From Blastocatellia bacterium (GTDB taxonomy: Bacteria; Acidobacteriota; Blastocatellia; RBC074), in the NCBI GenBank assembly GCA_043775925.1, contig JAYVRW010000281.1, forward strand, positions 1 to 56,673: DNA of 56,673 nt, read 5' to 3'. Below, piece by piece: positions 1-56,673 of this stretch. The notes under the pieces are model-generated. The model saw nothing but the letters and a program-made list of their open reading frames with translations. It had not been told where the DNA came from and searched no databases. Position 1 is the stretch's first letter. Every line of letters begins with the position of its first letter. A program made the translations under genes and the position numbers.

Positions 1-114
1 GTTACCGGGAAACGTCATTTTCTTAAATCAAGCCCCAATCTCGCTGCAAACAAAAGCCTTATCAATTCGAGATTTTGAAATATCAACAGAACCTAAACAG
101 CTGAAGGTCATCTT

Positions 115-1254
115 ATGAATAAAAACTACCAAAAATTATTGATAATGGCGCTGGCGTTATGCGCTTCAGCCTGTGCGAATACGAATTTTAAAATTAATGC
201 TGAAGCGCCGCCGCTCTTTCACGGAACCGTCGAAACACATGAAATTAAAATCGGCTCCAAAGTCGGTGGACGTGTGACGGAAGTTTTAGTTGAAGAGGGA
301 CATAGCGTTGAGCTGAATCAACCTTTAGTACGCTTTGATGTCGCAGAATTGCATTCACAATTAAAGCAGGCGGAAGCACGTGTCACGCAGCATCGTGCTC
401 GTTTGAATCAATTGTTACGTGGCTTTCGCGTTGAAGAAATCGCGCAGGCTTCCGCCGTGACCGGAACCGCCAAAGCTTCATTTGAAGTGATGCGCAACGG
501 CGCACGTCCTGAAGATATTGCGCAGGTCAAAGCCAATGTTGCGGCTGTCGAAGCCGAAGTTGCGAGCGCCAAAATCAGCTACGAACGATTTAATCTTTTG
601 CATCAATCCGGCGATTTATCACGGCACGAAGTTGACAGCGCTAGGTATCGTTATGAAGCCATCGCAGCCCGCCGCGAAGCCGAAGCAAAAAAATTAGAGA
701 TGTTGATGAACGGCAATCGGCACGAAGAAATTCGCGGAGCCAGCGAACGTTTACGTCAGGCAGAGCAAGCCGAAAAAATGATGCGAGGCGGAGCGCGTCC
801 CGAAGAAATTGCCGATGCCCGCGCGCAGCTTGCCGAAGCACGGGCGAAAGTTGACCAATTCAAGGTTTTGATCGCTGAAGGAGAATTACACGCTCCGGCT
901 CGCGCCCGTGTCGAAGCAATTTCTATCAGACCCGGCGATGTTATTACGGCAGATCAAAGTGTCATGAAATTACTCGAAGCCGACCAGCTTTTTGTGCGGA
1001 TGTTCATCCCCGAACCCGACCTCGCCAAAATCAAAGTGGGGCAAAAAGTCAGTGTCACAATAGATGCGGCGGACGAACAGGTCATGGTTGGAGTTATTGA
1101 GCAAATTAATGAGCAGGGTGAATTCACGCCGCGCAATGTGCAAAGCCGTGACGAGCGCAATCATCAGGTTTTCGGCGTGAAAGTAAAGCTGAATAATTCC
1201 GCCGGGAAATTAAAATCAGGGATGGCGGCGAAGATTCATTTAGCTGGGAGTTGA
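115..1254 (+). CDS. HlyD-family membrane fusion (periplasmic adaptor) protein, probable lipoprotein
   Basis: Lipobox-like ALCASAC; lipoyl-like GSKVGGRVTEVLVEEG; long coiled coil; C-terminal EFTPRNVQSRDERNHQVFGVKV and LKSGM; directly upstream of ABC genes. Confidence 0.92.
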   Translation: MNKNYQKLLIMALALCASACANTNFKINAEAPPLFHGTVETHEIKIGSKVGGRVTEVLVEEGHSVELNQPLVRFDVAELHSQLKQAEARVTQHRARLNQLLRGFRVEEIAQASAVTGTAKASFEVMRNGARPEDIAQVKANVAAVEAEVASAKISYERFNLLHQSGDLSRHEVDSARYRYEAIAARREAEAKKLEMLMNGNRHEEIRGASERLRQAEQAEKMMRGGARPEEIADARAQLAEARAKVDQFKVLIAEGELHAPARARVEAISIRPGDVITADQSVMKLLEADQLFVRMFIPEPDLAKIKVGQKVSVTIDAADEQVMVGVIEQINEQGEFTPRNVQSRDERNHQVFGVKVKLNNSAGKLKSGMAAKIHLAGS

Positions 1255-1259
1255 GGGAG

Positions 1260-1349
1260 TTTTTAGACAGGATGAACAAGATTTGTAGGCAAGATTAACA
1301 AGAAAATTCCTGTCAATCTTGAAAAAATCCTGTTCATCCTGTCTAAAAA
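1260..1349. repeat. Intergenic palindromic element (REP-like)
   Basis: TTTTTAGACAGGATGAACAAGATTT ... AAATCCTGTTCATCCTGTCTAAAAA with one mismatch; nested inner arms CAAGATTAACAAG / CCTGTCAATCTTG. Confidence 0.85.
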
Positions 1350-1361
1350 ATATCGAAAATT

Positions 1362-2282
1362 ATGGCAACTGCAATTTCAATCAATGACCTGACGATCAAA
1401 TTCAAAAACTTCACCGCTGTCAACAGTGTCAGCTTGCAAGTGCAGCCCGGAGAGATTTTTGGCTTTCTGGGTCCGAACGGTTCCGGTAAAACGACGATTA
1501 TTAAAACGCTGTGTGGATTGCTGAAACCTACGTCTGGCGCAGCCGAAGTCTTCGGTTTGGATTGCCTCAAGCAAGCGGAAACGATTCGTCGGCAGGTTGG
1601 GTATATGTCACAGAATTTCAGCCTCTACGACGATTTGACGGTGCGCGAAAATCTTAATTTTTATGCGGGAATTTATGGGCTGCGCAATGGCGCTAAAAAA
1701 TCTCGCATTGCAGAAGTAATCGAAATGACGAAGCTGGAACCTTATCTTGAACGTCGTGCGGGAAAATTATCAGGTGGATGGAAGCAGCGGCTGGCTTTAT
1801 CATGCGCGATTATTCATAAGCCGAAACTTTTATTTTTGGACGAACCGACTGCCGGAATTGACCCCGTAGCGCGACGTGAACTGTGGGATGTTTTGTTTGA
1901 AATGTCAGGACGCGGAATTACTTTTTTCGTGACGACACATTACATGGATGAAGCCGAACGATGCAGCCGCGTCGGCTATATTTATTTGTCGAATTTGATT
2001 GCGTGCGGTACGCCGGAAGAGTTGAAAACATTGCCTGAAATTACTCCGAACGGAACGAAACGAATTGAAGTGAGTGTGGCAAACCCTGCCATTGCGCTTG
2101 CTGCTTTGAAGCATAAATCTTACGTGCGGCAAGCCACAATTTTCGGGCAATCCATCAACGCGTTGATTGATGAAAGGATCCCGATTGCGCAAATAAAAAA
2201 TGAAATTTCAGGCAGCGAGGTGCGAGAAGTCAGCGCTTCGCTGGAAGATGTTTTCGTGACGTTGACAATGCAGCATCAATGA
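1362..2282 (+). CDS. ABC transporter ATP-binding protein (ABC-2/DrrA type)
   Basis: Walker A GPNGSGKT, signature LSGG, Walker B LLFLDEP, H-loop TTH. Confidence 0.96.
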
Positions 2283-2286
2283 CCGA

Positions 2287-2375
2287 GGCAGAAGCCCGAC
2301 TGTTAAGGAGGGCAGTCGTACACTTCAAATAGCTTTCACTGTACCGACGCCCTCCTTAACAGTCGGGCTTCTGCC
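2287..2375. repeat. Palindromic element family A, copy 1
   Basis: GGCAGAAGCCCGACTGTTAAGGAGGGC ... GCCCTCCTTAACAGTCGGGCTTCTGCC, perfect 27-bp arms; related copies at 22359 and 49398. Confidence 0.93.
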
Positions 2376-2395
2376 GTTCGTTAGGGAAAATTACA

Positions 2396-3583
2396 ATGTC
2401 AGGACTTATCTCAACACATCCGATTTCCTCAACAAAAATAAAGAATTTCGTCCGTTTGCGACGCAATCCATTTTCGGGATTAGTCTCCGTGATGATCAAG
2501 GAATTCATTCACATTCGGCGTGATCCGGCAACATTCTTTTTTGTGATCGTCATTCCGGCGATTCAAATGTTGATTATGGGATTTGGCGTTAACGCCAATG
2601 TTCGCAATATTCCGACCATCGTTTACGACGCTTCAAAGACGCAGGAAAGCCGCCATTTAATTGATCGTTTTGTGAATTCCGATGATTTTCAAATTAAAAA
2701 TTATGTAACTTCGGACGCCGAAATGAATCAGGCGATCATTGCAGGAAAAGCACAGGTCGCACTGAAAATTCCTCCTGATTACGCGCGAATTTTGCTCGCT
2801 GGCGAAACTGCGAATATCCTTGTTTTAGTGGACGGCTCCGACGCGATGGTGGCGAGTGAAGCATCCAACGTCGCTAATTCGATTGCCATTCGTGAATCGG
2901 CTGATCGCCTGTTAATGAAATCGAACGACAAACTTTCACTGCCAGTTGAAGCACGAAGAAAATTGCTTTTCAACCCCGATTCGCGTTCACCAAATTTTAT
3001 GTTGCCGGGATTAATTGCGCTGCTGATGCAAATGCAAATCGTGACGCTGGCGGCGCTCGCCATCATTCGTGAACGCGAAAAAGGGACGCTCGAACAAATG
3101 TTCATGACGCCAGTGACGCCGCTGGGGTTAATGCTGGGAAAAATGATTCCGTACTTTGTCGTAGCCTTTATCGTGATGGCGTTTACCCTGACAATGAGCG
3201 TGTATGTTTTCGACGTGCCTATCGTTGGAAGCCTGCCATTATTGATCCTGCTGACGATCCCATTTGTCCTAACGATCATTGGAATTGGATTGTTGGTGTC
3301 ACTACGAGCCTCTTCACCTGCCGCTGCGATTCAGGCTGCAATCGGAACAATTTTGCCTTCGATTTATTTGTCCGGCTATATTTTTCCTGTTCATACGATG
3401 CCCGTATTTTTTCAGTGGTTCAGCCAGCTTCTTCCCGCGACGTGGATGATTCAAGTCATGCGGGGCGTAATGCTACGAGGTGCAGGCTGGGAAGATTTAT
3501 ATCGAAATGCGTTGGTGATGACGGCCATGGGAGTGACGTTGATTGTCGTGAGTATTCTACGTTTCAAAAAGAGGATTGCGTAA
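2396..3583 (+). CDS. ABC-2 type transporter permease
   Basis: KEFIHIRRD N-terminus, periplasmic domain, REREKGTLEQMFMTP, LSGYIFPVHTMP, several TM segments. Confidence 0.94.
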   Translation: MSGLISTHPISSTKIKNFVRLRRNPFSGLVSVMIKEFIHIRRDPATFFFVIVIPAIQMLIMGFGVNANVRNIPTIVYDASKTQESRHLIDRFVNSDDFQIKNYVTSDAEMNQAIIAGKAQVALKIPPDYARILLAGETANILVLVDGSDAMVASEASNVANSIAIRESADRLLMKSNDKLSLPVEARRKLLFNPDSRSPNFMLPGLIALLMQMQIVTLAALAIIREREKGTLEQMFMTPVTPLGLMLGKMIPYFVVAFIVMAFTLTMSVYVFDVPIVGSLPLLILLTIPFVLTIIGIGLLVSLRASSPAAAIQAAIGTILPSIYLSGYIFPVHTMPVFFQWFSQLLPATWMIQVMRGVMLRGAGWEDLYRNALVMTAMGVTLIVVSILRFKKRIA

Positions 3584-3668
3584 ATCCTTGCTTCAAAATT
3601 TTTTCTGGGTCATATTGAAAGCGTTCTCCCCAGAATGAATTAACAAAAAAATCAATTCGAGGAAAAGC

Positions 3669-6600
3669 ATGAAAAAAGCTGGTTCAGGTTTCCGTTTCTT
3701 CCATTTCTTGTACGGAATTCAGGTGGTGCTATTTTTATTCATTAGCGTAGATTCCTTGCAGGCACAATCCAATCAAAATTTATCGCAAGCCTTGATTCAA
3801 GGCACTCCGATTGAGCAAGTCATTGCAAAAGGTGAAGTTCAATCTTACAACATCGCGCTTGCCGCAGGTCAATTTGTGCATGTGCGGGTCACGCAAAAAG
3901 GAACGGATGTTGCGTTGCGTTTGCTGCGTCCGAATAAAGAAGAAATCTGTTCTTTCAATTTACTCCAAGGGGCTCAGCGTCATGAACGAATGTTGGTGAT
4001 TGCCAAAGAAACAGGGATTCATGAATTGAAAATTGCAATCCCAACCGGAAGCGCGCCACCGGGGAATTATCGTGTCGAGATACTGGAATTAAAGACTGCT
4101 GATGAGAACGACGAACGCCGAACTCAGGCAGAACATCTGATCGAAGAGGCTTGGGAAAGTCAATTAATAGGAACCGGGGAGTCCATTAAACTCTGTCATG
4201 AAAAAGCAAATCGGGCACTTGCCCTTTTTCAGGCAGCCAAAGATCAGGAAGGTGAAGCCTTAGCTTTAGAAGTTCAAATCACTGAGGTAGATCACACGCC
4301 ACAGATAGAGCTTTCTAAACAAGCGCTGGCTATCCAGCGTCAATTAGGGGATAAGCCGGCCATTGGTTATTTGCTGAATTCCGTTGGTATGGCTTATGTG
4401 GTTACTGGTGATTGGCAAAATGGAATTGAGTATTTACAGCAATGCTTGGAAGTCGTCAGAGAACTAGATGATTGGCAGGTTGCAACCAATGTTTATGGGA
4501 ATCTGGCGGTGCTTTATGGTCGAACGGGGGACGCTGAAAAGTCGGTGAATTTTTCTAAGCAATCAATCGCTATAGCAGAAGCTCATCAAATGAAAAATAG
4601 GAATATCGGGGGGTATGCTAATTTGGGAATTGCTTATAAAGATTTGGGGGAATATCAGCTTTCTCTGGAATCTTACGAGAAATCACTCCAACTCATGAAA
4701 GAGTTGAATCAAATGGATGCTGCTGGAAGAGTCTATAGCAATCTCGGCAATCTTTATCGGATTCTGAACAACGTTGAGAAAGCCAGCGAGTATTACCAAT
4801 TAGCCTTAGCGCTTTCGAGGAAAAAAGGAATCGAGCTGGATGAAGCGCTCGCGCTCAATAATTTGGGGCTGACTTATTATCGAATGGGCGAATATCAAAA
4901 AGCTTTGGAGGCCTGTCGGCAAGCTCTGGTGATCAGAAAAAAGAATGGAGATTTACCGGGACAAGCTGCTGCGTATGAATTCATTGGAATGGCATTGAAC
5001 AAGCTGGGGCAGTACGAAAACAGTTTGGAAAACCTGACGAGTGCACTTGATCTGCGCCGCAAAATGAATGAGCGATACGGGATCGTTTTTAATCTTCAGC
5101 ATTTAACTGAACTGGAAATGGATCGCGGAAATTATCAGCAGGGATTGCCCTACATTGAAGAGGCAATCAATTTGACAGAGGCGAATCGCTCGACGATCAA
5201 CGCTCCTGACCTGCGACTTTCGTATGGTTCTAAAATTCAGGAAGAATATTCAGTTTATGTAGATTTATTGTTGCGACTTCACCAACAGGAACCAACGGCC
5301 GGATACGATCAGAAGGCTTTGCAGATGAGCGAGAAAGCACGGGCACGCAGTATGCTGGAATCGCTCATTGAAGGGAGGCTTGATCTTCGTAGCGGCGTTA
5401 AGCCGGAATTGTTAGAGCGCGAAAAAGTGATTCAGAAGAAGATCAACGACAGTTCCTCGCAACTCGCTCGACAAATTTCTGGCAAGCCGGATGAAGCAAA
5501 AATCAAGAAAACACAAAATGAATTAGACACTCTGACCAAAGAATATAAAGACATTCTCACGCAAATTCGCCTTGAGAGTCCGCGCTATGCCAGCCTGACA
5601 CAGCCCCAACCGTTGAGCGCAAAAGAAATTCAATCCGAGATCATGGACGATCAAACTGTCTTGCTGGAATATGCGCTGGGAGATCAACAAAGCTGGTTAT
5701 TTGCTGCTACCAAAAATGGCGTGCAGACTTTCAAATTACACGGTGAGCAAGAAATCAATAATGCCGCACGAAAATTTTATGAAGCCTTAACCGCACGAGA
5801 ATCCGCGACCGACCTCAAAGGAATTGATGACAAAATAAATTCGACCGGAGCCGCACTCAGTCAGTTGATTCTCTCTCCTGTCGCCAAACAATTGAACAAC
5901 GAATGGAAGGGAAAACGATTGGCGATTGTCGCTTCGGGAGCGTTGGAATATGTGCCGTTTTCGGCTTTGCCTGAAATGGTAGGCAGTGATCGGGGGGCTG
6001 TGGTCGGTAATGTAGCGAATAACCGTTCACCGACCACAGCCCCCCGACCACTAATTACAGATCACGAAATCGTGAACCTACCATCTGCTTCTGTTTTAGG
6101 CGTAATTCGGCAGGAAATTTCTGCGCGTAAATCGGCTCCAAAACAAGTAGCGGTTTTCGCCGATCCGGTCTTTGAAAAGAATGATCCGCGCTTTGCGCAA
6201 GCGAAAAATCAGACTCCGAGCGAAACGCCAAAAGCGGAAGTTGCCAGCAATACCAATACCGTTTTCAGCCGCGCAATGCGGGATTTTGACAGCAAGCGCG
6301 ATCAACTTGGACGGTTGACGTTTTCAAAACAGGAAGCCGAAGCCATCGCTTCGATGACGAGCAAAGAACAAAGCCTGCAACGTGTGAGCTTCGCCGCCAA
6401 TCGCGCCAATGCGATGAGTGAAGAACTCAGCCAATATCGAATTATCCATTTCGCTACGCACGGAATGCTCAACAGCGAACATCCCGAATTATCCGGCTTG
6501 GTTTTTTCTTTGGTGGACGAAAAGGGCAAACCGCAGGATGGGTTTTTGCGGCTGCACGATATTTATAATTTGAAATTACCTGCCGATTTGGTAGTCCTCA

Positions 6601-6884
6601 GCGCGTGTCAGACTGCGCTTGGCAAAGAAGTCAAAGGCGAAGGTTTGATTGGATTGACGCGCGGATTTATGTACGCCGGAGCGCCGCGTGTGGTAGCGAG
6701 TTTGTGGCGCGTGAATGATTACGCGACCGCCGAATTGATGAAACGATTTTACGCGGGAATGCTGAAAGAAAATTTAGCTCCGGCGGCGGCCTTACGTGCG
6801 GCGCAGCTTGGCATGCTGAAACAGAAACGATTTGGTAATCCGTATTATTGGGCGGCGTTCACGCTGCAAGGTGAATGGAAGTAG
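3669..6884 (+). CDS. Secreted TPR-repeat / CHAT-domain (caspase-like, clan CD) protease
   Basis: Hydrophobic signal ending LQAQ; PPC-like N-terminal beta domain; about 8 TPR repeats; CHAT catalytic motifs HFATHG and VLSACQT; C-terminus PYYWAAFTLQGEW. Confidence 0.93.
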   Translation: MKKAGSGFRFFHFLYGIQVVLFLFISVDSLQAQSNQNLSQALIQGTPIEQVIAKGEVQSYNIALAAGQFVHVRVTQKGTDVALRLLRPNKEEICSFNLLQGAQRHERMLVIAKETGIHELKIAIPTGSAPPGNYRVEILELKTADENDERRTQAEHLIEEAWESQLIGTGESIKLCHEKANRALALFQAAKDQEGEALALEVQITEVDHTPQIELSKQALAIQRQLGDKPAIGYLLNSVGMAYVVTGDWQNGIEYLQQCLEVVRELDDWQVATNVYGNLAVLYGRTGDAEKSVNFSKQSIAIAEAHQMKNRNIGGYANLGIAYKDLGEYQLSLESYEKSLQLMKELNQMDAAGRVYSNLGNLYRILNNVEKASEYYQLALALSRKKGIELDEALALNNLGLTYYRMGEYQKALEACRQALVIRKKNGDLPGQAAAYEFIGMALNKLGQYENSLENLTSALDLRRKMNERYGIVFNLQHLTELEMDRGNYQQGLPYIEEAINLTEANRSTINAPDLRLSYGSKIQEEYSVYVDLLLRLHQQEPTAGYDQKALQMSEKARARSMLESLIEGRLDLRSGVKPELLEREKVIQKKINDSSSQLARQISGKPDEAKIKKTQNELDTLTKEYKDILTQIRLESPRYASLTQPQPLSAKEIQSEIMDDQTVLLEYALGDQQSWLFAATKNGVQTFKLHGEQEINNAARKFYEALTARESATDLKGIDDKINSTGAALSQLILSPVAKQLNNEWKGKRLAIVASGALEYVPFSALPEMVGSDRGAVVGNVANNRSPTTAPRPLITDHEIVNLPSASVLGVIRQEISARKSAPKQVAVFADPVFEKNDPRFAQAKNQTPSETPKAEVASNTNTVFSRAMRDFDSKRDQLGRLTFSKQEAEAIASMTSKEQSLQRVSFAANRANAMSEELSQYRIIHFATHGMLNSEHPELSGLVFSLVDEKGKPQDGFLRLHDIYNLKLPADLVVLSACQTALGKEVKGEGLIGLTRGFMYAGAPRVVASLWRVNDYATAELMKRFYAGMLKENLAPAAALRAAQLGMLKQKRFGNPYYWAAFTLQGEWK
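5985..6052. repeat. Intragenic palindromic element, in frame within the CHAT domain
   Basis: AGTGATCGGGGGGCTGTGGTCGGT (5985-6008) pairs with ACCGACCACAGCCCCCCGACCACT (6029-6052) at 23/24 positions; 20-nt loop; translates as SDRGAVVGNVANNRSPTTAPRPL. Confidence 0.88.
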
Positions 6885-6959
6885 TGTGAACTCGGCACAC
6901 TTACTTCGTGCGTGTTTCTGCATTTTTCGCCACAAAACTAATGCTCTGTAAATTAATCC

Positions 6960-6988
6960 AGCGACATGGATTGAGCTAGATTCTCACT
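6960..6988 (+). promoter_or_regulatory. Putative promoter/operator motif AGCGACATGGATT-N12-CACT, copy 1
   Basis: 13-nt exact match plus spaced CACT shared with 9278-9306; this copy overlaps dyad AATCCA-N6-TGGATT (6955-6972). Confidence 0.45.
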
Positions 6989-7101
6989 ACTCACTGTAGA
7001 CCATCAAAAAACTGAATGGCACCGAGTGAAATGTTTTTCTCAGAAAAGCTTATCTCTCTGGAAAGATTTTTTTATCACAAACCACCCAACTGGAGAAATA
7101 T

Positions 7102-9132
7102 ATGTCCCAAACAAAATTACGATCAGGCAAATTCATCGCCCTGGTAATTGTCGCCCTGTTGATCATTTGGAAAACAGGGAACCTGACAATTTCAACTGCG
7201 CAGGTACTACCGACCGTGAAATTTTATGACACGGTTCCGCTCGTGATTCCGATTGATACAACTGCGCCGATCCTGTTACGTGCTCAGGCTAATGGCGCTA
7301 CTCGCGTCAGTTTTGAATACAATCCGAACAATTTGGCGACGGGGCAGGAAATCCCCATGCTCGACGATGGTACAGGCGGAGATCAGGTTGCCGGGGACGG
7401 AATCTATACCGTGACCTTGACACCTGCACAGGCGGCACAAGGCTTACAAACCAGTGATGTTTTCAGGAAATTTATCGGATTTATCAAACCGTTTCAGGGA
7501 ACGACGCAGGGAAGTCGAATTAATACGTTTACGAATGTGATTACCTCAGACATTCCGCGTGGGACGATCAACCGTGCGGCCCCTGATGTGCAATTCACTG
7601 ATAATCTGGTGAATATTGTTGATCCAACGTATGAGGCGAATCGGGATTATAGAAAAGTAGCGCGGAAATTTTTCCAGTATTTCAAAGATGAATACGATTT
7701 TTTGAACATCGTCTCAGCACAAAACACTATCGAAAACCGCTTTCATTTCGGAGTTCAGAATAGTGTTCGTGGAATTGGAATTCCACTATTTGACACGAGC
7801 CTCGATTATGGAAGTGGTGGACAGTTACTGGGAATTTCGGTCTTTCCATCGTCAACAATTTACGACGGAGCCGAAGCTGGGTATCAACATGAAACGGGTC
7901 ATCAATGGGTTGAATTTCTTGATTTGCCAGCCATTAAAACGGGTAGACCACATTGGCCATATTCCAGTTTGGCCAGTGGAATTATGGGATTCTCAATTCC
8001 GGGGTCTGGCGCAGGTGGAGAATTTGCCTGCACTTTAACCCCTGAAGCTGGAGGTGTTCGCCTGACGCCGCGTGTCGGGCCACCAGTCTTTACCGATCTT
8101 GATTTGTACTTGATGGGATTATTGCCACCAGAGCAAGTCGGCGAGCATCTTATTTTTGCCGATCAATCACAAGCTCCAAGTTGTAATGGACAACTTTATA
8201 CGGCAGCTATGATCAAGGTGAACATCGGGGATGTTATTGCGCAGCAAGGGGCGCGTTTTCCTGTGGCAACTACGAGTGGCAAAAATTTTCGGATCGCTAC
8301 GGTGATCGTGTCAGAGAAATCGTTGTTGGATGAAAACGCGATGAATTATTTCAGCTATTTCACGAAGCGAGCTGAAGTTACGACGGATACTTTTGTACAC
8401 AATGGGTTCACGAAAAGAACTGAAAAACCATTTTTCGTTTCGACGGGAGGAAGAGCTACACTGACCACGAAGGTGTCACCCATTTTCGCACCAACTCCGA
8501 CTCCCACTCCAACGCCTGTACCAACGCCGACACCGATCCCCGTGCCAACTCCGAATCCGACACCAACACCTGTAGCAACCCCAACGCCGAACCCCACACC
8601 AGTGCCTACTCCAACACCAACTCCCACTCCCACGCAGGCGTGTGATTTGACGATTTGTTTTAGTGAACCGGATCGCTGGTGCAATCGGCTTGCGTCTTCC
8701 AGCAATTTCCGCAATTGGCAGGTCGTCGTGCCGGGAGTGAATGGCGGTAATCCGGTTCTTGTTTATGACTTTCCAAATGTTGTCAATCCGAATGTGAAGT
8801 ACGCACTTGGATGCGGCGGTGGGAATACTTCCGCGTGGGGAGAATTGACCGAAGCCTACGTCGGAGCGCAACTCGACATTCAAAGCGTCATTCCGTATTG
8901 GTGGTCAAAAATCAATACACAGCGCATCAGTTGCCATCTGGCTCCGACGGGAATGATGAGCGTCTCACCGTTGCCATTAACGTTAAGTAGTGGCGTGACG
9001 CTGACCAAAGATTCTTCGGTTGGAGATTTATTCAACGCCACGAATTGGGTGTTGCGCAGTGGTATGGCGGAAGATCAGACGAAGCTGCTGAAGGTCTTTA
9101 GAAGTTTGAATAACTGTACAAAAAAAGATTAA
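7102..9132 (+). CDS. Secreted putative zinc metalloprotease: choice-of-anchor-X-like domain, HExxH domain, PT linker, Cys-bounded C-terminal domain
   Basis: Signal/anchor [13 protein letters not shown]; [20 protein letters not shown]; HETGH then HWPY; PT linker; C-terminal domain from [10 protein letters not shown]. Confidence 0.75.
8491..8634 (+). repeat. Pro-Thr low-complexity linker (48 codons)
   Basis: [24 protein letters not shown]...; codons synonymously varied, so not a perfect DNA tandem repeat. Confidence 0.95.
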
Positions 9133-9135
9133 CCA

Positions 9136-9199
9136 GCGTTAAGAGTTCACGCTTCAGCGTGCTAAAAAACACCCACGCTGAAGCGTGAACTCTTAACGC
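9136..9199. repeat. Intergenic palindromic element, possible terminator
   Basis: Perfect 26-bp arms GCGTTAAGAGTTCACGCTTCAGCGTG / CACGCTGAAGCGTGAACTCTTAACGC, 12-nt loop, just after the stop codon. Confidence 0.92.
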
Positions 9200-9277
9200 C
9201 TGCTCATCCCGTCTGAAATGTTTTTTCCTTTTCTGCTTACCTGGTTGAAAGCATCAATTTTCATTGTCCAGCACACG

Positions 9278-9306
9278 AGCGACATGGATTCACTCGTTCT
9301 GCCACT
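9278..9306 (+). promoter_or_regulatory. Putative promoter/operator motif AGCGACATGGATT-N12-CACT, copy 2
   Basis: Same motif and spacing as 6960-6988; upstream of ATG 9365 with SD-like GAGGAG. Confidence 0.45.
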
Positions 9307-9364
9307 CATTAAGTGACAACGGAAAATTGGAAGAGCTAACCCGCAAAACAAAAGAGGAGAAAAT

Positions 9365-11334
9365 ATGAAGCGAAGTCTCGCCACGATAGCCATCACGTTC
9401 GGAATTATTGTGAGTTGTTTCTTACCAGGGACACATCATTCAACCCGTGCGAAAGCCGCATTTCAGGCAGGCAGTTGGGTTCCTACGGGAGGCTTGGGAC
9501 TAATAAGTTTTTACATACTGCTACTTTATTACAAGATGGTAGAGTCTTAGTTGCAGGCGGAAGTTCAGTCGCAGGAGCCAATAGCGCCGAGATCTATAAT
9601 CCGGCGACAGGGCAATGGACTCCAACCGGAAGTATGAATTTTGCGCGAGCTTCATTTGCTGCCACGCTGTTACCAAATGGAAAAGTACTCGTGTCTGGCG
9701 GTGGGGATAGTACGGGAGTCCTTCAAAATTCAGAATTATACGATCCGGCGACTGGAACCTGGACGCTCACAGGTTCGCTCCAACTTTCGATGATGAACCA
9801 TTTTTCCCTGTTGTTACCGAACGGGAAAGTGTTAATAGCTGGATTTAACCAGCCAGAGATATATGATCCAGCGACAGGAATGTGGACACTGACAGGCAAT
9901 CAAAATGTTGTCAGAATAGGCGCTAAGGGATTTCTTTTATCAAACGGGAAAGTCTTAATGGCAGGAGGGTTTGATAATATTGGTAATGCGATTGGCAGCG
10001 CTGAGCTATATGATCCTGCGACTGGCATCTGGACAGTTACAGGGAGTATGAATCAAGCGCGTGGGGATTTTGACGGAAGTCTGCTACCAAATGGAAAAAT
10101 GCTAGTGGCAGGTGGCAAGTCTTCCAATACCTCGACTCCTCTCAATACCGCTGAGTTGTATGACCCGGCAACGGGAATGTGGATTAATACTGGGAATATG
10201 AATTCAATTCGCAGCCTGTTCAGGCTCACGTCTCTTCCGAACGGGAAACTGCTTGCTTCTGCGGGGAACGACGGCACCGCTTTTTTATCGAATACCAGCG
10301 AGGTTTATAACCCAACAACAGGAGTTTGGCTGCTGACGGGAAATATGAATGTTCATCGTCAAGCCCACACCGCAACTTTATTGCCAAATGGTAAAGTGCT
10401 GGTGGCGGGAACGGGAACAATCACTGCCGAATTATTTGATTCTGCCGCAACCTGTAGTCCTGTCCTCATTTCACAAATTTCATTGCCAAATGCAGCGGTC
10501 GGCGCTGCGTACAATCAAACGCTCACGCAAAGCGGAATCATCGTAGTGCCAGTGTGGAGCATCAGCGCAGGAGCTTTGCCGAATGGTATTACACTTGATC
10601 CAGCGATGGGGATTTTGTCTGGCACTCCGACGGCTGGCGGAACCTATAACTTTACCGTGCGAGCGACAGGCGGAAATTGTTTTGGAGAGCAGAACTATTC
10701 ACTGATTGTGGATAAAGTCGCATCTTCGACACAAATGACGCAAACCAAAGCCACAGCCATCGGACAATCTGTGTCCTATAGCGCAAGCGTAAGTTCGACT
10801 GCGACAGGAATACCTACAGCGACAGGAACTGTCCAGTTCAAACTGGATAACGTGGCGATTGGAAGCCCGATAACTTTGGTGAATGGGCAAGCTACTCTGA
10901 CGCAAGTGGCTCCAGCGATTGGGAGTCATACCGTCATCGCCTTTTACAGTGGCGACAGTAATTATCTGGCGAGCAATGGCATTATGAAGGGTGGTATCTA
11001 TAGCTTCCAGTACTCAGTGCAGAATGCAACCAATGGAGATTCTATTCTATTTAATGCAACTGCCGGAGTGATTGGCGGATATTTTGCCAGCCAGTGCGGG
11101 CTGATAACCTTTCCGCCCAAGACGACCTTTACAGGGTCTGGTACAGGGACGATAGCCATTACAGGCTGTACGACAAAATTGACCTATGTGACCACTGCCA
11201 CGACCACCGCCACGATTGTTGTGACACTGAATACCTGTACGCACGTAGCCACTTCCACAAAGTCAGCAGGTGGAACGACAACGACGTTCATCAATGATGC
11301 CAATACGACAAATAATACGGCTCCCTGTTTCTAG
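9365..11334 (+). pseudogene. Frameshifted secreted Kelch-repeat beta-propeller with putative Ig and Big_3-like domains
   Basis: ORF 9365-9550 has SD, signal peptide and first blade start (AGSWVPTGGLG); the next frame continues TNKFLHTATLLQDGRVLVAGG; one-base shift near 9496-9499; about 7 W-x-x-TG blades; LPNGITLDPAMGILSGTPT Ig motif; YSGDSNY. Confidence 0.8.
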
Positions 11335-11340
11335 TGATGT

Positions 11341-11372
11341 ATGGAGTGCGGTGTTGCGCCACCGCACTCCAT
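11341..11372. repeat. Short palindromic element, possible terminator
   Basis: ATGGAGTGCGGTG-ttgcgc-CACCGCACTCCAT, perfect 13-bp stem after the Kelch gene stop. Confidence 0.8.
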
Positions 11373-11766
11373 GGTAAAACCTGCGTCCTGTTTTTTTGAA
11401 TACCCCACTCATTTGTAGCAACATATTTTTTGCTACTTATCAAAAATAATCACGTAGGCCAGAGTGAAAAAACTTTTTGCACTTTATTTGTTTGTGTCCT
11501 GATTCTGGGAACGTGCTTGCAATTCGGCAAACGTGTCGAGGTGCAGGATAATTGCCCGACGATTCCACCGGGAACGTGGGGCAATCCAAACACTCGTCCG
11601 ACTGGACAGGTGTTTGTGGAATAATAGTTCAGTCAGATTCCTTGTCATTTAATCCGTGGAAATCCGGCTGATCTGCTTCATCTGCGTTCTATTCTGTTTT
11701 ACTCAGCCTTCACCTGTGATTTAATCAGACAGCCCTCATATAAAATTTCACATCTAAAATTGCGTC

Positions 11767-14127
11767 ATGAAAAATCTGATTACTATTTTTTGTTTATTAT
11801 TAAGTTTGAGTTGTCTCACTGCGTGTCAGGCACAAGTACCGATCTCTGCACAGCGACATAGCGAATTACGCGCCGCTTTGGATCGTAATGATCTCACCTC
11901 TGCTGAAAAAATCCTGCGCGAATTCCAGAGCAAAAGTGCGCCAAGCTTCACGAAAAATAATTACGATTATTTGTTAGCGCGGGTTTTGGATCGCAAAGGT
12001 AATGCCAAAGATGCCGCTCCGGTGTATCAAAGAGTAATTTCACGCAATGCAATTTTTTCTGGCTACGCACTTGGACATTTAGCTGAACTTGCCAGAGATG
12101 CCAAAGATTTCAAAGGCGAGCAAAGTTATTTATCACAACTACTGGGAAAATTCCCCTCGCAACTGAACGCTGAAGCGGCGCGAAAACGATTAGGAACTAG
12201 CCATTTTCAAAATGGAAACTTTGCTGCCGCGATTTCTACGCTGCAACCAATCAGCGGATTATCCAGTTCGTTAGCGCGTGAAAGCACGGCGCGAATCGGC
12301 GAAGCGCAGTTAGGCCTGAAGCAGCATTCTGTCGCACGTTCGACGTTTGAATCGTTGCTGAATGGCGGCAAAGATGATGCTTCATTACGCGCAATTATTG
12401 GCCTGGATAAAATTGATGCCGAAGCGAAAACGCAGATTACGGAACTCGAACATTTGCGCCGCGCCCGCACTCTGCAATTCAATCGTGCCTTCGCCGAAGC
12501 CCGTCCCCATTGGCTCGCGGTTATCAACGATACTCCTGCCAGCCCCAATCGTGCCGAAGCCGCGTATGAAACCGGACGCGGTTTTCAGTGGGAAGATAAA
12601 TTTCGTGATGCCGCGAAATATTTTCAAATGGCATACGACATTGCGCCGCGTTCAGAAGAAGGCGAGCAGGGATTTTATTACGTCGGGCATTGCTATCAAT
12701 ATTTGAATGAAGCCGACAAAGCCGTAGCGCGTTACAGTGAATTCATTCAGCTTTTTCCGCGCAGCAAATTTTTCGGCTACGCCTATCTCAACGCAATTGA
12801 TTCTTTCCGCGCCGTCGGCAAAACAAGCGAAGCGTTGGATTGGGCACGGCGGGCGCAATCCGAATCTCGTGACCCGTTTATTCAGGTCACTGGATTATTT
12901 CAGCAGGCACGCATTCATCTTTCGCAAAATGATTTTAGCTCGGCGTTGGCTGACCTGACTGCGCTGCGGATGCGCAATCTGGGAGCGCGTGGACTGGTCG
13001 CTGGAACCAATGTCACCGAAGTGAATTTCCTCCGTGCCTATTGCCTGGAACAGCTTGGACGCTTTGACGAAGCCATCAACGAATACCTGAATTTTACTGA
13101 AGGTCGCAACGGAGCTACCGGATATTACGGACAAAGAGCGACGGCGCGATTGCGTGAACTGGCAGGCAATCAACGCGCCAATCGAATCGTCGCGACAAAG
13201 CTCGTCGGCTTCATCACTGCCGCCCGCGAAGCTAATAAATCAGGTGTTGCGCTCACCGCCAAAGCCGCTGCAAATCAGGCGCTGCGATTAGTTTCAGATA
13301 ACGCGACGCAAACTGAAATGCTGAATATTTTACGAACGTCTTACGCAAAATTACCGGGTTACGGACGCATTCCAGTGTACACATTGACGCCAGCCGGACG
13401 CCTGAATCCGCTCAGCGATCTGGAACCTGCCGCAACCGGAAACGATTCACGAACGCTCGCCAATGAATTTTTATTTTTGGGATTGTACGACGAAGGCGCA
13501 CCCGTTTTAGCCGCTTCAGGAATGGTCACGGATGCGTATTCGCTCGCCGTTTATTTCGAGCGTGGAGACAGCGCTGCACGCGCTTTAAATTTCATCGAAG
13601 GGCAATTCAACGGCATTCCCGACGATTACCGACCGGAGCTGATGCCACGCGCTACGGCAGAATTGTTGTATCCAAATCCATACCACGACGCGATGCAAAA
13701 ACACGCAGTCTCGCGCAACGTGAATCCATATTTTGTGCTGTCAATTGCGCGACAGGAAAGCCGCTTTGACGCAAAAGTGAAGAGCTTCGCCGCTGCGCGT
13801 GGCTTGTTGCAATTCATCACTTCGACTTCATCGGAGATTTCGAAACAATTGAACCTCAACGATTTTGAGCAGGACGATTTATACAATCCGAATCAGGCGA
13901 TTTTGATTGGTTCGCAGTACATAAAAAATCTTTTCGATGAACTGAAACATCCCGCCAACGTAGCCGCCGCCTACAACGGCAGCGAACAATCCGTCCGCCG
14001 CTGGGTCGCCCGCAGCAAATCCACCGACGTAGACCGCCACGTCATCGAAGTCGGCAAACGCGAAACGAAAGATTATGTGTATAAAGTGATGAATAATTTG
14101 TGGGCGTATCAGGCGTTGTATCGGTAG
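11767..14127 (+). CDS. TPR-repeat soluble lytic transglycosylase (Slt-like), probable lipoprotein
   Basis: Signal with SCLTAC; TPR helices; SLT motifs IARQESRF (catalytic Glu), ARGLLQF, AAAYNG, ETKDYV. Confidence 0.92.
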   Translation: MKNLITIFCLLLSLSCLTACQAQVPISAQRHSELRAALDRNDLTSAEKILREFQSKSAPSFTKNNYDYLLARVLDRKGNAKDAAPVYQRVISRNAIFSGYALGHLAELARDAKDFKGEQSYLSQLLGKFPSQLNAEAARKRLGTSHFQNGNFAAAISTLQPISGLSSSLARESTARIGEAQLGLKQHSVARSTFESLLNGGKDDASLRAIIGLDKIDAEAKTQITELEHLRRARTLQFNRAFAEARPHWLAVINDTPASPNRAEAAYETGRGFQWEDKFRDAAKYFQMAYDIAPRSEEGEQGFYYVGHCYQYLNEADKAVARYSEFIQLFPRSKFFGYAYLNAIDSFRAVGKTSEALDWARRAQSESRDPFIQVTGLFQQARIHLSQNDFSSALADLTALRMRNLGARGLVAGTNVTEVNFLRAYCLEQLGRFDEAINEYLNFTEGRNGATGYYGQRATARLRELAGNQRANRIVATKLVGFITAAREANKSGVALTAKAAANQALRLVSDNATQTEMLNILRTSYAKLPGYGRIPVYTLTPAGRLNPLSDLEPAATGNDSRTLANEFLFLGLYDEGAPVLAASGMVTDAYSLAVYFERGDSAARALNFIEGQFNGIPDDYRPELMPRATAELLYPNPYHDAMQKHAVSRNVNPYFVLSIARQESRFDAKVKSFAAARGLLQFITSTSSEISKQLNLNDFEQDDLYNPNQAILIGSQYIKNLFDELKHPANVAAAYNGSEQSVRRWVARSKSTDVDRHVIEVGKRETKDYVYKVMNNLWAYQALYR

Positions 14128-14144
14128 GCTGGGAACGCAACCCT

Positions 14145-14293
14145 GGGAGCGCAAGCAGCCTGCCTGCGAAGCGGCGAGCGCAGCAATGCCGCGCACCTCG
14201 CACAGGAATAACTTATCTTTGCAGCCAATTTTCTCACACGAGAAAAAAAGCGGCGTTACACGCGCTTTTTGCAGGCAGGCTGCCTGCGCTCCC
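14145..14293. repeat. Intergenic palindromic element (GGAGCGCA family)
   Basis: GGGAGCGCAAGCAGCCTGCCTGC vs GCAGGCAGGCTGCCTGCGCTCCC, 22/23; related to 33519-33616. Confidence 0.88.
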
Positions 14294-14324
14294 GAGTTTA
14301 TACAGTTTTTAGGGTATGGTTTTT

Positions 14325-14761
14325 ATGGAGAAAAAAGTATATGAAATTTTAGTCTTGCTGCTGAATGCCGCCGAAGATGTACCGTATGACCTCCAACGTT
14401 TGGCGCATACCTGCTGGTCAATGATAACGGACAAAATCTCAAAAAACTGTCCCCTGAAATCATCGCGCAGGCGTGCCAAATGTTGATTGAGCAAAATAAT
14501 CCGTTGTACACGATGACGTGGAATCAACTGACCTCCAATCAACAAAACACCCTGTTGCAAATTCGCCCTGAACAGGGAACCGGATTGACGACGAAACGAG
14601 TCTCAAAGCAAACCGGAACCGCTACGACGACGATTCAAAAGACGCTGGATGCGTTACGCGACAAAGGAATTTTATTTACCGAAGAGCAACCAGGTAGAGT
14701 CAAATGGCGCTTTGAAGACCCGTTTTTCGGGATGTGGATTCATTACATCTCGACGGGGTAG
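14325..14761 (+). pseudogene. Frameshifted C-terminal relic of an AAA-type ATPase with winged helix
   Basis: One frame gives AEDVPYDLQRLAHTCW; the other continues LKKLSPEIIAQACQMLIEQ...WNQLTSNQQ...LRDKGIL...FEDPFFGMWI; shift between about 14415 and 14446; no Walker A region. Confidence 0.65.
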
Positions 14762-14770
14762 GTTTGTACC

Positions 14771-16423
14771 TCATTGATTTTCAAATTTGATGACCATCGT
14801 AACTCGTTGTTCATTTTTGTCGGAAATATGAACACGCTGTCGAACGGTTGGAAACTTGGGTAAGGTTTTTGAACCGCAAAACATAATGTATTCGGGGTCG
14901 GCAATTAGTTCATAGTCACCCATAGGTAGTTGGTCAAAGAAAAAACGACCTTGTTTGTCTATTTCAGCAACAGCCCCGTTATATCCAGTATTTCCAGGCG
15001 GACGCCCTAGCCGTTCCGCAACAATGTTATAGCAAATTCCGTCAGGTTTCGTGCCTTCGAAAATGGCTTGACCTTTAATGGTTCCTTTACCGTCAGTCAA
15101 CACGATATTCAAACCTGCCAGATTCTCTCCAGCTTTTAATTGTGGAGTTTCTTCGAACACAATTCCGTTTTTTTCAAGGCGAAGGAGCGTGTATCTTTCG
15201 TCTGGGTCAGTTAAGTGAAATCTGACATCAGCAGGAAATAGTCCTTTTATTTCATAGCTCCCGTTGCGCTGTATTGTCGCCTGACTTGGACGATATGATC
15301 TAGAGATCGGACGACTTGAGGCACTGGCACTGAGAGTTAGTCGGGAGAGGTCGTTGGTTTCTTTGTTGCCCTCAACGATGATTTGCCCTCGGATCGTTAA
15401 GCCAGTATTTAATTTAAGTTCAAGCTCCTCAACATCAGAGTTTGCGACCTCGACCAACAATTGATCGCTATGTTTACCTTCATCGTATAAGTCAGCGGCA
15501 ATCGAATACTTACCCGCAACTACTTCTTGAAATGTAAACTTCCCCAGCTCATCTGACTGAACAGAGTCGAATGCAAGATTTTCTGAAACCGTTCGATCTG
15601 TTGAAGTTTTTAACACATATCTGGTGTAGTTGACGGTTACATTTGAAGCAGGTTTCTTTGTCTCCGAATCAATGACAACTCCCGATAGTATCAAGGTAGA
15701 ATTTCTTTCGCTTGGCGGAAAAGTAATATCGACATCGTTGCTTTCCGCTCCTTCGACGATTTCGATCATCACAGCTTTTGCAGCATCTTTGGTGGATGGG
15801 TGAAAAATTTCAGGTGCCTGATGATTTGTTTGAAGTGGTATGGCACTGACACGATATTGACCTGGAGGAATTCCGTAAATCCGATAGATGCCCCGATCAT
15901 CAGTTTGACGTACCGATTGATTTCGTAATGGAGCAGTAGAAGTGAATGTTATGCCTTCCCTTTCGTTCACTCCAGTTAAAGTGATGTGTGCTTCGATGGC
16001 GGGTTTACCTGTGGAGTCTTTGACTATTCCCGTAATTACCCCGCCCCTTGTAAGCGTGAAATCAATATTGCTGATGGCGCCGCCATTTTCGATGACAACT
16101 GTTGGTCCTCCTCTGTAGTAATTTGTGTTTGGGGAGGTCATGGCAAATTGGTTGGTGGAAGCAATTTCAACGGTATAACTGCCATCCGCAAGGGAGTTAA
16201 AAATATATTCACCATCCTGATTTGTCAGAACAGTTTGAGTTTCAGAGGAGTGCGAGCTTGAAGTGTCTCGTCGAAGACCAACGACTATTCGATTGATACC
16301 TTTTCCATTTAGTGTCACATGTCCTGAAACTGAGCTGCTGGCTGATTGAGTCTGAGCAAAAGAGTTCAAGCTTGTGATGTGCAATACAAATAACAATAAA
16401 AAACAAGCTGAGATTATTTTCAT
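14771..16423 (-). CDS. Secreted carboxypeptidase-regulatory-like (prealbumin-fold) repeat protein
   Basis: Signal ending SFAQ; repeated beta-sandwich motifs TNQDGEYIFNSLADGSYTV, TDDRGIYRIYGIPPGQYRV, SDELGKFTF, IDKQGRFFFDQLPMGDYEL. Confidence 0.85.
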   Translation of the reverse strand: MKIISACFLLLFVLHITSLNSFAQTQSASSSVSGHVTLNGKGINRIVVGLRRDTSSSHSSETQTVLTNQDGEYIFNSLADGSYTVEIASTNQFAMTSPNTNYYRGGPTVVIENGGAISNIDFTLTRGGVITGIVKDSTGKPAIEAHITLTGVNEREGITFTSTAPLRNQSVRQTDDRGIYRIYGIPPGQYRVSAIPLQTNHQAPEIFHPSTKDAAKAVMIEIVEGAESNDVDITFPPSERNSTLILSGVVIDSETKKPASNVTVNYTRYVLKTSTDRTVSENLAFDSVQSDELGKFTFQEVVAGKYSIAADLYDEGKHSDQLLVEVANSDVEELELKLNTGLTIRGQIIVEGNKETNDLSRLTLSASASSRPISRSYRPSQATIQRNGSYEIKGLFPADVRFHLTDPDERYTLLRLEKNGIVFEETPQLKAGENLAGLNIVLTDGKGTIKGQAIFEGTKPDGICYNIVAERLGRPPGNTGYNGAVAEIDKQGRFFFDQLPMGDYELIADPEYIMFCGSKTLPKFPTVRQRVHISDKNEQRVTMVIKFENQ

Positions 16424-16596
16424 TATTTCTCTCTTACAGGTACTGTTGAGGAAATAGGGTTTAATAGTTAAATTAAGAAATCCTTGTTAATTCACCAAAC
16501 CCAAGTCTGCTCCGCTTCAATTCCTCTGTCAAATAATTCTGTACTCAAATTGTGAGTGTAGGGTTTGGTTGATTTTATCTTATGCGAATTTCTTAT

Positions 16597-16655
16597 TTTT
16601 GCCGTTCAAGAATGATGATTTCGTTTTCGACTTCGGAGCAAACGACGCTGACATC
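16597..16655 (-). repeat. Direct repeat of the PP2C gene 3' end (distal copy)
   Basis: 56/59 identical to 18276-18334 including a 44-nt perfect core; reads DVSVVCSEVENEIIILERQK* on minus vs DVGVACSEVENEIIILERQN*. Confidence 0.92.
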
Positions 16656-16768
16656 ATTGCGTTAGATTGGAAGGTAAAGCACTCTTCGTATTAATTTCCA
16701 CTAAAAAATAAAAGCCATTGATAGAATTCAAATTCCATCAATGGCTTTTGGGTCATCCGCAGTTTTGC

Positions 16769-17713
16769 TTACTGTTGCGATAAATTCACATTGCAAGTAT
16801 CCCCAGCCGTTGAATGCTTGAGGTTGCGTTGAATCAAATAATTCCGTAGTCCAAGTGTCACATTGTATTTTGCGCCACTTAGCAAGGTCTGAATATTTTG
16901 TCCGAACGTCCAGGCGCATTTGTCTGCATTTTCGGCTCCACCACTATCGGCCCATCCGCTACGAGGATCAGGATCAGTGGTAGCTTCTTCCAATTCGTGA
17001 GCAATGATTGAGACCATCGCATCTACGCCAGCGTTACTGTTCGGGCTAATGGTTTGTGCGGAACATGCAGATAAGCAGCGATTCGCATTGCCGACAAACG
17101 AATACCGTAGTCTTTGCGGGCCAGTCTGATACAGTGTGGATGTATGCCATCCACAATATTGTGTACAAAAACCGGATGAAGCCGTGACATCAGACGAGGT
17201 CAACAGAAAATAAACGCCATCGGGATTGAAAGGGACTCCACCGCTACTAATCGCCGTATTAATAATTTTCAGGATGTCTGCATCCCTCAAGCGTGTGCCT
17301 TTGGTGTATCCGACGCTGGTTTCTCCGCCAAAGAGAACACTGCCTGAGATCGGAAAGCTGGAAGTACCGTAAGTTGTATTAATCATGAAATGCGGCGAGC
17401 TGCCGATTGAATTTCCAAAGTCACGTAGAATTTGCTGTCCGGTTGCATTATCTGAGCCATTGGTTTGTGCCCAGTTGCCGTACCAGATGTAGTACATGAC
17501 AGGTGTATTAATGAGCGGGCCGTTATGGTAAGTAATCGGCGGAGTTACTGTTCCGGTCGAACCTGCCGTGACAGCCGCAGCATCATGGGGGTTCTTTCTA
17601 TGCGAAATAATTTCAGGTCCGCCTTGACCTTGTCCTTGTGCGAGTCCCGTCGTGTGAACCGTTAGTAAAACGAATAGCGACAGCGCAAGCAGTGAAATCA
17701 ATGATCTTTTCAT
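16769..17713 (-). CDS. Secreted Phosphate-induced protein 1 / EXORDIUM-like (Phi_1) protein
   Basis: ITYHNGP..YYIWYGNW, SGFCTQYCGWH, PNSNAGVDAMVSIIAHELEEATTDP, ENADKCAW; start set at MKRSLISLL (17713), which gives a clean signal peptide (track start 17785). Confidence 0.8.
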   Translation of the reverse strand: MKRSLISLLALSLFVLLTVHTTGLAQGQGQGGPEIISHRKNPHDAAAVTAGSTGTVTPPITYHNGPLINTPVMYYIWYGNWAQTNGSDNATGQQILRDFGNSIGSSPHFMINTTYGTSSFPISGSVLFGGETSVGYTKGTRLRDADILKIINTAISSGGVPFNPDGVYFLLTSSDVTASSGFCTQYCGWHTSTLYQTGPQRLRYSFVGNANRCLSACSAQTISPNSNAGVDAMVSIIAHELEEATTDPDPRSGWADSGGAENADKCAWTFGQNIQTLLSGAKYNVTLGLRNYLIQRNLKHSTAGDTCNVNLSQQ

Positions 17714-18271
17714 TTGAAATGCCTTTCTTTGGTTTTGCAAATTGCACGAAATAGCGGCAATCATAAGTAGGTTGAGCGGGTTCATATAATCACAGCCCTT
17801 CGTGACAGGTTATTTGATAGTGGTAGCGGAGATAGCTACCAGCGGTAGAGTTCGAGTTAATTTGTAAGGAGTTACGCCGTCTCTAAAGAGTTGTAACTCC
17901 GAAAGTAAAAATATCGTCGTTGAATCTTTGTCCTGTCTGAATTGTGGAGTAATGCCAAAATGTAAGGCTTCAAAAGCATCTACAAGATCGTCTAAAGAAC
18001 CTTAGGCAAAAAACTCGAAAAAACAAATAAGATGAAGAGAGAATATAGGGCGATCAATCTGTGATGAATTGGTAGAAAATTAGTTGATCAAAGATAAATA
18101 TAATCTACAGAATAGTTTCTGGCAAGATTAGCAACAGCAATATAACAATAAATTATTTTTATTACACTTTGTGGTTAACGAAGTGATTTTTTGCGTAGTC
18201 CCGGAGCATGCATTTTTGTTTCTTCGGTTGCCTGCTCAAAATTTTCGAAGTCGAGGGCTATATTTTTAGAA

Positions 18272-19660
18272 TCAATTTTGCCGTTCAAGAATGATGATTT
18301 CGTTTTCGACTTCGGAGCAGGCGACGCCGACATCGTGGTATTTGGTCGGGTCAGTAGCGGAGGCTTCGACGAGGCGTTTGGTGAGAATGTCGAGCATTTC
18401 TAATGTGGCAGTTGGTTGTTCAGGTTTTTGGCGGAGGGCTGCGATGCGGGCTTGTAATCCGGCGATATTCGTATTGTTTTCGGTTTGTAATTTGTTCTGC
18501 AAAATCGCACGACCTGGGACGTTGGATTTGTTGAGATAAATGACGCCGAAACTGGCAAGTAAAACGATGATTCCGAAGCCGATGATGAGTTTGCGCCCGT
18601 CAATGACTGGTTTAAGATGTTCTGGTTGTAGTGGGGGAGGAAGTTTAAACGGAATTTCTGGTGAATCTTCAAGCGGTTCTGGCGATAGATCTAATTCGTT
18701 ATCGGCAAAATTCTGCGGCGGAGAATCTCCAATTTCTTCCAGCAAAAAATCTACCGGAGTTGAAGGGCTGCGCTCAATCACGGCAGCTTCGACCGGAGCT
18801 TCACCAACTGGTAATTTTTGTTCGCCTGTGACTTTAATCAGAACAGTGGTGATGTTGTCTTCACCGCCGCGATCATTGGCTAAATCCGTCAAGTCCTGAC
18901 AAATGGCTTCGACACTTTTCGACTGCTTAATGATTTGAATCATTTCCTCAGCGGTCATCTTCCCTGAAAGTCCATCGCTGCACAATAGGATGAAATCGCC
19001 TTCGCATAAATCAAAGCTGTTGACGACGACATCAACTTCACTGACTGCGCCGAGCGCCTGCAAAATAATGTTGCGGCGCGGATGAATGGCGGCTTCCTCC
19101 TCGGTGATTTCACCCATATCAACCAATTGCTGGACGACGGATTGATCTCTGGTAATAAGCTGAATCGTGTCATTGCGGATCAGATAGGCGCGGCTGTCTC
19201 CGACCTGCGCGAAAAATATCTGATGATCCTGAAGGGCTGCGGCGGTGAAGGTCGCGCCCATGCCACGACAGGCGGGATTGGTGTGGCTCTCACGGTAAAT
19301 TGCCGTGTTGGCTTGCTCAATACTGACTCGTAATTGTTCTGCCAATGGAAGCTGCGCGTACTCTTCGTGATCTTTGAGCTGGGGCAGCACATCACTCACG
19401 ATGTCTACCGCCATGCGCGAAGCCACTTCGCCTGCGAGCGCTCCGCCCATGCCGTCCGAAACCGCGAACACGATGGGGGTCGAGCCAAGTTCTATTACTT
19501 GCGCTTCAGTTGTTTCGTGGGTGACTTCGCCTTCGATCCGCGAACGGGATTCATCGGCTTCGAGATCGGCGACGAGGAAGTTATCTTCGTTGCCCTGGCG
19601 CACTTTGCCGATGTCGGTCATGGCGCAGAAGGTGAGTTGAATGGAGTCTGGGGCGTTCAT
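18272..19660 (-). CDS. PP2C/PPM-family Ser/Thr phosphatase with C-terminal TM helix
   Basis: TDIGKVRQGNEDNF, AVSDGMGGALAGEVAS, AQVGDSRAY, LLCSDGL, RGGEDNIT; acidic Pro-rich linker; TM LIIGFGIIVLLASFGVIYL. Confidence 0.95.
   Translation of the reverse strand: MNAPDSIQLTFCAMTDIGKVRQGNEDNFLVADLEADESRSRIEGEVTHETTEAQVIELGSTPIVFAVSDGMGGALAGEVASRMAVDIVSDVLPQLKDHEEYAQLPLAEQLRVSIEQANTAIYRESHTNPACRGMGATFTAAALQDHQIFFAQVGDSRAYLIRNDTIQLITRDQSVVQQLVDMGEITEEEAAIHPRRNIILQALGAVSEVDVVVNSFDLCEGDFILLCSDGLSGKMTAEEMIQIIKQSKSVEAICQDLTDLANDRGGEDNITTVLIKVTGEQKLPVGEAPVEAAVIERSPSTPVDFLLEEIGDSPPQNFADNELDLSPEPLEDSPEIPFKLPPPLQPEHLKPVIDGRKLIIGFGIIVLLASFGVIYLNKSNVPGRAILQNKLQTENNTNIAGLQARIAALRQKPEQPTATLEMLDILTKRLVEASATDPTKYHDVGVACSEVENEIIILERQN
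18276..18334 (-). repeat. Direct repeat of the PP2C gene 3' end (in-gene copy)
   Basis: Matches 16597-16655. Confidence 0.92.
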
Positions 19661-19751
19661 TTATTTATTTTTGAGCTGGTATTGCAGAAACACGCACGCA
19701 GTAAGTGTGTGAATTTCGCCCTTACTACGTGCGGGCTTCTGCAAACAATAC

Positions 19752-20891
19752 TCAGGCATTCTGTAACGCCTGATCTAAATCGTCAATAATATCCTCAACA
19801 TCTTCGACGCCGACCGAGATGCGTACCAGTCCATCGGTGATGCCAAGTTGGTTGCGTTTTTCTAGTGGAACCGAAGCGTGCGTCATTGAAGCCGGATGCG
19901 AAATTAATGATTCGACTCCGCCCAGGCTTTCGGCTAATGAAGCAAGTTTGACATTTTCCAGCACGCCACGCGCCGCGTTCAGCGATCCCATTTCAAAGGC
20001 GATCATGCCACCAAAGCCGGACATTAACTGCTTGGCGCGTTCGTACTGTGGATGGTTGCCGAGTCCCGGATAATAAACTTTTTTTACTTTTGGATGTTCA
20101 GCTAAAAATCCTGCCACCATGCGCCCGTTCGCGTCATGTTGTTTCATACGGAGCGCGAGCGTTTTGGTTCCGCGCAAAATTAAAAAAGAATCAAACGGTG
20201 AAAGAATCGCGCCAACGGCGTTTTGCAAAAATCCAATTTTCTCGCCGTCTTCAGTGGAAGTCGTGACGACGACTCCGCCGACGCTATCGCTGTGTCCATT
20301 CAAATATTTCGTGGTCGAATGCACGACAATATCCGCGCCCCATTCAATCGGACGCAGGAAGTACGGACTCATAAATGTATTGTCCATCGCCATCCGAATT
20401 CCATTGGCTTTCGTGAGTTTTCCGATGCCTTCGAGATCGGCAATTTGCATCACCGGATTCGTCGGAGTTTCCAGAAAAACTAATTTCGTTTCAGGACGCA
20501 AAGCGGCTTCGACGTTGGCGACTTCGGTCGTGTCTACATAACTGAATTCAAGGCCGAAGCCACGCATCACACGTTCGCACAGGCGATACGTTCCGCCGTA
20601 AGTGTTGTCAGAAACGATGACATGATCGCCGGCTTTGAGCAGCATCATGACCGCATGAATCGCTGACATCCCGGAAGCAAAGCAATGCGCCTGCTGACCG
20701 CCTTCAAGGGCAGCCAGATTTTTTTCCAGCGCGAGGCGCGTCGGATTTTGCGTCCGCGCATACTCGAAGCCTTTGTGCTGTCCGAGTGCGTCCTGCACAT
20801 ACGTGGAAGTTTGAAAAATCGGAGTGATGACGGCTCCGGTCGAAGGGTCTGGAATTTGTCCAGCGTGAATTGCTAATGTCGAAAAGCCCAT
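19752..20891 (-). CDS. PLP-dependent trans-sulfuration enzyme (cystathionine gamma-synthase/gamma-lyase family)
   Basis: EYARTQNPT, FASGM, FLETPTNP, DNTF, HSTTKYLNGHSD (PLP lysine), SLGGVESL, LVRISVGVED; exact activity not separable by eye. Confidence 0.95.
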   Translation of the reverse strand: MGFSTLAIHAGQIPDPSTGAVITPIFQTSTYVQDALGQHKGFEYARTQNPTRLALEKNLAALEGGQQAHCFASGMSAIHAVMMLLKAGDHVIVSDNTYGGTYRLCERVMRGFGLEFSYVDTTEVANVEAALRPETKLVFLETPTNPVMQIADLEGIGKLTKANGIRMAMDNTFMSPYFLRPIEWGADIVVHSTTKYLNGHSDSVGGVVVTTSTEDGEKIGFLQNAVGAILSPFDSFLILRGTKTLALRMKQHDANGRMVAGFLAEHPKVKKVYYPGLGNHPQYERAKQLMSGFGGMIAFEMGSLNAARGVLENVKLASLAESLGGVESLISHPASMTHASVPLEKRNQLGITDGLVRISVGVEDVEDIIDDLDQALQNA

Positions 20892-21065
20892 AAGTATTGA
20901 TAGAAATTAGTACTACAGAAAAACAGTCGAACCAACTCGGCTGAGTTCGTGGTCATTATTCCTCATGTATAAGAAAGTTCCAAGTTGTCTTGCGCCAGAA
21001 GTCCGACAAACTTCAGTTTCTCGTTGTTTTGTAGAGGGGCATGCTCTTGAAAAGCTCAACAAACA

Positions 21066-21307
21066 GATGGTCGTTGAAAATTAAATTCGGCAATGCTCCA
21101 TCGGAGCAGTTGAATTTAGGCAGGTCGTTGACGGCCTGTAGCGGAAAGGTGAAACCGTTACCGCGTCCCATCGGGACGCTTGATGCTCAGTCGTCCCGAT
21201 GGGACGAATTGCCATTGCCTCCCACAGCAGGCCGTGAACGACCTGCCTACATTCAGCCAGCCCTCCGGGCTGATGTTCGTTGCCGGATTTAATTTTCAAA
21301 GACCATT
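21066..21307. repeat. Nested multi-arm palindromic element (REPIN/MITE-like), about 240 bp
   Basis: Outer TTGAAAATTAAATTCGGCAA / TTGCCGGATTTAATTTTCAA (19/20); middle TGAATTTAGGCAGGTCGTTGACGGCCTG / CAGGCCGTGAACGACCTGCCTACATTCA; core CGTCCCATCGGGACG / CGTCCCGATGGGACG. Confidence 0.88.
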
Positions 21308-21320
21308 AGGTTGCTGGATA

Positions 21321-22265
21321 TTATTTCCCGAAATAATTCTGATAAAATTTCCCAGCTACCCGCGCCGCTTCACTGGATGATCCATCTTTCAGGAAAACTA
21401 CCAAGCCGATTTGTGGATTATTGGCAGGCGCAAAACTGATGCACATCGCACTGTCTTCATTGCTTCCCAGCGTTGCGGCGACGGAATTATTACCAAAACC
21501 GGCGGCGCTCGCACTGCCGTTCTCGACGGCTTTAATCAATCCTGCTCGAATCACTGAAATAGCTTTGGCATTGAGCGGGATAGTCGGCGGCGTCATCCCC
21601 TGCGAAGTATTTAGAATCGTCGTAGACATGCGTTCACTGGTCGAAGTTCCCGCCGCCAAAGAAATGGCGAGCTGCGCAAAATGTAAATCGTTGGCTTTCA
21701 TCCCCAGCCCACGCACCGCTAAACCCTGATAATCTGCGCCTGTAATATTCAACGGAATCGTCGCCGAAATCGGCTTCATGGCAGTCGCGGTTGCGCTGAT
21801 AGATTCCTTGCCGTAGTACATAAATCCAATCGTCTGCGCGGCGCGTTTAAAATTTGCCGGAGGAATTTTTTTGCTGACTTCGGTGAAGAAAGAAGGGCAG
21901 GGACGCGACAACGCTTCGCTGACGCTGACTTGATCGCCTTCGTTCGAGCCACACGGAAATTTTGTAGTGGAAGTGATCGCGCCGGAATCCAATCCAGCGT
22001 AAGCCGTGATGACCTGCGCGACTTCAAATGGCGAAGTGGTGAATTGCACGTCCATCCCGTGCGCGACACGTTTCAGGACGCGACCATAATGCGGATCAAC
22101 GACGATGACCGATCCGGTGAGGTCGCCGAGCGCTTCATAACTGATTTGTCCGTAATCCAAAACCGGAGCGAGTGAACGTTGAGCAATAGGAGCGCGGTAA
22201 CAGGAAAATAAGAGGAAGGCGCAAAATGCAAAACCACAAGCGTACAACTTATTTGCTGGGTGCAT
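21321..22265 (-). CDS. Penicillin-binding transpeptidase-fold lipoprotein, catalytically degenerate
   Basis: Lipobox FLLFSC; scaffold motifs GSVIVVDPHYGRVL, LAVRGLG, QLAISLA, CISFAPANNPQIGLVVF; SxxK, SxN and KTG positions read EVAQ, PCP and TLG. Confidence 0.72.
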   Translation of the reverse strand: MHPANKLYACGFAFCAFLLFSCYRAPIAQRSLAPVLDYGQISYEALGDLTGSVIVVDPHYGRVLKRVAHGMDVQFTTSPFEVAQVITAYAGLDSGAITSTTKFPCGSNEGDQVSVSEALSRPCPSFFTEVSKKIPPANFKRAAQTIGFMYYGKESISATATAMKPISATIPLNITGADYQGLAVRGLGMKANDLHFAQLAISLAAGTSTSERMSTTILNTSQGMTPPTIPLNAKAISVIRAGLIKAVENGSASAAGFGNNSVAATLGSNEDSAMCISFAPANNPQIGLVVFLKDGSSSEAARVAGKFYQNYFGK

Positions 22266-22358
22266 AGTTTATCTCTTTAAATTTAGCAGGGGCGAAAACC
22301 GAATTTGCAACTGCGTGGGATACTACAATAGACGCTGATAAATTGTCCAGTTTTCACA

Positions 22359-22449
22359 AGGCAGAAGCCCGCGTGTCAACAAGGGCGTTTTTTCTTCGGA
22401 AGTTATTTACGGTGTACTGCTGCCCTCCTTAACAGTCGGGCTTCTGCCT
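22359..22449. repeat. Palindromic element family A, copy 2
   Basis: Right arm GCCCTCCTTAACAGTCGGGCTTCTGCC identical to copy 1; left arm variant GGCAGAAGCCCGCGTGTCAACAAGGGC. Confidence 0.9.
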
Positions 22450-22470
22450 TTTTTCGGCTATACTCGAAGT

Positions 22471-23232
22471 ATGAAAGTTATCGCTATCATTCCAGCTCGT
22501 TATGCCTCATCCCGCTTGCCCGGAAAACCTCTACTGGAAATCGGCGGCAAAGCGATGATCCTGCGCGTCGTCGAATGCGCTACCTCCGTGAAATCCATCA
22601 ACAAAGTCATCGTGGCGACTGACGACCAAAGAATTTTTGAGGCCGTCAATCAAGCGGGTTACGAAGCTGTGATGACCAGAGCGGATCATCAAACCGGAAC
22701 GGATCGTTTAGCCGAAGTCGCTGAAAAACTGGACGCGGAAATTATTGTGAATGTGCAGGGCGATGAACCGTTCATCGAAGCCGCTACGATAGAAGCTGCG
22801 CTGCAACCATTGTTGTTGGATGAAAAAATATTGATGGCGACAACGTGTGAGCCAATTGATTCCGTCGCCGATGTCATTAATCCCAACGTCGTCAAAGTCG
22901 TCCGCGACCAGAAAAATTTCGCGCTCTATTTTTCCAGGCATCCAATCCCATTTTTGCGCGCAGCCGTGCAGCAATACGGCTCCATTGAAAATGCGTTGCG
23001 CACGCAGCCAGAATTACTAAAAGCATTTTTTAAGCATACAGGGCTGTATGTGTATCGCCGCGAATTTTTATTGCAGTATGCGAAATTGCCGCTCACTTTT
23101 TTAGAACAGGCAGAGGCGTTGGAACAATTGCGAGCGTTGGAAAATGGCTTTCGGATTAAGGTGGTAGAAGTGGCGCATCGTTCGATTGGGATTGATACGC
23201 CGGAAGATTTAGAAGCAGTTCGCAGCCTGTAG
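22471..23232 (+). CDS. kdsB: 3-deoxy-manno-octulosonate cytidylyltransferase (CMP-Kdo synthetase)
   Basis: IIPARYASSRLPGKPL, TGTDR, VNVQGDEP, ALYFSR, LEQAEALEQLRALENG. Confidence 0.97.
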   Translation: MKVIAIIPARYASSRLPGKPLLEIGGKAMILRVVECATSVKSINKVIVATDDQRIFEAVNQAGYEAVMTRADHQTGTDRLAEVAEKLDAEIIVNVQGDEPFIEAATIEAALQPLLLDEKILMATTCEPIDSVADVINPNVVKVVRDQKNFALYFSRHPIPFLRAAVQQYGSIENALRTQPELLKAFFKHTGLYVYRREFLLQYAKLPLTFLEQAEALEQLRALENGFRIKVVEVAHRSIGIDTPEDLEAVRSL

Positions 23233-23302
23233 TTCGCGGTTCGCAGTGAAGGAAGTTCTCAGGCTTCTTACTGCGAACTTCTTCTCTGCGAACCGCGAAC
23301 TA
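23230..23302. repeat. Palindromic element between convergent genes, likely bidirectional terminator
   Basis: TAGTTCGCGGTTCGCAG / CTGCGAACCGCGAACTA, perfect 17-bp arms. Confidence 0.88.
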
Positions 23303-23305
23303 TTC

Positions 23306-24634
23306 CTACAATTCCGCCAGTCGTTTATCCGAATCGCCGAAGCGATCCAGTTGCACGCCCATCTTATCCATCAAAGAAAGATACAAACTACAGGCACGGC
23401 GGTTGTCGTTGCCTTTGTCGAGGTAATCAAGGACACGCCCTGTTTGTAAGGCTCCACCCGCTTTTCCGGCGAGGAGGATGGGGAGTTGATCGGCTCCGTG
23501 CGCGTTGCCGTCGTAAAGGTTCGACGCCAGCATCAGCATGGAATTATCAAGTAGCGAAGCGCCGCCTTCGTCAATCGCTTTCAGGCGTTGCGCGAGGTAG
23601 ACAAATTGCTGCATGTGAAACTGATTGGTCTTGAGGTACATCGCTTCCAGCTCCGGCGCTTTGCCGTTGTGTGTGAGGTCAAGGTGCAAGGCTCCGCGCA
23701 CGCCATCAATAAATTTGAAATTCATTTGCGAAAGATCGTTGTTGAGCATCAGCGTGACGATGCGCGTTTTGTCCATTTGGAACGCGAGGACTACGAGGTC
23801 AAGCATGAGCTTCATGTGATCGGGAACGTTCTGCGGAATCTGGTCGGCAGGACGCGGCAGGTTGGGTTGTTTGAGCGTTGGACGCCAACCTTCAAGGCGT
23901 TCTTCTTTCGCGGCGTGATCAATGCGTTTTTCAATGTCGCGGATGGATTCTAAATATTCGTCAAGTTTTTTGCGGTCGCCGGAACTGACTTTTGGTTGGA
24001 GCGATTTCGCATCGGAAAGCACGATGTCGAGAATGCTGCGATCAAGCTTGCGGCCTGTGCCGTCGCCGACCAATTGGTCAAAAGTGCGCGACGGATAAAT
24101 TTCTTTTGTGGCAGGTCTGGTCGGAGAAGTCCACGAAACGCACGAACCATACAGCATCGAAAGCCCGTCTTCGAGGCGCAATTCGTTCGGTTCAACTCCG
24201 AGTACCAGACTTGGCACAGCGGTCTGATTTCCGATGCGCTGCGCGAGAATCTGGTCAAACGAAGTCCCGACGCGAATGTCGTTCGGGTCAGAACTGACGA
24301 GCGCTCCCGACAATAAATTCATTCGCCCCAGATGCGGGCTGGTCGAAGTGAAAGCTTTCTGATGGTACAACCCTTTCAGAAAAATTAAATCTTCACGGAT
24401 CGCCGTTAAGGGCTGCGCGGAGGGTCCAAATTCCATGACCGCGCCGCTACCCTTCGCCCACCAGTTGGCAGGTTTGATGCCGTTCGACCAATAGACATGC
24501 GCAAAACGGATCGGAGGTTTATTCGCTTTGTTGTCCTGTGCAAAGAGCGGCAAAGATTCCAGCCAGGGAAGCGTAAGCGCTACACCTGCGCCGCGCAGAA
24601 AATTACGTCGAGATTTTTGGTTGGTGATTTTCAT
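23306..24634 (-). CDS. DUF1552-family protein with Tat signal
   Basis: [21 protein letters not shown]; SFDQILA..IG..T..PSLVLG; [15 protein letters not shown]; SLLDNSM; LPILLAG. Confidence 0.88.
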
Positions 24635-24659
24635 AAAATTAGTGCTTTAAATTGAATAT

Positions 24660-24740
24660 TTCAACGCAAAGGATCAAAGGAACAAGGTGACAAGGGATAG
24701 TAGCAGAAATTCTTTGCCCCCTTTGACTCTTTGCGTTGAA
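24660..24740. repeat. Palindromic element family B, copy 1
   Basis: TCAACGCAAAGGATCAAAGG ... CCTTTGACTCTTTGCGTTGA; related to 48342-48427. Confidence 0.82.
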
Positions 24741-24761
24741 GATTTTACTCACAGAAACCAT

Positions 24762-27700
24762 CTATCGCAGTGCAATCTTTGTTTTTGCTGGTAATTCTGG
24801 TGGATTTTCTTCTCTTCCTAAACGATTTCTGAATTGCTTACTGGTTACAATCTCTGAAACCAGTTGCGAAAATGTAGCTTCGCCGCCAGCTTTCACCATC
24901 CGCTCAATCAACAATTGATCTGATGCCTGGACGGTGCGTCCGAGCGCGTAGCCGACCAGTTTATACGAAAGGGTTTTACGAATTTGTGGTTCTTTAGATT
25001 TTAAATATTTGACTAATCCGTCAATGCCAGCGATCTCGGTTTTGTCGGGGAGCGCGGCAGAATCTTCGATTTGTTTTCCGTCGGAATAGGTATCGCGCCA
25101 GCGTCCCATGGAATCATATTTTTCTAATGAAAAGCCCAGCGGATCAATTCTTGTATGGCAATTCGCGCACGACGCATTGCGTTTGTGTTGCTCCAGTTTT
25201 GCTTTCAATGACAGCCCGCCAAACATTTTTTCATCCGCCGGAAGCGAGCCAGCATCCGCTGGCGGAGGCGGCGTTGGCGTTCCCAGAATTCGTCGCAAAA
25301 TCCAGTCTCCGCGTTTGACGGGACTGGTGCGCAAGGGTGCGGAAGTGGTTGTCAGGACGGCACCGAGTCGCAACAATCCGCCGCGATGAAAGGCGTTGGC
25401 TCCATCAACGTATTCGGGTTGATCGGTGGCATTGATTTCTTTTTTGACACCGTAAAATTTCGCCAAATCTTTGTTCAGAAAAGTGTAGTCGGCGAACAGG
25501 ATTTCACTTACCGGACGATCTTTGCGAATCACATGCTCAAAGAACGAAACGGCTTCGTCGTACATCGCTTCTTTCACGTCATCGGTGAATTCTTTAAAGC
25601 GACCTGAATCTACGCCGGTGTATTTATCGAAATGATAGAAGCCCAGCCACTGCCCGAAAAATTCGGTTGAGAGCCGTCGAGCTTTCGGATCGGCTAACAT
25701 GCGTTTGACTTGCCGTTGGATGCCTTCATCGCTCGTCAGTTCACGCGCATTCGCGGCACGTCGCAATTCATTATCGGGAATCGAAGACCAGAGAAAATAA
25801 CTCAGCCGACTCGCCATTTCATGATTCGTCAGCGGTTTGACATCAGGCGCGAAAGAGACTGTCTTTATTGGTGATTCGTTCGCTGCCTGCTCGACGCGAT
25901 ACAGAAATTGTGGAGCGATGAGGATGCGCATCAACAACGCCCGAATTGCTTTGCTGTGATCGGGATCGGCGTTCAGCACTTTGTCGTAAAATGCCCGCAG
26001 GCTCAGCTTTTCTTTTTCACTCAACGGACGACGCCACGCACGGCTGGCGAATTCAAGACAATCGTTGATGTGTCCCGGACGTGCTGCGACCTGTGCCGCA
26101 TTTACTGTGTCATATTCGCGCCGCAACGGGGTCACATACTTTTGCATCTCAGCGGGCAAGGCTGCGATTTGCGCTTTATTCATGTCGGCAATGCCTTTGC
26201 CTTTCAGGTCAAAAGAATAATGCCTGGCAAGCAGGCGCAGATAACTGTCGTGATATTCAAACGAAGCGTAAAGATCGTTCCAGGCGTGATTCAGCTTAAC
26301 TTTTGTAGCTGGGTCAATGAGGTTGTCTACGACAAATTTATCATCGCGGATATATTTTACCTTCACTACGAATTCGTCGTGTTCAGGAACGTTGTAGGTG
26401 TTATCGAATGGCTCCGGCACGGGGTCTTTATCCGCTGGCGTTGGTTCGCCGTGTGTGTTTGGAGGCAGTATTGATGCGTATTCCGTGATACCTGCTCGGA
26501 AATTCTGGTAGCCTGCGCTTTTCATGTCTCCGATGAGCGCACGGGTTGGTTGTCCTCTGGTTTGCCCGTCAGCGCGGTCAGAAATTACGATGCGGACAAC
26601 CTGATCCCGATTGGCGCCGATTTCTGCGTCAATGTACATATTCAGGAGGGTCGGTTTTTCCGGCATCGGAACCTCAAACATGACGGAACCTTCTGAGGCG
26701 AAATCGTCAGGGCCAAGCGGCGTACCGTCAGGGCTTTTACCAAAATTTAAGCGCTGCGCCGTTTCTGGGCTGACAATATCTTTTAATTTTTTACGTTCGC
26801 CTGGAGGCAGAATTCCACGTCGTAAATTCGCCGCAGCTTCTACGTCTTGCGCGAGTACGACGACGGATTCTCCGGCGGCGACAGTGCCGCGAGGAACGAT
26901 AGGACGATACCCAACCGTGACGTTGCGCCAAATAACGACGGGCTTATCGCCCATTGCTGGATTCACGGTGGAGACATTCAAATAGATTTTTGCCGGCCCT
27001 GATTGAATTGGTCCACGTCCCGCGCCGCGCACGTAGGCGAACCGATGCGGGACTTTTACATTGAGCGTTCGATCACTGAATTCGAGCGGACTTTCGTCGC
27101 CTGCGCCACCGGCGGCGACATCTCCACGGGCGAACAACCAGCTTGGCCACGTCACCATGAATTTTTGAATTTCATCACAGCCAGCGCGAGCAAGAGCCGT
27201 ATTTTTGTTGTCAGGCGGCGGCAACTTGCACCAGCGTGCAGCAATTTCTGACGACGGATATTTCAGCGCAGGATTGTTGACGACTTGCCAGATATGTTGC
27301 GCAAAGCGAAGCGAAATTCCTTCCCGTTCGGCTAGTTTTTTCAAAGTAGTGTTGGGTTCACCAAGCGCGGTGCGGTTTTTGAATTGCCACGCAACAAATA
27401 ACGCTTTGCCGTATTTATCCAATCCGAATGGTTTTCCACCTTCGCCTGAAACGGTACGGATTCCATTCGCGGCATAAATATCTTTGATGCGCGTCACGGC
27501 GGCGAGTTCAAATCCGGTTTTGCCGGGATGCGTGAAAAAATCGAGCGGGCCGGAACCGATGACAGCATGGTCGGCGACAGTTTTTGCGGCTCCGAGATAG
27601 CGTTCAAGATTCGCATCCTGCATGAATTGCACGTCGCCAAAATTAGTGAAACCTTCGCCGCCGACAGAATCACTCGAAGAGTCAATCCCGACTTCCAAAT

Positions 27701-28184
27701 CAACTCCGGTCAGGTCTTTGATGGTGTAAGCGTATTCGCCACTGGTTAATCTCCTCACGGTAACTTTGCCCGGATCGCCATCGTGTTTTTCGGCGTAGGC
27801 GCTAAGCTCTCCGCGAATCCAGGCGATGGCCTGCGCTCGTTCAGCGTCGCTGGGCTGCGGCATGGATTTTGGCGGCATCGTTTTTTGTTCAAGTGCGGTA
27901 GCGATTTTTTCCCACTGTTTGAAGCTTTCACCCACTGAGGGGGCCGCCATTAGTTTTTCGAGATTGACACCGGCTTTCGCGGCAGTTCCGCTGTGGCATT
28001 GCAGGCAATATTGCGTAAATATTGCTTGTGCGGTGGTGGGCGCCTGCCTGGCCCCATGCGTCGTTCTGACCACGCTGATAGCGAAGATCAAGGTGAGCAG
28101 GATTAAGACTGCTTTCCAGGGACGCGATTTATTTCCCGTCAACTGACGAAGAGTAAAAATTTCTTTGTTATTCTCGAACCTCAT
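24762..28184 (-). CDS. Planctomycete-type cytochrome c + DUF1587/1595/1592/1588/1585 (PSD) protein
   Basis: CLQCH heme motif near N-terminus; VRRLTSGEY; [16 protein letters not shown]; [17 protein letters not shown]; [17 protein letters not shown]; start set at 28184 (SD GAGGA) rather than track start 28295. Confidence 0.88.
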
Positions 28185-28468
28185 GGTGACCAATCCTCGC
28201 AATAAAATACTATTCGGAAGCCTCTGGCTCCTGATTAAATGCATTTTATACCAATTTGAAGTTGACTCTGAATCTTTGCCTTTAGAAGTGATCAAAGCTC
28301 ACTTAATTTATACGATGGGTTAAGATTTTTGAATCAATCAACGAATAGAGATTTTGCGCTTGGAATTAGTTTGAGTCAACTACTAACTCAGCTTAGCTGG
28401 AAGGAAATTCATTACTCACAAGAAAATCCAATGAACAATGAGATCCGTCCGGCCTTGGGAACGTGAAA

Positions 28469-29143
28469 TTAGCGGTTGAGAATCTTCAATTGATTATTCA
28501 CTTGAGTGACCTGCGGGAAGTTGTGAACTATCTGCTCAAGCTGCGAACGGATTTGCTCATTGGCGACGGAGCCATTGAGAGTCACGACTTTATTTTTAAT
28601 CTTAATGGTTATGGTGGCATTGGCGAGATCAGGCATTGACGAGATTTTTTCCTTTAAATTGGCCTCCAATTCAAAATCTTCAACATTAATGGGAAAGCTT
28701 GACGGCGATACTTCCTGATTGGTTCTGATTGCCGCCGGAAGAATACTGAGGTTGTTCGTAACGGTGGTAACCCCCGGAGTTTGAAGCACTAATTGTCCGG
28801 CTAAGTCTTTATCAATTGGCGTCGGCACTTCGCCGGTGATATTGACGGCTCCATCCTTGCATTCAACGCCGATGCTGTAACCGTGTAGCCGTTTGGATTG
28901 ACCGAGCACCGCTTTGGTTCGACCCATCAGGGAAATGTCATTTTTGTAACGTTCAGCCTCGCCTGCCCTGGCAGCGGTTCGGGTGAATTTTTCCGGCAGC
29001 GGCTGACTTCGATTGACTGATAAAAAGTAATAACTGACGAGGAAAAAAAGGACGATAGACAGCGACAACGCCAGGATTCGTAATCCGATATTGATACCAT
29101 GTTCATTGGGCTTTCGTAGTAGTAAGAATAATAGCTTCATCAT
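28469..29143 (-). CDS. Membrane-anchored two-BON-domain protein
   Basis: N-terminal TM; GAVNITGEV...PGVTTVTNNL and VVTLNGSV...PQVTQVNNQL. Confidence 0.88.
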   Translation of the reverse strand: MMKLLFLLLRKPNEHGINIGLRILALSLSIVLFFLVSYYFLSVNRSQPLPEKFTRTAARAGEAERYKNDISLMGRTKAVLGQSKRLHGYSIGVECKDGAVNITGEVPTPIDKDLAGQLVLQTPGVTTVTNNLSILPAAIRTNQEVSPSSFPINVEDFELEANLKEKISSMPDLANATITIKIKNKVVTLNGSVANEQIRSQLEQIVHNFPQVTQVNNQLKILNR

Positions 29144-29423
29144 CTTGGGACAGCAGTTTGAGTGAAATTAATTAATTTTTCGCGGGCAAATTAAAAGCTT
29201 CAGTTATGTAATTGATGATGGAAGCAAAGGTTCCATCTCATTCGTCAGTTTTGCCGGCTGGAATGATGGTTACTTTGAGAGACGCACAAAGTGTGAAGAT
29301 TTTATGCAATTGCACCGATAAATGCCAGCCGGAAGCCACCGCTTGAAACGATTCGTTTTTTGACTAAAGTGCGGCGCACAGGTACTATCAGTCATCAATT
29401 TAACGATCCCTTAAACCTGACGC

Positions 29424-30950
29424 ATGAAACTGACCTACTCAATTCCAATTCGAGCCAAATTGGTTTTGATTATTCTGGTGTTTGCACTCCTCCCGATGTT
29501 TGCCCTGACTTTGGTTTGGTATAACACGGCGGTTGGCAGCGTTTCGACGCTGGTCAGAAATTCTTTGGATTTGAGAGCCAGAGAAGTGAGCAATCAACTG
29601 ACCCGTTTGAGTAAAGATCATCCGACCGAAATACGGGCTGATGTTTTGGAACATGCCGTTGGCCCTCGGACTGTCGCCTTAACAAAAAACTCGCTTCCGT
29701 TGGATGAGCAAGCGGTGCCCTCACAGCGTGAGGTCTTGATTCTTGATACGAATGAAATGGTGCTCTATGCCGGTCATCGAAGCTGGGAAGGGAAATTGGC
29801 GACAGAGGTTGCCCCGGCGAATTTGACAGGAATCCTGAACAGAATGATGCGCGGTAGCGATGATCCGCAACGATTTTTGACGTTAGTTCGTAAGGAAACT
29901 CCCGATCGTTTTTTATGGGAGGGACAGTATTGGCGGATTCGGTATTTTCAACATCCTGGAGCCGTCCCGTTATCAATTTTTGTCATTGAAAAAGACACGG
30001 GCCGGGAGCAGCTTGATCTGGCGGCGTTCAGTATGCTCGGCATTACGATTGTTCTGGCGATTGTGGCTTTGCTGTTGGTTTTTCTGATTATCAGCGGCAT
30101 TACAGACTCAATCCGAATTGTGACACGGGGAGCCAAAGCGATCAGCGCCGGAAAACTTGATACCATATTGGTGGTCAAAAGTAATGATGAAACGCGGGTG
30201 CTGGCTGATACTTTTAATCGAATGGCAGGACGTTTGCGGGAAATGATTGCGCGTGAAAGTGAATTAAAGCAGTTTGAGTCCTTCAACCGATTATCGGCGG
30301 TACTCACGCATGATTTGAAAAACGCTATTCTTTCGCTCTCGTTTCTGGTGACGAACATGGAGCGCAAATTTGACCGCGAAGGCTTCAAGGAGTCTGCGAT
30401 GCGGACGCTGGCTGATTCCGTGGCAAATTTGCGCAATCTGGTGACGAAACTGTCTGATCCGCGCTCAGAGTTAGGCGAAGAAAGGCGGGGCGAAAATCTG
30501 ACGCGCCTGACTGAAAATGTGCTGGCTCGAAGTTCGGTAAACTCCAGTGAAAGGTATCAGATTGCCACAGAATGGAATGCACAGGTTAGCTCCATCGTGA
30601 ACGCTTCAGCGCTTGAACGTGTCGTGGAAAATTTGATTATTAATGCTTTTGAGGCGATGCCTGGAGGTGGGAAGATCTTTATTAAAACCTCGCAGGAGGG
30701 CGAGCGGGCCATCATCAGTGTCCGAGATACTGGCAAAGGGATGACGCCGGAATTCATGAAGGATCGGCTCTTTCATCCGTTTGCTACCACGAAGCAAAAA
30801 GGAATTGGCTTAGGGCTTTTTTCCTGCCGCGACATTATTGAGCAACACGGTGGAGCCATCGAAGTTGAAAGTCAACAGGAGGTCGGAACAGAGTTTCGGA
30901 TCGTATTACCTGCGCAAAATTTCGCCTTGTCGGCAACGGGTCAAGAATGA
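29424..30950 (+). CDS. HAMP sensor histidine kinase with PrsK-like kinase core
   Basis: Two TMs, HAMP (DETRVLADTFNRMAGRL), H-box QFESFNRLSAVLTHDLKN, N-box NLIINAFEAM, G1 DTGKGM, F-box LFHPFATTK, G2 GIGLGL. Confidence 0.92.
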   Translation: MKLTYSIPIRAKLVLIILVFALLPMFALTLVWYNTAVGSVSTLVRNSLDLRAREVSNQLTRLSKDHPTEIRADVLEHAVGPRTVALTKNSLPLDEQAVPSQREVLILDTNEMVLYAGHRSWEGKLATEVAPANLTGILNRMMRGSDDPQRFLTLVRKETPDRFLWEGQYWRIRYFQHPGAVPLSIFVIEKDTGREQLDLAAFSMLGITIVLAIVALLLVFLIISGITDSIRIVTRGAKAISAGKLDTILVVKSNDETRVLADTFNRMAGRLREMIARESELKQFESFNRLSAVLTHDLKNAILSLSFLVTNMERKFDREGFKESAMRTLADSVANLRNLVTKLSDPRSELGEERRGENLTRLTENVLARSSVNSSERYQIATEWNAQVSSIVNASALERVVENLIINAFEAMPGGGKIFIKTSQEGERAIISVRDTGKGMTPEFMKDRLFHPFATTKQKGIGLGLFSCRDIIEQHGGAIEVESQQEVGTEFRIVLPAQNFALSATGQE

Positions 30951-30959
30951 TTTTTAATT

Positions 30960-32447
30960 ATGGCTGATGAAGAACTACAAACCGTCTTAGTGGTAGACGA
31001 CGATGAATCGGTTCGTGAACAACTCTATTGGGCGTTGGAAGATCAATATCGAGTATTGCAAGCGGCTTCACGTGCAGAGGCGTTGGCTTTTCTCGAAAGC
31101 GAACATATTGATGTCGTCCTTTGCGATTTGCACCTGCCGCCGCTCGTGAATGAAATCACGGAAGGTGTCGCTGTCCTTGAAGCCGCACGAAATTTTAATC
31201 CGCCGCTGCCGGTGATTGTTCTGACCGGCAGTAAAGAAAAAGCCGTTTCGGTACAAGTGACAGCGCGTGGCGCTTACGGCTTTTTTCAAAAGGATAATTT
31301 TTCGCTAGATGAAGTCGCCATCATCGTTCGTCAGGCTGCTGATAAAATCAGGTTAGCGCGTGAAAATTTCACCCTAGAACAGGAAAATGCCAATCTTCGG
31401 CAACAGGTCGCGGGAGGTTTTGAAGAAGTTGTCGGCTCAAATTCCAAATTACAAGCGATCTTCGCCCAGGCTAGAGAAGTTGCTTCGACCAGCGCGACGG
31501 TTTTAATTACAGGCGAATCAGGCACCGGAAAAGAAGTTCTCGCCCGCGCGGTGCATCGTGCCAGTCCTCGCGCCAACAAACCATTTGTCGCTTGCTCCAT
31601 TGCGGCTTTGCCTGAAAATTTAATTGAGTCGGAATTATTCGGACACGAAAAAGGAGCCTTCACCGGAGCCGCGACACGACGGCAGGGAAGGTTTGAGCTG
31701 GCACATCAGGGAACCTTATTTCTGGATGAAATCGGCGAGCTTTCGCCGTCTATGCAGGTGAAATTGTTGCGTGTTTTGCAGGAGCGACAATTCGAGAGAT
31801 TAGGCGGGAAAGACTTGTTGAGTGTTGATATTCGCGTCATCACGGCGACGAACCGCAACCTCGAAGACATGGTGAATCAGGGAACGTTTCGGGCTGATCT
31901 ATATTATCGCTTGAACGTCGTAAGTTTGGAACTGCCACCCTTGCGCGAACGTCGTGATGATATTCCGTTGCTAGCGGCGCATTTTGCCCGTAAGGCGGCG
32001 TTGAAGCATGACCGCCCAGTCCCCGGATTTACGAATGCGATGATTGATGCCTTGTCCGCCGGAGCGTGGCAGGGCAACATTCGTGAACTCGAAAATGTGA
32101 TTGAAAGGTGCGTCGTGATTAGCTCGGCTGCGACGTTGGATGCGGAGGTACTACCAGAAAAATATCGGCTAACGGGCGCGAGTTCAGTCGTAGCTCCGTC
32201 AGGTCTGGTAGCAATTATGGGAGCTTCGCCTGTTGTCCAATTAGCGGCAAGTTCAAATGGCGATCTGAAGACATTATTTTATCAGGAAGATTTTTCGTTC
32301 GATCATGCAATTACGGGCTACAAGCGCCAGTTGGTGCAAACAGCTTTGCGTGAATGTAATGGCTCGCGTTCCGAAGCCGCACAAAAACTTCACATCAGCC
32401 GTCAATACCTGCATAAACTTATTAATGAATTAGGCGTTTTGGATTAA
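30960..32447 (+). CDS. Sigma-54-dependent NtrC-family response regulator, PrsR-like
   Basis: Receiver VLVVDDD...CDLHLPP; AAA+ GESGTGKE, ESELFGHEKGAFTGA, LFLDEIG, WQGNIRELEN; Fis-type HTH. Confidence 0.95.
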   Translation: MADEELQTVLVVDDDESVREQLYWALEDQYRVLQAASRAEALAFLESEHIDVVLCDLHLPPLVNEITEGVAVLEAARNFNPPLPVIVLTGSKEKAVSVQVTARGAYGFFQKDNFSLDEVAIIVRQAADKIRLARENFTLEQENANLRQQVAGGFEEVVGSNSKLQAIFAQAREVASTSATVLITGESGTGKEVLARAVHRASPRANKPFVACSIAALPENLIESELFGHEKGAFTGAATRRQGRFELAHQGTLFLDEIGELSPSMQVKLLRVLQERQFERLGGKDLLSVDIRVITATNRNLEDMVNQGTFRADLYYRLNVVSLELPPLRERRDDIPLLAAHFARKAALKHDRPVPGFTNAMIDALSAGAWQGNIRELENVIERCVVISSAATLDAEVLPEKYRLTGASSVVAPSGLVAIMGASPVVQLAASSNGDLKTLFYQEDFSFDHAITGYKRQLVQTALRECNGSRSEAAQKLHISRQYLHKLINELGVLD

Positions 32448-32448
32448 G

Positions 32449-32687
32449 AAATTTAGCCGCGAATTAACGCGAATTATAGGGGTTTTTAAGTGGATGCGAC
32501 TGTCAAGCGCCTGCGGTACAGTACGGCGAGCGGTAGCGAGTTGGTCGGCAGTGGAGGGAACCAGCTCGCTACCGCTCACCGTACTGTACCAGCCGCACTC
32601 ATCCGCAAACTGCTATAATAAAACAAGAAAAATGGTTTCTTGTTTTAGAAAAATTCGTGCTAATTCGTGAAATTCGCGGCTAAATTT
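32449..32687. repeat. Nested palindromes: outer GCCGCGAATT-type element enclosing a 31-bp-arm element
   Basis: Outer AAATTTAGCCGCGAATT / AATTCGCGGCTAAATTT; inner 32515-32590 GGTACAGTACGGCGAGCGGTAGCGAGTTGGT / ACCAGCTCGCTACCGCTCACCGTACTGTACC (29/31). Confidence 0.88.
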
Positions 32688-32699
32688 TCCTGACTTGCT

Positions 32700-33350
32700 T
32701 TACTTGACACTAATTGCCGCCGGAGTTCCCGGATTTTTATTCGTAGTTTGTTTGGTGGCAGTGGTTGAGCGGACTCCATTTAATTCCATGTCCACCATCT
32801 GAATGACCTGCCGAATCGCCAAAGCGTGCTCTTGTGGAATCGGCAAACCTTCCCTGATTGCCTTATCTGTTACCAGCATGGCTTCGGCGTAAGAATCGCG
32901 CAGTTTGACTGATTTGCTGTTCAGTTGGGTAATAGATTCCTTGAACGAATGGAGCGCATCCAATTCCTTCTCGCGGAGGTTGACAACATCGTTTGGACTT
33001 TCAGCCGTCAACAAATTTACTGATGACTTGCGCCACATTTCCAATAATTTTTTAGAGCGGTCAATCCCGTCAATTAATTCTGCTTCCGTCAGGACGATCA
33101 CACTGTCAATCGCAGCAATCGAAGCCCAGCGCGCTTCGCTCAACTTCCCGTCTTTTTTCAGTTGCCCAAAATTCTCATACACATGATTCCAACTCGTATA
33201 AGCCATTTCATTGACGTTTACCGCCAATCGAAGCTTTGTTTCAGCATCATTGTAGTTAATTTTTTGGGTGGCTTGTTTTTGTTGTTGTGGACAAGCCAGC
33301 AAGAGAGCCGTGAAGCACAGGAATGAAAAAGTATAGAAAATTCGTCGCAT
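32700..33350 (-). CDS. Hypothetical alpha-helical lipoprotein
   Basis: Signal with lipobox LLLAC; helical composition; no family recognised. Confidence 0.78.
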   Translation of the reverse strand: MRRIFYTFSFLCFTALLLACPQQQKQATQKINYNDAETKLRLAVNVNEMAYTSWNHVYENFGQLKKDGKLSEARWASIAAIDSVIVLTEAELIDGIDRSKKLLEMWRKSSVNLLTAESPNDVVNLREKELDALHSFKESITQLNSKSVKLRDSYAEAMLVTDKAIREGLPIPQEHALAIRQVIQMVDMELNGVRSTTATKQTTNKNPGTPAAISVK

Positions 33351-33518
33351 ACATTAACCATCAAGGGGCAAAGATTGAGTGAACGCAGGCTTGCGCGAGC
33401 ACAAAAAAAGCAGGGTTGATTCGGGAAATCTCAGCGGTAATGGTTGGGACCGTAGTGAGTACCGCTAATGAGAGGGATTATATGGAGAATAGCCTCCGCG
33501 AGCAAGAAAAATGATTTT

Positions 33519-33616
33519 GACTGGAGCGCAAGCGTCCCCGCTTGCCAGTGAATTATTGGATTTTTTATTAACGTAATCTTCTGCGAGTCTGGCGAGCGGA
33601 CGCTTGCGCTCCAGTC
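33519..33616. repeat. Palindromic element (GGAGCGCA family) abutting the LysR stop codon
   Basis: GACTGGAGCGCAAGCGTCC / GGACGCTTGCGCTCCAGTC, perfect 19-bp arms. Confidence 0.88.
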
Positions 33617-34515
33617 TATGGTGTAGCCTCTAACTCAAAGGTTTTACGAATCAGATCAAGAAAGTTTTTGGCAGCGTGTGAAAGCGACAATTCACGGCGG
33701 TAAATCAAGCGAATTGTTTTTTCAATCTTTAGCCCTTTGACCGGGACTTCGATCAGCTTCTGCTCAGCGAGTTCGGTTTTGACTGCCAAGCGTGGCAGAA
33801 TCGCTATCCCCGCATTTCCTTCCACGAATTCCTTAATCGTTTCCAGCGTTGCCAGTTCAATTGAAATATTCAGCGGAGTGCGATTTTGCGCGAATAGATC
33901 AAAAATCCGCGCCCGTGCCGGAGTCTTGACGTTATGCGCGACAAAACTTTCCTGCGCCAGATCACGAACTGTGACTCCTTTTTTCCTGGCTAATTGATGT
34001 TTAGGACTGACGACCAGGACTAATTCATCCTTATAAATTTCCAACGACTGAAGCATCGGATGCTGCGGATCGAATGACAATAAACCGAAATCCAGATTGC
34101 GCTCTAAGACTTCATTCGGAATCCGCTCGGAGATGTTGCGGTACACCTCAATTTTTATTTTTGAATGTTGCTTGCGATATTCCAACAGCAAGGGTGGAAG
34201 CAAATATAACGACGTGCTTTCGTTTGCGCCGATGCTCAGGCGTCCACGATACATGCCGCGAAGCTCGCTGATCGCGCCCGTCGCTTCATCTCGCAAATTC
34301 AAAATGCGTTGCGCGTAGGAATGCAGAATTTTCCCGGCTTCGGTCATCGTCCCGGCTTTGCTGCTGCGGTCAAATAAAATTTCACCAAGCTCTTCTTCCA
34401 GGCGCTTGATGGTAATGCTGATGGCGGGTTGCGTCCGCAGCATTTTTTCGGCTGCCCGTGAAAAACTTTTTTCCTGCGCGATGCTCAAAAATATTTCTAA
34501 TTGTGAAAAATCCAT
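33616..34515 (-). CDS. LysR-family transcriptional regulator
   Basis: [50 protein letters not shown]; substrate-binding domain; start set at 34515 (track 34533). Confidence 0.96.
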
Positions 34516-34519
34516 AATG

Positions 34520-34654
34520 AAATCAAAAGGCAAATATCAAAAATTAAAAAGCAAAAGTGAGACAATGTCACTTTCGCGTCATAACCTTTTTCATTGTTTG
34601 GTTGAGGTCGGCTTTACTTTTACCATTTGATATTTGCCTTTTGCCTTTTGATTT
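34520..34654. repeat. Palindromic element with heptamer-periodic arms
   Basis: AAATCAAAAGGCAAATATCAAA vs TTTGATA-TTTGCCT-TTTGCCT-TTTGATT. Confidence 0.75.
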
Positions 34655-34657
34655 ACT

Positions 34658-34672
34658 ATAAGTAGTTTTTAT
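34658..34672. promoter_or_regulatory. Putative LysR recognition site (T-N11-A; ATA-N9-TAT)
   Basis: ATAAGTAGTTTTTAT in the LysR/leuA divergent region; adjacent dyad ATCGTAAA-N10-TTTACGAT. Confidence 0.4.
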
Positions 34673-34781
34673 GTTATCGTAAAAATTATAAACTTTACGA
34701 TATAGCAAATGCAATGCTATTTTAATTAAATTCTGAGATTGGATTTTTTCAATCACCGTATTCTTGAAGGGAGCAACGAAC

Positions 34782-36353
34782 ATGAGCAGCGAGCAAATAG
34801 CAATTTTCGATACAACTTTGCGCGACGGCGAACAATCGCCGGGGTGCAGTATGAACCTCGAAGAAAAACTTCGCATGGCGCGTCAGCTCGAAGCTCTGGG
34901 CGTAGACATTATCGAAGCCGGATTTCCGGTTGCTTCTGAAGATGATTTTAATGCTGTCCGCGAAGTCGCCCGCGTTTGTCGTACGCCGATTATTGCGGCA
35001 CTTTGTCGCACGACTACGCTGGATATTGAACGCGCCTGGGAAGCGCTGTGCGATGCGGCGCGACCGCGAATTCACACGTTCGTAGCGACTTCTGATATTC
35101 ATCTCGAATTCAAATTGCAAAAGACCCGCGCTGAAGTTTTAGACATGTCGCGCAAGGCTGTACGTTTGGCGAAAAGTTTTACGTCTGATGTTGAGTTTTC
35201 CGCCGAAGACGCGACGCGCAGCGATCTTGATTATCTCTGCGAAATTATCGAAGCCGTCATTGATGAAGGCGCGACGGTCGTCAATATTCCTGATACGGTT
35301 GGCTATACAATTCCGTCTGAATATCACCACATTATTTCCACGCTCAAGCAGCGTGTCCGCAATATTGACCAGGCTGTCATCAGCGTTCATTGCCACAACG
35401 ATTTAGGTTTAGGCGTAGCGAATTCGTTAGCCGCTATCGCTGCCGGAGCCAGACAAATCGAATGCACAATTAACGGAATTGGTGAACGCGCAGGCAATGC
35501 TGCGCTCGAAGAAATTGTGATGGCGTTGCGCGTTCGCAAAGATTTGATGCCGTACAAAAATAATATTGTGACGGAAGAAATTTATCGTTCGAGTCAGACG
35601 TTGAGCAATATTACCGGGGTTTTGGTGCAGCCGAATAAAGCCGTCGTTGGCAAAAACGCCTTCGCGCACGAAGCCGGAATTCATCAGCACGGAGTCCTGA
35701 AAAATCGTATTACTTATGAAATCATGACTCCCGAATCTGTTGGCGTGAAAACCAACAGCATCGTCTTGGGTAAGCATTCAGGCCGTCACGCGCTAAATAA
35801 AAAATACGAAGAGATGGGTTATCAATTGGCGCGTCCTGAACTTGATAAGGCGTACAAACTTTTCACCAAATTAGCCGATCAGAAGAAAGAAATTTTTGAA
35901 GAGGATTTGTTGGCGATTTTGCAGGACGGCATCGCACAGATTCCTGAAGCATACAAATTAAGAGCTTTGCAGGCGACGGCTGGGACGACGAAAAACGCTA
36001 CGGCGCTGGTTACGCTCGGAGATGATTTGGGCGAGCGCACCGAATCCGCCGTCGGCGATGGCCCCGTCAATGCTTCGTTTTCCGCGATTGATAAAATCAC
36101 GGGAATGGAAGGCAAGCTGATGGATTACACCGTCCGCGCGATCACGCAAGGCACGGATGCCGTCGGCGAAGTTTTTGTGCACGCCGAATTTGACGGAACT
36201 TCGTACACTGGCAAAGCTGCGAGTACCGATGTTGTAGACGCCAGCGTTCGCGCCTATCTGAACGCGCTGAATAAAGCTGTCTATGCGAAAGCGCGACGCA
36301 AGAGCGATGTCAATGAAGAAATTTCGGTAGCGACGCCGTTGCCGAAAGAATAG
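34782..36353 (+). CDS. leuA: 2-isopropylmalate synthase
   Basis: [49 protein letters not shown], regulatory domain GDGPVNA; ATG 34782 after AAGGGAG. Confidence 0.97.
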
Positions 36354-36389
36354 CCGCCCGATACTAAATCGTTGTAAAATACGAAAACT

Positions 36390-36623
36390 ATGAACATCAA
36401 CACGATTACAACGATTAATGCTGCGCCTATTCATGCTGATCCTGAAATTTTGAGTGGCTTGCCTGTTTTTGTGGGGACTCGCGTTCCGGCGCAAACGCTT
36501 TTTGACTATCTTGCTGATGGCTGCGACTTAGAGGAATTTCTCGATAATTTCCCGACTGTCAAGCGTGAGCAGGCTTTACAATTGCTGGCGATTGCTGCGA
36601 AAACGGCGCAGGCTGAGGCGTGA
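36390..36623 (+). CDS. DUF433-family antitoxin-like protein
   Basis: IHADPEILSGLPVFVGTRVPAQTLFDYLADG...FLDNFP. Confidence 0.92.
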   Translation: MNINTITTINAAPIHADPEILSGLPVFVGTRVPAQTLFDYLADGCDLEEFLDNFPTVKREQALQLLAIAAKTAQAEA

Positions 36624-36946
36624 TGAAAATATTGATTGATGAAAGCTTACCTCGTTATCTCAAGCGAATGCTTCCAGATCATGAAGCGCAAACTGTGCCA
36701 GAGCGAGGATGGGCTGGAATTAAGAATGGCGAGTTATTGCGGCTGGCTGAAGCTGAGTTTGAAGTTTTTTTGACCGCAGATAAAAACCTTCGTTATCAGC
36801 AAAATCTGAAAGATCGTCGTCTGGCAATAATTGAGTTTCCATCAAACAAATTAAGTATAGTCAAATCATTAGAATTAGAGCTTCAAGATTTGATTTCACA
36901 AGCCACAATTGGAAGTTATCTGACTTTAATTTTGCAAACGGATTAA
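36623..36946 (+). CDS. DUF5615 PIN-like toxin-like protein
   Basis: MKILIDESLP, GWAGIKNGELL, VFLTADKNLRYQQN; TGATG overlap with the DUF433 gene. Confidence 0.88.
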   Translation: MKILIDESLPRYLKRMLPDHEAQTVPERGWAGIKNGELLRLAEAEFEVFLTADKNLRYQQNLKDRRLAIIEFPSNKLSIVKSLELELQDLISQATIGSYLTLILQTD

Positions 36947-36949
36947 ATA

Positions 36950-38020
36950 ATGGAATATAAAATCACAGTACTCCCCGGCGATGGCATTGGCGTTGATGTA
37001 ACGCGTGAAGCGGTCGCTTGTCTCGAAACTATCGGTAGCACCTTCGGACACGAATTTCATTTCGAGACGAAATTAATGGGCGGAGCCGCGCTTGATGCCG
37101 TTGGCGTCCCGTTGCCTGATGAAACGTTAGAAGCGTGTCTGGCGAGTGATGCGGTGTTGCTTGGCGCAGTTGGTGGACCGCAATACGATAACAATCCGCC
37201 GAAGCTGAAACCTGAAACGGGGTTGCTTGGATTACGCGCTGGCTTGGGAGTTTTTGCGAACCTTCGTCCCGCATTTTTGCACGAAGTTTTGATTGACGCT
37301 TCACCGCTCAAAGAATCAGTTGTGCGCGGTACGGATATGATTATCGTCCGCGAATTAATGGGTGGTGCGTACTTCGGTCAGCCCCGCGAAATCACGGAAG
37401 ATCGTGGCTTGAATTCGATGGTCTACACGGCGTTTGAAGTCGAACGCATTGCCCGCATCGCGTTTGAAATTGCGCGTGGACGCAAGAAAAAACTTCATTC
37501 GATTGATAAGGCGAATGTCCTGGAAGTTTCGCAACTCTGGCGCAAAGTCGTGACTCGTGTCGGCGCGGAATTTCCCGATGTGCAGCTTGAGCACGGCTAC
37601 GTTGATTCCTGTGCAATGGCGCTGGTGACGAAGCCGACAGCCTACGACGTGATCGTGACCGAGAATTTATTCGGCGACATCCTGAGTGACGAAGCCGCAG
37701 TCTTAACGGGCAGTTTAGGAATGTTGCCCTCCGCGAGCATAGGCGGCAAAGTTGGATTGTACGAACCGGTGCATGGCTCCGCCCCCGACATTGCAGGCAA
37801 GGGAATTGCGAATCCGCTTGGCGCAATTGCTTCCATCGCCATGATGCTGCGCTACACCTGCAAGCTCGAAAACGAAGCTGCCGCACTCGAAGCCGCGATC
37901 AGTGAAACGTTGACCGAAGGTTACGGAACGCCTGATTTGAAGAGTCAGCCGAAGCAGGTGACGACCACTGAAATCGGCGATGTCATTCGTGCGAAGGTGG
38001 CAAAGGCGAAGGTGGCTTGA
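36950..38020 (+). CDS. leuB: 3-isopropylmalate dehydrogenase
   Basis: [68 protein letters not shown]. Confidence 0.97.
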
Positions 38021-38050
38021 TTATTTGAAAATTGAACAGGCAGGCTTGCA

Positions 38051-38407
38051 ATGAAAGTCTACGACATTAATGACGAGCGAGGGAAAGTATTTGCCTTTGA
38101 GATTAAGAACCTTGATCTTTTGTTAGGTCGTGTTGGAGTTCGGATAATCGTAAGCCAAATTCCAAGCGTCAAAATTATTCGTGTACCCTACTTTTTTCAA
38201 ATCTTCGGCGATGAAGAATTTTGTGAATTTGAAGTTGATGGTCAGCGTTTTGTAGCTTGGGAGCCGTATAACGACAACGACGTTTATTGTATCGGAGCAA
38301 AGCCGACTGGATGGTGTGAGCAATTAGAAATTGTGCGGACGGCTTTTCTGAATTATTCGCAATGGGAAAACCTGATGCAAAAGTTAAGTAGGTTATTTCG
38401 GCGATAA
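38051..38407 (+). CDS. Hypothetical protein
   Basis: 118-aa ORF on the operon strand, AT-richer than neighbours, motif FCEFEVDG...WEPYNDN..Y.IG; no function recognised. Confidence 0.72.
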   Translation: MKVYDINDERGKVFAFEIKNLDLLLGRVGVRIIVSQIPSVKIIRVPYFFQIFGDEEFCEFEVDGQRFVAWEPYNDNDVYCIGAKPTGWCEQLEIVRTAFLNYSQWENLMQKLSRLFRR

Positions 38408-38461
38408 TAAACATAAAGTCTAATTTGGCTATAAATAAAACTTATCTTACTGGAAAAACTA

Positions 38462-38491
38462 TAGACACGCGAAATGGTAATGCTCTATACT
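38462..38491 (+). promoter_or_regulatory. Putative sigma-70 promoter of the ilv leader
   Basis: TAGACA-N18-TATACT, about 60 nt upstream of the leader ATG. Confidence 0.55.
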
Positions 38492-38549
38492 GCACTGGTC
38501 TTCAAACAGGTATTTCATTTTTACCAGCAGCATTATCGGAAAAATCGCA

Positions 38550-38693
38550 ATGACGTTTCGATTTACACAACTAGCATCGCTTCTCCAGCTTGACGAAATA
38601 ATTCAAGTTAGCGTCGTTGTCGTAGTTATTAACATTATCGTTGTTGCGGTCGTAGTTATTACGCAAACCGCACCGCTCGCTGGCACTGCCTGA
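38550..38693 (+). CDS. ilv operon attenuator leader peptide (47 aa)
   Basis: MTFRFTQLASLLQLDEIIQVSVVVVVINIIVVAVVVITQTAPLAGTA*: 11 Val, 6 Ile, 5 Leu; directly before a terminator and ilvB; below the ORF-track size cut-off. Confidence 0.9.
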   Translation: MTFRFTQLASLLQLDEIIQVSVVVVVINIIVVAVVVITQTAPLAGTA

Positions 38694-38716
38694 ATAAAAA
38701 AGGCAAAGAGATTTAG

Positions 38717-38754
38717 AAAGCCCCAGCGAGCTAAGCAAGTTCGCTGGGGTTTTT
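38717..38754 (+). terminator. Attenuator intrinsic terminator
   Basis: AAAGCCCCAGCGAGC-taagcaa-GTTCGCTGGGGTTTT followed by a T-rich tract; 5' arm 38723-38731 is complementary to GCTCGCTGG 38675-38683 (antiterminator). Confidence 0.9.
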
Positions 38755-38875
38755 GGTTTTATGTAGGGTAAACTTTTAGTTTGCTCTGTGTCCAAAATAA
38801 AAATTCGGTTGTAACGAAAGTATTAGTTAAGAAAAAAGCAAACTGGAAAGTTTGCTCTACATTGAGGCAATTTTT

Positions 38876-40579
38876 ATGAAAATGCGTGGCGCACGAATCT
38901 TTCTGGAAGCATTACGTTGTGAAGGTATAGATGCCGTTTTCGGTTATCCCGGCGGCGCAGTCCTGCACATTTACGACGAAATTGGCCTCAGCGGTCAGGA
39001 GCTTGGGATCAAGCATTATCTGGTTCGGCACGAACAAGCTGCGTTATTTGCAGCAGCCGGATATGCCCAGGCGACAGGTAAAACCGGCGTCGCGCTGGTG
39101 ACTTCAGGCCCTGGCGGTACGAACGCGATTACAGGCATCACGAATGCTTTTATGGATTCGTTGCCGATAGTCGTTTTCACTGGTCAGGTTCCAACGCATC
39201 TCATTGGGATGGACGCTTTTCAGGAAGCAGATTTGACGGGCATGACGCGCTCATGCACAAAACACAATTACCTCGTCAAACGCGTCGAAGATTTAGCGGG
39301 AACCATCAAAGAAGCTTTTCACGTCGCCAGTTCTGGTCGCCCTGGCCCTGTGTTGGTTGATTTGCCGAAAGATGTAACGGCGGCGATGACGGAATTTAGT
39401 TACCCTGAAACCATCGAAGTCAAAAGCTATAAACCGCAAATGCAGGGCGATGCCAAGCAAATCCGCAAAGCTGTGACGGCGATGATGCAGGCGAAAAAGC
39501 CTGTGCTGTATGTTGGCGGCGGAGCGATTACGGCGGAAGCTCATGCCGAAGTAAAACAATTAGCGGAGAAATTAAATCTTCCGACAACCTGCACATTGAT
39601 GGGACTGGGCGGCTTTCCTTCAACGCATCCGTTGAGCCTCGGAATGCTTGGCATGCATGGTGGTTATTGGACGAATATGGCGGTCAATAACAGCGATCTA
39701 TTAATTTCAATCGGTGCTCGCTTTGATGATCGCGTGACGGGGAAATTGGATGAATTTGCCAAAGGCGCAAAAATCATTCATGTAGATATTGACCCTTCAA
39801 ACATTGGCAAAAATGTCAAAACTGATATTCCTGTCGTGGGTGATGCGCGCAGCGTGGCAAAGCAAATGATCGCCGAATTATCCGAACAACTGGAAGCCGG
39901 AGAAATCATCGTTGACAAATCCGATTGGCATCAACAAATCGCCGATTGGCGCGAACAGAATCCGTTCTGGTTCCATCAGGACGACGAAACGATCAAGCCG
40001 CAATTCGTCATCAAAGAATTGCATCGCTTGACCGAAGGCAAAGCTGTTGTTTCCTCTGACGTTGGTCAGCATCAAATGTGGACGGCGCAGCTTTATGGCT
40101 TTGATAGCCCGCGTAACTGGCTGAATTCCGGTGGACTCGGCGCCATGGGCTACGGATTTCCAGCGGGAATGGGCGCAGCCGTAGCGCGTCCCGGCGAAAT
40201 TTGTGTTGCGGTTGTTGGTGACGGCGGATTCCAGATGACTTTGATGGAACTGGCGACGATCAAGGAATACAACATTCCGATCAAGATTTTAATTCTCAAC
40301 AATCAATATTTGGGAATGGTACGGCAGTGGCAGGAACAGTTTTACGCGCACAATTATTCGCAGAGCGACATCGCTGTGCAGCCTGATTTTGTGAAACTGG
40401 CAGAGGCGTATGGCGTCCCCGCTTTCCGCGCCGAAAAAGTTTCAGAAGTCGCGGCAGTCCTGCAAAAAGCCATTGATACGCCCGGCCCGGTGTTGATGGA
40501 ATTCAAAATTGCCCGTGAGGAAAATGTGTTTCCGATTGTGCCAGCAGGTGCGGCGTTGAAGGATATGATTTTGCGGTAG
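38876..40579 (+). CDS. ilvB: Acetolactate synthase large subunit
   Basis: [57 protein letters not shown]; ATG 38876 after GAGG (track start 38852). Confidence 0.97.
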
Positions 40580-40596
40580 CAAAAAGAAATGCTTGA

Positions 40597-40668
40597 TATT
40601 AGATGCTGGATGCTGGTTTTGTAGCATCAACGCCTAACTTCCGGCATCTGGCATCAATCATCTAATAC
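40597..40668. repeat. Palindromic element family C (GATGCTG heptamers), copy 1
   Basis: TATTAGATGCTGGATGCTGG ... CCGGCATCTGGCATC ... CATCTAATA. Confidence 0.72.
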
Positions 40669-40676
40669 CTATTTTT

Positions 40677-41225
40677 ATGAGACATACAATTTCGCTGTTA
40701 GTAGCAAATGAATACGGAATGTTGGCACGGGTAGCTGGATTATTCAGTGCGCGCGGCTATCAAATTGACTCGCTCTGTGTCGCGCCGATGCTGGAAGAAG
40801 ATATGTCGCGGATGACAATCACTACGCACGGCAACGATCAGATTATTGAGCAGATTATCAAGCAACTTGAGAAACTGGTTAAGGTTTATGAAGTTGATGA
40901 TCTGACCACTGATCCGCACGTTGAACGCGAAATGGTTTTATTGACCGTCAATGCGGCAATGGGTGAACAGCGGCAGGAAGTCCAAAATCTGATTGACATT
41001 TTTCGCGCTAAAGTCGTAGACGTTTCGACGGATGCGTTCATCATTGAAATGACCGGCAGCGCGGAAAAAGTTGATGCGTTGATTGATTTGCTGAAACCTG
41101 TTGGCATTCGTGACATCGTTCGCACCGGGACAGTTGCGATGACGCGTGTCGCTGCCGTGAAAGCGCGACAGCAGCGCAGCGACGACGAAGCATTTTCAGA
41201 ATTAACGTTGAATGAAAAAGTGTAG
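40677..41225 (+). CDS. ilvN: Acetolactate synthase small (regulatory) subunit
   Basis: ACT domain [31 protein letters not shown]; EREMVLL; VRTGTVAM. Confidence 0.96.
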
Positions 41226-41267
41226 CGCAAGCTTTCCAGCTTGCGTTTGATAAAGAGGCAAACTGGA

Positions 41268-41696
41268 ATGAAAGCTTATCACTCACTTGAAGAAATCACG
41301 CGCCTGATCGAAGGCTTTGAAAATGGCTCCTGGCCTGCCGCCGAATGGACGCATCACGCGCATCTCACGATGGGTTTGTGGTATTTGTCTAAGCACGATT
41401 TACCGGACGCGACAAAGCTGATTCGTGATGGCATCAAAAACTACAACGAAGCGACGGGCGGACAAAATACTGACACCAGCGGTTATCACGAAACGATCAC
41501 GCTGTTTTATATCTGGTACATCAAAAAGTACCTGACGAATATTGATTCTGATCGTTCGCTGATTGAATTGACGAATCACTTTTTAGAACTTCACGGCGAT
41601 AAAAAATTACCTTTTGAGTTTTACAGCAAAGATTTGCTGATGTCGGTAACAGCCCGACGCGATTGGGTTGAACCTGATCTGAAGAGTTTGAATTGA
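41268..41696 (+). CDS. Conserved hypothetical protein (WTHHAHL...YHETIT...PDL type)
   Basis: Well-formed ORF on the operon strand; start set at ATG 41268; function unknown. Confidence 0.75.
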
Positions 41697-41786
41697 GGCA
41701 ACACACGGTTGCAATTTTTACCAAAGTTATTTGCTAATTGAAGACGTAGCCCCGCAGGTTGCGCAACATTTTTAGGAGCTTTCCAC

Positions 41787-42803
41787 ATGAAAATTTATTA
41801 TGACCAAGATGCAGACCCCACTTTTTTGCAGGATAAAACCATCGCCATTATCGGCTATGGTTCGCAGGGTTTCGGGCATTCCAATAACCTCAAAGACAGC
41901 GGCGCAAATGTGATCGTTGGGCTTCGTTCTGATAGTCCCAGCGTGGCCAAAGCGCAGGCTGCCGGACTTGAAGTATTACCTGTCGCCGATGCCGCAGAAC
42001 GTGCCGACATCGTGATGCTGCTCACGCCGGATGAATTGACGCCGGGGATTTATGCCCGCGAAATCGCGCCGCACTTGAAGGCTGGAAAATATTTAGCAGT
42101 CGCGCACGGCTTTTCTATCCACTTCAAAAAAATCGTTCCACCTGCTGAGGTAAATGTCTTTATGGTTGCGCCAAAAGGCCCCGGACATTTGGTGCGTCGT
42201 GAATACGAACGCGGCGCAGGCGTGCCGTGTTTAGTCGCAGTTGCGCAAGACCCGGCTGGCGATGCAAAACAAGTCGCACTCGCTTACGCTTCAGCCATTG
42301 GTGGCGGACGCGCTGGCATTATTGAAACGACCTTCAAAGAAGAAACCGAAACCGATTTATTCGGCGAACAGGCAGTGCTTTGCGGCGGTCTGACGGCATT
42401 AATTCAAGCTGGATTTGAAACATTGACCGAAGCGGGCTACGCACCGGAAATGGCGTATTTCGAGTGCCTGCACGAAATGAAGTTGATCGTAGATTTGTTG
42501 TATGAAGGCGGCGTAGCGAATATGCGCTACTCGATTTCCAACACCGCAGAATACGGCGATGTGACGCGTGGCCCGCGCATCATTGATGCTTCCGTGAAAA
42601 CGCGCATGAAAGAAATTCTCGCTGAAATTCAATCCGGTCAATTCGCCGATGAATGGTTAGCCGAAGCCGAATCCGGCAAAATAAATTTCAATAAAATGAT
42701 CGCCGACGGCAAGAAACATCAGATCGAAGAAGTTGGTGAACAACTGCGCGGACTGATGCCGTGGCTCTCGTCCAACAAGATCGTTGATAAAGCGAAGAAT
42801 TAG
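41787..42803 (+). CDS. ilvC: Ketol-acid reductoisomerase
   Basis: [52 protein letters not shown]. Confidence 0.98.
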
Positions 42804-42807
42804 GGAG

Positions 42808-42865
42808 AGATGCTAGATGTTGAATGCTGGGCAAAGCCTAATCCAGCACCCAACATCTAGCATCT
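42808..42865. repeat. Palindromic element family C, copy 2
   Basis: AGATGCTAGATGTTG / CAACATCTAGCATCT, perfect 15-bp arms, inner TGCTGG/CCAGCA. Confidence 0.85.
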
Positions 42866-42871
42866 ACAGCA

Positions 42872-43636
42872 ATGTCTACACAAGCCGCGCACAATGCAGA
42901 AATTCTGGATCAATTCACGAAGCAGGCAGTGCCATTTTCAAAGCTGGCGACGCAGCACGAAGAGTTGTTGCTTGAATTTTCTGGCGTCACTGCCGATGAC
43001 ACAGTGCTTGATGTAGCGTGTGGCCCCGGCATTGTGGCTTGTGCGTTTGCGACACGAGCGAAACACGTGACAGGAATTGATCTGACTCCGGCGATGTTGG
43101 AGCAGGCGAGGAAGCGTCAGCAAAAATTTCAGCTTGAAAATGTAACGTGGCAGCTTGGTGATGTGCTGCCATTGCCGTATGCGGATGCTTCATTTTCGAT
43201 GGTCATAACGCGGTACACGTTTCATCATTTTCTTGATCCACTGGCAGTGTGCAAAGAGATGTTGCGTGTCTGTAAAACGGACGGAACCGTGATGGTCGTG
43301 GACGGAACTCCGCCACAGGAAAAAGAAGTCGCATACAATTTTGTCGAGAAGTTGAAAGACCCTTCGCACGTGCGGGCAATGCCGGAAGCTGAGTTGTTAG
43401 ATGTAGTAAAAACGGCAGGTTTACAGCAAATCAAAACACAGCGCTATCCGTTTGAAGTTGAGTTTGAAACTTCGATGAAATCATTTTTTCCAAATCCTGG
43501 CGACAGTGAAAAAATCCGCCAACTCTTTCAAGCGGATGTCGGCAAAAATGAATTAGGTTTAGATGTGCATCACAAAGGCGACGCGCTGCACTATGTTTAT
43601 CCGGTCTTGATTATTGTTGGCAAAAAAGCAGTCTGA
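42872..43636 (+). CDS. Class I SAM-dependent methyltransferase
   Basis: VLDVACGPG, GIDLTPAML, GDVLPLPYADASF, FHHF, DPSH. Confidence 0.92.
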   Translation: MSTQAAHNAEILDQFTKQAVPFSKLATQHEELLLEFSGVTADDTVLDVACGPGIVACAFATRAKHVTGIDLTPAMLEQARKRQQKFQLENVTWQLGDVLPLPYADASFSMVITRYTFHHFLDPLAVCKEMLRVCKTDGTVMVVDGTPPQEKEVAYNFVEKLKDPSHVRAMPEAELLDVVKTAGLQQIKTQRYPFEVEFETSMKSFFPNPGDSEKIRQLFQADVGKNELGLDVHHKGDALHYVYPVLIIVGKKAV

Positions 43637-43660
43637 GTTTAGTAATGTTGAGGAGCAGTT

Positions 43661-45232
43661 ATGAGCAGTAATTTGATCGAAATCTTTGATACGACTTTGC
43701 GCGATGGCGGGCAGGGTGAAGGCCTGGCGTATTCGGTCGAAGACAAAATTAAAATTGCATTTGCCCTTGACGAACTCGGCGTTGCTTTCATCGAAGGCGG
43801 TTGGCCAGGCGCGAATCCAAAAGACGTAGAATTTTTCGACCGCGCAAAATCCATCAAGCTCAAAAATGCCTTGTTTGCCGCATTCGGCAGCACACGCCGT
43901 GCGAATGGCATCGCGGCTGATGATGCTGTCGTGCAAGGTTTGCTCGCAGCAGAAACGCCGATTGTTACGATCTTTGGCAAGTCCTGGGATTTTCATGTTG
44001 ATGTCGCGTTAAAGACTACGCTGGAAGAAAATTTGCGGATGATTGCGGATACCGTCTCGCATTTGAAAGCGCAGGGACGCCGCGTATTTTATGATGCTGA
44101 GCATTTTTTTGATGGCTTCAAAGCGAATTCAGAGTACGCGCTCGACACGTTGAATTCTGCGGTCAAAGCTGGCGCCGAAACGATTATTTTGTGCGATACG
44201 AACGGCGGCGGCTTGCCGGAACGCATAGCCGAAACTGTCGAAATTGTGCGCAACAGATTTCCGAATGCGAAGATCGGAATTCACGCGCACAACGACGGCG
44301 AACTTGCTGTAGCGAATTCGCTCGCCGCTGTCGAAGCGGGCGCGACGCATATTCAGGGCGTGATGAACGGCTACGGCGAACGTTGCGGCAACGCGAATTT
44401 ATGTTCGATCATTCCAAATCTGGAATTGAAAATGGATCGTCGTTGTTTGCCCGATGGCAAATTGAAATTACTAACGCACACCAGCCGCTACATTAACGAA
44501 GTGGCGAATTTAGTGCCGAATGATCGCGCCGCGTTCGTGGGCAAAAGCGCGTTCGCACACAAAGGCGGCATTCATGTTTCGGCGGTGATGAAAGCGAAAT
44601 CCACTTACGAGCATATTGATCCTGAACTGGTCGGCAACGAAACGCGGGTACTGGTCAGCGACCAATCCGGCATGAGCAATATCAATTTTGCCGCAAAAGA
44701 TTTTGGCGAAGACTTCATTAAGAACCCCGAAGCCGGACGCCGTTTGCTGAAAGAATTGAAAGAGCTGGAGCATCAGGGCTATTCGTTTGAAGAAGCCGAT
44801 GCCTCGTTTCATTTGCGTGCCCTGTCCGCGCTCGGCAAGCGGAAATATTTCTTTGAGCCACTGGAATATCGCGTCTGGATTGGCTCCGCAGGCGAACCAG
44901 AAGCCGTCGTCCGCGTGAAAATTGGAGACGAAATCATGCACACCGCAAGCTTTGGTGATGGACCTGTGCATGCGTTAGATCAGGCGCTACGAAAATCTTT
45001 GCGCGAACATTTCCCCGCGATTGAAAAATTTCACCTGATTGATTTCAAAGTAAGAATTTTAGACGGCGAACACGCGACAGCCGCGAAAACACGTGTCCAT
45101 ATTGAAACCAGCGACGGCGAACGTTCGTGGAATACCGTCGGTGTAGCCGAAAATATTATCGCCGCTTCGTGGCAGGCAATTCTTGAAAGCATCGAATACG
45201 GCTTGCAGAAAATCATTCAAGAAGAAAAATAA
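43661..45232 (+). CDS. cimA: Citramalate synthase
   Basis: [86 protein letters not shown]. Confidence 0.93.
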
Positions 45233-45627
45233 TGCAGACCAAATCCGTTCATTTAGCTGTGGGCTTTTTTGTCGTTGCAGTATTTTTGCTGACGGGCTAT
45301 CACATGCGCTTTCACATTCATCACTTGATGGAAGCCGATGAGCGTTTGCGATTTTCACTACGCGGAAATCACATTTATATTTTGTTGCTCGCATTGGTAA
45401 ATCTGAGTCTCGGAGCATATCTGAAAGTCAGTCAAATTATCTGGCGAGCTTATTTACAACTGGTTGGATCATTAATGATTCTGAGCGCGACAGGTCTGGT
45501 CATCGTCGCTTTTTTCTTTGAAGATAAATCAAATGTCGAACGTCCATTTACGCTGATAACAATCATTCTGGTATTGATTGGAACTGTACTGCACGTCATA
45601 AGTAACGCGCAGGCAAAAGCAAAATAA
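45232..45627 (+). CDS. Hypothetical 4-TM membrane protein
   Basis: Four hydrophobic segments; TAATG overlap with cimA suggests translational coupling. Confidence 0.8.
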   Translation: MQTKSVHLAVGFFVVAVFLLTGYHMRFHIHHLMEADERLRFSLRGNHIYILLLALVNLSLGAYLKVSQIIWRAYLQLVGSLMILSATGLVIVAFFFEDKSNVERPFTLITIILVLIGTVLHVISNAQAKAK

Positions 45628-45638
45628 CCGAAAAAGTA

Positions 45639-46655
45639 ATGGCAGAAATCGCTAACGCCCACGATAAATCTTTCAAAGAAATCTTCGGACAGCCGGAAAT
45701 CGCCGCCGACTTCATGGTAAATTATTTGCCTGCTCCCGTCGTGGCGGAGTTGGATTTGTCGGCCCCCGAATTAGTGAAGGATTCGTTCGTAGGCGCTAAT
45801 TTGCAGGAACATTTTTCGGACTTACTCTACAAAGTGAAGCTGCGAGGTGCGAACGCAGAGGCGTTTATCTTTTTCCTTTTCGAGCATAAGAGTGTGCCGG
45901 ACGAATGGGTAGCGTTGCAGCTTCTGCGCTATTTGCTGGAAATTTGGGAACAGTGCAAGCGTGAAGGCGCAAAGAAATTGCCGCCAATTTTCCCGATTAT
46001 ATTTTATCACGGCACGAAGAAGTGGAGTTTTCCGGCGAACTTCCATGCGCTGATAAATTTTAGTGGACAGGAGTATTTGCAGCCCTTTGTACCAGAATAC
46101 AAATATTTTCTTTGTGATTTAACCCAAATCGAAGAGCCTGCAATCATTGGTACTGAGTATTTGAGAGCCACGTTGTTGCTGATGAAGAACATTCGTCAGG
46201 CAGATTTGAAGAACCGACTTGATTACATTTGGGGAATGCTCAAAAATGCTTCTCAGGTTAAGATAGCTGATTATATCGTGACTTGTTTTCGATATATTTC
46301 TTCGTCAAATAATTGCCTGACAGCCGATGAGTTGACAGGTGTTATTAGCAGAGATTTTTCCGCCAGTGAAGGAGCAGTTATGGCACAACTAGCAAAAGAT
46401 TGGATTCAGCAAGGACTTGAGCAGGGGCGTAATCTTGGTATTCAAGAAGGACTTCAAGAAGGGCGACGAGAAGAAGCAGGACGGACTGCCCTCAGATTTA
46501 TTGCGCGACGCATAGGAATTATTCCTGCTACGCAGCAGGACTTTATTCGTGATTTGCCGTTGGAGCAATTAGAAACACTTTTAGATGATATTTTAGATTT
46601 CACTTCCGCCTCGGACCTCAACAATTGGTTGGCAATTCACACAACACAAAAATAA
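45639..46655 (+). CDS. Rpn/YhgA-like recombination-promoting nuclease (PD-(D/E)xK) with DUF4351-like C-terminus
   Basis: HDKSFKEIF, SDLLYKV, FLFEHKS, PIIFYHG, GLEQGRNLGIQEGLQEGRREE. Confidence 0.92.
   Translation: MAEIANAHDKSFKEIFGQPEIAADFMVNYLPAPVVAELDLSAPELVKDSFVGANLQEHFSDLLYKVKLRGANAEAFIFFLFEHKSVPDEWVALQLLRYLLEIWEQCKREGAKKLPPIFPIIFYHGTKKWSFPANFHALINFSGQEYLQPFVPEYKYFLCDLTQIEEPAIIGTEYLRATLLLMKNIRQADLKNRLDYIWGMLKNASQVKIADYIVTCFRYISSSNNCLTADELTGVISRDFSASEGAVMAQLAKDWIQQGLEQGRNLGIQEGLQEGRREEAGRTALRFIARRIGIIPATQQDFIRDLPLEQLETLLDDILDFTSASDLNNWLAIHTTQK
46380..46655 (+). CDS. Putative in-frame small C-terminal protein of Rpn (RpnS-like antitoxin, 91 aa)
   Basis: AAGGAG (46369-46374), 5-nt spacer, in-frame ATG 46380 (MAQLAKDWIQQG...). 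Confidence 0.6.
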   Translation: MAQLAKDWIQQGLEQGRNLGIQEGLQEGRREEAGRTALRFIARRIGIIPATQQDFIRDLPLEQLETLLDDILDFTSASDLNNWLAIHTTQK

Positions 46656-46658
46656 ATT

Positions 46659-48335
46659 ATGACCTTCAACCCAAAACATCAAAGTCACATTATCACTGAC
46701 GGACGCGACCGCGCTCCGGCACGTTCCATGCTCAAGGCTATCGGCTTCACTGATGAGGATTTGAAAAAACCGATCATCGGTGTCGCGCACGAATGGATTG
46801 AAACGATGCCGTGCAATTTTAATCACCGCGATCTTGCTGCCGAAGTCAAAAAAGGAATTCGCGCTGCCGGCGCTACGCCGATGGAATTCAATACGATTTC
46901 CATCAGCGACGGCGTGACGATGGGAACCGAAGGCATGAAGGCTTCGCTCGTCAGCCGCGAACTGATTGCTGACTCCATCGAACTCGTCGGACGTGGCTAT
47001 ATGTTCGACGCGATGGTAGTAATTGTCGGCTGCGATAAAACAATTCCTGCCGCAGCGATGGCCTTAATTCGCCTCAATATTCCGAGCTTGATTTTATACA
47101 GCGGCTCCATCGGACACGGTGAACACGGCGGCGCGAAGATGACTTTGCAAAGTGTGTTTGAAGCGGTGGGCGCGAATGCCGCAGGAAAAATTTCCAATCA
47201 GGAATTGCTCGCCATTGAAGATGTCGCGTGTCCCGGCGCAGGCGCTTGTGGTGGTCAGTACACCGCGAACACGATGGCGCAGGTGATGGAATTTATTGGA
47301 TTGTCGGTGATGGGAACTGCCAGCATTGCGGCAGTTGATCCGCGCAAAGATACGATTGCCTTTGAATCCGGCCAGCGCGTAGTCGAACTGCTCAATCAAA
47401 ATATTCGCCCGAAAGATATTTTAACGCGGGAGTCATTTGAAAATGCGATTGCGGGAGTCGCTGCGACAGGTGGGTCAACGAATGCAGTCTTGCATTTGCT
47501 GGCGATGGCGCGTGAGCTTGAGATGCCTTTAAATATTGATGATTTTGATGTCATCAGTTCCCGCACGCCGATGATTACGAACATCATGCCGAGCGGAAAA
47601 TATACGGCAGTCGAACTCAGCGCGGCGGGTGGCACGACCTTGATTGCCAAGCGGATGATGGAAGGCGGCGTGCTCGACGGTTCGCAAAAAACTGTTTCTG
47701 GGCTAACAATTGCGGAAGAAGCCGATCTTGCGGTTGAAACACCGGGGCAGGATGTTGTGTACACGACAGCAAATCCACTCAAGAAAACTGGCGGCTTAGT
47801 CATCCTCAAAGGCAACATCGCGCCAGAAGGTTGTGTGCTTAAACTCTCAGGTTTTGAGCGCCAAAAACACGTCGGAATAGCGCGTGTCTTTGAATGCGAA
47901 GAGGACGCGATGAGCGCCGTTATTAATGGCAAGATCAAAGCCGGCGATGTCGTAGTTATTCGCTACGAAGGGCCTAAAGGCGGCCCCGGCATGCGTGAAA
48001 TGCTCGGCGTTACCGGAGCCATCACCGGAGCCGGACTCGCCGCTGAAGTTGCCTTATTGACCGACGGTCGTTTCAGTGGCGCGACACGCGGATTCTGTGT
48101 CGGACACATCGCGCCGGAAGCCGCTGCTGGCGGGTACATCGCAGCAGTCAGAGACGGCGACATCATCGAAATTGATATTGAAAAACGACTGCTGCAAGTG
48201 GTCTTGAGCAATGCAGAAATTCAAGCGCGCATGGCGGACTGGAAAGCTCCTGAACCACGTTATAAAACCGGAGTCTTTGCCAAATACGCCAAGCTCGTGA
48301 CATCGGCGAGCGAAGGCGCAATTACGAAAGCATAA
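46659..48335 (+). CDS. ilvD: Dihydroxy-acid dehydratase
   Basis: [66 protein letters not shown]. Confidence 0.98.
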
Positions 48336-48341
48336 TAACTC

Positions 48342-48427
48342 TAACGCAAAGGGACAAAGGGTCAAGGGAACAAAGACTTCATTAACGAACGTTCTTTGTT
48401 CCTTTGACCCTTTGTCTCTTTGCGTTA
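48342..48427. repeat. Palindromic element family B, copy 2
   Basis: TAACGCAAAGGGACAAAGGGTCAAGGGAACAAAG / CTTTGTTCCTTTGACCCTTTGTCTCTTTGCGTTA. Confidence 0.88.
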
Positions 48428-48455
48428 AAAATAATTTCAATTCAAGTACTATTAT

Positions 48456-49397
48456 ATGAAAAAAATTGTCCGTCTCTTTATTTTACTAACGCTGAGTTTC
48501 ATCACGCTTCACGCGCAACCCAAACGTCAAATTGCCATCACCTTCGATGATCTGATTTTCGTGCCTGATAATGATCTTGTTCAGATGAAAGCCCTGACCA
48601 CCAAATTGCTGACGACGCTCAAGAAAAATAAGGTTCCGGCGATTGGCTTTGTCAACGAACGAAAGCTATATAAACCCGGCGAAGAAGCAGCCCGCACCAC
48701 CATTCTGAAAATATGGATTGATGCCGGATTCGAACTCGGTAATCACACGTATTCGCATCTGGACATGTTCAAAGCCTCCTCCGAAGAATTCCAGAAAGAT
48801 TTGCTCGACGGCGAAGTCGTTACCAAAAAATTATTAGCACCCAAACCCGAACGCTACTTTCGTCATCCGTTTCTAAACACCGGAGCGACTCCCGCACACA
48901 AAGCCACCTTCGATAAAATCATCGCGGATCATCACTACACTGTCGCGCCCGTCACCGTAGACAATGGCGATTATATTTTTGCTAGTGTGTATTCCGACGC
49001 ACTGAAAAAGAATGATCGGGCGATGATGAAGCGAATATCGGATGCCTATATTCCTTACATGAATTCCGTGCTGGATTTTTATGAAAAACAATCGAAGACG
49101 CTGCTCGGCTATGAGATGAAGCAAATCCTGCTGGTACACGCGAACACGATCAATGCGATTCATTTTGGCGACATTATCAAAATGATGAAACAGCGCGGAT
49201 ATGAATTTATTTCGCTCGAAGAAGCGTTGAGGGATAAAGCGTACCAGTTGACCGATTCATATACCGGACGCAGTGGAACTTCGTGGATTCAACGCTGGGC
49301 AATGACACAAAAACATCAGCCGACAATCAATCAATTTAAGGAAGAGCCGAACGTGCCTGAGTTCATTCAAAAAGCCTACGACGCCCGCAAGCCATAA
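48456..49397 (+). CDS. Secreted polysaccharide deacetylase (CE4/NodB fold)
   Basis: Signal ending LHAQ; IAITFDD, ELGNHTYSH, YFRHPFL, ILLVHAN. Confidence 0.92.
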   Translation: MKKIVRLFILLTLSFITLHAQPKRQIAITFDDLIFVPDNDLVQMKALTTKLLTTLKKNKVPAIGFVNERKLYKPGEEAARTTILKIWIDAGFELGNHTYSHLDMFKASSEEFQKDLLDGEVVTKKLLAPKPERYFRHPFLNTGATPAHKATFDKIIADHHYTVAPVTVDNGDYIFASVYSDALKKNDRAMMKRISDAYIPYMNSVLDFYEKQSKTLLGYEMKQILLVHANTINAIHFGDIIKMMKQRGYEFISLEEALRDKAYQLTDSYTGRSGTSWIQRWAMTQKHQPTINQFKEEPNVPEFIQKAYDARKP

Positions 49398-49486
49398 GGC
49401 AGAAGCCCGACTGTTAAGGAGGGCAACTGTGCCAGGGAAATAGCTTTCTTAGTACGGTAGCCCTTCTTAACAGTCGGGCTTCTGCC
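49398..49486. repeat. Palindromic element family A, copy 3
   Basis: Left arm identical to copy 1; right arm has 1 mismatch; interior shares AAATAGCTTTC with copy 1. Confidence 0.92.
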
Positions 49487-49519
49487 TTCCCATGTGATAG
49501 TCTTCCCGCAGATACCACG

Positions 49520-50743
49520 ATGAAAAAATCTACCTTTACAAAATGCGCTTTTATTGTTTTTGCGCTGAGCCTCGGTTTTATTATCAGCTTCAAAACTAAA
49601 GCGCAGGAAAAATCGCAGGAATTGCCGCGCATAGATCAATCGCAATATCTTGGCTCTGACAAATGCGCTGCGTGTCATAAAAGTCATTCGGAAAGCTGGC
49701 AGAATTCAGGACACAACAAAATGATTCGCGCCGTCATTGCGGATGGCCCGAACAAAAATATTCAGGCGGATTTCAGCAAGCCGGATACGAATCGTCCGTT
49801 TGAACTCAAGGATGTCAAATGGGTTATCGGTCATCGCTGGAAACAACGCTTCATCGGAGTCGTCAACGGTGAAGAGGTAGTTTTCCCCGCGCAATGGAGT
49901 ATCAAAGATAAGAAGTGGCAAGCCTACACCGCGAAAAGTGATTGGTGGTATCCGCAACATCCCGATTGGAAAACGCGCTCAAATTTTCAACTCTGCGCAG
50001 GTTGTCACAGCACTGGCTCTGACCATTATTCTCAGAGCTGGACGGAACTCAACATCACCTGCGAAAGCTGTCACGGCCCCGGCAAAAAACACGCCGAGAG
50101 CCTTTTGAAATCCGATATTGTGAATCCCGCTCGCCTCAGCGTAGAGCGTTCCACTGACATCTGCCTCGCCTGTCATCAAGCGGGTAAGCCTGATGCAAAA
50201 GACTATGCGTGGCCGGTCGGTTATCAACCTGGCAAAAAATTATCTGATTACTGGCACGGCTTTGAGCCGGAAGCAGGGAAGCAAACGCCTGAATTCTGGA
50301 GCAATGGAACCGCGCACAAAAATCGTGTGCAGGGCAACACCTTTACGCATAGCGTCATGCATGCGGAGGGGCTGCAATGTTCCAATTGCCACGATCCGCA
50401 CGGTTCGCGCTATCGTTCGATGACGATCAAATCGGCGGAGACGAATGCGCTCTGCCTCACCTGTCACGGCCCCGGAAAGTTCGTCGGGCCAAAAGTGCAA
50501 GCCATCACCGACCATACGCACCACACCGCTACGAGCACCGGCAGCCAATGCATCAACTGCCACATGCCCAAAACCGGAGAAAATTCTGTCGGCGCCGAAT
50601 CCCGCGACCACACCTTTAATTTCGTCTCGCCAACTGTTTCGATTGACCAGCCAAATCCAAATAGTTGTAATTTATGTCATACGGATAAGACGCCGCAATG
50701 GGCTTTGGAAGCAGTGCGGAAATGGTATCCGAAGTTAAAATGA
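49520..50743 (+). CDS. Periplasmic octaheme c-type cytochrome
   Basis: Signal peptide; eight CxxCH: CAACH, CAGCH, CESCH, CLACH, CSNCH, CLTCH, CINCH, CNLCH. Confidence 0.93.
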   Translation: MKKSTFTKCAFIVFALSLGFIISFKTKAQEKSQELPRIDQSQYLGSDKCAACHKSHSESWQNSGHNKMIRAVIADGPNKNIQADFSKPDTNRPFELKDVKWVIGHRWKQRFIGVVNGEEVVFPAQWSIKDKKWQAYTAKSDWWYPQHPDWKTRSNFQLCAGCHSTGSDHYSQSWTELNITCESCHGPGKKHAESLLKSDIVNPARLSVERSTDICLACHQAGKPDAKDYAWPVGYQPGKKLSDYWHGFEPEAGKQTPEFWSNGTAHKNRVQGNTFTHSVMHAEGLQCSNCHDPHGSRYRSMTIKSAETNALCLTCHGPGKFVGPKVQAITDHTHHTATSTGSQCINCHMPKTGENSVGAESRDHTFNFVSPTVSIDQPNPNSCNLCHTDKTPQWALEAVRKWYPKLK

Positions 50744-50777
50744 ATTTTGCAGAGATCGCGGAGAATCTATGGATGGA

Positions 50778-50900
50778 GTAGGGGCGGCGGCTTGTCCCCG
50801 CCCGCATCGCGCATGGCGCGATAAACAGTTGCGAAGATGACGCCTCACAATAAAATAAATCTGTACCGAAATATGGGCAACCACAAGGGATCGCCCGTAC
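50778..50900. repeat. Inverted pair of GTAG-type REP sequences
   Basis: GTAGGGGCGGCGGCTTGTCCCCGCCC (50778-50803) and GGGCAACCACAAGGGATCGCCCGTAC (50875-50900). Confidence 0.75.
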
Positions 50901-51076
50901 AAAACATGTCATCTTCTTTTTTCAAAGCGAAAGGCAATTATACTTTACAGTGAAATAACAAAATTTCTTGATAGACATGCGCCCGCGAAAGTGCAGGCTA
51001 AAAGCCTGATAAAATTGGGAGCGTACTAAAAAATAGTCATACTGCGGGGTTTCTATACAGCCCTCAGTATTTATTG

Positions 51077-51106
51077 AACCATACAAAATGGTTATTTTGT
51101 ATGGTT
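51077..51106. other. Perfect dyad site, 12-6-12 geometry
   Basis: AACCATACAAAA-TGGTTA-TTTTGTATGGTT; related site at 54385-54414. Confidence 0.7.
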
Positions 51107-51165
51107 GGAGTTAAAAAGGGGATATAGGGGTAAACCCAACAAGGATACTGCTGGCGAACCCTTTG

Positions 51166-51441
51166 TTATTCGATAATTATTTCAATAGTCGAATTTAAGG
51201 TCACGGATTTTTCTTCATTAATTAATTTCGAAATAAGCGTCCTTACTTTATTTCGAGATTCCGTTAGATATTTCAGTTTTTGCTCGGAAACGGCATCCGG
51301 CTTGCCGAATCTTTCGCGGGAAGTAAAATCTTTCTTGCTATGGAAATTTATTTTACTATTCAGTAAATCTAAAAGAAGCTCCTGCGCCTCACTCGGCGTA
51401 AAAGTTCCTTTGATCAAATCTATCGTTTCCGTTTTTTTCAT
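51166..51441 (-). CDS. Hypothetical protein, AT-rich, probably horizontally acquired
   Basis: 91-aa ORF IDLIKGTFTPSEAQELL...SKINFH...ERFG; A/T-rich codons unlike flanking icd; Bacteroidota resemblance is from memory, unverified. Confidence 0.72.
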   Translation of the reverse strand: MKKTETIDLIKGTFTPSEAQELLLDLLNSKINFHSKKDFTSRERFGKPDAVSEQKLKYLTESRNKVRTLISKLINEEKSVTLNSTIEIIIE

Positions 51442-51466
51442 AGCGATATGTCAGCAAGAGTTGTAA

Positions 51467-51859
51467 CTAGTTCAAAAATAGTGGCTCAAAAGTTTTCTCG
51501 CCGCCCGCTTGTCGGGCGAGATTGATTAATCGGCGCTGCGTTTCGTCAATTTCCGGCGGCAGTTTCTCAGGCTCGAACCACCGGGCTTCGATAATCTCGC
51601 GGCTGTTGGCTCTCGGTTCGCCCGACTCGATTTCGCAGCGGTCAATGATCTCCCAATGCCGCCCGTCCGTATAGAAAAATTGGCATTTAAGTAACCGCCG
51701 ACCCGCATCGTCGCGTAAAACGTGGTCGACAGCAAAACGCGCGCCATCAAAAACGACTGCGACAGCCAAAACCGTGAAATTTGTTTGCGTCGCCCGTATA
51801 ACAGTGCGCCGCAGAGAGAGCGGCATCGCCCGCCAAACTTTGTCGACGAATCTTTTCAC
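51467..51859 (-). pseudogene. Degenerate Nudix hydrolase lacking the Nudix box
   Basis: N-terminal FTV.AVAVVF..DHVLR and C-terminal SREIIEARWF..LP retained; GGYLNA appears in another frame; no GX5EX7REUXEEXGU. Confidence 0.62.
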
Positions 51860-51868
51860 CCGTTTGTT

Positions 51869-53329
51869 TTATTGTCCCTGACCAAGCGAATAGCCCAATT
51901 CACCGTCGAACGTGCAGAGCGTTTCGAGCTTGATAAATTCCAATCCGAGCGCCGTGATGCGGTTCAGCAGATTGACGATTTGGGGCGTGCCGAGCGCTCC
52001 GTCGGTTTCGTTTCCCATAAAGCGGCAGCGCCAATGGTCGGTGCAGAAAGTTTCGGACATTCCCCCGGGGAAAACTTTCACGCCGCGATTTGTAATCATC
52101 TGCAACTGAACCTCGTCGTCGTTCGCTGTTTGCAGAATAGCGCCCAAATCGTCGGGTGAACCGCCGCGCCATTCGAGGAAAATGTCAACGCCGACCGTTT
52201 CTTTGCGGATTGATGTTTCATCAATCATCGGTTTGTATTCGGTGGAAATCGTTTCGTTCAGTTGCGCGTAAACGGCTTTTTTGAGCGTTTCGGGCGATTG
52301 ACCGATTCTTTGCGACACGGCTTGAGCAAATTCTATTGTGCCGACGACTTGCTTACTCGTTCTTTCCTTGAAAATGTCGTTAGTATGAATGCCGTCTTCA
52401 ATCGTGCGAAGCCAGGCGTTATGGATGAGTTCGGCGATATTCGATTGTCCGATGTGGACGAGCATCATAATCGCGCCGTGCAGCAAACCCGACGGATTCG
52501 CTTTATTTTGATTGGCAATGTCCGGCGCACTGCCGTGAATCGCCTCGAACATTGCGATATGCTTACCGATATTCGCCGAACCCGCCAGACCGACCGAACC
52601 GGCGATTTGCGCAGCGACATCCGATAAAATATCGCCGTAAAGATTCGGCATCACGATGACATCGAAATCCTCCGGCGTGTCTGCCAATTTAGCCGCGCCG
52701 ATGTCCACAATCCAATGCTCGTTTTCTATTCCTTCGTATTCGGCAGCGATTTCATTAAAGACATTATGAAAAAGCCCGTCGGTCATTTTCATAATGTTGT
52801 CTTTGGTAAAGCACGTTACTTTTTTGCGATTGTTCAAACGCGCGTATTCAAAAGCGTAGCGCACGATTTTTTCGCAACCCGGACGAGTTATCAACTTGAG
52901 ACATTGATAAACCTGTCTCGTCTGCCGATGCTCGATTCCGGCGTAAAGGTCTTCTTCGTTTTCGCGGACAATGATCAAATCCATTACCGGATGCTTTGTG
53001 CGGACGAACGGCGCGTAGGAAACGCACGGGCGCACATTGGCATAAAGACCGAGAGTTTTTCGCACCGTCACGTTCAAAGATTTGTAGCCGCCGCCCTGCG
53101 GAGTCGTAATTGGAGCTTTCAAAAAAACTTTGGTGCGCCGCAAGCTCTCCCACGCCTCGGGCGCAATGCCGGCGGTGTTGCCCGCCAGATAAACTTTCTC
53201 GCCGATGTCAATTGTCTCGATGTCAATCCGCGCTCCCGCTTCTTTTAAGATGTGCAGTGTTGCGTCCATAATTTCCGGTCCGATGCCGTCGCCGTGCGCG
53301 ACTGTAATCGGAGTTTTAGAATCAGTCAT
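51869..53329 (-). CDS. icd: NADP-dependent isocitrate dehydrogenase (long C-terminal type)
   Basis: [85 protein letters not shown]. Confidence 0.96.
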   Translation of the reverse strand: MTDSKTPITVAHGDGIGPEIMDATLHILKEAGARIDIETIDIGEKVYLAGNTAGIAPEAWESLRRTKVFLKAPITTPQGGGYKSLNVTVRKTLGLYANVRPCVSYAPFVRTKHPVMDLIIVRENEEDLYAGIEHRQTRQVYQCLKLITRPGCEKIVRYAFEYARLNNRKKVTCFTKDNIMKMTDGLFHNVFNEIAAEYEGIENEHWIVDIGAAKLADTPEDFDVIVMPNLYGDILSDVAAQIAGSVGLAGSANIGKHIAMFEAIHGSAPDIANQNKANPSGLLHGAIMMLVHIGQSNIAELIHNAWLRTIEDGIHTNDIFKERTSKQVVGTIEFAQAVSQRIGQSPETLKKAVYAQLNETISTEYKPMIDETSIRKETVGVDIFLEWRGGSPDDLGAILQTANDDEVQLQMITNRGVKVFPGGMSETFCTDHWRCRFMGNETDGALGTPQIVNLLNRITALGLEFIKLETLCTFDGELGYSLGQGQ

Positions 53330-53483
53330 TTTTTCTATACCTGCCTTTTTAATAATTTATGAATCAATAATTTTTTAAGTTTTAGAGAGCGTCCGCACCG
53401 CAAAACACACTTCTACCCGCAGCAAAATCACCTTGATTTTGCTCGAATCAAAAAAATAACTTTTCACAAATTCTCTGTTTCCG

Positions 53484-53885
53484 CTACGGGCGGCTGACCA
53501 TCACTTCGGTCGCTTTGAAAAGGGCGTGAACCGTCATTCCTTTTTTCAAGCCCAGCTCCTCGCAACCGCGTCTCGTGATAATCGAAACTATCTGTTGACC
53601 GCCGACTTCAATCGTTACTTCGGAAAACAAGCCTTCGGTGCTAATTTCCGTGACCGTTCCCAAAAGGCGATTTCGGACACTGATCGGCTCGTAATATGAA
53701 TTCGGTTTCGCGGCTTCGATTGCCGCTTTCCCTCCGGTCAGCCGTTCGACTTCTTTGGGCGGAATCCGATGATGCCCGCCGGGCGTTTTCACCGATTCGA
53801 TTTTGCCGTCGTAAATCCACTGCTTGATAGTCGGATAACTGATGCCAATCAGCTTCGCCGCATCTTTCGGCTTAAAACTCTCCAT
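53484..53885 (-). CDS. Excisionase-type HTH + TOBE domain regulator (ModE-like, molybdate-responsive)
   Basis: PKDAAKLIGISYPTIKQWIYDGKI..VKTPGGHHRIP followed by SVRNRLLGTV...SIIT...ALFKATEVMV. Confidence 0.88.
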   Translation of the reverse strand: MESFKPKDAAKLIGISYPTIKQWIYDGKIESVKTPGGHHRIPPKEVERLTGGKAAIEAAKPNSYYEPISVRNRLLGTVTEISTEGLFSEVTIEVGGQQIVSIITRRGCEELGLKKGMTVHALFKATEVMVSRP

Positions 53886-53969
53886 ATGCGCATTTATACA
53901 ATTCTAACGATTAATGTCAAAGGCAAATTGATAAATCATACGATAATATACGAATTTTATTCTTAACCC

Positions 53970-54017
53970 AAAATTGCGAACAGCCGATTTCGATAAAATC
54001 TATTCGTTCGCAATTTT
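53970..54017. repeat. Nested hairpin
   Basis: AAAATTGCGAAC / GTTCGCAATTTT, perfect 12-bp arms with inner GATTT/AAATC. Confidence 0.7.
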
Positions 54018-54384
54018 CTAAAAGAATAATATATAGGCGTTGCCTTGCCATTTACGAAATGGTTTACGCTAAGAGATATAAAAATGTAGGTGTAGCGTAA
54101 AGCGATATTTAGGTAATGCTTTGGTAGACTTTTTTGCCATCTTTTCAATTGCCCAAGTCCCTGCCATCGCTTCAAATGTAGCGTGCCATTTCATTAAAGC
54201 CTCTGAAGACGTTGCCTCGAAAGCCTGTAAATAAAGGCGATGCGAGTTACATACAAAATTGTATGGCTTAGCGTAAACGGCTTCGCAAAAGGCAACGCTA
54301 CCCCTTCTTGCTCTGAGTACGACTGTGATAATTTAACTTCAGTGGTTATTTATGAGCAGATTTTCTATCTATCATTATTACTTG

Positions 54385-54414
54385 AGCCATACAAAAAAAC
54401 TGTAGTGTATGGTT
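54385..54414. other. Degenerate copy of the CCATAC-N14-GTATGG dyad site
   Basis: AGCCATACAAAA-AAACTG-TAGTGTATGGTT. Confidence 0.6.
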
Positions 54415-54656
54415 GCTCGAACATCACTTGCTGATTTCAAAGAGGATGTCGTTGACTTAGCACCTGAAGATTGCACTGTGGTGTTCAGTTCGTAAATTTT
54501 TCTCAGCCCGTTGAGACGCTAATAACATAAGGCGGTTATTTCCTTAGTAGCCAAATATTTGTCAGACATTTTATCACTGTATTGATTAGTTGGCTTGTTT
54601 CGATAGGTTGGCACACCGCCGATAACATTCATTTTATAAAAATCCGGCAGAAAATT

Positions 54657-54854
54657 TTATTGCAAAAACGGATTGAGTTTTCTCTCTCGTCCGATTGTTG
54701 TATTCGGGCCGTGACTGGGGACGACTATGGTTTCGTCAGGGAGTGTGACTAATTTTCTTTGCAGTGATTCGATGATTTGTTCATACGATCCGCCCCACAA
54801 ATCGGTACGCCCGATAATGCCGAAAAATAACGTGTCGCCCGCGTAAAATCCCAC
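54657..54854 (-). pseudogene. C-terminal fragment of an MBL-fold hydrolase (glyoxalase II/YcbL-like)
   Basis: AGDTLF..IIGRTDLWGGS...LPDETIVVPSHGPNTTIGRERKLNPFL; the HxHxDH region is absent because the TonB receptor gene ends about 50 nt upstream. Confidence 0.82.
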
Positions 54855-54907
54855 ATTATCAGGCGTATGAAAGCAAACTCTACGGTGATTTTTTATTATT
54901 CCCAGTC

Positions 54908-56673
54908 TTAAAAATTAAACTTAAACCCAAGCTGGAAAATACGTGCATCCAACGCCGTTGGGCTGCGCGTGGTGAAATCGGGTAAGGCGGCGGCAAGCAC
55001 TCCCGCTGCATCGGTCGTTACCGTACTGTTCAATGAGAAGATGCTCTTCTTATTGAAGACGTTGACGAATTCGCCGAAGACTTCGGCGCGGTAGCGTTCG
55101 GTGAAGGTCAGAAAACGCGAGAAGCGGACATCGGTGTTCACCTGTTTCGGCGTGCGACCTGTGTTGCGACCAATAAATAAAGGGCGATCAGAGCCGGCAA
55201 TGCCGTCCCCGTTGAGGTTCAGGTTCGAGACGATATTGAATGTCTCTCCATTATTCGCTGTCGTAATGATGCCCAGTTGGTTGTCATTCACCAGACGCTC
55301 CAAAGCTTTATTCGAGACCTTGAACGTTGGCTTGCCGACGAAGCTGAACACAAAGGTATGACGTTGATCGGCGAGCGAATTCCCGCGATCACGGCGGCGA
55401 TTGGTTGGATCGGACAATGAATACGCAGTGGCGGCGACGATATTTTGTTCAGGAGAATCATCAATCGAATGCGACCACGTATAGTTCAGGCTAAACTGAT
55501 AACCTTCGGAGAAGCGTTTGTTCAGCGAAAAAACTCCGGCCATGTAATCCGAATTACCAACTGATTCCGCGATAATTATATTATTGAAGGCGGGGTTAGC
55601 GCGTGTCGCAGCACTTGCCGTAGTACTGTAAACAGAGCGTCCGTCAGCCAACGTTGAAGTCGGATTGATCGGATTGATGTCACGATACACCGGCAAATGA
55701 TTTCCGCGTGAATGAATCGCGCCAATTGTCACCGAATAATTTTGCGACAAGGCTTGTTCCAATTGGACGTTGGTATGGAACACTGCCATGTTCACAAAAT
55801 CAGGCGAAAGACCTTCTACGCTTGAGGCTGTAAAATTTGGCGTTGCGCCCAAACGATTCGGGAAAGCAGGAGCGCCAGCGGCAGTGCCTGCGATATTGAA
55901 TTGGAAGAAAATCGGGCTGCCGTTATTTTGCAATCCACGACGATACATATCAATCAAAGGTGGATCGTAATAAAGTCCGGCGCTGGCGCGGATGACGGTC
56001 GGATGATTGCCTTCGCGCAAGCCGTAGACGATGCCCAAACGCGGCGCAAAATTATTTTTGTCTACTTTGAAATCACGTGAAAGCGCGAGCGGCGAAGCTT
56101 TGAGCGCATTCGGCACATTGTATAAATCGTAGCGCAAGCCGTAATTCACTTTTAAGCGCGGCGTGACTTTCCAATCGTCCTGCGCAAAGGCGTGGTAAAA
56201 CTGTGTTTGGTATGCAATGAACGGATCGCCTACGGCTTCTCGGTACTGCGTGTAGCCGAACGGTTTCAGTCCGCTCTTCGCATCCAAATAGGCTTGAATA
56301 TTGGCAAAAGTGTATTGCCCGAATTGGCGCGACCTGCGTTCGTCGCCAATGAAATTAAATCCACCGCCAACTTTCATCGTATGATTGCCGTGTGTCATAG
56401 TGACGTTATCAATCAGTTGATTGGACTTTTGCAGCGGCTGCACTAAATCATCAACCGGAGCGCCAAAATTCGCTACGCCAGCAATCACGAGCGTCAAGCC
56501 CTGACCGGAATTAGCGTTCGATAAATTTTGGGAATAGCGGCGTGCATACTGATAACGCAGTTCATTCAAAATCGTCGGCGAAAAAACTGAAACTAATTGC
56601 ACGCTAACGGAATCTGCTGCGTCTTTGAAATCAACGCTGCGCTGCAAAGTATTGAGTCCGCCACCAATGTTGT
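54908..56673 (-). CDS. TonB-dependent receptor (Oar-like), 5'-truncated by the window edge
   Basis: Frame open to the window end; YHAFAQDDWKVTPRLKVNYGLRY, NNFAPRLG, SLNYTWSHSID, C-terminal FQLGFKFNF. Confidence 0.94.
   Translation of the reverse strand, partial: NIGGGLNTLQRSVDFKDAADSVSVQLVSVFSPTILNELRYQYARRYSQNLSNANSGQGLTLVIAGVANFGAPVDDLVQPLQKSNQLIDNVTMTHGNHTMKVGGGFNFIGDERRSRQFGQYTFANIQAYLDAKSGLKPFGYTQYREAVGDPFIAYQTQFYHAFAQDDWKVTPRLKVNYGLRYDLYNVPNALKASPLALSRDFKVDKNNFAPRLGIVYGLREGNHPTVIRASAGLYYDPPLIDMYRRGLQNNGSPIFFQFNIAGTAAGAPAFPNRLGATPNFTASSVEGLSPDFVNMAVFHTNVQLEQALSQNYSVTIGAIHSRGNHLPVYRDINPINPTSTLADGRSVYSTTASAATRANPAFNNIIIAESVGNSDYMAGVFSLNKRFSEGYQFSLNYTWSHSIDDSPEQNIVAATAYSLSDPTNRRRDRGNSLADQRHTFVFSFVGKPTFKVSNKALERLVNDNQLGIITTANNGETFNIVSNLNLNGDGIAGSDRPLFIGRNTGRTPKQVNTDVRFSRFLTFTERYRAEVFGEFVNVFNKKSIFSLNSTVTTDAAGVLAAALPDFTTRSPTALDARIFQLGFKFNF

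Follow-up and report, generated by a model that had tools for sequence, protein, structure and literature searches.

A DNA hairpin in a hypervariable loop of a bacterial TPR-CHAT protease gene as a candidate repeat insertion

How does a nearly perfect DNA palindrome come to lie in the middle of a protease gene, and does either the protein or its messenger make use of it? The question is raised by a 68-nt inverted repeat at 5985-6052 of contig JAYVRW010000281.1 from a Blastocatellia bacterium, which we analysed over its whole stretch of 56,673 nucleotides (the 56.7-kb window in what follows).

The hairpin and its host gene

The repeat consists of two 24-nt arms, complementary at 23 of 24 positions and separated by 20 nt, which reproduces the coordinates, arms, pairing and loop length given in a preliminary description that placed it inside a CHAT domain. 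It sits in the open reading frame 3669-6884, with LEYVPFSALPE on one side and LITDHEIVNLPSAS on the other, and comprises or adjoins the following features.

3669-6884, + strand: host gene, a 1071-aa TPR-CHAT protein with an N-terminal region, a TPR array and a C-terminal CHAT caspase-like protease domain
5970-6050, + strand: hypervariable loop, codons 768-794 (PEMVGSDRGAVVGNVANNRSPTTAPRP), between the invariant L767 and L795
5985-6008, + strand: left arm, AGTGATCGGGGGGCTGTGGTCGGT, coding for SDRGAVVG
6009-6028, + strand: hairpin loop of 20 nt, AATGTAGCGAATAACCGTTC, coding for NVANNR plus the first two bases of an S codon
6029-6052, + strand: right arm, ACCGACCACAGCCCCCCGACCACT, coding for PTTAPRP and reaching two bases into the L795 codon, with one mismatch to the left arm
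6447-6464, + strand: catalytic His motif HFATHG, residues 927-932, intact, with the H invariant in two homologue alignments
6597-6614, + strand: catalytic Cys motif LSACQT, residues 977-982, intact, with the C invariant in two homologue alignments

The host protein shows all the features that define the CHAT family: an above-threshold Pfam match (PF12770, residues 726-1069, E = 9e-71, 239 bits against a cutoff of 24, together with many TPR families), the His/Cys dyad, and a caspase/separase-like fold in the predicted model. For this model (AF2, residues 640-1071, pLDDT 89.4), Foldseek found matches to Csx29/TPR-CHAT (E = 1e-15) and separase (1e-11), and also to DdvA. The host gene is intact, and comparison with the syntenic orthologue gives a dN/dS of about 0.1, which indicates purifying selection. 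On the basis of this intact, selected frame, the hairpin is probably translated as part of the protease; the conceptual translation of the insert region includes the tryptic peptide GAVVGNVANNR and also SPTTAPRPLITDHEIVNLPSASVLGVIR.

As RNA, the 68-nt hairpin folds with -53.9 kcal/mol, compared to -24.4 +/- 3.2 for 200 dinucleotide shuffles (z = -9.4), none of which was as stable, and the 90-nt segment that contains it is the most stable of 205 in the host gene (z = -8.65). It is also the sole strong hairpin in the coding sequence of the window. While 15 of the 16 hairpins with a score of at least 14 are found in the 18% of the window that is intergenic, only this one falls in the 82% that is coding, and shuffled windows yielded none of this class. 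Some library or assembly artefacts can yield palindromes, for example as chimeric foldbacks. Because an independent Logan assembly (SRR23617271; the sequence was seen in two samples) has identical hairpin DNA, an assembly artefact is ruled out, and with the ORF intact and the same phenomenon present in many unrelated assemblies, we give an assembly or sequencing error of any kind almost no chance.

The insert had been described as keeping the reading frame. This holds for the whole 81-nt variable stretch 5970-6050, not for the palindrome itself, whose 68 nt are not a multiple of three. In line with the additional claim that the right arm supplies the PL of a PLI motif, this arm contains the whole codon for P794 and, of the codon for the invariant L795, the first two bases. 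The variable stretch, whose boundaries were set by an alignment of 53 genes, ranges from 6 to 89 aa across 58 homologues. In the model the insert corresponds to residues 129-155, a coil with a pLDDT of about 50-60 in a structure otherwise at ~89, and it is predicted to form a disordered, surface-exposed loop. Within the CHAT domain it falls in the N-terminal half, which is non-catalytic. Both the length range and the predicted disorder agree with the earlier view of a permissive loop. The idea that the insert tunes the protease, on the other hand, finds no support in a disordered segment of the non-catalytic half with unconstrained sequence, and the insert may well be neutral, without a specific function.

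The same loop in other TPR-CHAT genes

Related genes differ at this position. The syntenic orthologue (L001), 78% identical, carries an unrelated and weaker hairpin at the same codons. Flanking sequences align (56/60 residues shared), whereas the loop, 81 nt in the window and 87 nt in L001, does not (4/26). The opposite outcome envisaged in the preliminary description, orthologues that conserve the peptide without DNA palindromy, is thus not what the orthologue shows. The same pattern is found at syntenic intergenic sites, where the hairpins of the window and of the 80%-identical L001 are wholly different, and hairpins nested within hairpins occur in the DNA compared. With one mismatch in 24 pairs, against a dS of ~1.2 between the source and L001 genomes, the window hairpin appears to be young.

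Among the 58 homologues, tandem repeats of ~7 nt make up the long loops, of which about half form hairpins. Loops of at least 22 aa rank first or second within their own gene for 7/8/14-nt periodicity in 14 of 18 cases and for hairpin stability in 8 of 18, and short loops stand out for neither. Heptamer units in these loops include TTGGTCA, CTGACAA, AATCCGC and GGAGTCA. The genes with loop repeats come from at least two phyla, as Acidobacteriota-like MAGs and heterocystous cyanobacteria. DNA hairpins at this site are present in L001, L072, L081, L121, L122 and L124, as had been anticipated by the suggestion that other CHAT homologues carry different repeat-derived inserts here; long loops that lack a hairpin are found in L125, L046, L076 and L063. 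In the window itself the heptamer style ascribed to the arms is weak (self-identity of 13/30 at lag 7 and 12/23 at lag 14), and TRF reports no tandem array at 5985-6052. What remains of that claim is the GTGGTC(G/A) unit of the arm, which recurs in clear heptamer hairpins of L001, L072, L081 and L122. The peptide SDRG recurs in the loops of P0053 and P0014; we rejected it as a sign of homology, because SDRG turns up frequently when all loci are translated in six frames.

The most direct link between loop and intergenic repeats is in L121, where the hairpin of the CHAT loop and an intergenic hairpin at 1176-1250 on the same contig are copies of each other, down to the sequence of the hairpin loop. 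By alignment, a more distant member of this family is present in the window.

32515-32590, no strand assigned: intergenic hairpin with CGGTAGCG..GT.GG arms, of the same family as the hairpin in the L121 CHAT loop

The sequence GGTAGCG is present within the arms of the L121 family members and of this window hairpin. In the cyanobacterial L124, the loop has words in common with the intergenic repeats of its contig. The L121 copy shows that this site does receive repeats by import or by conversion from a dispersed copy. The earlier statement that the repeats of the lineage colonise the CHAT loop stands for L121; for the window arm, no second copy was found in the window. L121 also has a near-identical allele without the loop hairpin: P0053 and P0059 are ~99% identical, and P0059 lacks exactly the 42-aa (126-nt) loop hairpin, with the junctions of this indel deduced from the hairpin-bearing allele alone.

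These comparisons bear on whether the hairpin could be selected as a functional RNA or DNA structure, for instance one that is cut by RNase III or otherwise processed, that makes translation pause between the CHAT subdomains, or that limits expression of a potentially dangerous protease. In favour of this, the stem has high stability and almost complete pairing, and its 22-24 bp suffice for RNase III. Against such a role, hairpins are absent from roughly half of the long loops, most homologues have only a short loop, the orthologous hairpins of L072 and L081 have decayed in L057, and near-identical alleles exist with and without a hairpin. Furthermore, we found no terminator-like tail, intrinsic terminator or promoter at the hairpin, and Rfam gave no family at the gathering threshold, only generic eukaryotic miRNA-precursor matches far below it. 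We consider a functional structure very unlikely.

The extreme diversity of loop length and sequence across two phyla could also reflect adaptive diversification of a sensor, decoy or interaction loop, or phase variation in which 7-nt slippage switches the protease domain. The loops of L125, L046 and L076 contain 4-5 perfect heptamer units, a unit size known from phase-variable genes. However, in all 74 loci with both anchors the loop is in frame and free of stops, and with 0/74 frameshifted or stop-containing loops phase variation was rejected. The window insert is a palindrome and not a perfect tandem array, it is predicted to be disordered and lies in the non-catalytic half, and the loop sequences resemble translated genomic repeats more than selected peptides. 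Diversification or switching is in our view highly improbable.

Import or local origin

We lean, with some reserve, towards the explanation that the hairpin is a REP-like repeat that inserted recently into the disordered CHAT loop and was tolerated there. The source would be the REP-like hairpin repeats of ~7-nt units that are present in almost every intergenic spacer of the lineage, a young copy of which would have settled at the one tolerant place of the gene, the disordered loop outside the catalytic half of the CHAT domain, and would be translated as an unstructured segment of roughly 22-27 residues. The host gene would stay intact because the 81 nt of the loop are divisible by three and contain no stop codon. 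Under this hypothesis the loop may act like an intergenic spacer within the gene, at which repeats arrive, decay by point mutation and go by microhomology deletion, so that each lineage would show a different insert.

The search for further copies of the arm gave mixed results for an import. There is no second copy in the window at up to 3 mismatches, the 10-mers common to the CHAT loop and the rest of the window are not above chance and form no run, and no hairpin copy was found in ~185,000 representative genomes, a set that does not include the source genome. Exact 18-mer matches to the arm number 38 in these genomes, none of them a hairpin. Three acidobacterial 18-mer matches share one common conserved coding context. 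The one candidate relative comes from the sister genome, where an intergenic hairpin has an arm 19/24 identical to that of the window, and both arms align; on a rough estimate, a single-arm match this good has a chance expectation of roughly 5% across the DNA that was searched. For the intergenic copies that the preliminary description proposed to look for, this sister-genome arm is the only candidate. Additional points against import are that no direct repeat (target-site duplication) or terminal signature is visible around 5985-6052 and that a Pfam scan of the 31 window ORFs found no RAYT or IS200/IS605-type transposase, the only transposase-like ORF being a YhgA/Transposase_31 ORF at 45639-46655.

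The main rival to import is a local origin through replication errors in an unconstrained loop, by slippage of ~7-nt units and intramolecular template switching (quasi-palindrome conversion), which would make an inverted copy of native loop sequence with nothing imported. This would account for an arm that has one copy in the window and no hairpin copy in the representative genomes searched, for the missing target-site duplication and for a length outside any multiple of three. The near-perfect pairing suits a recent templated event. Furthermore, the right arm ends in P-R-P-L, like the native loop end of many homologues (xYRP-L, TTDYRP-L), and takes in part of the invariant L795 codon. Its outer end coincides with the family-typical R-P-L codons, invariant Leu included, which is what one would expect had native sequence served as the template for an inverted copy in part of the arm. 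In L121, too, the right arm extends past the indel boundary into sequence that the shorter allele retains. However, the L121 loop hairpin copies an intergenic element down to its hairpin loop, the window arm resembles that of the sister-genome intergenic hairpin, and abundant and nested hairpins genome-wide suggest a dispersing process. We therefore regard a local origin as unlikely, if still deserving of weight, and infer that the hairpin at 5985-6052 was probably imported rather than made in place.

Known repeat systems and what the loop may offer

The phenomenon as such is already known, from Rickettsia RPEs and from intragenic REPs, and the TPR-CHAT case is a new example of it. Rickettsia palindromic elements (RPEs) are ~100-150 bp long. 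They lie in frame inside functional genes and are translated (Ogata et al. 2000, as related in PMC3733652), and the present hairpin is like them in being an in-frame palindrome of a functional ORF at a place where the protein tolerates extra peptide. RPEs differ in forming recognisable multi-copy families, in hitting many unrelated genes and in carrying a CGTC tag (PMC3733652); the element here has 68 nt, lacks a CGTC tag at both ends and a second copy in the window, and belongs to an unrelated organism.

GTAG/CGTC-tagged REPs are short stem-loops, most of which lie just 3' of a gene while some fall within ORFs on occasion (Di Nocera et al. 2013, PMC3733652), and hairpins nested within palindromes have been reported for them. 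In recB of two Xanthomonas species, different REPs occupy about the same site (PMC3733652), a direct precedent for same-site recurrence; that case concerns two congeners, whereas recurrence in the CHAT loop spans dozens of distant homologues in two phyla. Classical REPs are extragenic, 20-40 bp long, high-copy and RAYT-linked, unlike this intragenic 68-nt element with 24-nt arms, single-copy in a window without a RAYT. A GTAG at 5979-5982 stands 2 nt away from the main stem instead of forming the end of an arm, and its pairing with TTAC is weak.

Cyanobacterial STRR are heptamer tandem repeats. For STRR or small dispersed repeats located within genes, the literature library that we searched yielded only MacGregor 2015 (PMC4679880), on TAACTGA repeats in Beggiatoaceae, Cyanobacteria and Bacteroidetes. 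The likeness lies in ~7-nt units that are mostly intergenic, with a few in frame in variable surface loops, for example in an RpoC-like protein. In contrast, the element here is mainly an inverted repeat with weak 7/14-nt periodicity, and its host looks acidobacterial, not cyanobacterial or gammaproteobacterial. In-frame insertions of MITEs, small non-autonomous repeats that add coding sequence to genes, are described for example in Coxiella burnetii (PMC5896051) and in two reviews (PMC2229807, PMC10969869). The hallmarks of MITEs are terminal inverted repeats, target-site duplications and a cognate transposase; we saw none of these here, where the arms make up nearly the whole element.

Taken alone, a hairpin in the CHAT loop reveals no new biological system. 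A bolder reading takes the loop between LxYxPFxAL and the xLPSAS strand as a conserved landing pad, repeatedly colonised in at least two phyla and exploited to diversify the protease surface or to throttle expression by mRNA structure. If it were true, death- or defence-type proteases would be exploiting the recurrence, beyond mere tolerance; we think this distinctly unlikely.

For annotation and protein engineering, the loop marks a CHAT position that accepts inserts of at least 80 residues. To our knowledge, a mechanism by which such hairpins originate, move and are lost is so far known only for the RAYT-associated REPs, and the loop, which nature has filled in some genes, let decay in others and emptied in yet others, provides a series of sites at which the birth, movement and loss of REP-like hairpins can be studied. 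In the widespread TPR-CHAT proteases, one loop with a defined place in the structure is a recurrent sink for repeat DNA, and the intergenic hairpin repeats of poorly studied soil and freshwater bacteria can probably turn into protein sequence.

The hairpin and its host protein

The inverted repeat that the preliminary description placed at 5985-6052 is present exactly there, with arms that are 23/24 complementary and separated by 20 nt:

5985-6008, +, left arm, AGTGATCGGGGGGCTGTGGTCGGT
6029-6052, +, right arm, ACCGACCACAGCCCCCCGACCACT

Folded as a single strand, the element forms one long stem (-53.9 kcal/mol), and none of 200 dinucleotide shuffles was equally stable (mean -24.4 +/- 3.2, z = -9.4). 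It lies within the ORF 3669-6884 (+), flanked by the peptide motifs LEYVPFSALPE and LITDHEIVNLPSAS, and its right arm takes in codon P794 together with two bases of codon L795. An independent Logan assembly (SRR23617271) gives the same 1071-aa protein with identical hairpin DNA, which rules out an assembly artefact. The palindrome was also said to keep the frame: at 68 nt, no multiple of three, it does not do so alone, and the frame-keeping unit is the 81-nt variable stretch 5970-6050. The heptamer style ascribed to the arms is weak, with identities of 13/30 at lag 7 and 12/23 at lag 14, and TRF found no tandem array over the site.

The host ORF encodes a TPR-CHAT protein in which a TPR array precedes the Pfam CHAT domain (residues 726-1069, E = 9e-71), and both catalytic motifs, HFATHG (927-932) and LSACQT (977-982), are preserved intact. 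The nearest relative, P0002, shares 78% identity with the host protein. Its gene, on the NCBI MAG contig GCA_043783625.1 (locus L001), follows HlyD, ABC ATPase and ABC-2 permease genes just as the CHAT gene does in the window; given these common neighbours, P0002 is the positional orthologue. The dN/dS ratio between the two CHAT genes is ~0.10 (dS ~1.2; 0.09 for the CHAT part), which indicates a functional host gene under constraint.

An AlphaFold2 model of residues 640-1071, with a 57-sequence alignment as input, was confident (pLDDT 89.4, pTM 0.90), and its structural matches were Csx29/TPR-CHAT of Craspase, separase and DdvA. Residues 129-155 of the model, which form the insert, were predicted as coil with pLDDT ~50-60, below 50 at 137-147, and are among three stretches of low confidence. 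The insert is located in the N-terminal, non-catalytic half of the CHAT domain, and the catalytic His follows ~135 residues further on.

The CHAT gene is followed by a 676-aa ORF (7102-9132, +) that has no Pfam match and contains a Pro/Thr-rich linker (8489-8630) coded by tandem repeats of 54 and 6 nt. L001 keeps a single 315-nt piece of this ORF and no more, so that window-L001 synteny breaks here.

Hairpins in the intergenic spacers

A census of the window at an ungapped hairpin score of at least 14 returned 16 hairpins, compared with none in shuffled sequence. Fifteen of these fall in the intergenic 18% (~10 kb non-coding), typically just past stop codons, and the CHAT hairpin is the only one within the coding 82%. 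Nearly every intergenic spacer holds a long near-perfect hairpin.

Long, near-perfect intergenic hairpins of the window
1260-1349
2287-2375
9136-9199
21111-21255
22358-22450
23230-23302
24660-24740
32515-32590
33519-33616
34524-34643
42808-42865
48342-48427
49396-49488

At least one hairpin family, GGCAGAAGCCCGACTGTTAAGGAGGGC, is present in three copies (at 2287, 22358 and 49396), and several hairpins have arms of 7-8-nt tandem units. Where spacers are syntenic, hairpins occur in the window as well as in L001, some nested in one another, but their sequences are unrelated; hairpin turnover is therefore far quicker than that of the surrounding genes, and such differences at fixed spacers imply rapid replacement. 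In the spacer pairs compared (window 1228-1368 and 2265-2394, L001 7468-7561 and 8458-8720) the hairpin sequences are completely different, and L001 8458-8720 holds a hairpin of CACGAAG units nested within another hairpin.

No RAYT/IS200-type gene was found in the window, where the only transposase-like gene is a YhgA/Rpn-like ORF, inserted in a branched-chain amino-acid cluster (leuA, leuB, ilvB, ilvN, ilvC, ilvD). A DUF1552 gene and its neighbour form a 'PSD/PSCyt' pair, typical of Planctomycetes- and Acidobacteria-type genomes.

45639-46655, +, YhgA/Transposase_31 (PD-(D/E)XK, Rpn-like) + DUF4351 ORF
23306-24634, -, DUF1552 (HXXSHH) gene
24762-28295, -, DUF1592/1588/1587/1585/1595 gene with cytochrome c, adjoining the DUF1552 gene

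The CHAT loop across homologues

While the flanks of the CHAT loop are 56/60 identical between the window and L001, the loop itself (81 versus 87 nt) is not alignable, with 4/26 residues identical, and at this site L001 has a weaker hairpin of its own (GGTTTTGAGT.../...ACTCAAAACC), the best-scoring one in that gene. Across 120 database homologues the segment between the invariant L767 and L795 varies in length from near zero to over 80 residues, and its sequences are unrelated.

We analysed the DNA of 58 genes, drawn from 80 metagenomic loci and five database homologues, ranking stability with pairing without G-U. Among the 18 genes with loops of at least 22 aa, the loop window ranked 1-2 in its own gene for 7/8/14-nt periodicity in 14 and for hairpin stability in 8; short loops showed neither signal. 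The hairpin z-score was -8.65 in the window, -7.5 in L121 and -7.1 in L124, which is cyanobacterial (Hassallia). By ungapped score, in the set of genes scored that way, the best hairpin of the gene falls in the loop for 5/22 genes with loops of at least 16 aa and for 0/31 with shorter ones (chance ~1e-3, a rough binomial estimate). Read from the sequences, the inserts are arrays of ~7-nt units, whose two halves are complementary in about half of cases. The loops of L001, L072, L081, L121, L122 and others largely bear out the expectation that CHAT homologues carry different repeat inserts.

Units of ~7 nt in CHAT loops
L122: TTGGTCA/TGACCAA
L072, L081, L057: TGGTCAG/CTGACAA
L125: GGAGTCA, CATCACG
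L076, L046: AATCCGC

In L072 (3130-3225) and L081 (5037-5132) an AGACAAC unit stands where a perfect TGACAAC would put an in-frame TGA; such regular mismatches in CTGACAA/TGACAAC-type loop hairpins look as if selection to avoid stops has shaped the repeat within the ORF. Further CHAT-domain genes or fragments adjoin the homologues on L125 (1-713) and L121 (7223-7525), which makes this a multi-copy family whose members lie clustered in some cases.

Next we examined repeats shared between loops and spacers. In L121, the large loop hairpin and an intergenic hairpin (L121:1176-1250) match in arms and loop sequence, which marks the former, as judged from this match, as one of the genome's own repeats; the window hairpin 32515-32590 is a more distant relative of this family. 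In Hassallia, GCAGGGGAGG and GAGACGCTACGCGA of the loop are common to intergenic repeats on the same contig. Furthermore, the L121 protein P0053 and its near-identical allele P0059 are ~99% identical except for 42 residues (126 nt), exactly the L121 loop hairpin, and one 40-residue TPR unit (P0053 ~456-495), the latter pointing to repeat-unit gain or loss in the TPR array too. Because a GCGGTA direct repeat edges the 126-nt indel and the right arm runs on beyond it, the shorter P0059 allele is probably a microhomology deletion. Whichever the direction, whole hairpins are gained or lost in the CHAT loop between near-identical alleles.

Origin and significance of the CHAT hairpin

With one mismatch in 24 pairs against a neutral dS of ~1.2 between the window and L001, the CHAT hairpin is young. 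It may have arrived as a copy of a dispersed repeat, as suggested by the L121 loop and intergenic copies, the nested hairpins and a relative of its arm in the sister genome L001. Alternatively, it may have been built in place through slippage and template switching, in line with the single-copy status of the arm within the searched DNA, the lack of a target duplication, and a right arm ending in family-typical R-P-L codons. The arm search found no second copy in the window at up to 3 mismatches, and a 10-mer comparison found no run common to the loop and the rest of the window. The exact 18-nt arm core had 38 matches, none a hairpin, in ~185,000 representative genomes, a set that does not include the source genome; three acidobacterial matches lie in one common conserved coding context. 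The one candidate relative is a nested intergenic hairpin between the PilZ and T2SS ATPase genes of L001, with outer arms of GTGGTC(G/A) units, one of them 19/24 identical to the window arm. A single-arm match of this kind has a chance expectation of ~5% (rough estimate); the hairpin arrangement, in which both arms align, and the common unit make it more credible, and the relationship is suggestive only.

On the best-supported reading, the CHAT loop behaves as an intergenic-like spacer within the gene, disordered, sequence-unconstrained and length-tolerant, where hairpin and heptamer repeats spreading through these genomes would survive if in frame and stop-free. The CHAT hairpin would then add a ~22-27-residue unstructured, presumably translated insert. 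The proposal that repeats colonise a permissive CHAT loop was largely right, and the window's hairpin may itself be a member of such a repeat family.

The accompanying suggestion that the insert tunes the protease, or any regulatory or adaptive role of the hairpin, finds no support. No terminator tail, promoter or Rfam family was found at the hairpin, nor any frame-shifted allele across the loop in 74 loci; hairpins are lacking in half of the long loops and all short ones, and L057, a relative of L072 and L081, has only a decayed form of their hairpin, which argues against selection for its structure. Even so, a perfect stem of 22-24 bp might slow translating ribosomes or recruit RNase III.

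Palindromic repeats lying in frame have been described as Rickettsia palindromic elements (RPEs) and as intragenic REPs of several bacteria, and in two Xanthomonas species recB has distinct REPs at roughly one position (PMC3733652); in Beggiatoaceae, heptamer repeats occupy variable surface loops of proteins (PMC4679880). The CHAT hairpin, however, lacks the RPE tag CGTC, terminal inverted repeats (TIR) and a target duplication; its GTAG is not terminal, unlike that of GTAG-tagged REPs, and whereas REPs are extragenic and multi-copy, it is intragenic and single-copy within the window. As family-defining tags are missing, we liken it to these families without counting it as a member, and by analogy it would work as RPE/REP-type repeats do. 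The new aspects are the host (an Acidobacteriota-like MAG, going only by the names of its nearest homologues), the gene family (TPR-CHAT) and how widely inserts recur at one site, in dozens of distant TPR-CHAT homologues that include cyanobacterial ones.
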